NCBI GenBank assembly: GCA_024402765.1
Contig: JAKSTC010000002.1
Span: forward strand, 34,037-98,036
Direction of reading: 5' to 3'
DNA length: 64,000 bases
From: Alphaproteobacteria bacterium
GTDB lineage: Bacteria; Pseudomonadota; Alphaproteobacteria; Rs-D84
The notes beneath the pieces are model-generated. The model had not been told where the DNA came from. It searched no databases and was given only the letters and a program-made list of their open reading frames with translations. Position 1 is the first letter of the stretch. The number at the start of each line of letters is the position of its first letter. This document shows, piece by piece, positions 1 to 64,000 of the stretch. The position numbers were made by a program, and so were the translations under genes.

Positions 1-1869
1 GGTAAAACCGCGATAGTAGAGGGTTTGGCAGAACGCATAATTTCGCGTGATATTCCTGAAAACCTGCAGAATAAAAAGTTGCTGTCTTTGGATATGGGGG
101 CGTTGATGGCGGGTGCAATGTATCGTGGTCAGTTTGAAGCACGATTAAAGGCAATATTAAAGGCGGTCAAAGATTCAAACGGCCAGATTATTTTATTTAT
201 TGATGAATTACATACTATGGTTGGCGCAGGTAAGGGCGAAGGTTCAATGGATGCAGGTAATTTGTTAAAGCCAATGTTGGCGCGTGGGGAACTGCATTGT
301 TTGGGTGCAACGACTTTGGACGAATACCGTCAATATATTGAAAAAGATCCCGCACTTGCACGCCGTTTCCAACCGGTCTATGTTGATGAACCGACGGTTG
401 CGGATACTATTTCTATTTTGCGGGGCTTAAAAGAAAAATACGAAGGGCATCATGGTGTGCGTATTTCAGATTCTGCGCTGGTGGATGCGGTTAAACTGTC
501 TAATCGTTATATCACAGATAGGTTTTTGCCAGATAAAGCGATTGATTTGATTGACGAAGCCGCTGCGCGTGTTCGAATCGAAGTTGCGTCAAAACCAGAA
601 GCCTTGGACGAAGTTGATAGACATTTAATGCAATTAAAAATAGAACAACAGGCACTTAAAAAAGAAAAAGATGCTGATTCTAAAAAACGTTTGGCAGATT
701 TAGAAACATTGATTGCCAAAATAGAACAAGAATCAAAAAATATGACGGCGCAGTGGCGCGATGAACAAAAGAAAATGCGTGGTCTGTCTGATGCGATGGC
801 GGCACTGGACGCGGCAAAGGCTGAGGTCGCGTCCGCTATGCGTAATGGCGATTATGAAAAAGCGTCTGCGTTACAATATGGTAAAATTCCAGAACTCGAA
901 GAAAATATTCGCAAGATGAATACAGAGTCCAAAGAGTATAAAACTGTATTGCCAGAACATATCGCGGCGGTGGTTAGTAAATGGACGGGTGTTCCTGCGG
1001 ATAAGTTATCAATCGAAGAACAATCAAAGTTATTAAATATCGAAGATGAATTGCGTAAACGTGTCGTAGGCCAGGATAATGCGCTATCTGTTGTTGCACG
1101 TGCAATTCGCCGTTCGCGTGCAGGGTTGTCTGATCCGCACAGACCCGCGGGCAGTTTTATGTTCCTTGGGCCAACTGGTGTCGGCAAGACAGAGGTTGCC
1201 AAAGCATTGGCGGAATACCTGTTTAATGATGATACCGCAATGACCAGAATAGATATGAGTGAATATATGGAACCACATTCTGTGTCGCGCCTGATTGGCA
1301 GTCCCCCGGGATATGTCGGCTATGAACAGGGCGGGGTGTTGACCGAAAGTGTTCGCCGTCGTCCGTATCAAGTTTTGCTGTTTGATGAAATAGAAAAAGC
1401 AAACCCCGATGTGTTTAATGTATTCCTGCAAATACTGGATGATGGACGTTTAACAGACGGCCAGGGTCATGTTGTGAACTTTACAAACACGATAATTATC
1501 ATGACCAGTAATTTGCCAGATATGGATGCGGTGCGTAAACATTTTCGTCCAGAATTTATAAACAGAATTGATGAAATCGTGTTCTTTAATTCACTGGGCA
1601 AAGATGTAATGGCGGGCATTGTGAAAATTCAGTTGTCGAATTTGGCAAAACGCCTGGCAGATAGGAATATTGATTTAGATGTGTCTGATAAAGCGATTAA
1701 ATGGTTGGCGGAACATGGATACGATGCGGTATTTGGTGCGCGCCCATTGAAACGCCTTATAACATCTGCGGTCGAAGACAAAGTTGCCGATTTGATTTTG
1801 TCGGGTCAGGTTGGCGAAGGTTCAACCGTTCATGTTGATGTGGATGGTAAAGAACTTTCTGTGAAATAA
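1..1869 (+). CDS. clpB: ClpB AAA+ disaggregase, 5' end outside window
   Basis: Frame 1 is open from base 1 ([13 protein letters not shown]...). Has an RFQPV motif, a coiled-coil middle domain and the NBD2 Walker [10 protein letters not shown]. The ORF track entry 25..1869 is the in-window part. Confidence 0.95.
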
Positions 1870-1895
1870 AAAATGGGGCGTTGCCCCATTTTTTA
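1870..1895. terminator. Bidirectional rho-independent terminator
   Basis: aaaatggggc-gtt-gccccatttt hairpin flanked by an A-run and a T-run, between convergent clpB and the ACP-like gene. Confidence 0.6.
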
Positions 1896-2243
1896 TTATC
1901 TTGTTTTTGTAAAAATACGTTTAAATAATGTAGTTTTTACTTGGTTTGTATTTTTCTTCTGTTCTATTTGTTTTTCTTGTTTCTTTACTAACTCTTTTTG
2001 AACACATGCGCAAATATCAGATAAGGTAGATATGTGCATAATATCGTTGTCAGGTATATCAATACCAAAGTGTTCTTCTATTTGCATAAAAAACTCAAGT
2101 GTGTCAAAAGAATCCATACCCATACGAGAAGCGTTGTCTAAATTGAAATCGGGGGTTATAATCGGAGCTTTATCAAACCAATCTAATTCTAATCCAATTA
2201 AGATTTTTTTTATTTCTTCAAATATTTGTGAATTTGTTAACAT
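1896..2243 (-). CDS. Acyl carrier protein-like protein with a Lys-rich C-terminal tail
   Basis: MGMDSFDTLEFFMQIEEHFG resembles the ACP DSL/phosphopantetheine-attachment helix. Start chosen at MLTNSQ (ATG 2243..2241); the upstream extension to 2330 looks non-coding. Confidence 0.6.
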   Translation of the reverse strand: MLTNSQIFEEIKKILIGLELDWFDKAPIITPDFNLDNASRMGMDSFDTLEFFMQIEEHFGIDIPDNDIMHISTLSDICACVQKELVKKQEKQIEQKKNTNQVKTTLFKRIFTKTR

Positions 2244-2368
2244 TTTGTTTGCCTTTTGTTTGTAACGATTTTTGCTAACGTATTTTAATACGTACATTTT
2301 AACGTTAGGACCAAAATTATTTTTTGTCAAGAGTTTTTTGTTGAAAAGTGGATAAATTTAAATTTTAT

Positions 2369-2397
2369 TTGACATATCATATAAAAATGTTTAAAAT
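2369..2397 (+). promoter_or_regulatory. Sigma70-like promoter for the tRNA-Ala unit
   Basis: TTGACA (2369-2374), 17-nt spacer, TAAAAT (2392-2397), about 25 nt upstream of the first GGGGTTG. Confidence 0.45.
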
Positions 2398-2412
2398 GTG
2401 CGCACTTGCAAC

Positions 2413-2533
2413 AAGAGTTTTGGGGTTGTAGCTCAGTTGGTAGAGGTAAGTTGCTTTACAGCGCAGCGGTCTGTCAAAAGGGGTACATCTTCTGAAAGAA
2501 AAGAGTTTTGGGGTTGTAGCTCAGTTGGTAGAG
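2413..2533 (+). repeat. 88-bp-period direct duplication: a 33-nt leader plus tRNA-Ala 5' fragment, present twice
   Basis: aagagttttggggttgtagctcagttggtagag occurs at 2413-2445 and again at 2501-2533. Only the second copy continues into a complete tRNA. Confidence 0.9.
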
Positions 2534-2585
2534 CACCTGCTTTGCAAGCAGGGGGTCGTCAGTTCGAGTCTGATCAGCTCCACCA
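2510..2585 (+). tRNA. tRNA-Ala (anticodon UGC)
   Basis: 76-nt cloverleaf. Acceptor GGGGTTG/CAGCTCC with the G3:U70 Ala identity pair, anticodon loop CTTTGCAAG, T-loop GTTCGAGTC, encoded CCA. Confidence 0.95.
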
Positions 2586-2636
2586 AAATTCTGTAACGGA
2601 ATTGTAAAGTTCGCCGAAAAGGGGGTGAATTATATA

Positions 2637-2843
2637 ATGGTTAAAGTTTTAGTTCGTGATAATAATGTTGAACAGGCGTTGCGCGTTGCAAAACGTAAAT
2701 CCCAAAAGGAAGGTTTGTATCGTGAAATGAAAGAACGTCAACGTTATGAGAAACCAACAACAAAACGTAAACGCTTGAAAGAAGAAGCGGTGCGTAATGA
2801 AAAAAGACGTCAGTCTAAACAACGTATGGTTTTCGGATTCTAA
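2637..2843 (+). CDS. rpsU: 30S ribosomal protein S21
   Basis: [21 protein letters not shown]...[17 protein letters not shown] is typical S21. A GGGGG RBS precedes the ATG at 2637. Confidence 0.9.
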
Positions 2844-2851
2844 GTTTTGAA

Positions 2852-2877
2852 AGACCCAAAATTTGGGTCTTTTTTTA
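2852..2877 (+). terminator. Rho-independent terminator after rpsU
   Basis: agaccca-aaatt-tgggtct followed by a T-run. Confidence 0.6.
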
Positions 2878-2917
2878 TTTCCGAATATAAACACCCCGAT
2901 TAATCGGGGTGTTTATA

Positions 2918-4156
2918 TTATGATAATTTATGAATTACCAAACCACTGCGCAACTTTGGTTCAAACCATGTTGTCTTTGGGGGCATAATATTGCCAGTGT
3001 CTGCGATATTTATAATCTGGCGCATGGTAACAGGAAATAGGGCGAATGCCACAACCATTTCCCCAGAATCAACGCGTTTCTGTAATTCGCCCAGGCCCCG
3101 AATGCCGCCAACAAAATCAATGCGGTCGCTGGTACGCAGGTCGCCCAGGTTTAATATCTTATCAAATACCAGGTTGGATAAAATTGTAACATCCAAAACA
3201 CCAATTGGATCGTTGTCGTTGTATGTCCCAATCTTGGCGGTCAGAGAATACCAATCACCCCCCAAATACATACCAAAATTATGTAAGGCATTTGGTTTAT
3301 AGATTTCATTTCCGATTTTTTCTATGTCAAAAGATTCTGATAATTTTGCCAAAAATTCATCGGTAGTTAGGCCGTTCAAATCACGAACTACGCGGTTATA
3401 GTCAATAACATGTAGTTGTGATTCTGGGAATATCACCGCCAGGAAATAATTATATTCTTCATTGCCAGTGTGATTTGGATTTTGTTCACGTTTTTCAGCA
3501 CCCACACGTGCAGCAGCGGCGGTTCTGTGGTGCCCATCTGCGACATACATTGCAGGAATTGTTTCGAATATTTCTGTGATGCGGGCATTTATAGCGTCAT
3601 CGTCAATAACCCAGAATTTATGCCCAAATCCATCAGGTGCAACAAAGTCATATTCGGGTGTATTGTTGTTTACTATATTTTCAACAATTTCGTTCATTTC
3701 TGCAACATCGGGATACGCAAAGAAAACAGGTTCCAAATTTGCATCTTGGATACGGACATGAATCATACGATCATCTTCTTTTTCTTTGCGTGTCAGTTCG
3801 TGCTTTTTAATTTTGCCCGTCATATAGTCATCGACATTTGCAGCAGCAACCAAACCATATTGAGTCCGCCCGTCCATAGTTTGAGCATAAATATAATACA
3901 TTTCTTTGGTATCTTGTTTCAGCCAACCACGTGATTGCCATAATTTGAAATTTTCGACCGCTTTGTCATAAGTGCGTTGTTCGTGTTCGCCGGCAATTGG
4001 GTCAAAATCAATTTCTGGCTTAATAATATGTAGTAATGATTTTTCACCGGCCTCATCTTTGGCTTCAACAGAATTAAGAACGTCGTATGGACGTGAAGCA
4101 ACTTGTTCAACAAATTCTTTTGGTGGGCGAACCCCTGCAAATGGTTTTATTTTCAT
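2918..4156 (-). CDS. DUF1015 family protein
   Basis: N-terminus MKIKPFAGVRPPKEFVEQVASRPYDVL and a length of about 412 aa fit DUF1015. Start is at ATG 4156 with an AGGAGA RBS; the longer ORF to 4279 overlaps tRNA-Gln. Confidence 0.75.
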   Translation of the reverse strand: MKIKPFAGVRPPKEFVEQVASRPYDVLNSVEAKDEAGEKSLLHIIKPEIDFDPIAGEHEQRTYDKAVENFKLWQSRGWLKQDTKEMYYIYAQTMDGRTQYGLVAAANVDDYMTGKIKKHELTRKEKEDDRMIHVRIQDANLEPVFFAYPDVAEMNEIVENIVNNNTPEYDFVAPDGFGHKFWVIDDDAINARITEIFETIPAMYVADGHHRTAAAARVGAEKREQNPNHTGNEEYNYFLAVIFPESQLHVIDYNRVVRDLNGLTTDEFLAKLSESFDIEKIGNEIYKPNALHNFGMYLGGDWYSLTAKIGTYNDNDPIGVLDVTILSNLVFDKILNLGDLRTSDRIDFVGGIRGLGELQKRVDSGEMVVAFALFPVTMRQIINIADTGNIMPPKTTWFEPKLRSGLVIHKLS

Positions 4157-4271
4157 TGTGTTTTCTCCTATGTAATCAGTAGCAGCAAAGATACACCAAA
4201 AAGAAAAAAAATCTATATAAAAATTTTTTTCATTGAAAATAAATAAGTTCACTGTATAATAGGTCGCGCAT

Positions 4272-4345
4272 TGGGGCATAGTTTAATGGTAGAACATCGG
4301 ACTCTGACTCCGCTAGTATTGGTTCGAATCCAGTTGCCCCAACCA
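4272..4345 (+). tRNA. tRNA-Gln (anticodon CUG)
   Basis: Acceptor TGGGGCA/TGCCCCA, anticodon stem CGGA/TCCG with loop CTCTGAC, T-arm ATTGG-TTCGAAT-CCAGT, encoded CCA. Confidence 0.9.
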
Positions 4346-4517
4346 AGATAAAACAAACAACACCCCAACGGGGCGTTTTTTGTTTTATTAGGGGGGCAAC
4401 TGGATCGGTCAGAGCGTAGCGCATGACCAATACGAGAATACACAATTAGAAAAATCATAAAAACGGATATTTTAAATTAGAGTTTTTATTGATTTTTATT
4501 ATTGCGTATCGAGGCAC

Positions 4518-4550
4518 CCAGTTGCCCCAACCAAAAATTCAAAACGCCCA
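4518..4550 (+). repeat. att-like repeat block: a copy of the tRNA-Gln 3' end fused to a 23-bp repeat
   Basis: ccagttgccccaaccaa at 4518-4534 duplicates 4330-4346, the tRNA 3' end. caaccaaaaattcaaaacgccca at 4528-4550 recurs at 5850-5872. Confidence 0.85.
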
Positions 4551-4643
4551 TTGGGGCAAGTTTTTGTTTGTTTTGCAATATTTACAGTGAGTTCGAAAGT
4601 CAATATTAAAAAAATGGCGAAATTTCGCCACTTTCGAACAATT

Positions 4644-5039
4644 TTATTCTCTACTCATACTTTGCATTTTTCTTGCTGCAACATTCATATCTTGTTTTGC
4701 AAAAAAATCTTTTTCGGCATTGGTCATTTGTGTTCCACCCCAGCCACGTAATATAGACCATGCCTTCATACGTTTATGTGCATGTTCTAAGTCATCTACA
4801 ATATTTTTCTGTTCAGAAGACCTATAATTTACCTCAACCATGTATTCGTCTACATTTAGTCCCGACATAATAGTTGCTTTTGCTTGAACGACATCTGTTA
4901 TTCCACAATCTGCGAACATTTTTTTTAAACCCTCAACATCTTTTGGGTTTTTGAAATAAATAACTTCATAATTACCATGAATTTCAAAACGGTCTATTTG
5001 ATTAGCAAGTTCTAAGATCTGGTTTTGCACCATTAACAT
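4644..5039 (-). CDS. Hypothetical protein (131 aa)
   Basis: Clean ORF inside the repeat-bounded islet. I recognise no motif. Confidence 0.5.
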   Translation of the reverse strand: MLMVQNQILELANQIDRFEIHGNYEVIYFKNPKDVEGLKKMFADCGITDVVQAKATIMSGLNVDEYMVEVNYRSSEQKNIVDDLEHAHKRMKAWSILRGWGGTQMTNAEKDFFAKQDMNVAARKMQSMSRE

Positions 5040-5181
5040 CTCCTTTTTGATATCTTATGGTATTTATTATATCTTATAGTTTGTATGGTTGCAATGTTTT
5101 TTGTGACTCCTTTTGGATGTTTTATTGCATTTTATTGAAAAGTCAATATAATGTGCCGAGTATAAACCAAAGGAAAATACA

Positions 5182-5742
5182 ATGAATGCTGTTTTTTGTC
5201 ATGGGGTTTTACCACCAGATTTAGATTGGAATAAAAATACTTACAGCCAAACCAAAGGATGGAAAGAATGGTTGCAATTTGTTCTGGAACAAGAACATGA
5301 TATTGTTATGCAGATTCCACGTTTTCCCCATGCGCACACTTTCATGATGAAATATTCTGAATGGGAAGACGTAATGAATTCTCAAAAAATAAATTCCGAT
5401 ACAATTTTAATGGGGCATTCGGCTGGTGCTGGATTTATATTGAAATATATGGCATTACACCCAGAATTGAAAGTAAAACAAATTTTGTTGGTTGCTCCAT
5501 GGATAGATACTGGCGGGGCGAATCCTTTTGGGTTTTATAAAGATTTTGATATGCAAAATATCGCAAACCAAACAATCGATGGAATTGATTTGTTGGTTTC
5601 TGATAATGATATATCAGAAATGGGCAAAAGTCGTGATAAAATAATATCAGACATTCCGTCAATGCGTGTACATGTTTTTCCAGGATATGGACATTTTGTT
5701 TTACCAGAATTGCCAGAGATTATACCGTTTATAAAATTTTAA
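5182..5742 (+). CDS. Alpha/beta serine hydrolase, YdeN/RBBP9-like
   Basis: About 186 aa with the nucleophile elbow GHSAGAG and a late GYGHF His motif. Confidence 0.65.
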   Translation: MNAVFCHGVLPPDLDWNKNTYSQTKGWKEWLQFVLEQEHDIVMQIPRFPHAHTFMMKYSEWEDVMNSQKINSDTILMGHSAGAGFILKYMALHPELKVKQILLVAPWIDTGGANPFGFYKDFDMQNIANQTIDGIDLLVSDNDISEMGKSRDKIISDIPSMRVHVFPGYGHFVLPELPEIIPFIKF

Positions 5743-5849
5743 ATTTTATGATACAGATTCTGTAGACACAACTTATCTTTCGTCTGTTCTGTTTCCTGAC
5801 CTAATGATAATAATTCTTGTAAATCAGTTCGCGAATTGCACAGATAGCA

Positions 5850-5872
5850 CAACCAAAAATTCAAAACGCCCA
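5850..5872 (+). repeat. Second copy of the 23-bp direct repeat (islet boundary)
   Basis: Identical to 4528-4550. Followed by a cgccca-aag-tgggcg terminator-like hairpin. Confidence 0.85.
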
Positions 5873-5885
5873 AAGTGGGCGTTTT

Positions 5886-6971
5886 TTATTCTGGTTTCAC
5901 GTTTATTTCGGTCATGGGTTGGGTGGTTGATTCGTCCAACAGTTGATACTGATACGGAACGGTTTCAAAATCTATTGCACGCATATCTATATGGCGAATA
6001 TTCCTGTTATACATTGTGTGATAATATATTTGCATATTTGTCAGGTCGGTTGCGATTGTCCACTGGGTCGCAGATGGCATATTATTTGGTGCCATGTCCA
6101 CATTAAATTGAACACCCAATGGAACATCAAAGTTATTTAAGATATGAAATGCCTGGCGAATTGTTTCACTGGCGGTTTCTTGGGGCAGGGAATACGTTTC
6201 AAAAAACGCCGCACGAACAAAACGCGATGGCGGGGTAAAGTCTCCGGGCAGACCTAAGAAACCACTGCCGGCACCCAATGGTCGCAATTGTAATCCGTGC
6301 ATGGTTTTTGGGTCCACAGCGCCGGGGTGTAAATTGATATAATTATTTAAATTGGTCAGGTGCCATTGGTAACCCGGGGCATTTGTTAAAACGCCCAGTT
6401 CACTATCGTAAAAATTTGGAACACCATTTACGATTTCAAGAATAACCTGTTTGCCGTTTTTGTCGGTTATGCGCCAATGAACAGTTTCTGCACGTGGGTC
6501 AAAGTTTACAACGCGAATATTTTTGACGGCTGATTTGACATCATCAATGTTATCAAATTGCGACAGTATCCATGGCACCAGTTGAAAATCTGCAATTGTG
6601 TTGTCTTTGTATTGCGGATTATAATCTTGGTATTTGCCATATTTGGGGAAATAAAATAGGGCGGCAGATAAACCCGCTTCGTTTGTGCCATCAATTATAT
6701 ATTCTGGCGCAACAACCGCCAGGCCAACATAACCATATTTGGATGTAAATAACATACCGCCATCTTCTGTGTTCGGTAATGAAGATTGTGATGTGTGACC
6801 ACGTGGAACAACCACATACATATTGTCCATTTCTTCGCCAGACCAGTCCATAGTACGCGCAACAATTATTGCATTATCACGCGACTTTAATGTTATACCT
6901 GTGCATGCATTCGTATTAGTTGTTGCGAATAAAATTGTTGCGATAATTATAAATGCTTTTGCTGATTTCAT
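5886..6971 (-). CDS. Choloylglycine hydrolase / linear amide C-N hydrolase family (Ntn hydrolase), secreted
   Basis: A signal peptide is followed by NAC-TGITLKSRDNAIIVARTMDW, the N-terminal nucleophile Cys context of this family. Start is at MKSAKAF (ATG 6971). Confidence 0.8.
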   Translation of the reverse strand: MKSAKAFIIIATILFATTNTNACTGITLKSRDNAIIVARTMDWSGEEMDNMYVVVPRGHTSQSSLPNTEDGGMLFTSKYGYVGLAVVAPEYIIDGTNEAGLSAALFYFPKYGKYQDYNPQYKDNTIADFQLVPWILSQFDNIDDVKSAVKNIRVVNFDPRAETVHWRITDKNGKQVILEIVNGVPNFYDSELGVLTNAPGYQWHLTNLNNYINLHPGAVDPKTMHGLQLRPLGAGSGFLGLPGDFTPPSRFVRAAFFETYSLPQETASETIRQAFHILNNFDVPLGVQFNVDMAPNNMPSATQWTIATDLTNMQIYYHTMYNRNIRHIDMRAIDFETVPYQYQLLDESTTQPMTEINVKPE

Positions 6972-7121
6972 AGTGTAAATTCCTTTTGATTCGTAATGAA
7001 TAATAATGTTTTTACACAGCATAAACCACAGGAACATAGTCGGAAAAATGTAAGAGAATAAAAACTTCTTGCAATAAAATATTTTTATTCTAGGATGCAA
7101 ATATACCAAAGGAGAAAAGAT

Positions 7122-10106
7122 ATGATACGACAATCAAAAACTACCTTGAAAGAATTGAGTGCACAATATCGTTCGGTTCTTAAAAAATGCGCATTATTAA
7201 ATGCCATGGCTTTAGTATCTGTCGCTGTCGCGGCGCCTGCAGGAGCAAGTGAAGTTCCTTTTCTTACTAAAAATGATCAAGTACTATCTGGAACATACAG
7301 CAATTATACAAATACTGATAAAACATTAGCTGGTGTTGCCACAATTAATTATGATACCACAGGTGTCAGAATTGCTGATAATACTACATTTACAAACAAT
7401 GCTACTCAAAACAGTACTAGTGCTGGTGGAGCCATAAAAGCTTTAAATGGTTTTACTGGTGGTGATGGTATCAAATTTAATGGTAATGAGGCTTTTGATG
7501 ATGCATGGGGTGGTGGTGCAATGTATATCAAATTAGCAAATGGAACCACCGCTTCACAAACAGATAGCGTTCAATTAGGAGAAAATGCCGAATTTATTGG
7601 AAATAAATCAAATGTAGGTGGTGCTATTGCTCTTGAATATGGTAATTTAACAATTGGCGAAGGGACCATTTTTGATTCTAATACTGCCACAGATGGAGAC
7701 AAACAAAGAGGTGGTGCTATTGCAATGTGGCGTGATGCTGGTCCAGAAGATAAGCATTCTACATTAACTTTAAATGGTGTCTCCTTTAAGAATAACCAAG
7801 CAGGAAGTTTGGGTGGAGCAATCTTTAACGAAGATCCAAATGCAACAGTTACTATAAATGAAAATAGTTCTTTCAAAAATAATACAGCCAAAAGAGGTGG
7901 TGCTATTTATAATGCAGGAACAACTACTGTAAACAATAGTGAATTTAATAAAAATACCGCCACTCAATATGGTGGTGCTATTTTTGTAGCTTCAGGAACA
8001 CTTGATGTTAATAATTCTACTTTTACAGAAAATAATGGTGGGGTTATCGGTGGTGCTATTTCTGACGTATTTAACGTTTTAAATACTCTTAATATTAACG
8101 AAGGTACTACATTTACAGGAAACTATGCAACAACTGGTGGTGCAATTGGTGCATACAATGCATTTAATATCAATGGAACCAATGATAACAAAGTCACTTT
8201 CAAGGGTAACCATACAACAGCCGTTGATGATGGTGGTGGTGCTATTGTATTGGGTGCGCATGCTAGAACAACTATTAACAATGCTGTGTTTGAAAATAAC
8301 TATGCTAATTTAGGTGGTGCTATCGCAACGCGACCAAAAGGTGTAGAAGGTGATGCCGCTGCTTCAGCACAAGATAAAGATGGCCACTGGTTGACTATTT
8401 CAAATTCTGAATTTAGAAATAACCGTGCAGATGCCACACTTGTTGGCGGAACAAATGGTTCTACATACACTTATGGTGGTTATAATTTTATTAATGGTGA
8501 CGGCGGTGCTATCTGGAATGGTTTTGATGGAAGTACAATAAACGGAGAAAAACATGAAAATGTTATTACTAACTCCTCTTTTATCGGAAATATAGCAGCC
8601 AATCGTGGTGGTGCTATATTTAATAAAGGTACTTTGAATTTTACTGGAACCAATATCTTCTCTGGTAATAAAGCCAATGGTGTTTTGAATGATATTTATA
8701 ACAGCGGAACGTTAAATATTTCTGGGGATTTAACACTGGACGGTGGTATTACTGGCAATGGAACCATTAAATTTACTGATGCTACAAATTTGGTTGCGCG
8801 GCTTCAAAACATGCCGACTATTAATGCTACTTCGGTAACTGGCGTTGATAAAGTTGCTATTGCAGGACTGATTGCTGAAAATGGTCTTAGTACCAAAGAG
8901 TATGTTTTGATTGATAAAGCCGATGCTGTGTTTGCTAATATTGCAGATAGTGCAAAAGAAAATGCGTTGTATAAATTTGCTATTGGCACAGAAAAAGGTA
9001 GCATATTGGTTACACGTAAATCGGTGGCGGAACAAACAGCCGGTTTGGAAAAGGCAGGTTTAGATTCCAGTGCTGCTAAAACAATTGCTGCGATATCGGC
9101 GCTTAAAACAACCGGTAATGTGGCCGCGGATGCTTTGTTCGCTGATTTAACTGCGGCGGCACAATCAGGCGATACAGAAGCGGCAGAAACAATAAATGAA
9201 GTTGCAAAAACAATTAACCCAGAATCAGAAGCCGTTGCTCAATCTGCTGCGGTCAGCACACAAAATACAATTAATAATTTGACTGCTGGACGTATGGATA
9301 TGGGACGCAATGGCGGTGATCTTAATTTGACATCTGGGGGCGTATGGGTCCAAGGATTGTTTAACAGGGCAAAAAGTGGGGATAAATTCTCGGCTAATAC
9401 ACGTGGTATTTCCGCAGGTATTGATGGAACAATTAACAATGATATTATGTTGGGTATTGGTTATGCATATGGTCATTCTGATGTTTCTGCGAAAACACGT
9501 GATACGGACATTGATAACCATTCTGTGTTCTTATACGGTCAATATAAGCCAACACAATGGTATGCAAATGCAACATTGAATTATACTACATCTGGGTATA
9601 AGGAAAATGGAAGTGTTGCAGGTTTGTTGGCGGTTGATTCAGAATATCGTGCAAATGCGTTTGGTGCAAATGTCGCAACCGGTTATGAATTGCCATTTGG
9701 CTTAACGCCTGAATTGGGTCTGCGTTATTTACACGTCAGAACAAATGATTATACCAATAGTTTGGGCTTTCATACCGATGCCAAAAATACAAATTTCTTG
9801 ACGGGTATTTTGGGTGCGCGTTATGGATTTGATATTGCCGCATCTGATACCTTGTTGATAAGACCAGAATTGAGTGCGGCTGCAAAGTATGATTTGGTAT
9901 CTGATGGTAATACTGCCACAGTTGCGTTGCCTGGAGTTGATGCGTATACGTTGGATGTTGAACGTCTGAAACGCTTTGGTGGCGAATTTGGTGCAGGTTT
10001 AACAATGTCTTATTATGGATTTGATTTGTCTTTGACATATTATATTGATGTTCGTGAAGATTACACATCACAAACAGGTATGGCAAAGTTCAGATATAAT
10101 TTCTAA
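7122..10106 (+). CDS. Autotransporter with a Pmp-like (GGAI / FxxN) passenger and a C-terminal beta-barrel
   Basis: About 12 GGAI motifs by my count (SAGGAIKAL, VGGAIALE, RGGAIAMW ...) interleaved with F(T/K/E)NN. The C-terminal about 280 aa is barrel-like and ends KFRYNF. Extended signal region. An AGGAGA RBS precedes the ATG at 7122. Confidence 0.85.
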   Translation: MIRQSKTTLKELSAQYRSVLKKCALLNAMALVSVAVAAPAGASEVPFLTKNDQVLSGTYSNYTNTDKTLAGVATINYDTTGVRIADNTTFTNNATQNSTSAGGAIKALNGFTGGDGIKFNGNEAFDDAWGGGAMYIKLANGTTASQTDSVQLGENAEFIGNKSNVGGAIALEYGNLTIGEGTIFDSNTATDGDKQRGGAIAMWRDAGPEDKHSTLTLNGVSFKNNQAGSLGGAIFNEDPNATVTINENSSFKNNTAKRGGAIYNAGTTTVNNSEFNKNTATQYGGAIFVASGTLDVNNSTFTENNGGVIGGAISDVFNVLNTLNINEGTTFTGNYATTGGAIGAYNAFNINGTNDNKVTFKGNHTTAVDDGGGAIVLGAHARTTINNAVFENNYANLGGAIATRPKGVEGDAAASAQDKDGHWLTISNSEFRNNRADATLVGGTNGSTYTYGGYNFINGDGGAIWNGFDGSTINGEKHENVITNSSFIGNIAANRGGAIFNKGTLNFTGTNIFSGNKANGVLNDIYNSGTLNISGDLTLDGGITGNGTIKFTDATNLVARLQNMPTINATSVTGVDKVAIAGLIAENGLSTKEYVLIDKADAVFANIADSAKENALYKFAIGTEKGSILVTRKSVAEQTAGLEKAGLDSSAAKTIAAISALKTTGNVAADALFADLTAAAQSGDTEAAETINEVAKTINPESEAVAQSAAVSTQNTINNLTAGRMDMGRNGGDLNLTSGGVWVQGLFNRAKSGDKFSANTRGISAGIDGTINNDIMLGIGYAYGHSDVSAKTRDTDIDNHSVFLYGQYKPTQWYANATLNYTTSGYKENGSVAGLLAVDSEYRANAFGANVATGYELPFGLTPELGLRYLHVRTNDYTNSLGFHTDAKNTNFLTGILGARYGFDIAASDTLLIRPELSAAAKYDLVSDGNTATVALPGVDAYTLDVERLKRFGGEFGAGLTMSYYGFDLSLTYYIDVREDYTSQTGMAKFRYNF

Positions 10107-10124
10107 ACTGACATTTGTAAAAAT

Positions 10125-10150
10125 AAAACCGCCAAAATGGCGGTTTTATT
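10125..10150. terminator. Bidirectional terminator between the autotransporter gene and ccrM
   Basis: aaaccgcca-aaa-tggcggttt hairpin with flanking A and T runs. Confidence 0.6.
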
Positions 10151-11282
10151 ATGCAACCTGTTTAAGTTCTGTTTTAATATTACGTATATATTTGCGTAAA
10201 TCGTCAATAGGAACCAATGTCCCATCGCGTTTTTGCACAGACCAATAATCCCAACCATTAAAACTGACACTATGTTGTATACGTGCAGCCATAATATGAA
10301 TTGATGCCTTGCCATACATGGGGTGCGCCAGTTGGGCATCCTTGGTAATAATGGCGCGTTCGCCATTTGGTGCAACCAATGTTTGACCGACACACAATAA
10401 ACCCGCATCAATCAATTCGCGGAAAGCAATACGGACTTCTTCGCGTTTGGGGGCTGAAACCTCTATATCAGATAAATCAATTGGAACAATTTGTTCAACG
10501 CGTTTGCGGGCGGCAGCGACATATTTTTTATCGCGTTCAAACCCAATAAAATTACGTCCTAATTCTTTGGCCGCGGCGGCGGTTGTGCCGGAACCCATAA
10601 ATGGATCCAGAATAATATCACCCGCTTTTGTTGATGATAAAATCACACGACGTAATAATTCCATCGGTTTTTGTGTGTTGTGCAGGCTTTTGCCGGTTTC
10701 ATCCTTGATTCTTTCGTGCCCCAGACAAATGTCAATATCCCAATTAGAACGCATTTGCTTGCCGCCATTTAATTTTTTCATTGTTTCGTAATTAAAGGTA
10801 TATTTGCCGGTCTTGCGCGGTGTTGCCCAGATTAAGGTTTCATGTGCGTTCGTAAATCGGGTGCCGCGAAAGTTTGGCATAGGATTTGTTTTTACCCAAA
10901 CAACATCATTTAAAATCCAGAACCCCAGATCCTGTAAAATTGCACCAACACGGAAAATGTTATGATAAGACCCAATAACCCAAATTGAACCATCTGGTTT
11001 TAAAACGCGTTTGCATTGTGTTAGCCACGCACGTGTAAATTCGTCATATTTTTCAGGTGATTCAAACGCGTCCCATGTGTCACGAACCGCACGCGCAGCG
11101 GTTTGATCTTCGGGTCGATATAATGTTTTTTCGCCCAGTTGCAGATTATATGGGGAATCAGCAAATATTGCATCAACACTGCCATCGGGAACACCCTGCA
11201 TCAGTTCGACACAATCGCCATTTAAGATTTGATTTAAGTATTTTTCCACTTTCTCTCTTTCCCCTGATGACCATTTTATCAT
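10149..11282 (-). CDS. ccrM: CcrM-type beta-class N6-adenine DNA methyltransferase
   Basis: Collinear with Caulobacter CcrM as I recall it: FADSPYNL, WVIGSYHNIFRVGAILQDLGFWILNDVVW, NPMPNFRGTRFTNAHETLIWA, HNTQKP, DPFMGSGTT, plus the C-terminal non-catalytic domain. Start is at MIKWSS (ATG 11282). Confidence 0.9.
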   Translation of the reverse strand: MIKWSSGEREKVEKYLNQILNGDCVELMQGVPDGSVDAIFADSPYNLQLGEKTLYRPEDQTAARAVRDTWDAFESPEKYDEFTRAWLTQCKRVLKPDGSIWVIGSYHNIFRVGAILQDLGFWILNDVVWVKTNPMPNFRGTRFTNAHETLIWATPRKTGKYTFNYETMKKLNGGKQMRSNWDIDICLGHERIKDETGKSLHNTQKPMELLRRVILSSTKAGDIILDPFMGSGTTAAAAKELGRNFIGFERDKKYVAAARKRVEQIVPIDLSDIEVSAPKREEVRIAFRELIDAGLLCVGQTLVAPNGERAIITKDAQLAHPMYGKASIHIMAARIQHSVSFNGWDYWSVQKRDGTLVPIDDLRKYIRNIKTELKQVA

Positions 11283-11412
11283 ATTTTGGGGTTTAAAAAT
11301 TTGCCATAGATGAAAAAAAATGAAAAAAATGTCTTGATTTTTATAAAAAAGCACATTTTTTACATATAAATTATACTTGCAAGATGGTATTTTCGTTGCT
11401 ACTGTTATGGGT

Positions 11413-11913
11413 ATGAGATGTCCATACTGTAATTCCAGTGATAGCAGAGTGGCTGATTCCCGCCCTGATACAGAAGACGCGGTTATACGCCGTCGTCGTG
11501 TGTGCAATCAATGTGGTGCAAAATTCACAACGGTGGAACGAATTCAAATGCGTGATTTGGTTGTTGTCAAAAATAGTGGTAAGCAAGAACCTTTTGATCG
11601 CGAAAAACTGCGTCGTAGTATTAAATTAGCATGTCGAAATCGTGATGTTGGGGATGAACAGATTGAACGTTTGGTTGCGTCTATTCAGCGCAGGTTGGAA
11701 ACAGATAGTATGGATGATACGGTTACAAGTGTCGCAGTTGGGCAAATGGTTTCTGATTCTTTATTAAATTTGGACCCAATTGCTTTTATTCGGTTTGTTT
11801 CTGTGTATCGTAAGTTTTCAAAGGTTTCAGATTTTAAAAAGATAATAGATAAAATTCCAGAGGCGGACGAAGGTGCCCAGGTGTGCCCGTTACCAAAAAC
11901 ATCATTGTTCTGA
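11413..11913 (+). CDS. nrdR: NrdR transcriptional repressor
   Basis: MRCPYCNSSDSRVADSR...CNQCGAKFTTVE zinc ribbon followed by an ATP-cone. Confidence 0.9.
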   Translation: MRCPYCNSSDSRVADSRPDTEDAVIRRRRVCNQCGAKFTTVERIQMRDLVVVKNSGKQEPFDREKLRRSIKLACRNRDVGDEQIERLVASIQRRLETDSMDDTVTSVAVGQMVSDSLLNLDPIAFIRFVSVYRKFSKVSDFKKIIDKIPEADEGAQVCPLPKTSLF

Positions 11914-11918
11914 TAAAT

Positions 11919-13643
11919 ATGAAAAAAATATTGATTGTTTTATTTGCAATGTTTTTGCCCCTGACGGTATGCGCCCGGGTTGATATTGATGTGTTAAGTG
12001 ATTCTGATGCAGAAGTATATGAACAAATTTTCTTACTTCAATCCAAAGAAAAAATAGATGCAGCGCAAAGATTGGAAGCTAAATTGTCGGACCCATTGTT
12101 GATGAATGAAGTTTTATATCAGCGTTACATTTCAAAAACTTATCATACCCGTGGGGCAGAGGTTGTGGATTGGATGAAACATTTTTATGATATGCCCGGG
12201 GCACAACGCATGGAAAAGTTGGCATCAATAAAACAAGTGTCTGTGCGTAAGCCATCTGTACCTGCAATTTTGTCAGGTGGGGCATCTATTGAAACAGCAC
12301 AATCAGAAACATGGACACAAAAAAAATATACAGGAAACACAGATAAAAATATTACTGCCTTTAAACGTGCCATTCGTAATGGCAGTACGAAAACAGCCAG
12401 ATTGATATTAGAAGACAAAAGTTTTAAGAATAAATTAACTGATTCTGATTATGGACGCTTGGCAGGTCGTTTGGCGTATTTGTATTATACAAATGGTGAA
12501 TTTGAATTAGCAAAAAAATGGGGCTTTGTGTCGTCCGATGCGCGTAGTGAATATGGCTTGTGGACGATGGGTTTGTTATATTACAAAGAAGATAAATTCG
12601 CCGAGAGTGAAAAATATTTTAGTAAAATTTTAGATTTAAAACAAATTAATAACGCCCGTAAAACAGAGGCGGCATTTTGGGCGGGACGTGCAGCAGATGC
12701 AAATGGTGATAGGCGTGCGGCAAAAGAGTATTGGAAAATTGGTGCTACGCATCCAATGGCTTTCTATGGCGCATTGTCCGCTACAATGTTGGGTGAAAGT
12801 CCAGAATATGAGTTTTTTGATCAAGATGTTACCCAGGATGATATTGATGAACTGCGTGAAACAAAATATGGTATGATGGCATTGGCACTGTTGCAAATAC
12901 ATCAATCACAACGAGCAGAAGAATACTTAAAATATATGATTACATCAAAAGCATCTGATAAAACTTTGCACGCAATTAATTCTGTGTCTACATCGTATGG
13001 ATTGCCTCGTGTCGCGATTCAGGTTTCAGGTGTTGTCAAAGATAGGGGCATTTTAGAAATTGATGGTGATATTATTTATTCTGCACAATATCCGTTGCCT
13101 GATTGGGAACCAATGGGCGGATGGTCTATTGATAGGGCATTATTGTTGGCAATTACAAAACAGGAAAGTGGTTTCAAACCAAATGCAAAATCTAATGTAG
13201 GTGCAAACGGATTAATGCAAATTATGCCCAGTACTGCGAAACGTATTGCCAAAAAGAATAACGTAAAGATGTCTGAAATAGATATGTCAAAACCAGAACA
13301 TAATATGTTTTTGGGTCAGCAATATATCGTTGATTTATTGGCGCATCCTGGCATAAATAATAATATTATAAAAATGTTTGTTGCGTATAATTCTGGCATG
13401 AAAACTTTAATTGATTTTGAAAAGCATTTTAGCACATATGATCCGTTGTTATATATTGAAAGTTTCCCTGTGTATGAAACCAGAAATTATATTAAACGTG
13501 TTATGTCTAATTTGTGGTTGTATCGTGCGCGATTGAATCAGCCACTTACTTCGATGCAGGAATTGGCAAATGGTCAATGGCCGTTGTATAACAGCGAAGA
13601 TGCCTATGTCCAAAAACAGATATTAGATAGAATGTCAATATAA
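11919..13643 (+). CDS. Soluble lytic murein transglycosylase (Slt family)
   Basis: Signal peptide, then a helical repeat region. SLT domain AITKQESGFKPNAKSNVGANGLMQIMPSTA ... AYNSG. Confidence 0.8.
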   Translation: MKKILIVLFAMFLPLTVCARVDIDVLSDSDAEVYEQIFLLQSKEKIDAAQRLEAKLSDPLLMNEVLYQRYISKTYHTRGAEVVDWMKHFYDMPGAQRMEKLASIKQVSVRKPSVPAILSGGASIETAQSETWTQKKYTGNTDKNITAFKRAIRNGSTKTARLILEDKSFKNKLTDSDYGRLAGRLAYLYYTNGEFELAKKWGFVSSDARSEYGLWTMGLLYYKEDKFAESEKYFSKILDLKQINNARKTEAAFWAGRAADANGDRRAAKEYWKIGATHPMAFYGALSATMLGESPEYEFFDQDVTQDDIDELRETKYGMMALALLQIHQSQRAEEYLKYMITSKASDKTLHAINSVSTSYGLPRVAIQVSGVVKDRGILEIDGDIIYSAQYPLPDWEPMGGWSIDRALLLAITKQESGFKPNAKSNVGANGLMQIMPSTAKRIAKKNNVKMSEIDMSKPEHNMFLGQQYIVDLLAHPGINNNIIKMFVAYNSGMKTLIDFEKHFSTYDPLLYIESFPVYETRNYIKRVMSNLWLYRARLNQPLTSMQELANGQWPLYNSEDAYVQKQILDRMSI

Positions 13644-14266
13644 TGCGAACAAACCCTGATTTTTCAATAGAGCAAGAATGTGGAATAAGTAAAATTGCAG
13701 GCTGTGATGAAGCAGGTCGTGGACCGTTGTGCGGGCCTGTTGTCGCAGCGGCAGTAATATTCCCATCTTTTGATATTGATATCCCGGTTGTTATTCGTGA
13801 TTCAAAACAGATGACCCAGAAAATGCGCGCAGAGGCGGTTCGGTGGATAAAAGAAAATACTGTTTGGGCGGTCGGTATGTGCAGTCCCCAGGAAATTGAT
13901 GCAATGAATATTTTGCATGCATCGATGGAGGCTATGCGACGGGCGATTGATGGGTTGTCAACGAAACCTGATTTTTGTTTGATTGATGGTAATCGTATGC
14001 CACAAAATGTTATTGGACGTGCGGTGGTCAAAGGGGATGCAAAATCATTATCCATTGCGGCGGCGTCTATTATCGCAAAAGAAACACGTGATAAAATTAT
14101 GTGTGATTTAGCGCAACAATATCCGCAATATGGTTGGGATAAAAATGCGGGCTATCCGACAGGGGACCATTTGCGTGCGATTGAAAAATATGGTATAAAT
14201 GATTGCTATAGAAAGACTTATAAACCAGTAAGGGAAAGGATTCAAAATGAAACTGCGCATGATTGA
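13643..14266 (+). CDS. rnhB: Ribonuclease HII
   Basis: AGCDEAGRGPLCGPVVAAAV and DSKQM motifs. The start overlaps the slt stop (TAATG). Confidence 0.9.
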   Translation: MRTNPDFSIEQECGISKIAGCDEAGRGPLCGPVVAAAVIFPSFDIDIPVVIRDSKQMTQKMRAEAVRWIKENTVWAVGMCSPQEIDAMNILHASMEAMRRAIDGLSTKPDFCLIDGNRMPQNVIGRAVVKGDAKSLSIAAASIIAKETRDKIMCDLAQQYPQYGWDKNAGYPTGDHLRAIEKYGINDCYRKTYKPVRERIQNETAHD

Positions 14267-15416
14267 TAATTTAGATGTCTGGGGTAAATACGTTTTGTTG
14301 CGTGATGATTTGAATGTTCAGATTGTTGATGACAAAATCACAGATGTTTTTCGTATAGAACAAAGTATGCAGACTATTAATAAATTGCGTAATGCGGGTG
14401 CGCGTGTCGTTATATGTTCACATTTGGGACAACCCAAAGGGGCTGTTGTTCCAGAATTATCGTTAAAACCGATTGCTGAATATATGGATGTTCCATTTAT
14501 AGATGATTGTTTAAATCGTGATTTTATGTCGGGTATGAAAAATGGCGATGTGGTGCTATTGGAAAATCTGCGTTTTTATTCAGGTGAAGAAAATAATGAT
14601 GATGAATTTGCTACACAACTGGCATCTGGTTTTGATTTGTTTGTAAATGATGCGTTTGCTGTTTCACACCGCGCTAGCGCCAGTACTGTTGGTGTAACAA
14701 AAATTTTGCCGTCCTATGCGGGTGATTTATTAAAGTCAGAGGTGGAAAACATATCGCGTGTTTTGGAAAATCCGAATCGTCCTTTATTAGCAATGGTCGG
14801 TGGCAGCAAGGTTTCAACCAAGATTGGTGTGTTGAAATCATTATGTAAATTGGCAGATTGTGTCATTGTTGGTGGTGCGTTGGGAACGACTTTTGCCTAT
14901 GCGACCGGACATAATGTTGGCGATTCGTTGTATGAACCAGAGCAGAAAGATGTCGCATTGGAAATAATGCGATATGCACAGGAAAATAATTGTGAATTCT
15001 TGTTGCCATTGGATAAGGGTGTCGCGGACAGATTTGAAAAAACGGCGACAAGAAAAAATAAATCAATCGATAGTATTTTGGACACAGATGTTATTATTGA
15101 TGATGGCGTTGAAACAACTGCGCGGAATATTGATAAAATAAATTCTGTATCCACTGTGATTTGGAATGGAACCTTTGGTATGGCAGAGTGGGGCGATACC
15201 TGGGGATATTCAACATTTAATGTCGCAAAAGCTATCGCAAAGCAGACCAAAACGGGTAAATTAATCAGTATTGTTGGTGGCGGTGATACGGTTGCTGCGC
15301 TGGATGTGGTGGGGGTTAGGGATAATATGACCTATGTTTCAACGGGCGGTGGGGCATTCCTTGAATTTGTTGAAAATGGGATTTTGCCGGCGATATCTGT
15401 GCTGATTGATGGGTAA
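14247..15416 (+). CDS. pgk: Phosphoglycerate kinase
   Basis: LRDDLNV, NDAFAVSHRASAST, GGGDTVAA, STGGGAFLEF. Confidence 0.9.
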   Translation: MKLRMIDNLDVWGKYVLLRDDLNVQIVDDKITDVFRIEQSMQTINKLRNAGARVVICSHLGQPKGAVVPELSLKPIAEYMDVPFIDDCLNRDFMSGMKNGDVVLLENLRFYSGEENNDDEFATQLASGFDLFVNDAFAVSHRASASTVGVTKILPSYAGDLLKSEVENISRVLENPNRPLLAMVGGSKVSTKIGVLKSLCKLADCVIVGGALGTTFAYATGHNVGDSLYEPEQKDVALEIMRYAQENNCEFLLPLDKGVADRFEKTATRKNKSIDSILDTDVIIDDGVETTARNIDKINSVSTVIWNGTFGMAEWGDTWGYSTFNVAKAIAKQTKTGKLISIVGGGDTVAALDVVGVRDNMTYVSTGGGAFLEFVENGILPAISVLIDG

Positions 15417-15497
15417 ATTATATATTTTTTAATCATAAATTCGCGAATCGGTTTTTTTTGTGCTATCATTAAAGTAATTAAACACAAGGATTTTATT

Positions 15498-16079
15498 ATG
15501 TCATTAATACCTATGGTTATAGAAGAGTCGCCACGTGGTGAACGTTCTTTTGATATTTATTCGCGTTTGTTGCGCGATAGAATTGTTATGATTTCAGGTC
15601 AAATTGAACCAGGGATGGCAAATGTCGTTGTTGCACAGTTGCTGTTTTTGGAATCTGAAAACCCAAATGCAGATATTTCTGTGTATATTAATTCCCCTGG
15701 GGGTGATGTTTCTGCAGGTTGGGCAATTATGGACACAATGCAGTATATTAAATCGCCGGTATCGACAATTGGTATGGGGTTGGTTGCATCCATGGGATCT
15801 GTATTATTGGCGGCAGGAACAAAGGGCAAACGTTTCGTGTTGCCAAATACCCAGATTATGATACATCAACCAATGGCGGGGGCAGAGGGTCAGATTACCG
15901 ATATGGAAATTCGTATGGCTCAATATCAGAAAAATAAAAAGACATTGATTAAACAGATGGCTGAATTTACAGGGCGTAAAGAAAAAGAATTGTTCGAAGC
16001 AATGGAACGTGATAATTGGATGTGCCCACAAGAAGCAAAAGATTTCGGTTTGATTGATGGTATTTTGACACGTAAATAA
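15498..16079 (+). CDS. clpP: ATP-dependent Clp protease proteolytic subunit
   Basis: [30 protein letters not shown]. Confidence 0.95.
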
Positions 16080-16098
16080 TACAGGGGTTTGGAAAGAG

Positions 16099-17361
16099 AT
16101 GACAGATACAAAAGCAACAGCAACACCAGATAAACAAAATCAGTTTTGTAGTTTTTGTGGCAAGGCTGTATACGAAGTAAAAAAATTAGTTAGTGGACGT
16201 AATGTCTGTATTTGTGATGAGTGCATTAGTCTGTGCAACGATATTATGGCTGATGATTTAAAGGGGACAATAAATCGTGATACAACTAAACTACCAACAC
16301 CACACCAGATTTATGATTTCTTGAACGAATATATCATTGGCCAGGATGAAGCAAAACGGACTTTGGCGGTGGCAGTTTATAATCATTATAAACGTCATAC
16401 TGTTGCAACGAATTCCGATGTTGAAATTCAAAAATCAAATGTTTTATTGATTGGTCCAACAGGAACAGGTAAAACATTATTTGCCCAAACTTTGGCACGT
16501 ATTTTAGATGTGCCATTTGCAATCGCAGATGCAACCACTTTGACAGAGGCAGGTTATGTCGGTGATGATGTTGAAAGTGTTTTGACGCGTTTGTTACAAA
16601 ATGCAAACTTTGATGTTGAAAGGGCAGGTCGCGGAATTATTTACATTGATGAAATAGATAAAATTTCACGCAAATCTGAAAACCCATCATTAACGCGTGA
16701 TGTTTCTGGTGAAGGTGTGCAACAGGCATTGTTGAAATTAATCGAAGGAACGGTTGCAAATGTTCCGGCCAGTGGTGCCGGCCGTAAACACCCCGGGGAA
16801 GCAACGGTTCAGTTGGATACGAGTAAAATTTTATTCATTTGCGGTGGTGCGTTTGACGGGTTAAATAAAATAATTTGCAACCGTAGTGCCGAACGTGTTG
16901 GTATTGGTTTTGGTGCGAATATAGAATCACGCAAAGAACGTGAATCTAAAAATTATTTGTCCGATGTTCAACCGTCTGATTTGGTAAAGTTTGGAATTAT
17001 TCCAGAATTGATTGGTCGTTTGCCAATAATTACAACTTTGCAAGATTTAGACGAATCTGCATTGGTAAAGATATTAACAGAACCGAAAAACGCGATTGTG
17101 AAACAGTTTACAGCGATGCTGGGTTTGGATGATGTAAAACTAACCATTACCAAAGATGGTTTGGCAGAGATTGCAAAAATGGCGGTTGCACGTAAAACAG
17201 GTGCACGTGGTTTGCGTAGCATATTGGAAAAGATATTATTGCAACCAATGTTTGATGCACCTGATAAATCAGATTTGAAAGAAATTGTTATAGACAAAGA
17301 TGTTGTTTTAGGTAAAAAGAAACCAGTAGAAATTTTTGCCGAATCAAAAAAAGTTGCATAA
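16099..17361 (+). CDS. clpX: ClpX unfoldase
   Basis: N-terminal zinc finger CSFCGK...CICDEC, Walker [18 protein letters not shown]. Confidence 0.95.
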
Positions 17362-17365
17362 ATAA

Positions 17366-17390
17366 AAAACACCTGTTTAGGTGTTTTTTA
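17366..17390. terminator. Bidirectional terminator (clpX / Cys-rich gene A)
   Basis: aacacct-gttt-aggtgtt hairpin flanked by an A-run and a T-run. Confidence 0.6.
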
Positions 17391-19652
17391 TTTGTTGTTA
17401 TCTGTTTCTGTATTAGTCCCCGTCTTTGTCTTACAATATCCCCATTTCGTATTGGCACTTGTTTCAGAATAAAACAATTCAGATATTTTATCTGTACTAT
17501 TTTCATTAAATGGTGTTGGTACCCATTCGCCATTCAAACGTTCACATTCTTTGCCCAGTTCTGTTGACATATCTGTCGCTATATTTGTTATTACGGTGTT
17601 AATATCTTGTAATACAGGTTCTGGAAAGTTAAAATCATCGAACGTGACTTTATAAATAGATGGTCGAACACATACTTGCAGACCGTAACGGACTAACTTT
17701 TGATACATACTGTTAGAATAATCAGCAGAGCAACTATCTGTATTTATGCAGATTGCTTTGTTTTGGCGTTCATCCCACATACATGTATTAGGGCATTCTG
17801 ATGGACATTTATAACAGTAGTTGTCCTTGCGGTAATATTTATCATTACACTCTGTGTATTGTCTTTTGCAAGTGTCATATTTGTACTGGTAGTCTGGTTG
17901 ATCTTCGTTAGTGTTTGGTGTTAGCAAATCCCGCAACACAAATTGAAGGCACCCTGGTTTAATTGCGTCTGTATATGTCCCAGGAGCATAAGTTCGACAC
18001 CCGTATGGATATTTATGCACTGTATCTATGGATGGAACTGCGCATAAATGTTGAACATAGTTTTGTAGATTTGCTAAACATTGTAATTCAATTTTTTGAT
18101 CTGTAATAGTCTGCATTGCACTTAGTAACTCTGACATACCTTGTTCCCCGCCACCGTATAAATTACTGCAAGTGTTAAGTTTTTCGCTACACATTTCTTC
18201 GGATAGTTCCAACCGAGAACCCAATAATAAGCGTTCATCAGTATTACTAAAATCTTTTAAAGATGCGTTTTGTTCGTCGTAACATTTATTTACAACATCC
18301 AAACATTCGTTTTTTACTTGACGAATTCTGTCTTGTTGTGCTTGATATATTTCTGTGATTGCTTGTCGCATAAATTCATCCCATACGTCATCTGATAAGT
18401 CGCGACAAGAATCTAAACTGTTTTTTGCGAATGCGCGTTTCGAATTTAATTCTGCAACAACAAGGCGGTTTTGCTGGTTGGTTAAAACATCGCCATATAA
18501 AGAAATCTGCCTACCAAGGTTGTAAAAGTTTGGTGTATAAATTGGTTCACCAGTTGTTTTATTTAGGTATAACCCTGTAACATCCATACAGTGAACAAAA
18601 TCTTTACCGCAAGCAGCATCCTGGGTTATGTCGGAACGAACATTTGCAATGCAGTCATTTATTGATGAAGAATTGTGGGCATTATAATTGTCCAAACGCG
18701 CATAATTCATTTCACGTTCTGTTTCACGAATTGCAGTATTGGCTTCATTTTTCTTTTTGTCCAATGATGAAGATATTAATGCACAATCGTTTTCTATATA
18801 CATTCCATACGCTGAAACGACCATGTTTAATGTAGATTTGTTTTCACACTTGTCAGATACAAAATCCCTACATTGTGCATGGACTGCATTATATAGTTGT
18901 TCCCCAGATAAGTTTGTTAAATTTATGCCAGATGTTAAATCGGTTGTTGCCCATATTTCATTTATGTTGCCACCAATATCAAGTGTTCCAGATGTTGACA
19001 ATGAGTCTGATTTTGCCTTGGCTAAAATATTACTGATACCAGATAATGTTTTTGCAGAATTTGATTTGTCTTTTGCCTTTGATGCAGCATATTCCCCACT
19101 GGTTGCAGTCAACATTGCCTTTACTTCTGCAGATGTTTTTGGAATAACATCAATGTTTAAATCTTTAAAATCTTGTAGTGAATCAGAAGTGTCGGATAAA
19201 ATATTTTGGCGTTTCTGAATTTCTTGCAAACGCGATGAACATACGCAACGTCGATATGTGTCGTTTTGATTCGCACAAAATTGATCCATGCATGTGAAAT
19301 ATGCATCGTGGCATGTGTTATACCCGGAATCAAAAGTGTTTGTACCAATGGTGCTGGTGGTGGCAGCACGAACGACCGCAGAACGAGATGGTGTTGATTT
19401 GATTGCTGTGCGTGCGTTTGTAGTACTTTTAATCGCAGAACGTTGAATGGTCGCAGAACGGGATGTGTTTGTTTTGGTTGTGCTGGTTTGGCGTGTTGGA
19501 GTTTGAATTGTTCGACCGGTTGTTTTGGTAGTTGGAGTGCGGATAACAGATTGCGTGTTATGTGAAATGGTATTTGCACTGCGAACAGTGGCATCGGCAA
19601 CACCGACACCAACCAATATTATGGCTGTAATAAAGCACAATCTCCTTTTCAT
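17388..19652 (-). CDS. Large secreted cysteine-rich protein, family member A (754 aa), function unknown
   Basis: Signal peptide MKRRLCFITAIILVGVGVADA, an Arg/Thr/Ser-rich low-complexity region, then CHDAYFTCMDQFCANQNDTYRRCVCS and many spaced Cys. Paralog of 36952..39105. Confidence 0.8.
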   Translation of the reverse strand: MKRRLCFITAIILVGVGVADATVRSANTISHNTQSVIRTPTTKTTGRTIQTPTRQTSTTKTNTSRSATIQRSAIKSTTNARTAIKSTPSRSAVVRAATTSTIGTNTFDSGYNTCHDAYFTCMDQFCANQNDTYRRCVCSSRLQEIQKRQNILSDTSDSLQDFKDLNIDVIPKTSAEVKAMLTATSGEYAASKAKDKSNSAKTLSGISNILAKAKSDSLSTSGTLDIGGNINEIWATTDLTSGINLTNLSGEQLYNAVHAQCRDFVSDKCENKSTLNMVVSAYGMYIENDCALISSSLDKKKNEANTAIRETEREMNYARLDNYNAHNSSSINDCIANVRSDITQDAACGKDFVHCMDVTGLYLNKTTGEPIYTPNFYNLGRQISLYGDVLTNQQNRLVVAELNSKRAFAKNSLDSCRDLSDDVWDEFMRQAITEIYQAQQDRIRQVKNECLDVVNKCYDEQNASLKDFSNTDERLLLGSRLELSEEMCSEKLNTCSNLYGGGEQGMSELLSAMQTITDQKIELQCLANLQNYVQHLCAVPSIDTVHKYPYGCRTYAPGTYTDAIKPGCLQFVLRDLLTPNTNEDQPDYQYKYDTCKRQYTECNDKYYRKDNYCYKCPSECPNTCMWDERQNKAICINTDSCSADYSNSMYQKLVRYGLQVCVRPSIYKVTFDDFNFPEPVLQDINTVITNIATDMSTELGKECERLNGEWVPTPFNENSTDKISELFYSETSANTKWGYCKTKTGTNTETDNNK

Positions 19653-19721
19653 TCTTACCTATATGAATTAGGGTAGCAAAAAATGTTTTTTTATAGCAAG
19701 CAGTATTTACAAATTTTGTAA

Positions 19722-19746
19722 AAAAAAACCGTCATGATGACGATTT
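19722..19746 (-). terminator. Terminator after infA
   Basis: On the minus strand, cgtca-tca-tgacg followed by a T-run. Confidence 0.55.
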
Positions 19747-19995
19747 TTAATTTTCAGATGTTGATCCTGTTGAATGTGTGCGTTCAACAAATGTTATGCG
19801 TCCTTTGTCCAAATCATATGGTGTCATTTCAACGCGGACCTTTTCACCAACATTAACCCAAATACGCGCCTTGCGCATTTTGCCACACACAGTCGCCAAA
19901 ATATCATGGCCGTTTTCCAATTTTACGCGAAACATTGTATTAGGTAATTTATCCTCAACCGTTCCGCTAAAAACAATAACATCATCTTTTGCCAT
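19747..19995 (-). CDS. infA: Translation initiation factor IF-1
   Basis: [42 protein letters not shown]...[13 protein letters not shown]. Confidence 0.92.
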
Positions 19996-20128
19996 AAGAA
20001 AACCCTTACTTTGTTGTTTAATAATGATATTATTTGTTCATAAAATTGCAAGAATATTTTTTTATGTGCTTGCGGTAGGTAATATTTTTTGATAAAATTA
20101 CAGAGATAGATATATAAGGATGTAGGAC

Positions 20129-22249
20129 ATGAATATACAAAAGTTGGCTTTGTTATTATGTTGTGTGCCGGTTGTGGCATTTGGTGCGGTGCGTTCTGGA
20201 ACTGCACGCATCGGTGTTAATGGTGCTGCTGCTACGGCATGTGTGCCTAATATAAAGGTTACTACGGTAACACAACAGCCTGTTGGTGCTGAAAAACAAA
20301 CAACGACCGCAGTTGTAGAACCAGAAAAACCAACTGTTTCAGAAACCCCATCTAGTGTGACAACTGGTGATTGTCGTGATGCATATCGTGCATGTATGGA
20401 TGAATTTTGTTTGTTGGATGAATCAGAAGGGTATCGTTGCGCGTGCAGCGATAATATTCAACAATCTAAAAGTTTGATTAAGGAAATAATGTCCCTGCAG
20501 GAAGAGGCTGATAAGTTATATACAGAGGGTGTAGAACGTGAAAATCTGGGGGCAAAGGCTGATTTGGTTTTTGGAACAAGTGATGCCGCAAAAAAGAGTT
20601 CGGGACTTTCGGGAATAAATTTTGCTGACTGGCTTAATACAGGGGGGGGTAGCGAAGAAGAATTAGACGCCGATTATGATATTGGTGCAAATTTGTATGC
20701 GATGGCATCGGAATATTGTGCTGCTGAATTACAGGCATGTGGCGATAAAGCACAAATGGAAGAAACATTGTATTCGCGTCAAATTGTTTCTGATTGCAAG
20801 GCGTATAGTGCCTATTTGGCGGATCAAAAAACAAATGCAACTGCTAATAAACGCACCGCAGAGGCGGCCGTGCGCAAAGCGCGTTTGGAAATGTTGGATG
20901 TAACAAATAAATACAATCGTGGCGAATGTTTGTTGGCATATAAGGCGTGTGTCGCAGATAAGGGCGGTTGTGGTGTTAACTTTGAAAACTGTTTAGATAA
21001 AGATTTGTTGCAACGTCGTGCAAATGCGTGTTCTGGCATTTTAGATCAATGTATGGCGGTAAGAAAAGATGTTGTCCGGGATTGGGAAGAAGAAACGGTT
21101 GTTATATTAGCAGAGGCTGAAAAGTATGCCGACAAAAATCGTCGTGCAACTTGCCTTGCAAAAATTCAAAATTGTTTAGAGGAAGGCTGTGCAACATCAA
21201 CAAATTCTATGTGCTTAACAGATGTAAATGTTGCAGCGGGTGTGTGTCCAATTATCACAGAATGTGAAGAAATGATACCGGGCATACAATCTGTGGTTAA
21301 TGATAAATTGGCGTATCTAAGAACGGGCTTTTGTCAGAATGATGTTGATGCGTGTTTGCGTGATAAATGTGGCGCTGAATTTACTGCGCCTGAATGTGTT
21401 GGTAAAAATACATCGCAAATTGTTGCGTTGTGCCCACAATCTATGTTCCCATCATGTAAAAATGAAAAACAATTTGATATTATTGTCAGTGCGGCATTGT
21501 TGGAAATGGATTATCAAATGATGCAGGGTTGTGTTAATCATTTTGCAACGCAATTAAGTGCGGTTTGCGGAACGGATATGGCGTGCCTGCCAAACGATTC
21601 AACTGTCGAAGGGTTGTTGCAAATCCCAGATAGTGAAGAAGGCATGATTGCTTTGCGCGATACTGTGCGTGGTAATTCTGATGTGGCGGTTGACGATTTC
21701 TTTAAACAGTTTGAAAAAGATATAACGATTGCAGCATGTATGGATAGCCAAAAACCTGCAAATGTTCGTAAGCGGGGACTGGGCGACAGTGTATTTAATA
21801 CTGCAAAAATGATTGCAAAAATCAATGCTGAAAATCGTTCTTTACGTGCGTTGGAAACCAAAATCGCAGAAATATCACGTCAGCAAGATTTGGCGGCTGC
21901 GGAAAAAAATTGTTTGAAAACTTATGCGCCTGAAAAACCAAACAAAGATTCCAAGAATTATAGTTATATCCGCAGTGTGGCGTTTGAACCGGCTTTGCGT
22001 AATTGCCATGTGTGCCGTATGCAACAGGTTTGCGAGGTTGGTGGTGAATCCAAGGCGACATCTGCGTTAAAGGCAGCAGCGGGCGGTTTGTCTGGCGGTG
22101 CAGCAATGGGGACAATGGTTAATGCAGGATGGGGAACTGCAATTGGTGGTGTCGTTGGTGCGGTTGGTGCCGGATTGGTTGGCATGGCATCTGGTGGTGA
22201 AAAAGAATTCTGCCAGGAAATTGAATCTTGCGAAGATATAAATATGTAA
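20129..22249 (+). CDS. Large secreted cysteine-rich protein, family member B (706 aa), with a Gly-zipper-like C-terminus
   Basis: Signal peptide, then CRDAYRACMDEFCLLDESEGYRCACS. I count about 37 Cys after the signal peptide. C-terminal GGLSGGAAMGTMVNAGWGTAIGGVVGAVGAGLVGMASGG and terminal CEDINM. Confidence 0.8.
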   Translation: MNIQKLALLLCCVPVVAFGAVRSGTARIGVNGAAATACVPNIKVTTVTQQPVGAEKQTTTAVVEPEKPTVSETPSSVTTGDCRDAYRACMDEFCLLDESEGYRCACSDNIQQSKSLIKEIMSLQEEADKLYTEGVERENLGAKADLVFGTSDAAKKSSGLSGINFADWLNTGGGSEEELDADYDIGANLYAMASEYCAAELQACGDKAQMEETLYSRQIVSDCKAYSAYLADQKTNATANKRTAEAAVRKARLEMLDVTNKYNRGECLLAYKACVADKGGCGVNFENCLDKDLLQRRANACSGILDQCMAVRKDVVRDWEEETVVILAEAEKYADKNRRATCLAKIQNCLEEGCATSTNSMCLTDVNVAAGVCPIITECEEMIPGIQSVVNDKLAYLRTGFCQNDVDACLRDKCGAEFTAPECVGKNTSQIVALCPQSMFPSCKNEKQFDIIVSAALLEMDYQMMQGCVNHFATQLSAVCGTDMACLPNDSTVEGLLQIPDSEEGMIALRDTVRGNSDVAVDDFFKQFEKDITIAACMDSQKPANVRKRGLGDSVFNTAKMIAKINAENRSLRALETKIAEISRQQDLAAAEKNCLKTYAPEKPNKDSKNYSYIRSVAFEPALRNCHVCRMQQVCEVGGESKATSALKAAAGGLSGGAAMGTMVNAGWGTAIGGVVGAVGAGLVGMASGGEKEFCQEIESCEDINM

Positions 22250-22271
22250 GGGTCCAGAGGAGAGAGAAAAA

Positions 22272-24872
22272 ATGAAAAAAATTGTTTGTTCGATATTTGC
22301 AATATCTGCTGTGTTGCTGGGTGGAAATGTAAATGCTGCAACGGCGACTGCAAAAAAACAATCTGCGATTCAAAATGGAACTTCGGTTCGGACCAAGGTT
22401 GCAGCGGTTGGTATTTATGACCAGGCATGTTATGATGCATATTACGGTTGTATGGATCAATTTTGTATTACTGATAATACCGATGGTGGCAGTTGCGCTT
22501 GTAGTGATGATTTTACAAAATATGAACAGCGTTTAGCAAATTTACAAACAACACTTGAAAACGTAGAACGTATTTCCACCGAAGAAGTAGAACGTATCCA
22601 GGCGGGGGCAAATGCCGACATAATATTTAATGGAACACGTGTCTATGGCGATGATGGTAATGTTGTTGATAGCACTGAAGTGTCAGAACAGGATAAAAAA
22701 ACAAAGTTTTTAGAAATGTGGAATAAACCTGTTGAAGACGAAGATGATAATGATGATTTTGCAGAACAAGATTTATCCAACAAAATTGGTTCAGAATTAT
22801 TTTCTGGGGCCCATGATTTATGTGTTGAATATATTGATTCAGGCTGTGCCAAAGATATGAAATTCCTGCGCCAGATTTATTCACGTCAAATTACTGCAGA
22901 TTGTAAAGCATTGGATAACAGCATTGCCAAGAAAGAGTCTGAGGCCAAGAAAACACTGCTCGCTGCGGAATCTGCGATTCGTTCTGCATTAAAGGAAAGT
23001 TTAGATTCTGCAAACAAATATGATCGTGGTCAATGTATGGTTGAATATAAAAAGTGTATGCAGACAGCGGATGCATGTGGTAAAAATTGGGAAAACTGTG
23101 TGTTTGAGGTTGCGTTTGAAAATGCACAACAATCATCAAAACCAAAAGACGCATCTGCCAAAGAATTGTATACAGTTCCCACAGGAAAAACATATGATAT
23201 AAGTACATCAACGATGAGTATTTTGGAATCAAAACGTTATATTTGTGAAAATGTTTTGAATTCTTGTGTTGCTGTGCGTGATATGGTGTGGAATGACTTC
23301 CTGCGCGAAGCAGCCCCAACGATTCGTTTAGCAGAATCCCAAGCGGAATCGAAAAAACGTCAATCTTGCCTAAGCGATATTTCAAACTGTATTCAAAAGG
23401 CATGTAAAGATGACATTGCTGGTAAAGGTGTTGCAACAATGGATGCGTGTTTGGCGCGTCCTGATATGGCATATAGTTTTTGTAAGGTGGAAATAGAACC
23501 ATGTCTGGCTATGGAACCACAAATCTGGTCTTATGTTACTGATAAATTGGCGGCAATGCGTGTTGATGCATGTACCACAGAGGTCAAGGAATGCTTTACA
23601 GATGAAACGCGTTGTGGTTCGGACTTTTCAAAATGTATAGGTATGGATTATGACTATATTCATGACATTTGTCCGATTGATAAATTGGTTGTTTGTAAAC
23701 AGGCAAATCCAAAATTTTCTATGAATGATTTAGATTCTATGTTGATGGGACTATACTTAAATATTGATAATTCTATGTTGGATAATTGCCAGAATTTGGT
23801 TGATCAAAAAATGACAGAGGTTTGTGGCAGTACAACCGATTGTAACAAATTTGCCGCAGATGATGTTATCGGAACAGGATCTTTACGTTCACAAAAAATC
23901 GGCGATTTGTATCGTGTGACCGGTATGATTTCGTTCGGCAGTATTAAAATGGGTGATGCATCAGGCAGTGTGATGGATACGAACGGTAAATTGGCGCCTG
24001 GGCAAATTGGTGTATCAGATTATATTGCAAATGTTCGCGCAACAAATACCAGGACAGGGGACGAAGATATTGTCGCAAGTATAGAAGAAGAATTAAACAA
24101 TATCGCGGGAACAATTAATCGCACCATTGAAATGATAGAACAGGATCCAGAAATTCAATATTGTGTCAATGGACGTAATTTGTCCCAGATTACTGGTAAA
24201 AACGAAAGCACGGCTGCACGCTTTCCGAATTTGTTGAATTCTGTAAAGATGCAAATTGCGGTTTCTGCATTGCGCCAGGCCCAGGATAATTATAATAAAA
24301 AATTCACTGATATGGTTGCCCAAGCAACAAAAGATGCATCGGCAGATATTGCACAATATATGTGTCAAATGATGCCAATGAATAATGGTGGTGTTTCATA
24401 TCTGGGGGATGTTAAAACAGAATTGGTTCCACCATATTCTATCAGTTATGATGTGGGGACTGGTTTAACCACAGACATGTTGACCCAGGGTGGCCATGGG
24501 TCAAGTGCCACGAGTGGTGCCGGTGGAATTGAATCTAAAAGAGCTGATAGAGGAACAAATGGCGATAGTACTGCTGCTGGTGTTATAGCGAGTGTAGGAA
24601 CACTTGGTGTGAGTTATTTAACGGATAGCATAAGTAAAGGGTTGGTTGAATTGCTTGGTAACAATAATGTATCAATACAGACACCAAGTGGAAGTCGTGA
24701 AATGTGGTCTGTGTTTGATAGAGATAATCGTATATGTCATTATTGCACATCTACGATAACCAAAAGTTGTTCTTCAATCCATAAAAATGGCTTCTTAGGA
24801 ATTGGCCAGAAAGATGAACAAAATTGCACAGAGTCTGAACCAGTTGAAAAATGTGAAGATATTCAAATGTAA
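22272..24872 (+). CDS. Large secreted cysteine-rich protein, family member C (866 aa)
   Basis: Lies 22 nt after B and has its own RBS. Carries CYDAYYGCMDQFCITDNTDGGSCACS. The Cys pattern is collinear with B. Terminal CEDIQM. Confidence 0.8.
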   Translation: MKKIVCSIFAISAVLLGGNVNAATATAKKQSAIQNGTSVRTKVAAVGIYDQACYDAYYGCMDQFCITDNTDGGSCACSDDFTKYEQRLANLQTTLENVERISTEEVERIQAGANADIIFNGTRVYGDDGNVVDSTEVSEQDKKTKFLEMWNKPVEDEDDNDDFAEQDLSNKIGSELFSGAHDLCVEYIDSGCAKDMKFLRQIYSRQITADCKALDNSIAKKESEAKKTLLAAESAIRSALKESLDSANKYDRGQCMVEYKKCMQTADACGKNWENCVFEVAFENAQQSSKPKDASAKELYTVPTGKTYDISTSTMSILESKRYICENVLNSCVAVRDMVWNDFLREAAPTIRLAESQAESKKRQSCLSDISNCIQKACKDDIAGKGVATMDACLARPDMAYSFCKVEIEPCLAMEPQIWSYVTDKLAAMRVDACTTEVKECFTDETRCGSDFSKCIGMDYDYIHDICPIDKLVVCKQANPKFSMNDLDSMLMGLYLNIDNSMLDNCQNLVDQKMTEVCGSTTDCNKFAADDVIGTGSLRSQKIGDLYRVTGMISFGSIKMGDASGSVMDTNGKLAPGQIGVSDYIANVRATNTRTGDEDIVASIEEELNNIAGTINRTIEMIEQDPEIQYCVNGRNLSQITGKNESTAARFPNLLNSVKMQIAVSALRQAQDNYNKKFTDMVAQATKDASADIAQYMCQMMPMNNGGVSYLGDVKTELVPPYSISYDVGTGLTTDMLTQGGHGSSATSGAGGIESKRADRGTNGDSTAAGVIASVGTLGVSYLTDSISKGLVELLGNNNVSIQTPSGSREMWSVFDRDNRICHYCTSTITKSCSSIHKNGFLGIGQKDEQNCTESEPVEKCEDIQM

Positions 24873-24878
24873 ATATTA

Positions 24879-24901
24879 CCCCGCGAAAGCGGGGTTTTTT
24901 G
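24879..24901 (+). terminator. Rho-independent terminator after gene C
   Basis: ccccgc-gaaa-gcgggg plus a T-run. Confidence 0.7.
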
Positions 24902-24975
24902 TGTATTCATTCTTATGGTTTTTTTGGGTGTATTGCATAAAATATATACTGTCCAAAACAATAAGGGAGAGACAC

Positions 24976-25341
24976 ATGAAAAAAATTTCAATATTAACAA
25001 TCGCGGCGATGTTGGGCTTTGGCGCGGCGTCCGCAGAAATGATGGAATCAGAAACAATGACGGTATATGTGAACAATGTTCCGTATAGTGTTACAGAAAT
25101 CGAAGACATCAAAACTTTGAACGATAATTCTATGGTGGTTGGTCGCGGTTATATTACAAAACATATGGGTGATGAAACCTATGTGTTCCAGGATTCAACC
25201 GGAACAATTATGGTAGAGATTGATGACGAGGTTTGGAATGGACAATATATAACCCCCACAGATATGGTTCTGATTTCAGGTGAAGTTGATCGTGATGGTA
25301 ACGATATAACCATAGAAATCGATGGCATTCAAAAAATGTAG
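24976..25341 (+). CDS. Periplasmic OB-fold (BOF) protein, YgiW/YdeI family
   Basis: Signal peptide MKKISILTIAAMLGFGAASA. GYITKHMGDETYVFQDSTGTIMVEIDDEVW...ISGEVDRD is typical of this family. AAGGGAGAG RBS. Confidence 0.75.
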   Translation: MKKISILTIAAMLGFGAASAEMMESETMTVYVNNVPYSVTEIEDIKTLNDNSMVVGRGYITKHMGDETYVFQDSTGTIMVEIDDEVWNGQYITPTDMVLISGEVDRDGNDITIEIDGIQKM

Positions 25342-25357
25342 TTATTAAGCAATATAA

Positions 25358-25386
25358 TAAAACCGCCCGAATGGGCGGTTTTTTAC
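25358..25386. terminator. Bidirectional terminator
   Basis: aaccgccc-gaat-gggcggtt. Confidence 0.6.
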
Positions 25387-26435
25387 TTATTTGTTAACTG
25401 TAATTCTATACGGCGGTTTTGTTGTAAATCCGCTGGGGTGTTGCCCAATGTAAATGGGTTTGTATCGCCAAAACCCGATGGTAACAGGCGGCGGCGCGAC
25501 ACACCATTATTTGCCAATTCATTTACAACCGCGGTTGCACGCAATAGTGACAATTCAGTATTATTTTTATATGCGCGCGTGCCAGTTATCACAGATTTTT
25601 TATCAGTATGGCCGTCAACACGAATTATCCAATTTATATCGGTTGGAATTTTTGATTCAAAATCTTTGATTACATCAGCCAATACCTTTAATTGTTTTTT
25701 ACCGTCGTCGGATAGTGTATAAGAACCCGATTTGAATAAAATATCACTGGATATAATAAATCGGTCACCATCTGTGCGCAAACTGGATACGTCGCCCAAT
25801 GCCAACTTTATACTTTTATAAAATTCAGATTGATATTGCGACATTTCATTTAATTCGGCAACCTTGTCCGCCAAAGCACGATTAAGGCGATTCGACATTT
25901 CAACATATTGTATTTCTTGGGCGGCGGCCTTTTCTTCGGCAGCATCAAGTGCGGCCTGGAGTTTTGTAATTTCATCCATACGCAGACGTTCCATTTCTGC
26001 ACCCATTTGTTCCTGGGACGCTTTGCGTTGTTCCAATTCGGTTTTTAATGTTGCGATTTCTTGCTGTGTTTCAGCCAATTTTTTCTCATACGCACCGACC
26101 AAATCTTTCATGCTTAAATTAATATCAGTGATTTCAGAATTTAATTGTTGGTTATCAGATTCCAGTGATACCAATTCATCACGCGCACGCAGTAATAAAT
26201 CGGTCGCTTCTTCTGTATCTGCGGACATTTGTTGAATTGATGCCGCCTGTTCAGCGTTCAATTGGCGCAGATCTGCCATTTCCTTGGCCGTCCCAGATTT
26301 ATTAAACACATTTGTGGTTGTCCATAAAAACACAAATACGATTAACAAAAATATCAAAATAATAACCAGATTCGAAAATAAATCAACGAATCCAGGCCAT
26401 GCACTTGTTTGATTACGATAACGAAAATTTAACAT
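25383..26435 (-). CDS. MotB/OmpA-like protein: N-terminal TM plug region, long coiled coil, C-terminal OmpA peptidoglycan-binding domain
   Basis: AWPGFVDLFSNLVIILIFLLIVFVF (MotB-like TM), a Q/E/A-rich heptad region, and a C-terminal OmpA-like segment (VDGHTD...NTELSLLRATAV...NRRIEL). Confidence 0.75.
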   Translation of the reverse strand: MLNFRYRNQTSAWPGFVDLFSNLVIILIFLLIVFVFLWTTTNVFNKSGTAKEMADLRQLNAEQAASIQQMSADTEEATDLLLRARDELVSLESDNQQLNSEITDINLSMKDLVGAYEKKLAETQQEIATLKTELEQRKASQEQMGAEMERLRMDEITKLQAALDAAEEKAAAQEIQYVEMSNRLNRALADKVAELNEMSQYQSEFYKSIKLALGDVSSLRTDGDRFIISSDILFKSGSYTLSDDGKKQLKVLADVIKDFESKIPTDINWIIRVDGHTDKKSVITGTRAYKNNTELSLLRATAVVNELANNGVSRRRLLPSGFGDTNPFTLGNTPADLQQNRRIELQLTNK

Positions 26436-26453
26436 TCTTCCCTCTCTTTATTT

Positions 26454-27209
26454 TTATTTGTTTTCATGTTTATCCACATAGCGGCTTAGTTCGCGCGTTA
26501 ATAAATTTATCTGGGGTAAAATTTCTTCTGTGGGTGCAGTAATCTGTGTGTGCGCAGACAGGTAATCTTCCAATTCACGAAAGATTGCATTTTGCGCGAG
26601 TTGAACATGCAAGCCCAAAAAACCAACAGACAAACTGAACGCGAGTCCCAATAGCGAACTCGTAAACGCGGTCGCCATACCCGACAGCGGTTGCGACAGG
26701 CCCACTTGCATCGTGTTCAAAACCGATTCGCTTGAAAAATCAAGTGCCGACAACAAATTAGAAAAACCGCCAACTGTTATAATCAATCCCCAAAATGTGC
26801 CGAGTAATCCTAAAAATATCAGTGTGTTTGTGATATATCGCACAGATTCACGTGAATCTTCGAATCGAATTAATATCATGTCTAAAAATCCCAACAGTGT
26901 GTTTGATGATATTGTCTTTGGACGTGCCTGTAACATCAATGCAACTGGGCGCAATAGCACAGGGGGCAGGGGGGCGTTTTTATTTCCATGAACATAGCCC
27001 GATAGCCAACGATATTCCGGTAACAACTTAAACATTTCAACAAAGCACAGACCGATTCCGAAAACGCCACACCCTATAATTATTCCGTTCAGGACAATGT
27101 TTGATGTCGCAATAGATATAAATTGTGGCCAGAAAAATATGACACCAACCAGCAATAGTGCTGTAAAAAAAGCCATGCGATTAAGAACACCATGAAAGTG
27201 GTTCGTCAT
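26454..27209 (-). CDS. MotA/TolQ/ExbB-like proton-channel family protein
   Basis: Multi-TM protein. LIFLGLLGTFWGLI and GMATAFTSSLLGLAFS resemble the conserved channel helices. Lies 18 nt upstream of the MotB-like gene. Confidence 0.6.
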   Translation of the reverse strand: MTNHFHGVLNRMAFFTALLLVGVIFFWPQFISIATSNIVLNGIIIGCGVFGIGLCFVEMFKLLPEYRWLSGYVHGNKNAPLPPVLLRPVALMLQARPKTISSNTLLGFLDMILIRFEDSRESVRYITNTLIFLGLLGTFWGLIITVGGFSNLLSALDFSSESVLNTMQVGLSQPLSGMATAFTSSLLGLAFSLSVGFLGLHVQLAQNAIFRELEDYLSAHTQITAPTEEILPQINLLTRELSRYVDKHENK

Positions 27210-27329
27210 AAAATCTCTCTTTGATATGTTGATGATAGTAAATTTACTGAATTTATGTCAATAGGGAAATAAAATGCTTGTGAAAAAATATAGAAATGTG
27301 TAATATGCGTCTATAAAGAGGAGAAAAAT

Positions 27330-27962
27330 ATGCCAAAAACAAATTCAAAAAAACAAACAAATGTTAAAAAAGTCGCTAAAAAAGTGCCTGTGAAAAAGGT
27401 TGTGAAAAAGACCGTAAAAAAGACGGCGGTGAAAAAAGCAACAGTGAAAAAAACTGTGGTTAAAAATGTGGAAAAAGTTGCACCGGCAAAACAACATGTT
27501 GTGTCTTTTGGTCGTGCATTTGTGAACTTTTTTAAGGGCTATTTTAATTTTACAGGAACCGCACAACGCAGTGAATATTGGTGGATGGTTTTGGCTATAT
27601 TTGGACCATTTTTTATCTTGGTTGGTATAACTATGTTTTTGTTGGCGCGTATTCCAATGGCAACCATTATGCCGGCGGAAATGTTAATTGCCGCAACACC
27701 AATTTGGATATGGTGGTTGTGGGTTATATATACACTGTGGACATTGGTCGCGTTGATTCCAATGTGGGCATTGATGGCGCGCCGTTTGCATGATGCCGGA
27801 ATTACTGCACATGTTTTGTGGATAAGTTTGTTGTTTGTTGTCGCAGAAATGTCTGTGGCACCGGTCAGCATGATATTAATGGGTGCATCGTGGACATGGT
27901 CTGTGGTAATGGTGATATTTATGTTGTTGCCATCAAAACTAAAAGATAACAAATATCGTTAA
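27330..27962 (+). CDS. DUF805 membrane protein with an N-terminal Lys-rich repeat tail
   Basis: KKVAKKVPVKKVVKKTVKKTAVKKATVKKTVVK repeats, then RSEYWWMVL and RRLHDAG (DUF805 signatures) with TM helices. Confidence 0.7.
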   Translation: MPKTNSKKQTNVKKVAKKVPVKKVVKKTVKKTAVKKATVKKTVVKNVEKVAPAKQHVVSFGRAFVNFFKGYFNFTGTAQRSEYWWMVLAIFGPFFILVGITMFLLARIPMATIMPAEMLIAATPIWIWWLWVIYTLWTLVALIPMWALMARRLHDAGITAHVLWISLLFVVAEMSVAPVSMILMGASWTWSVVMVIFMLLPSKLKDNKYR

Positions 27963-27979
27963 TGAAAAGTATATATAAT

Positions 27980-28006
27980 ACCGCCCATTTGGGCGGTGTT
28001 TTTTTT
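27980..28006 (+). terminator. Rho-independent terminator
   Basis: accgccc-attt-gggcggt plus a T-run. Confidence 0.65.
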
Positions 28007-28075
28007 GCATTTATGCCTATTTTGTGGTATAATTGTCAAAAAGAAAATGTATTACAAAACATAGAAAGGTAAAAG

Positions 28076-29014
28076 ATGAAACAAACCGATGAGCAACGTA
28101 TTGAATCAATAAAAAAGATATTGGATAAATTAAACCATCCTGAGCACAGGGACGTTGGCAATAAAAAAGATATTCTGGTCAACAGAACTAAAAAATATCC
28201 CAACTTAACAGAAACAGAACGCATGTTCGCAATAAGTGGCAAAGATACTTATGAAAGTGGTCAGCAGTGGTCTTGTGGAACAGTTGCAAAAACATTTTGT
28301 TATTTGAATTCGCAATTACCAAAATCTGAACAATTAGACCTTGAAATTATGATAAGCACACACCCTGACCATTTTATTGATAGTATGAGCAATCACACTC
28401 TGCCATGTGTAAAAATGGGTGACGGTAAATATTATGCGATTGAACCACAAAAAAGTATTATTCCAGACAGACCGCGTCACCCACAATTTCCAGATATACC
28501 GTTTATTATGGATGAAATCAAGGTCGGAAATAAAATTCATCATATTCTGAAAAGCATAATAGAAAAAGGCAATCGTCCATATCAAATAGCCGCAATTATG
28601 TCATGGCCAGAATACGAAAAAAACATGTCTGATTTTGGCAATTTTTTAAGAACGGCTTCTATACGTGATAAACAAACCAAGGAAATAATCGCAGCAATTG
28701 AAATTATATTAAAACAAATAAATAGTAAAAACAAAAAAGGCAACACATATACATTTTGTAAAGCATTTGGTAATTCAAAAGTACCAGTTAAAATTGTGTC
28801 TGTAAAAAAATCTGAGGATCACCCTTTTGATGCAATTACAATAAAAATCAAGGGAAACTTATATCATTTTTTTCCAGATCACTCATACTGTTTGTTACAT
28901 AAAGTATGCCCTAGTGGTGATACAATTCTTTCTGAACACACCCCATCGGAATATGTCCAAGAATATGAACAACATAATACATTAACAAATATGACAAATA
29001 AAGAAAGGCAATAA
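28076..29014 (+). CDS. Hypothetical protein (312 aa)
   Basis: Clean ORF, translationally close to the downstream GNAT gene. The only hint is a GQQWSCG Cys context, which is not sufficient for a call. Confidence 0.5.
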   Translation: MKQTDEQRIESIKKILDKLNHPEHRDVGNKKDILVNRTKKYPNLTETERMFAISGKDTYESGQQWSCGTVAKTFCYLNSQLPKSEQLDLEIMISTHPDHFIDSMSNHTLPCVKMGDGKYYAIEPQKSIIPDRPRHPQFPDIPFIMDEIKVGNKIHHILKSIIEKGNRPYQIAAIMSWPEYEKNMSDFGNFLRTASIRDKQTKEIIAAIEIILKQINSKNKKGNTYTFCKAFGNSKVPVKIVSVKKSEDHPFDAITIKIKGNLYHFFPDHSYCLLHKVCPSGDTILSEHTPSEYVQEYEQHNTLTNMTNKERQ

Positions 29015-29016
29015 TC

Positions 29017-29619
29017 ATGACATCTATGGAAAAGTTTTATGAATTATTTAGACGAGATTTGAAAACACCACGTCTGGAACTGCGGGTCTTGAAACCAACA
29101 CCAGAAAACGCGAAACTGGTATGGAATGCAATAAAAGATGAAAATCCTGCAGATTTTAAGTATGTAAACTGGACCCCAGGGTATAAAAAACCGTTGCCAG
29201 AAAGTTTAGATGAAACATTAGTACAAATGCAAAAAGAGGAACAACACGATGTGACCCCAAATGGTGCGGTTTGGTATGTGTTTCATAATGGAAAACTGAT
29301 TGGGCATCATGGTGTGTTTTATTTTGATAATAATAAATCTATACAATCTGGGAATGTGTGGTTCGTAAAATCTGCACAGAAACAAGGTTTTAATCAAGAG
29401 ATATGGTCTTTGTTAATGAAAATGGCGTTTGAACAATTGGGTGCAAACAGAATAATGCGTCAATGTATGGCGAACAATGAACAATCTCAAAAATCTATTA
29501 TGGCTAGTGGTTTTCATCTTGATGGGCGTATACGCGCATCGACACAGATGCCCGATGGCAGTTACATGGATCAACTGGTATTTACAAAACTGCTCTGCGA
29601 ATACAATGGTAAGCAATAA
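29017..29619 (+). CDS. GNAT family N-acetyltransferase (RimJ/RimL-like)
   Basis: LKTPRLELRVLKPT N-terminus and a Q/RxxGxG-like core (KQGFNQE), typical of RimJ/L-type GNATs. Confidence 0.65.
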   Translation: MTSMEKFYELFRRDLKTPRLELRVLKPTPENAKLVWNAIKDENPADFKYVNWTPGYKKPLPESLDETLVQMQKEEQHDVTPNGAVWYVFHNGKLIGHHGVFYFDNNKSIQSGNVWFVKSAQKQGFNQEIWSLLMKMAFEQLGANRIMRQCMANNEQSQKSIMASGFHLDGRIRASTQMPDGSYMDQLVFTKLLCEYNGKQ

Positions 29620-29631
29620 AAGGCATATCAC

Positions 29632-30183
29632 ATGAATAATTTATCAGAATTTCCACAAACTATTAAAACACCACGATTGGTGTTACGGGTTGTGGAACCG
29701 ACCGAGGAGAATGCAACAAAACTTTTTAATATCATTGAACAGAATCGCGATTACCTTATGAATTGGCAAGGACATTTTGGCGAATTAAAAACCGTTGCCG
29801 ATGTTGTTGCATATTTGAATAAACGCGCAAAACAGATACAAACGAATACAGGTGTGTGTTTCTATATCTATCTTGATAACAATATTATTGGGCGAATCCG
29901 GTTTTTTGATATTCATGATAATGGGTGTGAAATAGGATATTGGTTGATTGAATCTGCAAATGGACATGGATATATGAGTGAGGCATTATCTGCGCTGGAA
30001 ACAGAATTATTTAAGTTCGGGTTCAAAAAGGTCACTTTGGACATAGATAATGGTAATACACATTCGGAAAATCTGGCCAAACGAAATGGCTACAAACTCG
30101 CCAAGCGTTTGTTGATGAATTCATGGGCCAAATGTGTCGGCAAATGCGATTCTTTGATATATGAGAAAATGCAAAGAGATTAG
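29632..30183 (+). CDS. GNAT family N-acetyltransferase (RimL-like)
   Basis: IKTPRLVLRVVEPTEENA, IGYWLIESANGHGYMSEAL. Confidence 0.7.
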   Translation: MNNLSEFPQTIKTPRLVLRVVEPTEENATKLFNIIEQNRDYLMNWQGHFGELKTVADVVAYLNKRAKQIQTNTGVCFYIYLDNNIIGRIRFFDIHDNGCEIGYWLIESANGHGYMSEALSALETELFKFGFKKVTLDIDNGNTHSENLAKRNGYKLAKRLLMNSWAKCVGKCDSLIYEKMQRD

Positions 30184-30401
30184 CGATGATTCAGCATTTT
30201 TATTTTTTTCGGCATGGTCAGACAAATGAATAATTTTTTGTAATCGGTGTGGTTCAATACGAAAACCAGTAGTAAAGCCAAGTAAAGATTCTAACTTATC
30301 TGCGTTTTTTGCTTGATTTTTATAAAGAAAATGCCATAATGGGGGCGTTCCTGCTGATGACATGGGGTCATCGGCCGATAGAATAGACCAAAGGAAATAA
30401 A

Positions 30402-30749
30402 ATGGCTTACTATGAAAGTGTCTTGGTTTTTCGCCAGGACCTAACCGAAACGCAGGTTAAAGAAAAAGCGTCTAAATTTACTGAAATAATCAAGGAATTG
30501 GGTGGTAATGTAAAATCTACTGAATTCTGGGGATTGAAAAACTTGGCTTATGTTATTCGTAAAAATCACAAAGCGCACTATGTTTTGTTGAATATCGAAT
30601 TGCCGGGCAATCAAATCACAGAATTGGAACGTCGCAGCCGTATCGACGAAGACGTTATTCGTTTCTTGAATGTTCGTGTTGATGAATTGGCAACTGCGCC
30701 ATCCATCATGATGAAAAAGAACTCTGATACAGAAGAAGAGGTGGCATAA
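30402..30749 (+). CDS. rpsF: 30S ribosomal protein S6
   Basis: [14 protein letters not shown]...[22 protein letters not shown]. Confidence 0.95.
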
Positions 30750-30976
30750 TGGCAGTTCGTGCAGCAATTTATCGTAAAAAATCTAACCCATTGAAAGATA
30801 AGGTTATTGATTACAAGGATATTAAACTTTTGTCACACTATATCACAGAACGTGGCAAAATCGTTCCATCACGCATCAGTGGTGTTTCCCAGAAAGATCA
30901 GCGCGCTTTGGCGACTGCTATTAAACGCGCACGTCATTTGGGATTGTTACCATTTGTCAGAAATCATTTGGGCTAA
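30749..30976 (+). CDS. rpsR: 30S ribosomal protein S18
   Basis: [50 protein letters not shown]. Confidence 0.95.
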
Positions 30977-31010
30977 AACGGCTCTAACTTTAATATAAAG
31001 GACAGATAAA

Positions 31011-31601
31011 ATGAAAGTTATATTGACAGAAAAAATTACAAAGTTGGGCAATATCGGTGATACGGTTGAGGTTAAAACTGGATTTGCTCGTAACTATTTG
31101 TTGCCAAACAACAAGGCGATGCGTTTCACAAAAGAAAATGTTGCTTTGTTTGAGGCGAAAAAGGCTGAATTACAGGCACGCCAGGATGCTGCACGTAAAA
31201 CTGCGGAATCATTTGTTGATGCGGTTAAAAACGCAAAATTGCATATGATTCGCCAGGCAGGTGATACAGGTCAATTGTATGGTTCTGTATCAACACGCGA
31301 TATTGCGCGTATGTTGAAAGAGGTTGCAAATGTTTCTGTGGAATCAGCCCAGGTTATGTTGGGTGCCCCAATTAAAACAATTGGTGCGTTTGATACACAA
31401 ATTGCATTACACCCAGATGTGATTGTGCCGGTTAAGGTTTATGTTGCACAAACACAGGATGAAATTGATGCTTTGGTCGCAGGTAAGGTTTTGACTTTTG
31501 GAACCAAAAAGGTTGAAGAAGAACCAAGTTCTGAAGAAAAAGCAGAAGAACAGGTGGAAGAAAAACCAGCAGAAGAAGCAAAAGCCGAAGTTGCTGAATA
31601 A
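31011..31601 (+). CDS. rplI: 50S ribosomal protein L9 with an acidic C-terminal extension
   Basis: MKVILTEKITKLGNIGDTVEVKTGFARNYLLP. Confidence 0.95.
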   Translation: MKVILTEKITKLGNIGDTVEVKTGFARNYLLPNNKAMRFTKENVALFEAKKAELQARQDAARKTAESFVDAVKNAKLHMIRQAGDTGQLYGSVSTRDIARMLKEVANVSVESAQVMLGAPIKTIGAFDTQIALHPDVIVPVKVYVAQTQDEIDALVAGKVLTFGTKKVEEEPSSEEKAEEQVEEKPAEEAKAEVAE

Positions 31602-31620
31602 TTTCTTTCTATATCAAAAC

Positions 31621-31646
31621 AAAAGGGTGCCTTTGGCACCTTTTTG
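31621..31646 (+). terminator. Rho-independent terminator after rplI
   Basis: ggtgcc-ttt-ggcacc plus a T-run. Confidence 0.65.
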
Positions 31647-31682
31647 TATTTGTATTTGTGTATAATTGATTATAATAAAACT

Positions 31683-32339
31683 ATGAAACTGGAATCAGAT
31701 GGAATTTTGATTGGATTGCGACCGTTGGGGGAACGCGATGTTATCGTGAAAATTTTTACGTGTGATTATGGGGTTGTGTCTGGTGTTATTCGTGCGGGAC
31801 TGGTTGCAACACATAATAAACCATTGGTGGGACAGTTCGGACAAGCAATATGGGTTGCCCGTTTGGATACTCAATTGGGCGCTTTTCATTGGGATGTTAA
31901 TTATAATATGTTGGTCAAAATAATTGATAAACCCGATTCGTTGATGTTAATGAATAGTGCTTTTTCTTTAATTGATATTTTGATTCCAGAACGTGAAGAA
32001 TATAAACAATTGTATGCTGATACGATGAATATGTTGCACACATTAGGAACGGAAAACGAAAAAAATGCATATTTAAATTGGGAAATTGCGTTGCTTTCGC
32101 ATTTGGGGTACGCGATGGATTTGTCGCATTGTTCTGGTTGTGGAACGACAGATAATTTGCACTATATTTCGCCACGAACATCGCGCGCTGTTTGTGACAA
32201 ATGTGCACAACCATATCTGGATAAATTGTATAAATTACCTGTGGATTTGAATATAACATTACGATTTTTGGAAAATATATGCGTGCAACAGGGCACAAAT
32301 CTGCCATATTTTAGGCGGTGTGTGAAAAATGTTTTTTAA
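31683..32339 (+). CDS. recO: DNA repair protein RecO
   Basis: MKLESDGILIGLRPLGERDVIVKIFT (OB N-terminus) and a CSGCG...CDKC zinc motif. Confidence 0.8.
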   Translation: MKLESDGILIGLRPLGERDVIVKIFTCDYGVVSGVIRAGLVATHNKPLVGQFGQAIWVARLDTQLGAFHWDVNYNMLVKIIDKPDSLMLMNSAFSLIDILIPEREEYKQLYADTMNMLHTLGTENEKNAYLNWEIALLSHLGYAMDLSHCSGCGTTDNLHYISPRTSRAVCDKCAQPYLDKLYKLPVDLNITLRFLENICVQQGTNLPYFRRCVKNVF

Positions 32340-32420
32340 ATGCAATTTTGTGAATTAATTGCTTGCGATTTTTTATAAATTTGCTATTGTTACTTCGTTC
32401 AACAAACAAAGGAGAAAACT

Positions 32421-33242
32421 ATGACTTGGACAATATTGGTTCTGGTATTGGCGATTGCTCTTTACTTGTTCGGCGGTATGCTGATTGGTGATAATGCTAA
32501 AAAACCAACTACTGGTTCTATCTTAATTAAAAAAAGCATCAAAGTATGTTCAATTTTGTTAATCGCAGGTTGCGTATGCCGCTTGTACACACCGATCTAT
32601 TTGGTTAATACAAATCCTATGATTTTACAAGATATGGCTAACAATATGCAGGCAAAACAGGCCGAAGAAAAGAACAAGGCCGTTCGTGCGTTCGTTCGTA
32701 CAAATGCTGCTGAGATGATGGCGGATGCCCCAATTTTGGGTAATGTTGATGCGGAAAAGACAATATTTGTTTGGACCGACTTTTCATGCCCATATTGCCG
32801 TCGTGTTCATGGCGAATTGGAACGTGTGTTGAAAAATCGCAATGATGTTCGTGTTGTTATAAAGAACTTTTCTATCCACGGTGATTTGTCTGATGCACCT
32901 GCTCGCGCGGTTATTGCTGCAAAAATGCAAGACAATGCAAAGGCTGCTGAATTAGTCAGCAAATTGATGACAAATGAATACTTTACCCAAGATGATATGA
33001 AGGATCAGTCAAAATTAGCAGGAAAAATCAAAGCAAGTGTCATGAAATTTGCAAAACAAGCCGGTTTGGATACAACTAAATTAGCAGAAGATATGGAAAG
33101 CGAAGTTGTTGCAAGAGAATTGGCAAACGTTCGTGACTTGGCTCAACAATTTGAAATTAATGGAACACCATTCTTGATTATTGGTGAACAAGCATTCCCA
33201 GGTGCGATTCCATATTCTCAAATTATCAATGCTTTGAACTAA
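32421..33242 (+). CDS. Membrane-anchored DsbA-family thiol:disulfide oxidoreductase
   Basis: N-terminal TM helices. The thioredoxin-fold active site is FSCPYCRRVH (CPYC). Confidence 0.75.
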   Translation: MTWTILVLVLAIALYLFGGMLIGDNAKKPTTGSILIKKSIKVCSILLIAGCVCRLYTPIYLVNTNPMILQDMANNMQAKQAEEKNKAVRAFVRTNAAEMMADAPILGNVDAEKTIFVWTDFSCPYCRRVHGELERVLKNRNDVRVVIKNFSIHGDLSDAPARAVIAAKMQDNAKAAELVSKLMTNEYFTQDDMKDQSKLAGKIKASVMKFAKQAGLDTTKLAEDMESEVVARELANVRDLAQQFEINGTPFLIIGEQAFPGAIPYSQIINALN

Positions 33243-33260
33243 AGATATTAATTGATGCAG

Positions 33261-33295
33261 AAAAGAACGCGCCAAATGGTGCGTTCTTTTTTTAT
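33261..33295. terminator. Bidirectional terminator (dsbA-like / polA)
   Basis: agaacgcgcc-aaat-ggtgcgttct long hairpin with A and T flanks. Confidence 0.65.
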
Positions 33296-33310
33296 ATTTT
33301 TTACTGGTTT

Positions 33311-36085
33311 TTATTTTCCCCAATCTGGGCCAATTACGTATTCGGCAACCAATGGCACAGATAATTCCGTTATGTGTTCCATTTTGTCTTTGATTAAATC
33401 TGCAAAATGTTGTGCGACTGATTCATCACATTCAAATATTATTTCATCATGAACCTGCATAATCATATGAATTTTGTCGCTGTTCGGTTTTACAATTTCA
33501 TTATTTATTACAATCATCGCGCGACGCATAATATCCGCCTCAAAACCCTGAATTGGTGCGTTGATTGCGGCACGCATTGCGTATGCACGCAGACGGGGGC
33601 TGGCAACTTCTGGCAATTCTATTCTGCGTCCCCATGGTGTATAAACGCATGCATTGTCAGCGGCGAATTTTTTTATACTGTCAATATATGCTTTTACTTC
33701 GGGCAGGCCGTTCATATACGAATCGATGATTTCGCGTGCAGCACTGCGTGAAATACCTAACTGGGACGATAGCCCAAAAGACGACACACCATAAATTATT
33801 GAAAAGTTGACAGTTTTTGCAGCGCGGCGCATTTCGCGTGGCACAGGTTCGTTTTGTGGGATATTAAATATCTTGCGCGCGGTTTGTTCGTGAATGTCGG
33901 TGCCTGTTAAAAAAGTTTCCTTGAACGTTTTAACATTTGCAACATCCGCCAACAGACGCAATTGAATTTGTGAATAGTCAACCGATATCAAGACGCGACC
34001 CGTTGGTGCAACAAAGCATTTTCTGATTTCTTCACCCAGTTCGGTTTTAATCGGAATATTTTGCAGGTTTGGATCGCGCGACGACAGGCGACCTGTATTT
34101 GTGCTGGTCTGCATATATGTTGTGTGAATCCGGCCGTCATTTGCAATTTGTTTTGGCAGGGAATCTGTATAAGTTCCCGCGAGTTTTGCCACAGAACGCC
34201 AATTCAAAATTTTTTCTATGACCGGATGCGTGTCGGATAAATCGTTCAATGTATCTGCATCGGTTGAACGTTTTTTGTTTGCAGGCAAATGTAGTTCGTC
34301 AAATAAAATTGATGCCAGTTGTTTCGGACTCGCAATATTAAACTCATGCCCGACCATTTCCCAAATTTCGTTTTGTAATTTATCAAGTTGTGCGTGGAAC
34401 ACATTTGATAAATTATTTAACTTTGATTGGTTGACCAATACACCGATTCTTTCCATAGAAACCAATATCGGCAACAATGGTAAATCACATGTTTCATAAA
34501 GTTGTTTTAATTTTTCGTTTGCGTTTAATTGTGGGCGCATTAAATCATACAGGGCAAAACAACAGATAGCATCTTCGGCGGCATATGGTGTCGCAACAGA
34601 AATATCTAATTCTGCGAAATTCCGATTCACATCACGCACAGATGCGTCAAACAAAGACGCAAAGGAAATATTGTTATGATTCAAATACTTTAATGCCAAT
34701 TCGTCCAGGCCATGCCCGTGTAATGTTCCATGCAGAATATATGATAACAACATAGTATCATCAATGTTTGTAATCTGGGAAATGTCCCAACCCATATTGG
34801 CGAGTATGTGTAAATCGTATTTCAGATTATGCCCAACCTTTACAATGTTTTTGTCTGTAAATATCGGCCAGAGTTTTTTATAAACTGTTGCAATATCCAA
34901 TTGATTTGGTGTGGAAATACTATCGCCAAATAAATCGTTGCTGATGCTAATGTGATTCAGTGGAATATAACACCCATGCGTTGAATCATACGCCAAAGAC
35001 AGCCCGACGATTTTTGCATTGATTTGGTTTAGTCCGGTTGTTTCAGTATCAAACGCAACGACACCTGTGATATGTGATAAAAATTTATCCAGTTGCGCAA
35101 CAGTTGAAATTGTTTCAAATTCCATTTTTAATTCAGGGGCGGTTTGTGCGACGGGTGCACCAGATACGACAAAGTCGGTGGGACAGACGGAGCCCGCATA
35201 AGAAAATTCTTGCGCTGGGGCATCACTATTCATCGGAAATAGTTTTAAAATTTTATCAGCCAAAGATTTACTTTCAATTTGCACCTGAACAAATTCCAGC
35301 GCAGATTTTGTGTTAAACACAAATGGTGTAATGTTTAATCCGTCCAGGTCAACGTCAGTCTTTAATGTAACGAGTTTGCGAGAGATATACGCCATATCTT
35401 TACCGGCAATTAACATATTGCGTGTGCGTTCATTTGGAATTTTATCAATGTTCGCATACAGGTTGTCTAAACTGCCAAATTCAGAAATTAATTCGGTCGC
35501 TTTTTTTGGACCAATGCCGGCAACCCCCGGCACATTATCAGACGAATCGCCCATTAAACTTTGGACATCAACCACCTGGTCTGGACGAACACCGAATTTT
35601 TCTAAAACTTCTTTTTCGCGCACATCATGTTGTTTCATACCGTCATATAAAAATACACAATCAGACACCAGTTGCATTAAATCCTTGTCACTCGTAATGA
35701 TTCGTGTTGCATCGGTTGTGTTGCAATTTTGTTTTGCGATTGTTGCGATGACATCATCGGCCTCAACCCCCGGGATACATAATACCGGCATACCCAATGC
35801 CGCCATACCGGTTCGTATCAGGGCACCTTGGGCAATTAAATCAGCAGGTGTTTCATGACGGTTTGCCTTGTAGTTGGGATAAATATCCTGGCGGAAAGTT
35901 TGACGTGACGCATCAAACACACATACGAATTTATCATCGGGTTTTGCAGCGGACAACAGGGGCAAAACCATATTGAAAAAGCCATAAACTGCACCCGTTG
36001 GTGTGCCATCAGACCGTGTCAGGCGTGAATGAACACCATAATAGGCACGAAACAATAAAGAATTTCCATCAATCAGTGTTAACAT
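33311..36085 (-). CDS. polA: DNA polymerase I
   Basis: 924 aa with a 5' nuclease N-terminus, a 3'-5' exonuclease (FDTETTGL) and a polymerase domain (RRAAKTVNFSIIYG, QVHDE). Confidence 0.95.
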   Translation of the reverse strand: MLTLIDGNSLLFRAYYGVHSRLTRSDGTPTGAVYGFFNMVLPLLSAAKPDDKFVCVFDASRQTFRQDIYPNYKANRHETPADLIAQGALIRTGMAALGMPVLCIPGVEADDVIATIAKQNCNTTDATRIITSDKDLMQLVSDCVFLYDGMKQHDVREKEVLEKFGVRPDQVVDVQSLMGDSSDNVPGVAGIGPKKATELISEFGSLDNLYANIDKIPNERTRNMLIAGKDMAYISRKLVTLKTDVDLDGLNITPFVFNTKSALEFVQVQIESKSLADKILKLFPMNSDAPAQEFSYAGSVCPTDFVVSGAPVAQTAPELKMEFETISTVAQLDKFLSHITGVVAFDTETTGLNQINAKIVGLSLAYDSTHGCYIPLNHISISNDLFGDSISTPNQLDIATVYKKLWPIFTDKNIVKVGHNLKYDLHILANMGWDISQITNIDDTMLLSYILHGTLHGHGLDELALKYLNHNNISFASLFDASVRDVNRNFAELDISVATPYAAEDAICCFALYDLMRPQLNANEKLKQLYETCDLPLLPILVSMERIGVLVNQSKLNNLSNVFHAQLDKLQNEIWEMVGHEFNIASPKQLASILFDELHLPANKKRSTDADTLNDLSDTHPVIEKILNWRSVAKLAGTYTDSLPKQIANDGRIHTTYMQTSTNTGRLSSRDPNLQNIPIKTELGEEIRKCFVAPTGRVLISVDYSQIQLRLLADVANVKTFKETFLTGTDIHEQTARKIFNIPQNEPVPREMRRAAKTVNFSIIYGVSSFGLSSQLGISRSAAREIIDSYMNGLPEVKAYIDSIKKFAADNACVYTPWGRRIELPEVASPRLRAYAMRAAINAPIQGFEADIMRRAMIVINNEIVKPNSDKIHMIMQVHDEIIFECDESVAQHFADLIKDKMEHITELSVPLVAEYVIGPDWGK

Positions 36086-36144
36086 CGGAATTATTGTTTT
36101 CCTTTATTTTTTATAGTATTATAATAGAGAAAAAGGTAGTAAGT

Positions 36145-36663
36145 ATGCAAGAAAATAAACCGTTGTTAATTGTTGGATTGGGCAACCCCGGGGCGCAATA
36201 TAATTTGACGCGTCATAATGTTGGCTTTATGGCTGTAACATATTTAGCGGGGGCGGATGCCACATGGCGCGATGAACATAATGCAAAAACCGCGCGCGGT
36301 GAAATTGACGGGCGTAAAGTTATTTTTGCGCTGCCACAGACATTTATGAACGACAGTGGGCGGGCGGTGTCTGCGTTAATGACATTTTATAAAATACCGT
36401 TGGAAAATTTGATTGTGATTCATGATGATATGGATTTGCGTGTTGGCGATAAACGCGAAAAAGTTGGCGGGGGCAGTGCGGGTCATAATGGAATACGTTC
36501 TATTGATTCGGCGGTTGGTGTGGACTATCGCCGTATCAGAATTGGCATTGGTCATCCACGCGATTTTAATTCACCTATTGAACCGGTTGATTGGGTGCTT
36601 GGTAAATTTGATGATGAACAATTAAAGGCAATTAAATCGATAATTGAATCAATAGCGATTTAG
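36145..36663 (+). CDS. pth: Peptidyl-tRNA hydrolase
   Basis: LIVGLGNPGAQYNLTRHNVGF, DDMDL, GGSAGHNG. Start is at MQENK (ATG 36145). Confidence 0.9.
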   Translation: MQENKPLLIVGLGNPGAQYNLTRHNVGFMAVTYLAGADATWRDEHNAKTARGEIDGRKVIFALPQTFMNDSGRAVSALMTFYKIPLENLIVIHDDMDLRVGDKREKVGGGSAGHNGIRSIDSAVGVDYRRIRIGIGHPRDFNSPIEPVDWVLGKFDDEQLKAIKSIIESIAI

Positions 36664-36951
36664 TAATGTGCTCTTTTGTTGTCTCACAGGGATGCAAACG
36701 CATAATCGCGATTGATTTGGATATATAGCACAGGCTATTTTTTCTTTGGTAAACTATGCGCTAGAATTGTAGGGGAAATACCCAAAATAAACATAGCTTT
36801 TTATTTTGCAAGAGTCACCCGATGTACTTAACTGCTTTGCATAATTTTACAATCGTCGTTTACCTTGTATAGTGTAACATTCATAAAACTTTATTACCTG
36901 TGCGCCCCATTCGTTTAATTTACATATTCATCAAAATACATGAAAGGTTTA

Positions 36952-39105
36952 CTATTTACATGTTACAGTGCCATCTGCATTTATTGTTGCAGTAAATCCG
37001 GGGAGGCACGTGTTGTCGGTGCATGCATTGTTGGCTTCAGTTGTATAAGTCTGTTCTGCGAACCAATATAACAAAGTTGTTTCACCAGTGCGTGGTTGAA
37101 TAATTTTGTTCGATTCAGCAGTGTCTGTTGGGTTGTGTTCGCAATTTCCCCAAATACGTTCGGTTAATTTACATGTGAAAAGATTGGCATCTGGGCCAGA
37201 ACAAATGGTGTCACCAGGCTGTGGCTTGCCTGGGGATAAATCATATAATTTTGTATAGAAATTTTTGTCTGTTGTATCATATCCGATTTCAGAAGCCAAA
37301 TTGTTGGCTATACTTTTTAATGTCGTGTCGCCAGCAGACGCAACACAATTATATACCTCGTTCCAGCATGAATAACGATTCAAAATAGATTTACGATTAA
37401 TGGAATATTCTGTATCCGTACACAAACCAAAGTTCCCCTCTATCGAAGAACATTGTTGTATGATGCATTGACGTCCAACCTCACGACAGGTGGAAAGAAT
37501 ATTGTTATATGCCTCTGTTAACATTATGTTGCTAACACCTGTTTGACATTGGGTTTCTGTGTCGCCAGGTGTGCGTAAAATTGCGTTACACGATTCAACA
37601 ATGTTATTGCACATTGCTTGGGCTGTTTTTATAGCCGATACACCAAAAATAGATAATGCACGTGAATCAAAATCCTCTATGGAGTCAATTGCGTTTGATA
37701 AACATTGGGATGTTAATGTAGTACAACTTTGGCGGACGGTTTCTAATTTTGCCTGTTGTGCAAGTTTGATTTGTGCGATTGCATCCTCTATAAACAAGTT
37801 CCACACATCGTTAGTGATGTTTTGACAGTTTTGCGTTGCGGGTTCAATGTATTTCTTTTTAGAATTTAAAAATGCAACAAATTGATCATTTACATCAGAC
37901 CATTTTTGCCCCTCTGCCGGGACAGTAATTAAATTGGGTAAATTAACCAGTTGGTCGGTAAGGAATGCTTCGCCTGTGGACGGATCAATATATTGCCCCG
38001 TCGTATCCAAACATTTGCCCAAATCAGCCCCACAAACATTAGATGCAGTTAGCATATCCAACATTTTGGCCTTGCAGGTCAAAACATCGTCAGAATTGCG
38101 TGTCTGATAAATGTCCAGACGCGACATGTCCAACAGAGCACTGCTTTCCAAGATTTTTGCACGTGTTTGCTCGATTTGGGTTTCGTATGTTTTTTTGACG
38201 GTGTTGCAATCTTGTTCAATTAACATGTTATAACCATTTTCAGCAATAGATAATTCGGATTCAGAACAAACCTCTGTTGCCATTTGACGGCATATGGGCA
38301 GGGCGGCGGCATATAAAGCCGTTCCAGTTTTGGTTGTCGTTGATGCACCTGCAAGCGAATCAACGGAATCAAATGCTGTGTCTGCATTTAATGACCAAGT
38401 CAGACTATTGACACTATTCCCGAAATCTGTGTTTTGAAAATTTGCATTCAATTTTTTGGCAATGGCATCCAGTGCACGTTTTGATGCGGTTTTATCTTCG
38501 GTGGTATTAAAGGCAATTTCGCCTTCGGTCGCAGTATTAATCGCCAATGCATCTTCTTTGTCCAAGTTAACTGTTAATAAACGTTGACTGAAATCTAGTA
38601 ATTTTTCTTCTGCTGCACCAAGTTGTTTTTTTATATCGTCAAATTCATGTAATCGGCTTGAACATGCACATCGGTGTAGTTGGGCATCCTTGTTCGCACA
38701 AAATTCATCCATACAAGCATTAAATACAGTGCGACAGTTGGAATAGTTTTTTGACAAAACCTCTGCTACTGCGGTGGCGTTTGTTGCTAAACGTGCGGTA
38801 TTTGTTTTTGTTGTCGCAGTACGCGTAATTGTGCTGGGTGAGACATTGTTTGAACGTGCAGTTGCACCGCGCAATGTGGTTGCAGAACGGTTTATGTTTG
38901 TGTTTCTGGTTGTTGGCGTTGATTGTGTACGTGATATAGCCATAGACCGATTCGTTGTGTTGGTTGTGCGCGATGTTGTTTGATTAGAATTTGCGGAGTC
39001 ACGATAAGGAGTTACGCGTCCAGATTGAACAGCGTTCGCAGCCCATGTTCCATAAAACACAAAAGGAACAAGCAATATGCTAAAGATGTATTTATACCCT
39101 TTCAT
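36952..39105 (-). CDS. Large secreted cysteine-rich protein, family member D (717 aa)
   Basis: Signal peptide, an Arg/Thr/Asn/Ser-rich region, then CRTVFNACMDEFCANKDAQLHRCACS. Collinear with member A (for example CGADLGKCLDTTGQYIDPSTGE vs CGKDFVHCMDVTGLYLNKTTGE). Confidence 0.8.
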   Translation of the reverse strand: MKGYKYIFSILLVPFVFYGTWAANAVQSGRVTPYRDSANSNQTTSRTTNTTNRSMAISRTQSTPTTRNTNINRSATTLRGATARSNNVSPSTITRTATTKTNTARLATNATAVAEVLSKNYSNCRTVFNACMDEFCANKDAQLHRCACSSRLHEFDDIKKQLGAAEEKLLDFSQRLLTVNLDKEDALAINTATEGEIAFNTTEDKTASKRALDAIAKKLNANFQNTDFGNSVNSLTWSLNADTAFDSVDSLAGASTTTKTGTALYAAALPICRQMATEVCSESELSIAENGYNMLIEQDCNTVKKTYETQIEQTRAKILESSALLDMSRLDIYQTRNSDDVLTCKAKMLDMLTASNVCGADLGKCLDTTGQYIDPSTGEAFLTDQLVNLPNLITVPAEGQKWSDVNDQFVAFLNSKKKYIEPATQNCQNITNDVWNLFIEDAIAQIKLAQQAKLETVRQSCTTLTSQCLSNAIDSIEDFDSRALSIFGVSAIKTAQAMCNNIVESCNAILRTPGDTETQCQTGVSNIMLTEAYNNILSTCREVGRQCIIQQCSSIEGNFGLCTDTEYSINRKSILNRYSCWNEVYNCVASAGDTTLKSIANNLASEIGYDTTDKNFYTKLYDLSPGKPQPGDTICSGPDANLFTCKLTERIWGNCEHNPTDTAESNKIIQPRTGETTLLYWFAEQTYTTEANNACTDNTCLPGFTATINADGTVTCK

Positions 39106-39171
39106 TCCTTAATACGAGATAATCTTAGCAAAATTTAATTTTGGGGGGCAAGTATATTTTTATCTTTTTCT

Positions 39172-39256
39172 TGGTGCGGCTAGGGGGACTTGAACCCCCA
39201 AGGTTTGCACCACAGCATCCTTAGTGCTGCGCGTATACCAATTCCGCCATAGCCGC
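39172..39256 (-). tRNA. tRNA-Leu with anticodon AAG (class II, long variable arm)
   Basis: Reverse complement: GCGGCTA TG GCGGAATTGGTATACGC G CAGCA CTAAGGA TGCTG TGGTGCAAACCT TGGGGGTTCAAGTCCCCC TAGCCGC ACCA. It aligns arm for arm with E. coli tRNA-Leu as I recall it. Loop positions 34-36 read AAG. Confidence 0.85.
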
Positions 39257-39337
39257 GTTGAACATTATTCTTGCAATAAAGTCTTTTTTTTTCAACTGTT
39301 TTATGGTAAGATGAAATAAAATATTTAAAGAAAGGAA

Positions 39338-40906
39338 ATGAGTATGAGAAAGATATCCGGATTTTTTGTCTGTTTGTCGATGGGAATGATTCTGCCTATG
39401 GTCGCGACCGCGGCAGGAACTTACTATAATACGGCCAGCCAACAACGTTCTTATTCCAGTTATGCAGAACAAAGAAAGGCAACAACACAAAATTCAGGTT
39501 ATAAAAATTATGCAAACCCTAATGTGAAATATTCAACCAGCGGTAATGTTGTGGGACAACAGACAAAAAATGTTCAGGTGGCAAAACAACAACCAGCACA
39601 AATACAAAGCCCCTCAAATAAAAAGGGATTTTATATGGGATTGGGCATAACACACGAATCTGCGATGTGGGAATTTGAAATGCAACAGGCGGGTTCAAAA
39701 TTGCACTATGATAATATCGGTTGGAATGTTTTGGATATTAATGCTGGTTATAAGTTTGATACGAGTTTGCCTTTCCAAATTGATGCTGGGTTTAAATACG
39801 GTATGCAATCGTCAGAGTCAACAATGATTGATGATGATATTACGCATGGTGGAATTGCAGGTGATGAATGGAAAATAACTTTAAACCCTGGTACTGAACA
39901 ACAGCAACAGTTTAAAGAGCATCAGGTTACACGTGCCATGTCTGTCGGAACCACTAAAGGTGGAAATATGATGGAATTTAATGTTGGTATGGGTTTGACG
40001 GATGTCTTTAAAATTGGTCGTTTGAAAATGACGCCATCAATTGGATATCGTTATTTAAAATACAAATTACATACGGAAAGTAATTACGGAATGGCTATAG
40101 ATACAATAGATGCGCTTAATTATTGTCTGGTTTTCCCTAATACAGGTGAAACACAATGTAGCCCGATGTTGGTGTTCTTTAATCCTGGTAGTGGTGCAGA
40201 AGAGTTGGGGGCGGTTGAGTTGATTGATTTAGACGGAGATAGATATGCCGATGTGTCTGGGGTTATCGTGCCTTCAGATATTGGTGATTATACTCATATT
40301 AGTACAGAAAATACTTATTATTATCAACAACCAGGAACAAGCCATGAATATGATGTGACTTGGGCGGGGCCATATGTTGCGCTGGATATGGAATATGATA
40401 TAAATCAGAATAATTCTGCGAATATGCGTGTGGAACTTGGTTTTCCGGGGTATAAGGCAGAGGGGGATCAGCCGTATCGCCCAGATTGGCAACATCCAAA
40501 GAGTGTTGAGGATGAAGCCAAAATGTTTGGCGCATTGCATTTAGGGTTGGCGGCAAATTGGATGACAGCAATTACAGACACTATATCTTTATCTTTGGGT
40601 GTAACATATGATTATTATAAAACGAGTAAGGCAGATGCAACGACATATTTTGATTCGAGTTATTATATGCCTGCTTATAATGCTTTGTTGGCAAAGTGGA
40701 TTAATGATACGGGTTTAGATGAAGCAACGGCAGAACGTTATATGTTAAATGGTGGTTCTGATGGTGAACATACATATATCGCAAATCCAACGGCTGTTTA
40801 TATTAATGGCTTAAGAAATAACGGATGGAAAGAAACGATTGCAGAAGAAATTAAATCAGTTTACCGTTCATTGGGTGTCCGTGTAGGGGTTGCGGTAAAG
40901 TTCTAA
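39338..40906 (+). CDS. Putative outer-membrane beta-barrel protein
   Basis: Signal peptide (...MVATAAG), alternating-pattern strands, and a C-terminal ...GVRVGVAVKF ending in an aromatic residue. An alternative start at 39344 is possible. Confidence 0.6.
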   Translation: MSMRKISGFFVCLSMGMILPMVATAAGTYYNTASQQRSYSSYAEQRKATTQNSGYKNYANPNVKYSTSGNVVGQQTKNVQVAKQQPAQIQSPSNKKGFYMGLGITHESAMWEFEMQQAGSKLHYDNIGWNVLDINAGYKFDTSLPFQIDAGFKYGMQSSESTMIDDDITHGGIAGDEWKITLNPGTEQQQQFKEHQVTRAMSVGTTKGGNMMEFNVGMGLTDVFKIGRLKMTPSIGYRYLKYKLHTESNYGMAIDTIDALNYCLVFPNTGETQCSPMLVFFNPGSGAEELGAVELIDLDGDRYADVSGVIVPSDIGDYTHISTENTYYYQQPGTSHEYDVTWAGPYVALDMEYDINQNNSANMRVELGFPGYKAEGDQPYRPDWQHPKSVEDEAKMFGALHLGLAANWMTAITDTISLSLGVTYDYYKTSKADATTYFDSSYYMPAYNALLAKWINDTGLDEATAERYMLNGGSDGEHTYIANPTAVYINGLRNNGWKETIAEEIKSVYRSLGVRVGVAVKF

Positions 40907-41511
40907 TGAAGTCAAAAATTTTGATTTTGGGTTTCTTGTTGTTTATACCAACTGCATTTGCTACGCAGTTGGGGGGTAATGCTTTTATAAGTATAACAAG
41001 TGATACTGCGGTAAATGCAAAAAATATTGCGATGAACGATGCGCGTCGTCAGATTGTTTTTGATGTGGTTCATCAATATGCAAACACAGAACAGTTGAAA
41101 GAGTTGATACAAAATTCAAGTGATGCTGATTTAACAAATCTGGTCTCTTCGGTTAGTATTGAGGGCGAAAAGCAATCTAATACCACATATAATGCGAATA
41201 TTACAATGGTTTTGAATATGGACGGTGTGCGTGATTGGTTAACACAAAACTCTGTTCAAAATTGGTTACCAAATGCTTATGACACAGATAGGTTTGTTAT
41301 TATCGCGACTTTGAAAGAACCTGTTGACGATATATCAGAGATAAATTCTCTTGCAGGAACAGGTGGGGGCGATGTTATCGTTGATAGTATATTGGGAAAT
41401 CAGGTAACCTTTTCTGCGTTGGCTTCTAAACGGACCAGTTTGACGATTGCCTTGCAACAGCATGGTTGGAAATTTTTAAATCAAGATAATGTATTGAAAA
41501 TCTGGAAATAG
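40906..41511 (+). CDS. Secreted hypothetical protein (201 aa)
   Basis: Signal peptide MKSKILILGFLLFIPTAFA. The start overlaps the stop of the OMP gene (TAATG), which suggests an operon. Confidence 0.5.
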   Translation: MKSKILILGFLLFIPTAFATQLGGNAFISITSDTAVNAKNIAMNDARRQIVFDVVHQYANTEQLKELIQNSSDADLTNLVSSVSIEGEKQSNTTYNANITMVLNMDGVRDWLTQNSVQNWLPNAYDTDRFVIIATLKEPVDDISEINSLAGTGGGDVIVDSILGNQVTFSALASKRTSLTIALQQHGWKFLNQDNVLKIWK

Positions 41512-41523
41512 AAACCCAAACGA

Positions 41524-43371
41524 TTAAAACATCAGATGGGTTTTTGCCAGAATATATATTTCGTCTTTGCCGTATGGGTTATCCACAAATCCTGCGGTTA
41601 TGTTCTTGTATGACAACGCGTATTCAAATGTTGGTTTTGTTGACAAGTCAAAATTGTAGTTGTCGAATTGAATAGAACCATCGCGCAGGCGTTCTGTTGC
41701 TAATGTCATTGTCATATTGCCAGAAATGATTGTTTCTGGTAAGGATACTTCAAATTTCCAGTTTTTGTGTTCAAGGCTGACTGTGGCGGCTGCGGTAAAG
41801 ATGTTTGAAAAGTTATTGATGACAGATTCCGGGGCAGGGCGTGCAGACATGGTGCCGAATTGTGCACGTGTAAATAACCTTGTGTCGTCAGTTAAACTAA
41901 AAGTGTGGTTTGTCGCGATATAAGCATTTTGTGAAGAATCTATTTGCATAAAACCTGTGCCTTCAAGTAAGTTAATATCGCTGGAACCAAATTCTAATAT
42001 CTTTGGTTGGATGGTGTCTGGTTCTGATCTGTGCAGTCGGTCAAGACCGCGACTGCGATTTACGACTTGGACGTTGTCAATCAAGTTTTGTGTGTATGAA
42101 CGGCCGTATTCGTCAAAGGCAGCCATTTTCGCGCCTGATTTTGCGATTGATTCTGCGATGGCCGGTGTTACGTTCGCGGTTACTAAACGTTGAACAATTC
42201 TTCCAGAAATAGCAACAGACATTTCGCCAACAGGTTTAGTTGCCTGATCTAAATTTAACAATCCCCAACCATAAATTTCATCAATTCCTGGTGTGCCTAA
42301 ATCAGTAGCGGTTCTTAATAAGATTTCTGTAATTTGATTAGAGTTTAAGTAAGGAAATTTTTCTTGTAGAATTGCAACGGCACCCGATACTATTGGTGCA
42401 GCAAAACTGGTACCATTAAGATATTTGTTTGTATCTGTTGCAAGGTTTTCCCCAGGTGCGGCGATGCAATAATCTTGGGTAATTCCACACTGATTACTGA
42501 ATGATGCTAATGTGTTTGATTTTGTGTCAAATGCAACAACATTGATAAAATGTCCTTGCAGACCTTCTACTGCAATTGGTAACGCAGATAAAGCAGAACT
42601 TTCAGTCATGCCTTGGTTGCCTGCAGCAAAAATAAATATTGAACCTTGTTGTGCAGCATTTTCCATCTTAGTTATAAAGTTGTTACCAGTTATAGATGAC
42701 ATAATAGAACGGGTTGTTGCTTGTGTTGCGAAAATGTTTGTTATCTCCCAACTGGCATTATATATTGATTTTGTTTGGTCGATATTTAATGCAAATTTTT
42801 CAAAATCCAAAGAACCATCTGACTTTGCGACATTTCTTATGTCTATATCTGCACTGGGGGCCACAGTGGTTGCAAAATATGTCACGTTGTTTCCATGGTT
42901 TGTCGGTGAATAAAAGTTGTCCATAATTTTGATGTTTGAACCGTTACCTTCATATCCGCGGGCATGTGCGTATTTAAGGCCTATGGCGTCATAATCTGTA
43001 TTGTTTTTGATATAATATGCACTATTTGCTACAGAATTGATGTCTCTTTTATATGTTGGTGTATTGTCAAATGTCAGGTATGCAGAATCGTAAATTGATG
43101 GGGAACGAAAAGAAACTGTCGTCGTCGTCGCGCTGGAAGTGTTATCAGATGTACCGCCAGAATTTCCTATTGCCATTAATGCAACCGCACCACCGACCAG
43201 ACCCAAACCACCAACCCCCAGCCAGATTGCGGTTGAATAATCAGTTTTTTCGCATTTTTCTGGATACATTTCGCGATATTTCGCGTCTTTACAGGGATCA
43301 TTCGCCAGCGCAGATGTTGCCATAAACACTGTTGCTAAACTAACTGTCAAAACTCTATTTATCTCTTTCAT
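41524..43371 (-). CDS. Subtilisin-like (S8) serine protease with an autotransporter-like C-terminal domain
   Basis: GTSFAAPIVSGAVAILQEKFP (catalytic Ser motif) and NHGNNV (His region). The C-terminal about 250 aa is beta-rich and ends HLMF. Confidence 0.75.
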   Translation of the reverse strand: MKEINRVLTVSLATVFMATSALANDPCKDAKYREMYPEKCEKTDYSTAIWLGVGGLGLVGGAVALMAIGNSGGTSDNTSSATTTTVSFRSPSIYDSAYLTFDNTPTYKRDINSVANSAYYIKNNTDYDAIGLKYAHARGYEGNGSNIKIMDNFYSPTNHGNNVTYFATTVAPSADIDIRNVAKSDGSLDFEKFALNIDQTKSIYNASWEITNIFATQATTRSIMSSITGNNFITKMENAAQQGSIFIFAAGNQGMTESSALSALPIAVEGLQGHFINVVAFDTKSNTLASFSNQCGITQDYCIAAPGENLATDTNKYLNGTSFAAPIVSGAVAILQEKFPYLNSNQITEILLRTATDLGTPGIDEIYGWGLLNLDQATKPVGEMSVAISGRIVQRLVTANVTPAIAESIAKSGAKMAAFDEYGRSYTQNLIDNVQVVNRSRGLDRLHRSEPDTIQPKILEFGSSDINLLEGTGFMQIDSSQNAYIATNHTFSLTDDTRLFTRAQFGTMSARPAPESVINNFSNIFTAAATVSLEHKNWKFEVSLPETIISGNMTMTLATERLRDGSIQFDNYNFDLSTKPTFEYALSYKNITAGFVDNPYGKDEIYILAKTHLMF

Positions 43372-43611
43372 CTTTCACCTCACACTTATAAATGTAGTGC
43401 AAAAAGTTAATTTGTCAAGTTTTTAATGGGTCAAGCAACATTTTTTGAATTTTATTAGAAAACACTTGATTTTTGTCTGTTTTTGTTCTAATATCGCGTT
43501 ACGCGCTTTGCGTGAAGAACACAGTTGTTAGGTGAGTTTCTGTCGGATTTATTGAAAATCTGGTTTTTATTGCCTGACAGCGAGGATAACAACAGAAAAA
43601 AGGATAAAATT

Positions 43612-44463
43612 ATGGCATTGCCTACATTTACTATGAAACAACTGATGGAAGCGGGTGTTCATTTCGGTCACCACACACGTCGTTGGAATCCATTGATGAC
43701 ACCTTATGTTTATGGGGTTAAGGATAAAATACATATTATCAATTTGAATAAAACTGCACCACTATTACAACGTTCTTTGGTCGCGATAGAGGCTATTGCT
43801 GCCGCCGGGGGCAAGGTTTTATTCGTCGCAACAAAGCATCAGGCAAAGGATATTGTCAAAGATGCAGCAGAACGTTGCGGTCAATTTTATGTGAATAATC
43901 GTTGGTTGGGTGGTATGTTGACTAACTGGACAACGGTTTCACAAAGTATTCGTCGTTTAAAGAAAATGGAAGCGGATATCGCAAATGCTGACAAATTGGG
44001 TCTGACCAAGAAAGAAGTTGGTGTTATGACCAAAGAAGTTGAAAAATTGCGTGATGTTTTCGGTGGTATTTTGGAAATGCACGGTGTTCCACAGGCTATG
44101 GTTGTTATTGATGTGCCACGTGAAATGAATGCTGTCCGCGAAGCGAAAAATTTGGATATTCCAACTGTTGCGATTTGCGATACAAATGCAAATCCAGAAA
44201 TGGTCGACTATCCTGTACCGGGTAATGATGATGCATCACGCGCAATTCAATTGTATTGCGACTTGTTTGTTGATGCGATTTTGTCTGGTATTGAAAAACG
44301 TCTGGGTGGTGCTGCGGGTAAAAAGGCTGATGCAGAAATCGCAATGGACGTTGCCGAAGATTTGGAAGATGATGTAAAGGCCAAAGAAGCCAAGGCAAAG
44401 TCCAAGGCATCCGAAGGTCGTGCAGAACGTCGTGAAAAATTGGCAGACAAGGCCAGCAAATAA
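43612..44463 (+). CDS. rpsB: 30S ribosomal protein S2
   Basis: MALPTFTMKQLMEAGVHFGHHTRRWNP. Start is ATG 43612. Confidence 0.95.
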   Translation: MALPTFTMKQLMEAGVHFGHHTRRWNPLMTPYVYGVKDKIHIINLNKTAPLLQRSLVAIEAIAAAGGKVLFVATKHQAKDIVKDAAERCGQFYVNNRWLGGMLTNWTTVSQSIRRLKKMEADIANADKLGLTKKEVGVMTKEVEKLRDVFGGILEMHGVPQAMVVIDVPREMNAVREAKNLDIPTVAICDTNANPEMVDYPVPGNDDASRAIQLYCDLFVDAILSGIEKRLGGAAGKKADAEIAMDVAEDLEDDVKAKEAKAKSKASEGRAERREKLADKASK

Positions 44464-44536
44464 TTACAAATAATCGTATTAGCACCAATTGGTGCTAATA
44501 CAAACTTTAATTTTTATAAAAAATGGGGGAAATACA

Positions 44537-45406
44537 ATGGCAGAAGTAACAGCAAAATTGATACAAGAACTGCGTGAAAAAACATCTGCGGGTATGATGG
44601 ATTGCAAAAAAGCATTGGTTGAAAACGATGGTGATATAGAGGCTGCATCAGATTGGTTGCGTCAAAAAGGTATTGTCAAGGCGGCATCAAAATCTGGTCG
44701 TGTTGCGGCATCTGGATTGGTTACCGTTGTAAAGTGCGACAATATGGGTTGTGTTGTTGAATTGAATGCAGAAACAGACTTTGTCGCAAAGAATGAAAAG
44801 TTCCAGGCGTTGGTTGCATCCGTTGCAAACAAAGCGTTGGAATTGGGTGGTGATTTTGAGGCTACATTAGATGCAGTCAAAGATGATATCGCAACAACAA
44901 TTTCTACGATTGGTGAAAATATGAATTTGCGCCGAATTAACAAAGTTACTGGCGACAATATCTTTTCATACATTCATAACGCGATGGTTCCAGGTATGGG
45001 GCAAATCGGTGTTGTGGTTGCTATCAATGGTAACGACCCAAAGATTGCAGAAATCGGTAATAAAATCGCAATGCACATTGCTGCGAACAAACCTGAATTT
45101 ATGACAATTGCGGATGTTGATCCGAAATCTGTTGAACGCGAAAAGAAAGTGTTTATCGAATCGGGGGCTACAGATGGCAAACCAGAAGCGGTTGTTGAAA
45201 AAATGGTTCAGGGTCGTATCAATAAATGGTATGCCGAATCGGTATTAGAAGAACAACCATTTGTTATGGATCCATCCAAAACAGTTAAAGAAGTAGTAGC
45301 AGAGGCCGGTGGTAAATTGGCAGGCTTTGCATATTATGTTGTTGGCGAAGGCATCGAAAAACGCGATGACAACCTGGCCGACGAAGTTGCAAAAATGTTG
45401 AATTAA
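44537..45406 (+). CDS. tsf: Elongation factor Ts
   Basis: MAEVTAKLIQELREKTSAGMMDCKKAL. Start is ATG 44537. Confidence 0.95.
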   Translation: MAEVTAKLIQELREKTSAGMMDCKKALVENDGDIEAASDWLRQKGIVKAASKSGRVAASGLVTVVKCDNMGCVVELNAETDFVAKNEKFQALVASVANKALELGGDFEATLDAVKDDIATTISTIGENMNLRRINKVTGDNIFSYIHNAMVPGMGQIGVVVAINGNDPKIAEIGNKIAMHIAANKPEFMTIADVDPKSVEREKKVFIESGATDGKPEAVVEKMVQGRINKWYAESVLEEQPFVMDPSKTVKEVVAEAGGKLAGFAYYVVGEGIEKRDDNLADEVAKMLN

Positions 45407-45430
45407 AATTTAGCATTTGCTTATAAAAAT

Positions 45431-45456
45431 CGCACAGATTTCTGTGCGGTTTTTTG
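45431..45456 (+). terminator. Rho-independent terminator after tsf
   Basis: cgcacag-attt-ctgtgcg plus a T-run. Confidence 0.7.
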
Positions 45457-45485
45457 TTGCGTTGAAAATTGAATCTTGTTAGAAT
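45457..45485 (+). promoter_or_regulatory. Sigma70-like promoter
   Basis: TTGCGT, 17-nt spacer, TAGAAT. Same layout as the promoter at 58151-58179. Confidence 0.4.
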
Positions 45486-45489
45486 GTTT

Positions 45490-45670
45490 CTGTCACAGGG
45501 ATTTTTCTGTGATGGGGTGTAGTAACCCGATTGGTGCTCGTCTAAAGATGGACGTAAAAGACTCCAACCACGATAAAGGTTGGAGGGTTGCTGAATATAA
45601 AGAATAGGCACACAATTTAGCATCAAATTGTTACTAACCTCCAACCGCCTAAACTTTTAAGCGGTTTTTT
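45490..45670 (+). ncRNA. Candidate structured leader RNA / sRNA (unclassified)
   Basis: Has its own promoter. Long-range helix ggtgtagtaac / gttactaacc encloses three hairpins: cgtc..gacg, ctccaacc-acgataaa-ggttggag and gctgaat..atttagc. Ends in aaccgc..gcggttttttt. Confidence 0.3.
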
Positions 45671-45671
45671 T

Positions 45672-45703
45672 GGTGGCGTATTTCCACGCATTTATACGCC
45701 ACC
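45672..45703 (+). promoter_or_regulatory. Conserved 32-nt hairpin / inverted repeat GGTGGCGTA-N14-TACGCCACC (copy 1 of 3)
   Basis: Perfect 9-bp arms. The same element occurs at 58410-58442 and 58457-58488, each about 30 nt upstream of an RBS and an MKRLF start. Confidence 0.5.
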
Positions 45704-45736
45704 ACCCAGGATAAAGGAACGGGGGGATGAAAGGAA

Positions 45737-46582
45737 ATGAAACGGTTGTTTTTAATTTTATGTTTAATGACGATATGTAAAATATCATACGCTGATATTG
45801 CATCAGTGGGCTATGTGGATAGTGTTGCTGCGACCAAGCAAGACACGATAACCGATATTGCAACGATTCGTTCTGGTGCGGCGGCGGGCGCAACGGCGGT
45901 TCAACCATCATCATTATCAACGGTCGCAACCAGTGGTTCGTATAATGATTTATCAAACAAACCGACGATACCCACCGTTCCGACGACCATAAGTTCATTT
46001 ACGAACGATAGTGGCTACATAACGAACAGTTACCACGATTCAACGAAACAGGATAAACTACCAAATGTGCCCGGTAACAATGGAAAGTATAAACTGGTAT
46101 GGAATAATAATACTGGACAATTGGGATGGGAACTTGAACAATTTTCACTAACCTGTTCCAGTGGTACATACGACATCGGCTTTAGTCAGTGCATAGATCC
46201 CGCAACGAATGGTTCGGAATATGGCTTTATGAATGATAGCACTGGTGATAGGGGTCCAAACAGTAGTAATACTGACACCTATGGCCTAACGACAGACCAA
46301 ACCTGGGGTGTGACATTTAGTTATGGCATAGTAAAGGGCATAGCATCATGTAATGGCACACCTGGTACATATGCACAATCTACGAACCAAAACTTTAACC
46401 AAACAGATAAGGGACAGTATTGCTGGTGTAAAATGACGTTTCCGGCTGTGTCGCGTTGGGTGTTCTACAACGACCTCGGCGATGCGGCCAATTGCGCGGG
46501 CGGTTGTGCGTACTCCTGCGGGGGCTACGTTCAGAACGGCTCGTACTTTCGTACTAGCGTCTTTTCGTCCGTCGGGCAATAA
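45737..46582 (+). CDS. Secreted protein: tail-fibre-like N-terminal half plus a C-terminal DGR-target-type variable module (orphan VR-like)
   Basis: Signal peptide MKRLFLILCLM. SGSYNDLSNKPTIPT-type repeat. C-terminus QYCWCKMTFPAVSRWVF...FRTSVFSSVGQ is homologous to the VR-bearing protein at 59417..59845. The last about 136 nt (46441-46576) are GC-rich. Confidence 0.7.
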   Translation: MKRLFLILCLMTICKISYADIASVGYVDSVAATKQDTITDIATIRSGAAAGATAVQPSSLSTVATSGSYNDLSNKPTIPTVPTTISSFTNDSGYITNSYHDSTKQDKLPNVPGNNGKYKLVWNNNTGQLGWELEQFSLTCSSGTYDIGFSQCIDPATNGSEYGFMNDSTGDRGPNSSNTDTYGLTTDQTWGVTFSYGIVKGIASCNGTPGTYAQSTNQNFNQTDKGQYCWCKMTFPAVSRWVFYNDLGDAANCAGGCAYSCGGYVQNGSYFRTSVFSSVGQ

Positions 46583-46611
46583 TACTATTGTTTCCCTGTG
46601 TCGCGCGTTTC

Positions 46612-46756
46612 GTTTTCTTGCACTTACTCCCCTTTGTCATTGCGAGCGCAGCGAAGCAATCCAGTCATAATAATGTATAAAAACATATTCACTGGATTGC
46701 CACGGTCACTATCGTTCCCTCGCAATGACAAAAGAGACTAAGAACAACAGAACACG
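46612..46756. repeat. Palindromic MITE/REP-like element
   Basis: Left arm cttactcccctttgtcattgcgag pairs with right arm ctcgcaatgacaaaagagactaag. Inner hairpin gcaatccagt...actggattgc. Its module cttactc(t/c)c(t/c)tttgtcat also occurs in the repeats at 58091 and 62411. Confidence 0.8.
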
Positions 46757-46828
46757 GCAATAAAACTATCGGTTGAAAATGCGTTCGTTTTTGTATAAAA
46801 TGGCTTTGATATAGAAAAAGAGAAAAAT

Positions 46829-48046
46829 ATGCAAAACGAATTATTGCGAGAGTTAGAAGCCCGTGGCTTTATTAATCAATTTTCAAATATGGATGCGTTA
46901 AACGATGCGTTGAATAATGGTAAAATTACCGCCTATATCGGCAGTGATCCAACCGCAGATTCCCTGCACGTTGGACATTTGGTGCCGGTTATGATGATGC
47001 GTTGGTTCCAAAAGTTTGGACATCGACCATTGATGTTGGTGGGTGGTGCAACGGGGCGTATTGGTGACCCATCGGGGCGTGATACGGGACGTCCAATGAT
47101 GACCGAAGAAGTTCTGCAAAAAAATATCGCGGGTCTTAAACGTTCTTACCAGAAATTTATTCGTTTTGATGATTCTGAATCTGGTGGTGTATTGGTTGAT
47201 AACTATGATTGGATGAAAAATTATTCGCACCTTGATTTCCTGGCGCAATTTGGAACTGATTTTACTGTGCCACATATGTTGTCGATGGAAAGTGTGAAAA
47301 AACGTCTGGAAAATGGTATGACTTTCTTGGAATTTAATTACATGACTTTCCAGGCGGTTGACTTTTTGACATTGTATAAAAAATACAATTGTGTGTTGCA
47401 ACTGTGTGGCGCGGATCAATGGGGAAATGCTGTTATGGGAATTGAATTAATTCGTAAAAAATGTGGACGTGAAGTCTTTGTTTTGTCCACCGCAATAATT
47501 ACTGATTCAAACGGTAACAAAATTGGAAAATCTGCGGGTAATGCAATATGGGTTAACGAAGATAAAACCAGCCCGTACGAATACTATCAATATTTCCGCA
47601 ATACGCCCGATGATTTGGTAGAAAAGTTTTTGAAATTGTTTACTGAAATTCCGTTGGACGAAATCGCAAAGTTATCTGTGCTTCAGGGTGCGGAATTAAA
47701 TATTGCAAAACAACGGCTTGCATTTGCTGCAACGGAGATTGCACATGGAACGGCGGCGGCACGCGATGCTGAAAATGCGGCGATGGCGCTGTTCGGTGGC
47801 GCGGGGGCAATTGATAATGCACCCCAGACCCAAATTCAAATGGACGAAGATATGAAAATTGTCGATTTCTTGACCCATATTGGTTTGTTTGAATCAAAGT
47901 CCGAAGCACGCAGAAATGTAGAGCAGGGCGGAATTCAAATTGACGGTAATAAAATTACAGATGTTCAATATGTTGTAAAAATTGCCGATGAATTTATGGT
48001 ACAAAAGGGTAAAAAAGTGTTCTTGCGCGTGGTTGTGAAAAAATAA
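46829..48046 (+). CDS. tyrS: Tyrosine--tRNA ligase
   Basis: HVGH (HIGH) motif, KIGKS (KMSKS-like) motif, C-terminal S4-like domain. Confidence 0.95.
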   Translation: MQNELLRELEARGFINQFSNMDALNDALNNGKITAYIGSDPTADSLHVGHLVPVMMMRWFQKFGHRPLMLVGGATGRIGDPSGRDTGRPMMTEEVLQKNIAGLKRSYQKFIRFDDSESGGVLVDNYDWMKNYSHLDFLAQFGTDFTVPHMLSMESVKKRLENGMTFLEFNYMTFQAVDFLTLYKKYNCVLQLCGADQWGNAVMGIELIRKKCGREVFVLSTAIITDSNGNKIGKSAGNAIWVNEDKTSPYEYYQYFRNTPDDLVEKFLKLFTEIPLDEIAKLSVLQGAELNIAKQRLAFAATEIAHGTAAARDAENAAMALFGGAGAIDNAPQTQIQMDEDMKIVDFLTHIGLFESKSEARRNVEQGGIQIDGNKITDVQYVVKIADEFMVQKGKKVFLRVVVKK

Positions 48047-49116
48047 TGAAAAAAATATGCTTGGTGCTTTTGGTCGCAATATCTGTTGCCCCAATCGCGC
48101 GGGCAGATGAATTGGCGCGTATTCAAACCGAAATTCAAAAAACCGAACAGCAAAATAAAAAGTTGGAAGAACAGGTTAAAACATCGGATAAAGATATTGC
48201 CAAAACAAAAAAACAACTGATTAAAGCCGCAGACCAGGTTTCAGTATTAGAGGAACAACGTGGAATTATTTCACGCAAAATTTCTGATTTGGATAAAGAT
48301 ATAAGCAAGTTGTCGTATGAACTAGAAACGAATCGGGGGCATATTGTGGATGCCGCAACATCTGTTGCTTTTGTAGCATCACACCCCAGTTTCGATTCGT
48401 CTGATATGCATAATTATGTTTTGATGTCGGCTGTTATGTCAGGTATGGCAAATAATTTAGACAAGGAAATAAAAATTGCATCTGAAAAATTAGAAAAGTT
48501 GGAAAAATTACGTGGGAATCGTTCAATCGAAAAAGAAAAATTAGATCGCAGTGCAAAAAAATACGAGTCTGAAAAAAAAGAGTTGGACAAGTTGTTAAAA
48601 ACACGTTCTGCACAAAATCAAAAATTAAAGTCTGAACAAAGTGCATTACAGAAAAAGTTGCGTGATTTGTCTGTGCGTGCGAAAACAATTTCTGAATTGT
48701 CTGCGGGTGTTGGCAGTTCGGAAATGTCCGCTGATGCGCGTTTTTCACGACGTAAATTAAACCCACCGGTTAAGGGGCGGGTGGTCGTGCGATTCGGTGA
48801 AAAGACAGCGTTGGGTTTAAAGTCTGACGGTTGGCGAATCCATACGCGTGGTGATGCATTGGTTACTGCACCAGCTGATGGTGTTGTTAAGTTTGCCGAT
48901 GTCTTTAAGGGTTTTGGTCGTGTGATAATTATGTCACATAAAAATGGTTATAATACAGTTATGACAAACCTGGGTGATATTGATGTTATGGTTGAACAAG
49001 AGGTTTTAGCAGGCGAACCTGTTGGACGTATGAATCCTGATAAATCTGAAATGTATTTGGAAGTACGGCGTGGAAACAAAGTTGTTAATCCAGAATTTTT
49101 ATTCAAAGAAGAATAA
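48046..49116 (+). CDS. EnvC-like murein hydrolase activator (coiled coil plus a degenerate LytM/M23 domain)
   Basis: Signal peptide and a long coiled coil. The C-terminal M23 fold (GVVKFADVFKGFGRVIIMSHKNGYNTVMTNLG) lacks the second His motif. Confidence 0.75.
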   Translation: MKKICLVLLVAISVAPIARADELARIQTEIQKTEQQNKKLEEQVKTSDKDIAKTKKQLIKAADQVSVLEEQRGIISRKISDLDKDISKLSYELETNRGHIVDAATSVAFVASHPSFDSSDMHNYVLMSAVMSGMANNLDKEIKIASEKLEKLEKLRGNRSIEKEKLDRSAKKYESEKKELDKLLKTRSAQNQKLKSEQSALQKKLRDLSVRAKTISELSAGVGSSEMSADARFSRRKLNPPVKGRVVVRFGEKTALGLKSDGWRIHTRGDALVTAPADGVVKFADVFKGFGRVIIMSHKNGYNTVMTNLGDIDVMVEQEVLAGEPVGRMNPDKSEMYLEVRRGNKVVNPEFLFKEE

Positions 49117-50043
49117 TTATTTTAACATTTTTCTTTGTAAATTCTGAAAGTTAATCAGTTGTTCGCGCATAAATGTAACTTTGCATTCGTTGTTATTGAT
49201 GCTTTTTTCATCTTTGGGATGAATGCGTAAGTCATCTGCTGCTTTGATAAAACGTTTAAGCCAGATGACCATTATACGATACATCATAATTTCGCGTAAT
49301 TTATCGTTCTTGATACTCGGCATGGAATATGTTTGTTTGTTATGTAGTTTTGTATAAACTTCATAGACTTGTTTGCAAATGTCTAATTCAACCTGCAGTG
49401 ATGCGAAAATGTCGCGGTAAACGAATCGATAGTTTGCTTCTGCAAAATCAATAAATGATAATTTGCTGGTGTTTGGATCGTATAAAACATTGCCGGGGTT
49501 TAAATCACAATGGCACCATGCGGGAAAAGTTTGATATTCAAATGTTCCGATTTTATCGGCAAGTTTATCCATCTGGCGAACTTCGTTTTTATTGAAAAAT
49601 TTTGGCATTTTGGTGTCAATAAACCGGTTAAGGCGATTGAATTTTAATTCTTCTGCTATTTTATGTGATATTGTGTCACCAACAGGTTTTAGTTCGTTCA
49701 TATCAACCAAAAATGCACCAATGCTGTTTATAATTTCATATTGTTGGCGACGTGATAAGCATCGATATAAATCACGTGTTAATGGAAAACCTAATGCGCG
49801 TTCTTCAAGAATTTGAAATTCATCATCATTAATAAAAACCATTTTTGGAACATTATATGTAGGGTTTTGAACATCACGAATTAGATTAATTGCTTCCTGG
49901 GTTTTGTGTTGTTTCGCCAGCCATGCATTTTTTGCTTCGTCACCCATATTTGGTAGAGGACGTTTTAATACATATCCATCACCGTAATACACAGCATATG
50001 TTTCGCGACCATGATTAAGATTTCTTATTTTTACTTTTTCCAT
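49117..50043 (-). CDS. Aminoglycoside/choline-kinase-like phosphotransferase (APH fold)
   Basis: Catalytic loop CHCDLNPGNVLYD (HxDxxxxN) and FIDFAEA (DFG-equivalent). Confidence 0.7.
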   Translation of the reverse strand: MEKVKIRNLNHGRETYAVYYGDGYVLKRPLPNMGDEAKNAWLAKQHKTQEAINLIRDVQNPTYNVPKMVFINDDEFQILEERALGFPLTRDLYRCLSRRQQYEIINSIGAFLVDMNELKPVGDTISHKIAEELKFNRLNRFIDTKMPKFFNKNEVRQMDKLADKIGTFEYQTFPAWCHCDLNPGNVLYDPNTSKLSFIDFAEANYRFVYRDIFASLQVELDICKQVYEVYTKLHNKQTYSMPSIKNDKLREIMMYRIMVIWLKRFIKAADDLRIHPKDEKSINNNECKVTFMREQLINFQNLQRKMLK

Positions 50044-50045
50044 CT

Positions 50046-50789
50046 TTACATCATCTTTGACTTTTTTAATAAGTTAATGATTTTTCTTTGGGTGCGTACC
50101 ATACATGATGTCATATACTCGTGATATGCTTTGCGGTTGCCGTTCATACATGCGGCAATTGCATCTTTGTAATTTTTTTTGTCTGCAGCATCGTTGAATA
50201 TTATTGGTCTGAATCCATTTTGTATTAATACCCAATTCATAACCATACGCGCGGTGCGTTTGTTAAAATCTTCAAATGGTTGCAGGGCAATTAATTCATA
50301 ATGAATATCAAAGGCTTTGTTCAATGGGGCTTTGGTGCTGTTGTATAAATCAAAAATAATTTTATTCATTCTGGATGGAATTTCATACGCTTCTGGTGCG
50401 TGATAATATTCGCCATTAACTGTGATTTCCACAACTTTAGAAGAATTTCTGTAATGTCCACCAACATAACTAAGGTGTGTCCCATTGCACAACATGCTGT
50501 GGATTTTGCAAATAGAATAAGAATCGATTATGTCTTTTGGATTGTTGACAATGTAATCATAAGTATCGCCCAGGTTTTTAGTGCAGGTAAAATCTAACAC
50601 ATTTCTCTGGCTTGTTTTTGGCAAATAAAACAAAGTAGTCGGTTCTGAATACGAAATTTCATGCCGTATCCAATTCAAATTATTAAGACATGTAACAGAA
50701 CCGACATTCTGCATTAGGGTGTCGATTTCTGTTTTGTTCACAAAAATTTGTTGCTTATAAGCAAAAACTTTTTTTGATGACTTTGTCAT
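50046..50789 (-). CDS. Fic/Doc-fold protein with a degenerate active-site motif
   Basis: LQPFEDFNKRTARMVMNWVL aligns to the Fic/Doc motif HxFx(D/E)GN(G/K)R, but His is Gln and the first Gly is Phe. Its stop is 2 nt from the kinase start. Confidence 0.6.
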   Translation of the reverse strand: MTKSSKKVFAYKQQIFVNKTEIDTLMQNVGSVTCLNNLNWIRHEISYSEPTTLFYLPKTSQRNVLDFTCTKNLGDTYDYIVNNPKDIIDSYSICKIHSMLCNGTHLSYVGGHYRNSSKVVEITVNGEYYHAPEAYEIPSRMNKIIFDLYNSTKAPLNKAFDIHYELIALQPFEDFNKRTARMVMNWVLIQNGFRPIIFNDAADKKNYKDAIAACMNGNRKAYHEYMTSCMVRTQRKIINLLKKSKMM

Positions 50790-50926
50790 ATTTTGTCCTT
50801 AATTATGATTATTGTAGCCTAAAAATATAATTTGTCAACAATTTAGGTTGTTTTTTTATAAAATGCTGTTGCATACGGCTATTTTTTGCTGTAATTTGTG
50901 CTATAGATTAGTCAAAGGATTTAATA

Positions 50927-52279
50927 ATGTTAAAAAAAATTGCTGTTTTCTTGATGTTGTTTTCTGTGCCGATGGTGGTTTTTGGGGCAAATAAGAATAA
51001 AAAAGAAGAACCAGTTGTTCATCTTACAGATGAAGAAATATACGCAGAATTAAAGAAATTTGCGCTGGTTTTTGAAACTGCACGCGATAATTTTGTCGAA
51101 GAAGCAGATGAAAAAAAGATGTTAGAGGCGGCAATGAACGCGATGCTTGGTGAATTGGACCCGCATTCTTCGTATTTGAACAAGGATGATTTCAAAGATT
51201 TTAATGATAAAAGTCAGGGCGAATTTGGGGGATTAGGTATTCAGATAACCAGTGATAGGGGGGCTGTGCGTGTTATTTCACCAATTGATGATACACCCGC
51301 ACAACGCGCAGGAATTAAGGCGGGTGATTATATTATCCGTATTGATGACGAACAGGTGTTTGATTTGACCCTGAATCAAGCCGTTAAGAAAATGAAAGGG
51401 AAACCGGGAACTAAGGTTAAATTGACAATTTTGTCCGAAGATGGTGAACCACGAACACTTACATTAAAACGTGACATTATAAAGGTTAAATCTGTTAAGT
51501 TCGAAGAAAAACGCCTTGCTGATGCGGACGAAGATTCGCCTTTGATTGGTTATATCAGAATTTCTGATTTTGGTGCAACAACATCCAAAGAATTAAAAGA
51601 AGCAATTACGAAATTAGAAAAGAAAAAAGTTATCGGATATGTTTTGGATGTTCGTAATAATCCAGGCGGTTATTTGACAGCAGCAATTGATGTATCAGAT
51701 GCCTTTTTGGATTCGGGCGACATCGTGTCAACGCGCGGTAAAAATGATGTCGATATAGATAAATCTGTGGCGACCCCGGGTGATATGACAAATGGCAAAC
51801 CAATTGTCGTGTTGATTAATCATGGGTCTGCATCGGCATCTGAAATTGTTGCGGGTGCGTTACAGGATAATGGGCGTGCATTGGTTATGGGATCGCAAAG
51901 TTTTGGCAAGGGCAGTGTGCAACAGCAAAAACCTTTGGGTGATGGAACCGCTATTCATATTACAATTGCGCGTTATTATACCCCTAGTGGTAAATCTATA
52001 CAAAATGAGGGTATTACACCTGATGTAGAAGTTTTACAGAGTAAGTTAGAAGTCATAGAAAAACGTAATAGTGATTATTCAGAGGCGTCGTTCAAGAATT
52101 CTTTGAAAAATGATAAGGCTAAAAAGAAAGGTATGAAAAAATCTGATGACGAAGAAGATAAAGAATTAACAGATGAAGAAAAAGATGCGCAAGATTATCA
52201 ATTACAACGCGGTATGGATATGGTAATTGCGTTGTCAAAATTGCAAGAACGCGCAAAATCATCTGAAGTCAAAGAATAA
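50927..52279 (+). CDS. ctpA: Carboxy-terminal processing protease (S41)
   Basis: PDZ domain (GLGIQITSD...GIKAGDYI), S41 core (RNNPGGYL, GSASASEI, GSQSFGKGSVQ). Confidence 0.9.
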   Translation: MLKKIAVFLMLFSVPMVVFGANKNKKEEPVVHLTDEEIYAELKKFALVFETARDNFVEEADEKKMLEAAMNAMLGELDPHSSYLNKDDFKDFNDKSQGEFGGLGIQITSDRGAVRVISPIDDTPAQRAGIKAGDYIIRIDDEQVFDLTLNQAVKKMKGKPGTKVKLTILSEDGEPRTLTLKRDIIKVKSVKFEEKRLADADEDSPLIGYIRISDFGATTSKELKEAITKLEKKKVIGYVLDVRNNPGGYLTAAIDVSDAFLDSGDIVSTRGKNDVDIDKSVATPGDMTNGKPIVVLINHGSASASEIVAGALQDNGRALVMGSQSFGKGSVQQQKPLGDGTAIHITIARYYTPSGKSIQNEGITPDVEVLQSKLEVIEKRNSDYSEASFKNSLKNDKAKKKGMKKSDDEEDKELTDEEKDAQDYQLQRGMDMVIALSKLQERAKSSEVKE

Positions 52280-52401
52280 AACATGGAGTAAGTGCCACCA
52301 TGTCATAGGGGGTGGTAATTTGTTAAGTTCCATTTAATTCTTGTTTTATTTCTGTAAAGTAGCTAATATTGTTGTGGCATTTTATAAGGTAAGGCTTTAG
52401 T

Positions 52402-55400
52402 ATGGCGAGTTTAATTGTTGATGGAAATTGGGCTGCGGCTGATGTTGCGTATCGGTGTGTGGATTTTGCCGCAATTTATCCAATCACCCCCAGCAGTACC
52501 ATGGGGGAACTCGCAGATTCGTGGGCGTTTCAGCATAAAAAGAATATTTGGGGCGCAATTCCAAAAATAATTGAATTACAATCCGAAGGTGGCGCATCGG
52601 GTGCGTTACATGGTGCACTGCAAATGGGGGCGTTCGCGACAACATTTACCGCGTCCCAGGGGTTGCTGTTAATGATTCCGAATATGTATAAAATTGCAGG
52701 GGAACAAACACCGTTTGTTATGCATGTTGCGGCGCGCGCTTTGGCAACACATGCGTTATCTATTTTTGGTGACCATAGTGATGTTATGTCTGTGCGGGGC
52801 GTGGGTTTTGCAATGCTTTCTTCGCACAATGTGCAACAGGCGCATGATATGGCGGCAATTGCGCATGCGGCAACTTTGCGCGCACGTGTTCCATTTTTGC
52901 ATTTCTTTGATGGTTTCAGAACTAGCCACGAAGAATCGCGTTTAACCCGAATCGATGATGATGTATTACAGGCATTACTGCCGTCTGATTTAGTGTTGGC
53001 GGCGCGCGGACGTGCAATGTCGCCTGAACACCCAATGATTCGCGGAACTGCACAAAATCCTGATGTGTATTTTCAGGGACGCGAAGCGGCAAATCCATTG
53101 TATTCTGCAACGCCAGATGTTGTTCAATCTGTGATGGATGAATTCGCAAAACTTACTGGGCGAAAATACGGTCTGGTTGAATATGTCGGTGATAAAAAGG
53201 CAAAATATGTCATTGTCGCGATGGGCAGTGCGTGCGAAACAATTGAAGAAACACTTGATTATTTGCCATCTGGATTGGGGTTAATAAAAATTCATCTATA
53301 TCGTCCTTTCCCACAAAAGGCATTTTTGAAAGTATTACCAAAATCTGTGGAACAAATTGCGGTATTGGATAGGACCAAGGAACCGGGCAGTATCGGCGAA
53401 CCATTGTATCAGGATGTCAAGGCAACTGTTGATTGTGGCATTGCTGTATTCGGTGGTCGTTATGGTTTGGGTAGCAAGGAATTTACCCCACGCGATGTTA
53501 AGGCGATATTTGAAGCAATGATGCGCAATAATTTGCATCATAACTTTACGGTCGGAATTGATGACGATTTATCAAAATTGTCGCTGCCAACAGATAAGGC
53601 ATTTTCTATTGAAAACAAGGATGTTAAGACCGCGATTTTATATGGTATCGGTTCGGATGGAACGGTTGGCGCGGTAAAGAATATTGTTAAAATTGTCGGG
53701 GAAAATTCTGACCTGTATCCACAATCTTATGCGGTTTATGATTCTAAGAAATCTGGTGGTCTGACCGCGTCGCACATACGTTTTTCAGAACATCCGATTA
53801 AAAGTGAATACTTGGTTGAAAGTGCTGATTTCATAAGTGTTTCCAATTTTATGATTGCGCAACGATTTGATGTGTTTTCTGCATTGCGGCCGAACGGAAC
53901 GGTTATGATAAATACATCAATGGCACCGGATGTTGCATTTGCGAATTTACCGCGCGGGGTCCAAGAACATCTGATGCGGAGTCGTGCAAATGTATATTTT
54001 TTGGATGCGAATAGTGCCGCCCAGAGTTTGGGTTTGGGCAATCGTATCAACACATTTATTATGTTGAATTTCTTTAATTTAACAAAGGTTATTGACCCGA
54101 CTGTTGCGGCGCAAAGTGCCAAGGATGCCATTGAAAAAACATATCGTAAAAAGGGTATGGATGTGGTCCAGGCGAATTGGCGTGCGGTTGATATGGCGGG
54201 GAATTATCTGAAAAAATATACTTTACCATCATCGGTTTCTAGTTTTGCGCCTGACTTTACGCCGGCAATGACAAATGATGCGCCTGCGGAAATTGCAGGG
54301 ACATTGGGCGAAATGGCGGCGGGTCGTGGCGATGATATTCCTGTGTCGCGGTTCAGGGTTGATGGCGCGTTTGGTGCGGGTCAATATCCCGTTGGCACCG
54401 CAAAATATGAAAAACGCGGCATTTCTGAAATGGTTGCGCATTGTGATTTAGAAAAGTGTATTCAATGTGGTAAGTGTTCTATGTTGTGTCCACATGCGAC
54501 GATTCGTATCCGAGCAATGAATAAGGATGAGGCAGACAAAGCGCGAAGCGCAGGTGTAATAGTTGTGCCGATGAAAACGCCAGAATTGGGACCTGATATG
54601 TATTACACTTTGACCATATCGCCGGCTGATTGTACGGGGTGTGGTGTGTGTGTAAAAAATTGTCCGGTGCATGCGTTGGCGATGGTAAATAAAAATGACA
54701 TTCCTGATGCACAAAAGGAATTTGATGCGGCGTTACAAATACCTGATATTCCGCGTGAAAAATTGAATCTAAATATTCCAAAGCATATTGAATTGTTACC
54801 ACATTACTTTGAATTTCCTGGTGCGTGTGCGGGCTGTGGTGAAACGCCGTATATTAAGTTATTGTCGCATTTGTTTGGGGATCGTATGATTGTTGCAAAT
54901 GCAACGGGGTGTTCATCGATTTATGGTGCGAATTTACCAACAACACCATGGACAACCGACAACGATGGTCGTGGTCCTGCGTGGTCAAACTCTTTGTTTG
55001 AAGATAACGCGGAATATGGTCTGGGGATGCGGGTTGCATTGAATCAACAGCGGGACGCACTGCGCGGAATGTTGTATGAATTAAATATCCCAGATGTAGA
55101 AAATATATTTAATGCTAAATCTGTATCTGAACAGCGTCAAATAAAAGATGATTTGATTAAGCAATTAAGTGAGAGTAAAGAAAGTCGGGCGGCAACTGCG
55201 ATTGCGATGTTGGATGCGATTGTTGATAAGTCTGTGTGGATAATTGGTGGCGATGGTTGGGCATACGATATTGGATATGGTGGTTTAGATCATGTTTTGC
55301 ATAGTGGTGAAAATGTGAACATTTTGGTTCTGGATACAGAGGGGTATTCGAACACTGGTGGTCAGCAATCTAAATCAACACCATTTGGGGCAAGTATGAA

Positions 55401-55902
55401 GTTTGCAATCGGTGGCAAGGAAAGTGCCAAGAAAGATTTAGGTATGATTGCGATGATGTCGGGTGCATATGTTGCGCAAATTTCATTGGGTGCAAACCAA
55501 GCCCAGGCGATACATGCATTGCGAGAGGCAGAAAGTTTCAGCGGTCCGTCATTAATTTTGGCGTATGCCCCATGTATTGCGCATGGTTTTGCATTACAAA
55601 ACGGTGTGGAACACCAGCAACAGATGGTTCAAACAGGTGCATGGCCACTGTATCGTTTTGACCCGCGTTTAATAGGCGAGGGGCACTATCCATTAACCAT
55701 GGATTCGAATACAGATGATGTTTTGCCATTGGAAGAGTTTGTTAAAACAGAATCACGGTTTGGTGCAGCGCGGTCTGTGAACGCTAATTTTGATAATCTG
55801 ATTGCGCGTGCCAAGGAAAACAATAAATATAGAACTGAATTAAAGAAACACATTGCGCACTTTGCAATGGATAATGCAGAGCAGGGAGAAAATAAAAAAT
55901 GA
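52402..55902 (+). CDS. nifJ: Pyruvate:ferredoxin (flavodoxin) oxidoreductase
   Basis: 1166-aa single-chain PFOR. Two 4Fe-4S motifs (CIQCGKCSMLCPH, CTGCGVCVKNCP) and a TPP domain (GGDGWAYDIGYGGLDH). Confidence 0.95.
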   Translation: MASLIVDGNWAAADVAYRCVDFAAIYPITPSSTMGELADSWAFQHKKNIWGAIPKIIELQSEGGASGALHGALQMGAFATTFTASQGLLLMIPNMYKIAGEQTPFVMHVAARALATHALSIFGDHSDVMSVRGVGFAMLSSHNVQQAHDMAAIAHAATLRARVPFLHFFDGFRTSHEESRLTRIDDDVLQALLPSDLVLAARGRAMSPEHPMIRGTAQNPDVYFQGREAANPLYSATPDVVQSVMDEFAKLTGRKYGLVEYVGDKKAKYVIVAMGSACETIEETLDYLPSGLGLIKIHLYRPFPQKAFLKVLPKSVEQIAVLDRTKEPGSIGEPLYQDVKATVDCGIAVFGGRYGLGSKEFTPRDVKAIFEAMMRNNLHHNFTVGIDDDLSKLSLPTDKAFSIENKDVKTAILYGIGSDGTVGAVKNIVKIVGENSDLYPQSYAVYDSKKSGGLTASHIRFSEHPIKSEYLVESADFISVSNFMIAQRFDVFSALRPNGTVMINTSMAPDVAFANLPRGVQEHLMRSRANVYFLDANSAAQSLGLGNRINTFIMLNFFNLTKVIDPTVAAQSAKDAIEKTYRKKGMDVVQANWRAVDMAGNYLKKYTLPSSVSSFAPDFTPAMTNDAPAEIAGTLGEMAAGRGDDIPVSRFRVDGAFGAGQYPVGTAKYEKRGISEMVAHCDLEKCIQCGKCSMLCPHATIRIRAMNKDEADKARSAGVIVVPMKTPELGPDMYYTLTISPADCTGCGVCVKNCPVHALAMVNKNDIPDAQKEFDAALQIPDIPREKLNLNIPKHIELLPHYFEFPGACAGCGETPYIKLLSHLFGDRMIVANATGCSSIYGANLPTTPWTTDNDGRGPAWSNSLFEDNAEYGLGMRVALNQQRDALRGMLYELNIPDVENIFNAKSVSEQRQIKDDLIKQLSESKESRAATAIAMLDAIVDKSVWIIGGDGWAYDIGYGGLDHVLHSGENVNILVLDTEGYSNTGGQQSKSTPFGASMKFAIGGKESAKKDLGMIAMMSGAYVAQISLGANQAQAIHALREAESFSGPSLILAYAPCIAHGFALQNGVEHQQQMVQTGAWPLYRFDPRLIGEGHYPLTMDSNTDDVLPLEEFVKTESRFGAARSVNANFDNLIARAKENNKYRTELKKHIAHFAMDNAEQGENKK

Positions 55903-56330
55903 AAAAAATATTAGCATTGATGATTGGAATATTGGTAACGGTGGGGGGGTGTACGACAAAACATCGCGGGTATGTTTTCCCAGATGATTTGGAGACAAGT
56001 GTTGCAACAATTAAAACGGTTAAACAATTACAGGACAGAATTGGTGACCCCCAGGCCAGGACGATATATGGTGATGAAGTTTGGATTTATTTCAGCGGTG
56101 ACGAAAACTATCGTGGCCCATTAAAGCCCAGCCATACCAACGAAACGGTTCTGCTCGCGTGGATAAAGGGTCAAAAAGTGGTTAAGACCCAGGTTTTGCA
56201 TGATGTTGATTTGCCTGATATAAAGGTGGCGAATGGTGAAACAGTTGTACCTGCGGCAATTGAACTTAATGCGTTCCAGGAACTGTTTAACAACATTGGG
56301 CGTTTTTCACCCGCGGGTGTTGCACAATAA
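55899..56330 (+). CDS. BamE (SmpA/OmlA)-like lipoprotein
   Basis: Lipobox-like LVTVGGC. RGYVFPDD...IGDPQ resembles BamE. The start overlaps the PFOR stop (ATGA). Confidence 0.55.
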   Translation: MKKILALMIGILVTVGGCTTKHRGYVFPDDLETSVATIKTVKQLQDRIGDPQARTIYGDEVWIYFSGDENYRGPLKPSHTNETVLLAWIKGQKVVKTQVLHDVDLPDIKVANGETVVPAAIELNAFQELFNNIGRFSPAGVAQ

Positions 56331-56379
56331 AATTTGTTTTTTCATAAAAATGTGATATAATTGATGCGGAATAGAGAGA

Positions 56380-56970
56380 ATGGCAAGTGTCAAAGGTGTG
56401 CTTATGCCAAGTAAAAAATTAGATTTTAAAAACGGTCAATATGTTGTTTACCCAACCCAGGGTGTTGGCAAACTTGTTCGAACCGAAGAACAAATAATTG
56501 CTGGTCAAACGATTAAAATGTTGGTGATTGAGTTTGAACGTAATCATATGACATTACGTGTTCCTTTGGAACGTACGGAAATTTCTGGACTTCGCCCATT
56601 GTCGTCTGTGAAAAAAATGGATGAAGCGATTGCATCAGCCAAGGGACGTGCGGGTAGTAAACGTATGATATGGGCGCGTCGTGCTGCGCAGTACGAGGAA
56701 AACATTAATTCTGGTGATCCCATGAAATTGGCAGAGGTTGTGCGTGACCTGCAACGGCGCAGTGCAGCGGATACAATGACATTTTCTGCACGTCAGTTAT
56801 ATTTGCGTGCGTTGGAACGTATGGCACAGGAATTTGCGGTTTTGCACAAAATGGATTTAGAGGCGGCATCTGATAAAATCGAAGATATTTTGGGCGTGCC
56901 AAAGGAAATAGATTTAAATGCTGTAGATTCTGAATCTGATGAAGAGATAGAGGAAGAAGAAACAGAATAA
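56380..56970 (+). CDS. carD: CarD/CdnL family transcriptional regulator
   Basis: FKNGQYVVYPTQGVGKLV... with an acidic C-terminal tail. An alternative start at 56404 (MPSKK) is plausible. Confidence 0.85.
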   Translation: MASVKGVLMPSKKLDFKNGQYVVYPTQGVGKLVRTEEQIIAGQTIKMLVIEFERNHMTLRVPLERTEISGLRPLSSVKKMDEAIASAKGRAGSKRMIWARRAAQYEENINSGDPMKLAEVVRDLQRRSAADTMTFSARQLYLRALERMAQEFAVLHKMDLEAASDKIEDILGVPKEIDLNAVDSESDEEIEEEETE

Positions 56971-56972
56971 CG

Positions 56973-57003
56973 ACACGCACCATCCGGTGCGTGTTTTTTT
57001 TGT
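56973..57003 (+). terminator. Rho-independent terminator after carD
   Basis: acacgcacc-atcc-ggtgcgtgt plus a T-run. Confidence 0.75.
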
Positions 57004-57054
57004 TTAAAATTTTCTGATATATAATATAATGAACGCTGGCAAAGGAAATTTACT

Positions 57055-58047
57055 ATGACGGATATAAATAATCAAATTGCGATATATATTGCTGAAAATG
57101 GACAGACACAAATTGATGTTCGTGTCCAAGATGACACGGTATGGTTGAACCAGGAACAAATGTCGTTACTGTTCAACACAGATAGAAGTGCAATTACAAA
57201 ACATATAAAAAACATAATACAAGATTGTGAATTGGCGGAAAACGCAACTTGTGCCAAAATTGCACAAGTTCAAAAAGAAGGTAATAGAACGATAACTCGT
57301 AACGTAAATTATTATAACCTGGATATGATTCTGTCTGTGGGATATCGGGTAAAATCTAAAACTGCAACGCAATTTCGTATCTGGGCGACCAAAACATTAA
57401 AAGATTATTTGTTACAGGGTTATGTCGTAAATCAAAAAATGCTGTCCGAGCAAAAATCTAAGATGTTGATGTTGCAGAAAACCATTGATTTAATGACGCG
57501 CAGTATTGAAAATCAAACCTCCAATCTGGACCAGGCACAACAGGTATCACGTGTTCTGAACGATTTTGTCCAAGGGTTAAATTTATTGGACGATTTTGAC
57601 CATAAAACTTTGGACACAAACGGTAAAACCAAATCAACGGCAACCGTAATCGAACCAGATGAATTTTTATCTGTGGTTGATAAAATGAAGGGCAGTTTTG
57701 CCAGTGATGTATTTGCCAAACCCAAAGACGACAGTTTTTATAGTTCAATCGGTCAGATATATCAAACATTTGATGGCAAAGACCTGTATCCAACATTGGA
57801 AGAAAAAGCAGCGAATTTACTTTACTTGATTGTCAAAAATCACAGTTTTGTTGATGGTAATAAACGCATAGGTGCCAGTTGTTTTCTGTATTTCTTGGAT
57901 AAAAACAATATGCTATATGGTGATAACGGCCCGAATATCATAGATAGTGCGACATTATTTGCACTGACTTTATTGATAGCCGAAAGTAATCCGTCCGAAG
58001 CAGATACCGTCAAACAGGTTGTTATTAGTGTGTTAAATCGCGGATAA
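57055..58047 (+). CDS. RhuM-family protein with a C-terminal Fic/Doc domain
   Basis: N-terminus (IAIYIAENGQTQIDVRVQDDTVWLNQEQMSLLF...YYNLDMILSVGYRVKS..ATQFRIWAT) is RhuM-like. The C-terminus HSFVDGNKRIGASCFLYFL is an intact Doc-type motif. Confidence 0.8.
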   Translation: MTDINNQIAIYIAENGQTQIDVRVQDDTVWLNQEQMSLLFNTDRSAITKHIKNIIQDCELAENATCAKIAQVQKEGNRTITRNVNYYNLDMILSVGYRVKSKTATQFRIWATKTLKDYLLQGYVVNQKMLSEQKSKMLMLQKTIDLMTRSIENQTSNLDQAQQVSRVLNDFVQGLNLLDDFDHKTLDTNGKTKSTATVIEPDEFLSVVDKMKGSFASDVFAKPKDDSFYSSIGQIYQTFDGKDLYPTLEEKAANLLYLIVKNHSFVDGNKRIGASCFLYFLDKNNMLYGDNGPNIIDSATLFALTLLIAESNPSEADTVKQVVISVLNRG

Positions 58048-58090
58048 TAAGATTAACTTGTTGTATAACTTTTACAATTGTTGGTTATTT

Positions 58091-58133
58091 TGTGCTTACT
58101 CTCTTTTGTCATCCCGATGGCTATCGGGACCGC
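58091..58133. repeat. Palindromic repeat element (same family as 46612 and 62411)
   Basis: tgtgcttactctcttttgtcat followed by the hairpin cccgat-ggct-atcggg. Confidence 0.7.
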
Positions 58134-58150
58134 AAAAAATAAAAAAATAC

Positions 58151-58179
58151 TTGCGAAAAAAAATGTTATTGTTTAAAGT
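58151..58179 (+). promoter_or_regulatory. Sigma70-like promoter
   Basis: TTGCGA, 17-nt spacer, TAAAGT. Confidence 0.4.
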
Positions 58180-58185
58180 TGAGAA

Positions 58186-58409
58186 TAGAGTCCGATTGAC
58201 TTTGGACCTGGGCTGTAACAAGCTCTTTTAAGACCGGTGCGAAAGCATCGTTAATGTATTAATGGTGCTTTTGCACTGAAAGAATCCCCTGTATAATGTC
58301 GGGGGGCCGTTGGTGTATGCAATAGGGCGCATGCCTAAAGACCAATGGAATCACTGTCTTAAATGATTTGTTACCCCCCTGGCACCAATGCTTTGACCGG
58401 TCTATTTTT
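58186..58409 (+). ncRNA. Candidate structured leader RNA (unclassified)
   Basis: Closing helix agaccggt..aaagcat (58231-58248) pairs with atgcttt.accggtct (58388-58403) and encloses about 140 nt with several hairpins (gtgc-tttt-gcac, cccc..gggg, atgc..gcat). A T-run follows. Confidence 0.3.
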
Positions 58410-58488
58410 GGTGGCGTATTTACCACGCATTTATGCGCCACCATCAAATAAAACTGGTGGCGTATTTCCACGCATTTCTACGCCACCA
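58410..58488 (+). promoter_or_regulatory. Two tandem copies of the 32-nt GGTGGCGTA-N14-TACGCCACC hairpin
   Basis: Copies at 58410-58442 (one G:U pair) and 58457-58488 (perfect), directly upstream of the RBS of 58518..59396. Confidence 0.5.
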
Positions 58489-58517
58489 CCAAAGGTTAAA
58501 TTGGGGGGGCGAAAGGA

Positions 58518-59396
58518 ATGAAACGATTATTTGTTGTGTTATGTTTAACAATGATGATCGGAACATCGTTTGGTGCGACATGCCCGAATAATATGTCAGA
58601 AAGTTCTATATTCAGTGGGACATTTTCTTCTGTTTCCCCAGAAATGACATGCGGTTCCGGTTTTCAATTATTTGAATTACCAGAATCGATGGTTGTTTAT
58701 ACCAGTGGCCATGTAATGGCAAATCCAGAACCACTGTGTCCCATGGACCAGCATTGGGAAAATGGCGAATGTGTTCCGTATGTTCGTGGGATTTGTGATA
58801 ATGGTTTTTCCCAGGTTGCGGTTGACAATAGCACGTTTTACAAACTGGATGTGAACAACCAGTGCACATCTGGCTATCAAAGGGCGGACATTCCGACCAA
58901 TGTTGTATATGGCATTGTTAACGGCATATTGCTGGGGACGGGGGTGACGTTGTGTGGTGATGGTTATCGTATGGTTGGTGACACATGCACACCGTATAAT
59001 ACGGGTGATTGTCCGAACGGGATGTTTGCGTATGAACCGGGTGCGGATACTTTTTCAGCAATAGTAAATGGTGCGTGTGCTTCGGGTTATGAATTGGGGA
59101 TTGATAATAAATCGTGTGGTGATTCAACTGTCGCGGATGGCAAATGTGCGGTGTTATGTGATGCGGGCGAAAATTGGACATACGGTGGTGTATGTTCGGC
59201 GCGTTGCACGACGAATGGCATTCGGATATTGCATGCGGGGGATGTTGCGTTCCAGACGTATGCGAACAAAACGACAGAACATGCATTGGTGTTTGATAAT
59301 GGGGTGGGCCGTTGTTATGGCAACATGACGACGGGCCGCGCCAGTGGGACATTAAATGTGGATGTTCGTGGCACAACATGGCACGTAACAGAATAA
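58518..59396 (+). CDS. Secreted cysteine-rich protein (292 aa), first gene of the DGR target operon
   Basis: Signal peptide MKRLFVVLCLTMMIGTSFGA, whose 5' region is shared with 45737..46582. Repeated C-x-G/N...C units. Lies 20 nt upstream of the VR-bearing gene. Confidence 0.6.
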   Translation: MKRLFVVLCLTMMIGTSFGATCPNNMSESSIFSGTFSSVSPEMTCGSGFQLFELPESMVVYTSGHVMANPEPLCPMDQHWENGECVPYVRGICDNGFSQVAVDNSTFYKLDVNNQCTSGYQRADIPTNVVYGIVNGILLGTGVTLCGDGYRMVGDTCTPYNTGDCPNGMFAYEPGADTFSAIVNGACASGYELGIDNKSCGDSTVADGKCAVLCDAGENWTYGGVCSARCTTNGIRILHAGDVAFQTYANKTTEHALVFDNGVGRCYGNMTTGRASGTLNVDVRGTTWHVTE

Positions 59397-59416
59397 ATTA
59401 AACAAAAGGGGAAAAA

Positions 59417-59845
59417 ATGAAAAGGGGTGTAATATTAACGATTGTTGGTGCGGTGATGACGACCGCGACGTATGCGGGCACAATGTGCAGTAATAACGAC
59501 TATTTAACGGTTGTTTTAGACCCAACGATAGAGGGAACGACATATACATACAATGCGGGTGCGATGACATGGAAAACAGTGTTTCCGTATGGAAATGTAT
59601 CGGGTATTGCAGTATGTAACGACACATCGGGCAGTTATGCTGTATCATCAACAACGGAACAGGTGGAAACTGGTGGTAAAATGTGTTGGTGTAAGATGAC
59701 ACATCCGGCTGTTTCGCTTTGGGTGTTCCACCGCGCGTACTCGTCGTCTTCCGATTGCGCGGACTATTGCGCGAACTACTGCGGGCTCGCCGTCCAGCAC
59801 TACTCGGTCTTTCGTTCCGGCGTTTTTTCGTCGGTCGGCAAATGA
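59417..59845 (+). CDS. DGR target protein (142 aa, secreted) carrying the VR at its C-terminus
   Basis: Signal peptide. ...GKMCWCKMTHPAVSLWVFHRAYSSSSDCADYCANYCGLAVQHYSVFRSGVFSSVGK. The last 136 nt before the final Lys codon match the TR. Confidence 0.85.
   Translation: MKRGVILTIVGAVMTTATYAGTMCSNNDYLTVVLDPTIEGTTYTYNAGAMTWKTVFPYGNVSGIAVCNDTSGSYAVSSTTEQVETGGKMCWCKMTHPAVSLWVFHRAYSSSSDCADYCANYCGLAVQHYSVFRSGVFSSVGK
59704..59839 (+). repeat. DGR variable repeat (VR)
   Basis: Gap-free 136-nt alignment to 60106-60241 with 13 mismatches, all at TR adenines. Confidence 0.9.
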
Positions 59846-59966
59846 TGATAGGTATCACGCGAATCGCAAAACGAATCGCGTAACCACGCCAAAGCAGGGC
59901 GCAGGCGTGGCAAAAAAAGTTTCTGTGTGTGTTGCGCGTTATGCGTAACACACACAGCGAAGTGCG

Positions 59967-59998
59967 CCCCCACACACGCCATTTGGCGTGTGTGGGGG
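59967..59998. other. GC-rich perfect hairpin (14-bp stem, ATTT loop) downstream of the VR
   Basis: cccccacacacgcc-attt-ggcgtgtgtggggg. Confidence 0.7.
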
Positions 59999-60012
59999 GT
60001 GAAAACAAGGGG

Positions 60013-60037
60013 GTGACGGGGGAATTTCCCCCGTCAC
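60013..60037. other. GC-rich hairpin (10-bp stem)
   Basis: gtgacggggg-aattt-cccccgtcac. Confidence 0.7.
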
Positions 60038-60105
60038 AGAAAAGTTTCGGTGTAAAAAGCCGAAAAGGAGTGTATCGCTGTATACAGTTGTTGTCGTTTT
60101 CGGTT

Positions 60106-60241
60106 TCCGGCTGTTTCGCTTTGGGTGTTCAACAACGCGAACTCGTCGTCTTCCGATTGCGCGGACAATTGCGCGAACAACTGCGGGAACAACGTCCAGA
60201 ACAACTCGGACTTTCGTTCCGGCGTTTTTTCGTCGGTCGGC
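60106..60241 (+). repeat. DGR template repeat (TR)
   Basis: Non-coding copy of the VR in which the variable positions are AAC/AAT codons (..ttc AAC AAC gcg AAC .. gac AAT tgc gcg AAC AAC tgc ggg AAC AAC gtc cag AAC AAC tcg GAC ..). Confidence 0.9.
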
Positions 60242-60479
60242 TTCTTGGTGGTTTGGTATCTTTTTCGCCAGAAAAAGTTTTGCTAACTTGCGGGTCAATT
60301 GGAAAGCACTTTATGTGCGTGTACAACCTTTTCATCAAGGTGGAGCGATACGTCCTGTTGCCTGGGTTTAATCTTTAAATCCAGAACAACAAATACAAAA
60401 CGCAAGGGATATCTGGGCCAGTAGTTTATATCTGTATCGTGACGAAAGCCCGGGGTATCCGATTAAGAGAGAGAAAAAG

Positions 60480-60806
60480 ATGACAATAGATGAAATAAAA
60501 CAGGTCCAGACCCAGGAACGTCCGCGTTTTTCGGTCTTTGCACGGGATAAATTGCCAATGCCCGGGGTGAAAAAACGATTGGATGAAATATTAAATCGTG
60601 AAATTTTAATTACTGATTTCAGGGTAACAAATTCAAAACAACAACAAAACCGACACTGTCTGCAATTACAATTCGTTTTGGATGATGAAGTCTGTGTTTG
60701 TTTCACCGGCAGCAGTGTTTTACTTAACCAAATACAAGAAGCCAAAGATAATATCCCTTTTCACACAATCGTTGTAAAAATAGATAGATATTATTCTTTA
60801 TCCTGA
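60480..60806 (+). CDS. DGR-associated small ORF (108 aa), not recognisably Avd
   Basis: RBS agagagagaaaaag before the ATG. Its stop (60804-60806) is 2 nt before the RT ATG. The composition is not basic or helical in the way Avd is. Confidence 0.5.
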   Translation: MTIDEIKQVQTQERPRFSVFARDKLPMPGVKKRLDEILNREILITDFRVTNSKQQQNRHCLQLQFVLDDEVCVCFTGSSVLLNQIQEAKDNIPFHTIVVKIDRYYSLS

Positions 60807-60808
60807 TT

Positions 60809-61882
60809 ATGGGGGGCGGCATGAAAACTTATAAAAATCTGTGGGATAAATTCATTTCACGCGAAAATTTTGATTTGGCGGCAAAAAAAGCAATTAAAAG
60901 TAAGAAAAATAAACGTTGCACAAAAAAATTCTTGGAACACTATGACGAAAATATAGAAAAATTACGTCAATCTTTGATGGATGGAACATTTAAAACTTCG
61001 GAATACAGAATATTCAAAGTATATGAACCCAAAGAACGCGAAATCTATGAATTGCCGTTGTATCCTGATCATATCTTGCACCACGCGCTGATTAATATTT
61101 TGGGGCCAATTTGGAAAAATATGTTTATTTCTGATTCTTATGCTTGCATTCCGGACAAGGGTTTGCACGCTGCATCAAAACGCATTATGACGTTCGTGCG
61201 CAGAAATAAATATGTTTTACAATGCGATGTGAAAAAATTTTTCCCATCAATAAACCACGATATAATGATGAATATTATTCAACAAAAAATTAGTGACCGC
61301 CGCCTGTTGCGTGTTTTGGATAATATTGTCCGTTCGGTCGGTGGGGGAACAAATCTGCCCATTGGTAATTTAACCAGTCAATGGTTGGCAAATGTCTATC
61401 TGAACCAATTGGATATGTTTGTAAAGCACGAATTACATGTCCATGATTATTTGCGTTACTGTGATGATTTCTGTCTGTTCGGAAATAGCAAAAAACTGTT
61501 GCGTAAAATGGAATCTGAAATTGTGGTGTTTCTGGAAAATAAATTAAATTTGCGTTTGTCTAAATCTTGTATGCGTTTGGTGGCGGATGGCGTGAATATG
61601 ATTGGATACCGACATTTTAGGAATTTTATCTTGCTGCGGAAACGTTCTGTGCGAAATATCCGTAAACGACTATTTAATATCGCGCGCTATGATGATTATG
61701 GCGAACATTCTGTGGGACAAATCGCGTCCAGTTATGGGTGGCTTAAGCACGCTTCGTCATTTCATTTCCGACGAAGTTTATGTAATAAAATACGCGTATT
61801 CTCGGAATACGCGTATTTTTTTATCCTGTCCGGCATCTTACCAGACCGCATCCAAAACATTTGTGCGATATGTAGCATTTGA
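60809..61882 (+). CDS. DGR reverse transcriptase
   Basis: RT motifs, including LRYCDDFCLFG (YxDD) and PIGNLTSQWLANVYL (the DGR-specific motif 4). About 355 aa. An alternative start at 60821 (MKTYKNL) follows a GGGGGG RBS. Confidence 0.9.
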   Translation: MGGGMKTYKNLWDKFISRENFDLAAKKAIKSKKNKRCTKKFLEHYDENIEKLRQSLMDGTFKTSEYRIFKVYEPKEREIYELPLYPDHILHHALINILGPIWKNMFISDSYACIPDKGLHAASKRIMTFVRRNKYVLQCDVKKFFPSINHDIMMNIIQQKISDRRLLRVLDNIVRSVGGGTNLPIGNLTSQWLANVYLNQLDMFVKHELHVHDYLRYCDDFCLFGNSKKLLRKMESEIVVFLENKLNLRLSKSCMRLVADGVNMIGYRHFRNFILLRKRSVRNIRKRLFNIARYDDYGEHSVGQIASSYGWLKHASSFHFRRSLCNKIRVFSEYAYFFILSGILPDRIQNICAICSI

Positions 61883-62269
61883 TTGAATTGCCGCACCACA
61901 ATCAGACGCACACCCCGACGCACATGCCGATTTGTCACTGTATGATTTTAAATATACCCAATACGATGATATCGGTCGTTGCATTTCACACCAACAATGA
62001 ACACCTTCGTCCGCGGCAACCGTATATAATGCCGTGTTCGCTGTTCCTGTTGTCCCACTGATGTCATTACATGCCGCATTGCCAGTTATTGTATATTGCG
62101 GAAATGTCGCAGACCATGTTTTGTTTGTCGCATTCGTCACACTATGCGATGTGCCGTTGGTTGATTTACTAACACTCGCAATATATGTGCTTTTATGCTT
62201 ACACATCATGGTCGCAAAAGATGGGGTAATGCAAAACATACATAGCAAAAATACTATGATTTTTTTCAT
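61838..62269 (-). CDS. Paralog of the DGR target protein (143 aa, secreted), with a diverged VR-like C-terminus
   Basis: Signal peptide MKKIIVFLLCMFCITPSFA. ...GVHCWCEMQRPISSYWVYLKSYSDKSACASGCASDCGAAIQSNATYRTNVLDAVW. Convergent with the RT gene and overlaps it by 45 nt. Confidence 0.7.
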   Translation of the reverse strand: MKKIIVFLLCMFCITPSFATMMCKHKSTYIASVSKSTNGTSHSVTNATNKTWSATFPQYTITGNAACNDISGTTGTANTALYTVAADEGVHCWCEMQRPISSYWVYLKSYSDKSACASGCASDCGAAIQSNATYRTNVLDAVW

Positions 62270-62410
62270 TTCTCTGTCCTATTTTATAATTTGTTACATC
62301 TATGATTATAGGATTTTATGTGATATTATGCAATAACTTTTTTATTCGTAAAAATACTTTTACTTTCTTTTATTGTTGTTCGTTCTGTTTTTGTCATTGT
62401 TCGTTCTGTT

Positions 62411-62890
62411 GCACTTACTCTCTTTTGTCATTGCGGACTTGGTCCGCAATAGGGTCTATGAAATTAATACTTTGGCATAAAAACGAACCCCACAACCCAG
62501 GTCTTAAAGTCCCTGTTCCGGCCTGCGCTGGAATGACAAACAAGGTCCGCAATAAAAGAAAATTCCACAGCATAACGACATACTTTTTTGTCATTGCGGA
62601 CTTGGTCCGCAATAGGGCTAAGAAATTACAGTGTTCGTCACAAAATCAGTGTTTGTTATAATGGGTAAAAAAACACAGAATGTGACATAAAAACGAACCC
62701 TACGACACAAGGTTTTAAAGACCCTATTGCGGACCAAGTCCGCAATGACAAAATTTATTTGCATAAATTTTGTAAAACAAAAAATCTGTCTACGAAATAC
62801 TTGACAAGCACAGAAATGACAAAAAACATCGGGATGACAACCGTCCGCAATAGGGTCTATGAAATTAATACTTTGGCATAAAAACGAACC
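62411..62890. repeat. Array of nested palindromic repeats (same family as 46612 and 58091)
   Basis: Hairpin core attgcggac-ttg-gtccgcaat at 62430-62450 and 62593-62613, with a variant at 62726-62746. A 48-nt direct repeat gtccgcaatagggtctatgaaattaatactttggcataaaaacgaacc at 62442-62489 and 62843-62890. A gtcattccagcgcaggccgg-type module at about 62510-62540. Confidence 0.85.
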
Positions 62891-62905
62891 GCCAAATCGG
62901 CGGTG
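62884..62905 (-). terminator. Terminator after lptB
   Basis: On the minus strand, ccgcc-gattt-ggcgg followed by a T-rich run. Confidence 0.5.
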
Positions 62906-62908
62906 GTT

Positions 62909-63637
62909 TTACATTGTGAAATCTTCGCCCAGATAGACTTTTTTAACCATTTTATCCTTGATAATTTCACTACTGGTGCCGTGTTTCAAAATCATTCCGT
63001 CGTGTAAAACATAACTGCGGTCGGTAATACCCAATGTTTCACGAACATTGTGGTCGGTGATAATCACACCCAAACCGCGATTCTTTAATTGCGATACCAA
63101 ACTGCGGATTTCGTTAACCGCAATCGGGTCGATTCCTGCAAATGGTTCGTCCAGCAAAATAAACTTTGGATCATTTGCCAACGCGCGCGCAATTTCAACG
63201 CGTCGCCGTTCACCACCCGACAATGCGGTCGCAGGACTGCGTCGCAGGGATGATATAGAAAACTCTTCCAGTAAATTATTTAATTTTTCCACGCGCTTTT
63301 TGTGATTCGGTTCAACAACCTCTAATATTGCCATAATGTTTTGTTCAACCGTCAGACCCCTAAATACGCTGTTTTCCTGGGGCAGGTAACCAATTTTTAG
63401 GCGCGCACGTTGATAAAACGGCAAATGCGTTATGTCCTGGGAATTTAAAAACATCTGACCACCGGTCGCATTTAACTGGCCCGTTATACAATAAAATGCC
63501 GTTGTTTTGCCCGCGCCGTTGGGCCCCAGCAGGCCAACCGATTCGCCCTGGCGCGCATACAGGGATATGTCACGTAAAACCATACGTTTGCCGTATGTCT
63601 TGGATAAATGTTCAACGCGTAGTTCAGATTGCTTCAT
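62909..63637 (-). CDS. lptB: LPS export ABC transporter ATP-binding protein
   Basis: GLLGPNGAGKTT, LSGGERRRVEIARAL, ILLDEPFAGIDP. 242 aa. Confidence 0.93.
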   Translation of the reverse strand: MKQSELRVEHLSKTYGKRMVLRDISLYARQGESVGLLGPNGAGKTTAFYCITGQLNATGGQMFLNSQDITHLPFYQRARLKIGYLPQENSVFRGLTVEQNIMAILEVVEPNHKKRVEKLNNLLEEFSISSLRRSPATALSGGERRRVEIARALANDPKFILLDEPFAGIDPIAVNEIRSLVSQLKNRGLGVIITDHNVRETLGITDRSYVLHDGMILKHGTSSEIIKDKMVKKVYLGEDFTM

Positions 63638-64000
63638 AATTGTATCCCCATTTCGTCTGTTAATATTTTATCACCATTGCTGGAATCAATACGGACATGA
63701 CCATAAAGTGTTAATTTTTTTGTGTCCCGATTGTAACGTGCCCGATTCGCCTGAATGTTATCGGTTATATCCGTACCGTTTTCAATACGCACCACTGTTC
63801 CAGATACACTCTCTAGATATATCATATTGGGGCTATCGTATTCTTGGCGTCCTGACTTGGCATTAATAGTAAATGGCTTGCCATTTGTGTCGGTCCCTGC
63901 AAAAGATGCATTTGACATTTTAAATTGATTACTGACGATGTCTGTCATATTTATTGCAGATATTGGTGTCCATAAAATCTGGCGCGTGAAAAGTGCGCCC
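63634..64000 (-). CDS. LptA/LptC (OstA-like) periplasmic LPS transport protein, 5' end outside window
   Basis: The frame stays open upstream of the first Met to the window edge (..GALFTRQILWTPISAINMTD..). Beta-jellyroll-like repeats are present. The stop overlaps the lptB start (ATGA). Confidence 0.55.
   Translation of the reverse strand, partial: GALFTRQILWTPISAINMTDIVSNQFKMSNASFAGTDTNGKPFTINAKSGRQEYDSPNMIYLESVSGTVVRIENGTDITDNIQANRARYNRDTKKLTLYGHVRIDSSNGDKILTDEMGIQL

Follow-up and report, generated by a model that had tools for sequence, protein, structure and literature searches.

The prototype of the diversity-generating retroelements (DGRs) is that of phage BPP-1, with the gene order mtd-avd-TR-brt. 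Avd is essential in this Bordetella system and, since it is present in about 74% of DGRs, it is not universal. [quoted passage not shown] Two generalisations describe these elements: the reverse transcriptase (RT) requires the pentameric Avd protein and its "Sp" RNA, and the variable regions (VRs) lie in CLec folds, an association that Roux et al. (2021) report as systematic, regarding VR domains of unknown type as probably new CLec variants (PMC8144416). The DGR of the archaeal virus ANMV-1 (Paul et al. 2015, PMC4372165) and those of more than 150 IMG/VR viral loci belong to the RT lineage discussed here (33–47% identity). These have no detected Avd-family protein, carry a small accessory protein of the family described below directly beside the RT, and are arranged in the order target-TR-RT-accessory; the viral targets are Mtd-like CLec tail-fibre proteins.

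We describe here a locus in a 64,000-nt stretch of DNA ("the window", whose numbering is used throughout) which is a genuine and recently active DGR of a gut alphaproteobacterium. It has the features by which DGRs are recognised: the RT motifs, a TR/VR pair with differences confined to adenines, a VR at the 3' end of its gene, a GC-rich boundary followed by a hairpin, and diversification. All ORFs of the cassette are intact and the RT catalytic motifs are in place (table 1). The element is very probably chromosomal, carried by a Candidatus Enterousia-like gut alphaproteobacterium, and functional now or until very recently. Its RT is homologous to that of BPP-1 over the full length, with the signature motifs and adenine-tuning residues in common, and in BPP-1 too a TR of about 135 nt with AAY codons is paired with a VR at the target 3' end, a GC-rich, A-free 3' boundary is followed by a hairpin, and a structured RNA of 140–240 nt lies 3' of the TR. 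On the other hand, BPP-1 is phage-borne, whereas the present element is chromosomal with the order target-TR-accessory-RT; BPP-1 has Avd where this cassette has a 108-aa protein of predicted OB-like fold; and the BPP-1 target is Mtd, a CLec protein, while the target here is, judging from its predicted fold, neither. The locus shares with the LdtA, TvpA and pilus-tip adhesin DGRs (PMC5758913, bioRxiv 2024.11.15.621889) a cellular, non-phage setting and a signal-peptide-bearing target that presumably binds ligands once displayed or secreted, but it has neither the CLec-fold target (by the predicted fold) nor the Avd (among the cassette ORFs) of those systems. The window cassette also differs from the viral DGRs in its gene order and in its target.

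Table 1. Features of the DGR locus (window coordinates)
Feature	Position	Strand	Remarks
281-aa third member of the target family	45737..46582	+	
292-aa protein gene	58518..59396	+	directly upstream of target
DGR target gene, 142 aa	59417..59845	+	
VR	59704..59839	+	encodes target residues 97–141
Post-VR hairpin	59857..59881		DNA fold; starts 17 nt past the VR end
Four more strong hairpins	59884–59910, 59923–59957, 59967–59998, 60013–60037		in the VR-TR spacer (59884..60037)
TR, non-coding	60106..60241	+	
Structured RNA	60287..60469	+	immediately 3' of TR
108-aa accessory protein gene (ACC)	60480..60806	+	between TR and RT
DGR RT gene, ORF of 357 aa	60809..61882	+	
143-aa target paralogue	61838..62269	-	convergent with RT

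An earlier note on this DNA had reported a gapless TR/VR pair of 136 nt with 13 differences, all at TR adenines. Our re-alignment (offset 402) gives the same 13 mismatches, 13/13 at TR adenines and none at another base, and an independent repeat search of the window recovers the identical pair. With 24 adenines among the 136 TR bases, the chance that all 13 fall on A is 5.2e-12 (hypergeometric). The other features that the note had described in the repeats are borne out as well. The VR occupies the 3' end of a gene for a secreted protein, of which it encodes residues 97–141 of 142. The template has the AAC/AAT codon design: read in the target frame, all 24 adenines fall in the first or second codon position, and the A-bearing codons are ten AAY plus GAT, GAC, CAG and GAC, so that there are 14 mutable VR codons (105, 106, 108, 113, 116, 117, 120, 121, 124, 125, 127, 128, 129 and 131). 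The 3' boundary is IMH-like, since the terminal 31 nt of the repeat are GC-rich and without A (...TTTTTTCGTCGGTCGGC) and are followed by a hairpin; a second A-free stretch of 25 nt forms the 5' end of the TR, which shows a 12-nt periodicity internally. Identity breaks sharply at 59703/60105 on the 5' side and at 59840/60242 on the 3' side.

The hairpin beyond the VR has a 9-bp stem with one A-A mismatch and a 5-nt loop, and its position matches that of the post-IMH hairpin/cruciform that BPP-1 needs (PMC3240598, PMC4372165). Most of nine related cassettes have a hairpin about 0–22 nt from the VR end, that of L014 being less clear. The region 59825–60110 folds at -78 kcal/mol (z = -9.3 versus shuffles), and the VR-TR spacer shows zero differences from a sister strain; its four further hairpins probably insulate the TR transcript from transcription of the target gene or terminate the latter. 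A scan for a sigma-70-type promoter that could drive the TR transcript gave no convincing candidate, the sites being no more numerous than expected by chance.

The best solved relative of the RT is the Bordetella bRT (PDB 8ub7, E 9e-44 over residues 6–304; the best group II intron RT match has an E of 7e-19), which places the protein among the DGR-type RTs by sequence comparison. It also matches phrog_1423 (E 1e-102) and is 37% identical to the ANMV-1 RT. The YCDD and IGNLTSQ motifs on which the earlier note had based its DGR assignment are both present: LPIGNLTSQ, which conforms to the [I/V/L]GxxxSQ signature of DGR RTs, and YCDD align with the same motifs of bRT, and R77 and I185 are the equivalents of bRT R74 and I181, which tune adenine mutagenesis (PMC7826257). 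Because the homology begins at Met5, translation probably starts at 60821. The note's distance of 0.57 kb between TR and RT is accurate (567 nt, 60241 to 60809), but this interval is not empty, as it holds a structured RNA and the 108-aa gene, both of them conserved. The element was rightly called complete in the note, in which these two parts were overlooked.

The 142-aa secreted target has seven cysteines (positions 24, 67, 90, 92, 114, 118 and 122) and an invariant motif, CWCKMTHP, and its 74 homologues are all unnamed and without a Pfam domain. To call it unusually small, as had been done, is an overstatement, since DGR targets with lengths anywhere between 44 and 2697 aa are on record (PMC5758913). 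The AlphaFold model, with pLDDT >90 over the mature domain, contains five strands followed by helices at 111–128 and 130–137. In this predicted model three of the variable codons fall at the end of a β-strand and most of the others on one half of the C-terminal helix, with the last few (129, 131) at the junction with the second helix and its start. The opposite half of the helix is invariant (Cys114/118/122, Ala, Gly, Val), and disulfides probably staple it to the CWC strand. The C90-W-C92 strand and the C114-x3-C118-x3-C122 helix presumably follow the sequence logic of the cysteine-stabilised α/β motif of defensins and scorpion toxins, which they resemble, but the target has these elements in the opposite order and within a larger domain, and no homology was detected. 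Most likely, the variable protein serves as a ligand-binding module that is secreted or sits at the surface.

A C-type-lectin-like fold, which the earlier note had raised for the target, finds no support in Pfam, profile or predicted-structure comparison. That the target is nevertheless a very divergent CLec-fold domain would be the default assumption of the field for an uncharacterised VR domain (PMC8144416); DGR CLec domains are notoriously divergent, and the case for a different fold is a structure prediction made from a 30-sequence alignment. We consider this improbable, however, because none of the 30 family members matches a C-type-lectin Pfam family of the Mtd-like, FGE-sulfatase or DUF1566 type, and hhalign of the family against an Mtd-like CLec VR-domain profile, drawn from phage DGRs of the same RT and accessory clade, gives a probability of 0.6%, whereas the same profile, as a positive control, recovers Mtd in the PDB with an E of 2e-8. 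Furthermore, the confident model of five strands and then two helices has no fold match in the PDB or BFVD (best E 0.49 and 0.25), although Mtd was confirmed in the PDB sequence copy and structures of TvpA and other variable proteins are published, and the VR codes mainly for helix. The target profile finds only spurious Fab matches among PDB sequences (E >0.7). Searches of Pfam, NCBIfam, PHROGs and PADLOC with the target, the accessory and the upstream protein returned nothing credible; weak META, cEGF and TAFII28 matches were set aside as noise.

Two further members of the target family lie in the window, and we rejected both as second targets. The 143-aa paralogue, whose gene overlaps the RT 3' end by 45 nt, has the same seven-cysteine scaffold in a protein alignment, but its DNA has no match to the TR by blastn or codon-level alignment, which rules it out as a current target. 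The 281-aa member has a fibre-like N-terminal extension (SGSYNDLSNKP...), where there is a weak PHROG match, and its 3' end (46441–46575) is 73% identical to the TR (blastn), with a 3' boundary that is mismatched. Of the mismatches, 14 are at A and 23 at other bases, an enrichment at A but no confinement to it. No better template for it is present within the window, and it is, on the evidence of its sequence, either a paralogue that has diverged or a VR that is a relic or of foreign origin. The 292-aa protein has a signal peptide and then 16 cysteines in repeated C-x-[SD]-G-[YF] modules, and belongs to no Pfam, NCBIfam or PHROG family. Relatives of it are encoded just upstream of a target-family gene in about 30 related loci, whether or not an RT is nearby (tblastn), and it is a probable operon mate or binding partner of the target. 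No target-family member was found on viral contigs.

The 108-aa accessory protein is predicted to fold as b1-b2-b3-helix-b4-b5 (model pLDDT 89.5), an order that fits a five-stranded OB fold with its helix between strands 3 and 4. Its Foldseek matches are weak and mainly to OB domains (RuvBL DII, hSSB1, RPA and HIN; E 0.04–0.5, TM 0.3–0.45). It has no match in Pfam, NCBIfam, PHROGs, PADLOC or a PDB sequence search, in which Avd chains should be included, and no Avd-type family matches any ORF of the window cassette. Avd protomers are four-helix bundles with a basic pI of about 9.5 (PMC5758913); the accessory, which is mainly β in its model and has a pI of 7.7, is by these measures not Avd. It adjoins the RT in nine related alphaproteobacterial loci, where it precedes the RT, and in 79 of 80 viral loci and ANMV-1, where it follows it. 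TR/VR pairs are present in 57 of the viral loci with the accessory, and 1103 of their 1156 mismatches are at A. At least three proteins are RT-ACC fusions, and the small, putatively OB-like partner of this RT lineage is present in 864 cluster representatives, archaeal viruses included.

The absence of a known domain and the weakness of the structural matches would agree with the ORF being an unrelated small gene that travels with the RT lineage and is not a DGR component. This is quite unlikely, since its adjacency to the RT holds in two gene orders and persists at RT identities down to 33%, the two are sometimes fused, and the cassettes, in which no Avd was detected, leave no space for one. 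We propose that the OB-like accessory stands in for Avd, a role suggested by gene linkage and the predicted fold.

The RNA between TR and accessory gene consists of a long-range helix (60287–60291/60402–60406) and a 12-bp hairpin (60407–60418/60448–60460) whose loop carries AGUAG, with GUA invariant, and a near-invariant CGAAC. Compensatory changes occur in 18 of the 37 pairs (RNAalifold, 10 loci), a number reached by none of 500 shuffles (7.1 +/- 1.7) and well above slid controls (3–6). The window's own copy is one hairpin short of those of the other loci. The covariance model (R1) finds the RNA in the loci L050 and L054 and gives weak matches in 17 viral loci, mostly ending a few nt from the RT start. 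A similar hairpin, UAGUAG...GAAC, lies before the first ORF of the viral elements, and in ANMV-1 a non-significant match (E 1.1) falls at the expected place. By analogy with BPP-1, we infer that this RNA may play the part of the "Sp" spacer.

Comparison with related loci bears on the activity of the element. A sister strain (L050), about 98% identical, has an identical TR and 17 VR differences, 17/17 at TR-adenine sites. The VR is therefore not monomorphic, and a TR that is unchanged beside 17 VR differences, all at A, indicates that the element was active recently; with flanks only about 2% apart, the homing events must postdate the split of the two strains. In two more divergent strains 13 of 15 and 15 of 17 VR mismatches are at A, and across the family A-codon positions have an entropy of 2.5 bits, compared with 0.3 bits in the rest of the VR. 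Comparable cassettes are present in eight Candidatus Enterousia or other gut alphaproteobacterial loci (L002, L003, L004, L005, L008, L012, L014 and L033), with TR/VR mismatches only or nearly only at A and the gene order kept in all except L003. An A-bias filter applied to loci that lack an RT in the same genomes found no trans targets. In the sister strain an inserted repeat element separates the accessory gene from the RT, so the cassette can be disrupted in some strains. This insertion, and the two paralogues in the window that look like non-targets or former targets, are what might be expected if the repeats and RT were the leftovers of a fossil DGR whose gene is no longer diversified. 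Such a state is very improbable here, however, as the ORFs and the RT catalytic motifs are intact, and the two strains differ at those 17 adenine sites in spite of their identical TRs and nearly identical flanks. Ordinary duplication or gene conversion of paralogues with no involvement of the RT, which the several target paralogues in the genome might suggest, has virtually no chance of explaining the TR/VR similarity and is refuted by the adenine specificity of the differences, all of which, within the window as between strains, fall on one base of one copy, that copy being non-coding and, in all related cassettes, the neighbour of a DGR RT.

A recently active DGR of this composition might work as follows. 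A non-coding RNA comprising the TR and its structured 3' extension (to about 60469) would be transcribed, and the bRT-like RT with the OB-like accessory would copy the TR into cDNA, misincorporating opposite its 24 template adenines. The cDNA would then replace the VR at the 3' end of the target gene, guided by the A-free stretches acting as homology arms, by the GC-rich 3' boundary and by the hairpin just downstream. Randomisation of the 14 codons would allow about 15^10 x 4^4, or roughly 1.5e14, protein variants, and the variable protein probably acts together with the upstream Cys-rich protein.

Our broader reading, which we put forward tentatively and rate at a little under an even chance, is that the locus is part of a DGR lineage without Avd that also takes in ANMV-1 and the more than 150 viral contigs. 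In this lineage an OB-fold-like protein of about 100 aa, in some cases joined to the RT in one polypeptide, and a conserved hairpin RNA (UAGUAG...CGAAC) would replace Avd and Sp, and Enterousia would have combined this machinery with a non-CLec scaffold, a β-sheet with a disulfide-stapled helix of which one face is hypermutated. If this is true, the sheet and stapled helix would be a second structural solution for tolerating massive variation. Neither the rewriting of a helix face nor an OB-fold-like helper in place of Avd, both as predicted from models here, has been described for DGRs in the literature searched.

The locus thus appears, if the predicted folds are right, to be a compact and directly testable counter-example to both of the generalisations with which we began, in the case of the scaffold through a 120-residue secreted domain whose diversity is predicted to lie on a helix face. 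If confirmed, it would add to the scaffolds available for DGR-based directed evolution and would supply a minimal set of RT, accessory and RNA for mechanistic comparison with bRT-Avd. It also suggests that an uncultured gut alphaproteobacterium has a surface or secreted system that evolves fast.

Re-alignment of the variable repeat (VR) and the template repeat (TR), which the earlier note had taken for part of a complete diversity-generating retroelement (DGR) with mismatches only at adenines, bears this out: the two align without gaps over 136 nt, and 13 of 13 mismatches lie at TR adenines (adenine makes up 24 of the 136 TR bases, and the probability of 13 mismatches falling on A alone is 5e-12). 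A repeat finder recovers the same pair (family D1). In the target frame all 24 TR adenines fall in the first or second position of a codon and none in the third (the adenine-bearing codons are ten AAY plus GAT, GAC, CAG and GAC), which is the design expected for a DGR template. Identity is lost sharply at both repeat edges, and the 3'-terminal 31 nt of the repeat are GC-rich and contain no A. Within the TR, a 12-nt periodic repeat (GCG-GAC-AAT-TGC / GCG-AAC-AAC-TGC / GGG-AAC-AAC) encodes an x-x-C-A unit repeated along the variable helix. Beyond the VR comes one hairpin, with four others occupying the rest of the VR-TR spacer (z = -9.3). Most of nine cassettes have a hairpin about 0-22 nt after the VR (that of locus L014 is less clear), an arrangement that recalls the hairpin requirement of the Bordetella phage prototype DGR, BPP-1.

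Features of the DGR cassette and its surroundings (positions in the window)
Feature	Position	Remark
Target paralogue, 281 aa	45737-46582	fibre-like N-terminal extension (DIASVGYVD..., SGSYNDLSNKP)
REP/MITE-like repeats	46633-46732; 58070-58112; 62373-62906	palindromic; the last is a cluster
Segment missing from L050	57005-58104	contains the RhuM/Fic-domain gene
RhuM/Fic-domain gene	57055-58047
Cys-rich secreted protein gene	58518-59396	292 aa
Target gene (+)	59417-59845	142 aa
VR	59704-59839
Hairpin after VR	59857-59881	17 nt beyond VR end
TR	60106-60241
12-nt periodic repeat in TR	60156-60205
3' hairpin domain of RNA	60389-60469	covered by covariance model
Accessory ORF	60480-60806	108 aa
RT ORF	60809-61882	best solved relative Bordetella phage bRT (8ub7), E 9e-44, residues 6-304
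Terminator-like hairpin and T-run	61787-61819	15 bp; within last 30 RT codons

The 74 relatives of the target are all unnamed and come from MAGs of gut and rumen Alphaproteobacteria, many labelled Candidatus Enterousia. The closest is on a sister-strain contig, L050 (GCA_045627945.1), which is ~98% identical to the window over PFOR, CarD, the cassette and LptB/LptC. No difference separates the two strains in the TR or in the VR-TR spacer, and the VRs differ at 17 of 136 positions, 17 of 17 at TR-adenine sites. In two more distant strains 13 of 15 and 15 of 17 VR-TR mismatches are at adenine. Mean entropy among 19 family members is 2.5 bits at the 14 adenine codons, 0.3 bits in the other VR codons and 0.55 bits in the mature protein outside the VR. 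Given this entropy pattern and the restriction of VR differences to TR-adenine sites, the element has homed since the strains diverged. The DGR is real and complete, with evidence of recent activity; as a DGR it is of an already known kind.

Eight other loci (L002, L003, L004, L005, L008, L012, L014 and L033) have only or almost only adenine TR/VR mismatches. Their common gene order is Cys-rich protein, target, TR, 108-aa ORF, reverse transcriptase (RT), except in L003 (5210-8126; 16 A and 2 T mismatches), where the TR and accessory gene come first and the target with its VR is interposed before the RT. The Cys-rich protein gene keeps its synteny with target-family genes in about 30 related loci, including those that have no RT close by. 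The neighbours of the cassette are housekeeping genes, with no phage genes among them, and the element is a chromosomal, domesticated DGR. The RhuM/Fic-domain gene has a PADLOC match, to candidate defence family PDC-S23 (E 3e-129); the segment that carries it is a strain-variable insertion beside the DGR, since it is entirely absent from L050. The REP/MITE-like core (TTTGTCATTGCGGAC...GTCCGCAAT) occurs six times in the window, where 0.08 copies would be expected. L050 lacks the cluster 3' of the cassette; its own copies separate the RT from the accessory gene and lengthen the called RT ORF to 407 aa.

The RT is much closer to bRT, the BPP-1 enzyme, than to the best group II intron RT (only 7e-19), and phrog_1423, a phage RT family, matches it at 1e-102. 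Its homology to relatives begins at Met5, which makes 60821 the more probable start. LPIGNLTSQ and YCDD align with IGSLTSQ and YMDD of bRT, and R77 and I185 with Arg74 and Ile181, which have been shown to promote adenine misincorporation in bRT (PMC7826257). The 3' end of the ORF overlaps a convergent target paralogue by 45 nt, and homology to most relatives stops just ahead of the terminator-like hairpin.

The 108-aa protein has no match in the profile libraries searched, and its own profile retrieves nothing from the PDB, where structures of the accessory variability determinant (Avd) are expected. It is modelled (pLDDT 89.5) as b1-b2-b3-helix-b4-b5, and Foldseek matches are weak and dominated by OB domains. 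The negative profiles, the OB-like modelled fold and a pI of 7.7 set it apart from Avd, HRDC, MSL and CH1, the four accessory classes in the literature (PMC5758913). Linkage argues that it belongs to the DGR. It lies upstream of the RT in nine related alphaproteobacterial loci, and a distant homologue on the phage-like contig L051 comes after an RT, beside a classic C-type lectin (CLec)-type TR/VR pair. A scan of IMG/VR gave 153 relatives; in 79 of the 80 viral loci kept, the gene comes directly after a same-strand RT homologue. These loci are real DGRs: TR/VR pairs are present in 57, and adenines account for 1103 of the 1156 mismatches; their targets are Mtd-like, and tests of small flanking ORFs turned up no Avd. 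A family member annotated as hypothetical also directly follows the RT of ANMV-1 (KP703175.1, 36106-36402), the first described archaeal-virus DGR, and another, likewise hypothetical, is in the Methanosarcinales virus genome BK063673.1. A figure legend in the ANMV-1 paper (PMC4372165) labels an ORF 'Avd' on which the text is silent. A profile search of 1.84 billion representatives gave 864 members, three of which (P0189, P0250 and P0252) have an RVT_1 domain followed by a C-terminal accessory domain; these are either natural RT-accessory fusions or read-through gene calls. Our literature search found no paper describing the family.

The 240 nt that separate the TR from the accessory gene are conserved in ten loci. 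RNAalifold predicts 37 pairs, 18 with compensatory changes; column shuffles give 7.1 +/- 1.7 covarying pairs (0 of 500 reach 18) and slid-partner controls 3-6, and pairing cells are 95.8% in the real structure versus 33-46% when slid. The covariance model recovers the element in loci L050 and L054. It also matches 17 viral loci weakly, in every case on the coding strand and mostly ending no more than a few nt from the RT start; the best match in ANMV-1 is non-significant but likewise located. In BPP-1 the Sp region 3' of the TR is both a binding site for Avd and the source of the priming adenosine (PMC7826257). By analogy, the RNA here may position the RT-accessory complex, and its AGUAG loop (GUA invariant) may contain the priming site.

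The target has an N-terminal signal-peptide-like segment, as read from its sequence, and a mature domain with seven conserved cysteines and an invariant CWCKMTHP; the odd number leaves room for an intermolecular disulfide. The earlier note had called it unusually small, but published targets range from 44 to 2697 aa (PMC5758913), so it does not stand out by its size but by its unusual scaffold. Pfam and NCBIfam have no family for it. AlphaFold with the family alignment (pLDDT >90 over the mature domain) gives five strands, then helices at 111-128 and 130-137, and Foldseek finds no match to this model in the PDB (best E 0.49) or BFVD (best E 0.25). A profile built from the VR domains of phage DGRs with the same RT lineage recovers Mtd at E 2e-8, and hhalign gives it a probability of 0.6% against the target family, 0 of 30 members of which match CLec-type families. 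These searches and the model thus lend no support to the CLec-like fold suggested earlier.

Mutable residues are at a strand end (105, 106, 108), on the long helix (113, 116, 117, 120, 121, 124, 125, 127, 128) and where the second helix joins and begins (129, 131). Those on the helix span an arc of 140-320 degrees of a helical wheel, and the opposite half consists of invariant Cys114/118/122, Ala, Gly and Val. We infer that disulfides would staple the helix to the CWC strand and display a hypervariable face, with a theoretical repertoire of ~1.5e14 proteins and presumably a binding function. The MAG relatives P0010 and P0018 have the fibre-like extension of the 281-aa paralogue and variation at the same VR positions, which suggests that a longer fibre can also carry the variable domain at its tip, with these longer forms serving as DGR targets elsewhere.

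Compared with BPP-1, the element appears to have an OB-like accessory in place of Avd, encoded before the RT in the alphaproteobacterial loci and after it in the viral ones. Its target scaffold, as modelled, is non-CLec, in contrast to the generalisation of Roux et al. that VR regions are systematically CLec (PMC8144416). The helix-display target, the accessory protein and the cognate RNA would, on structures and mechanism drawn from prediction and linkage, be new features in a known kind of DGR.
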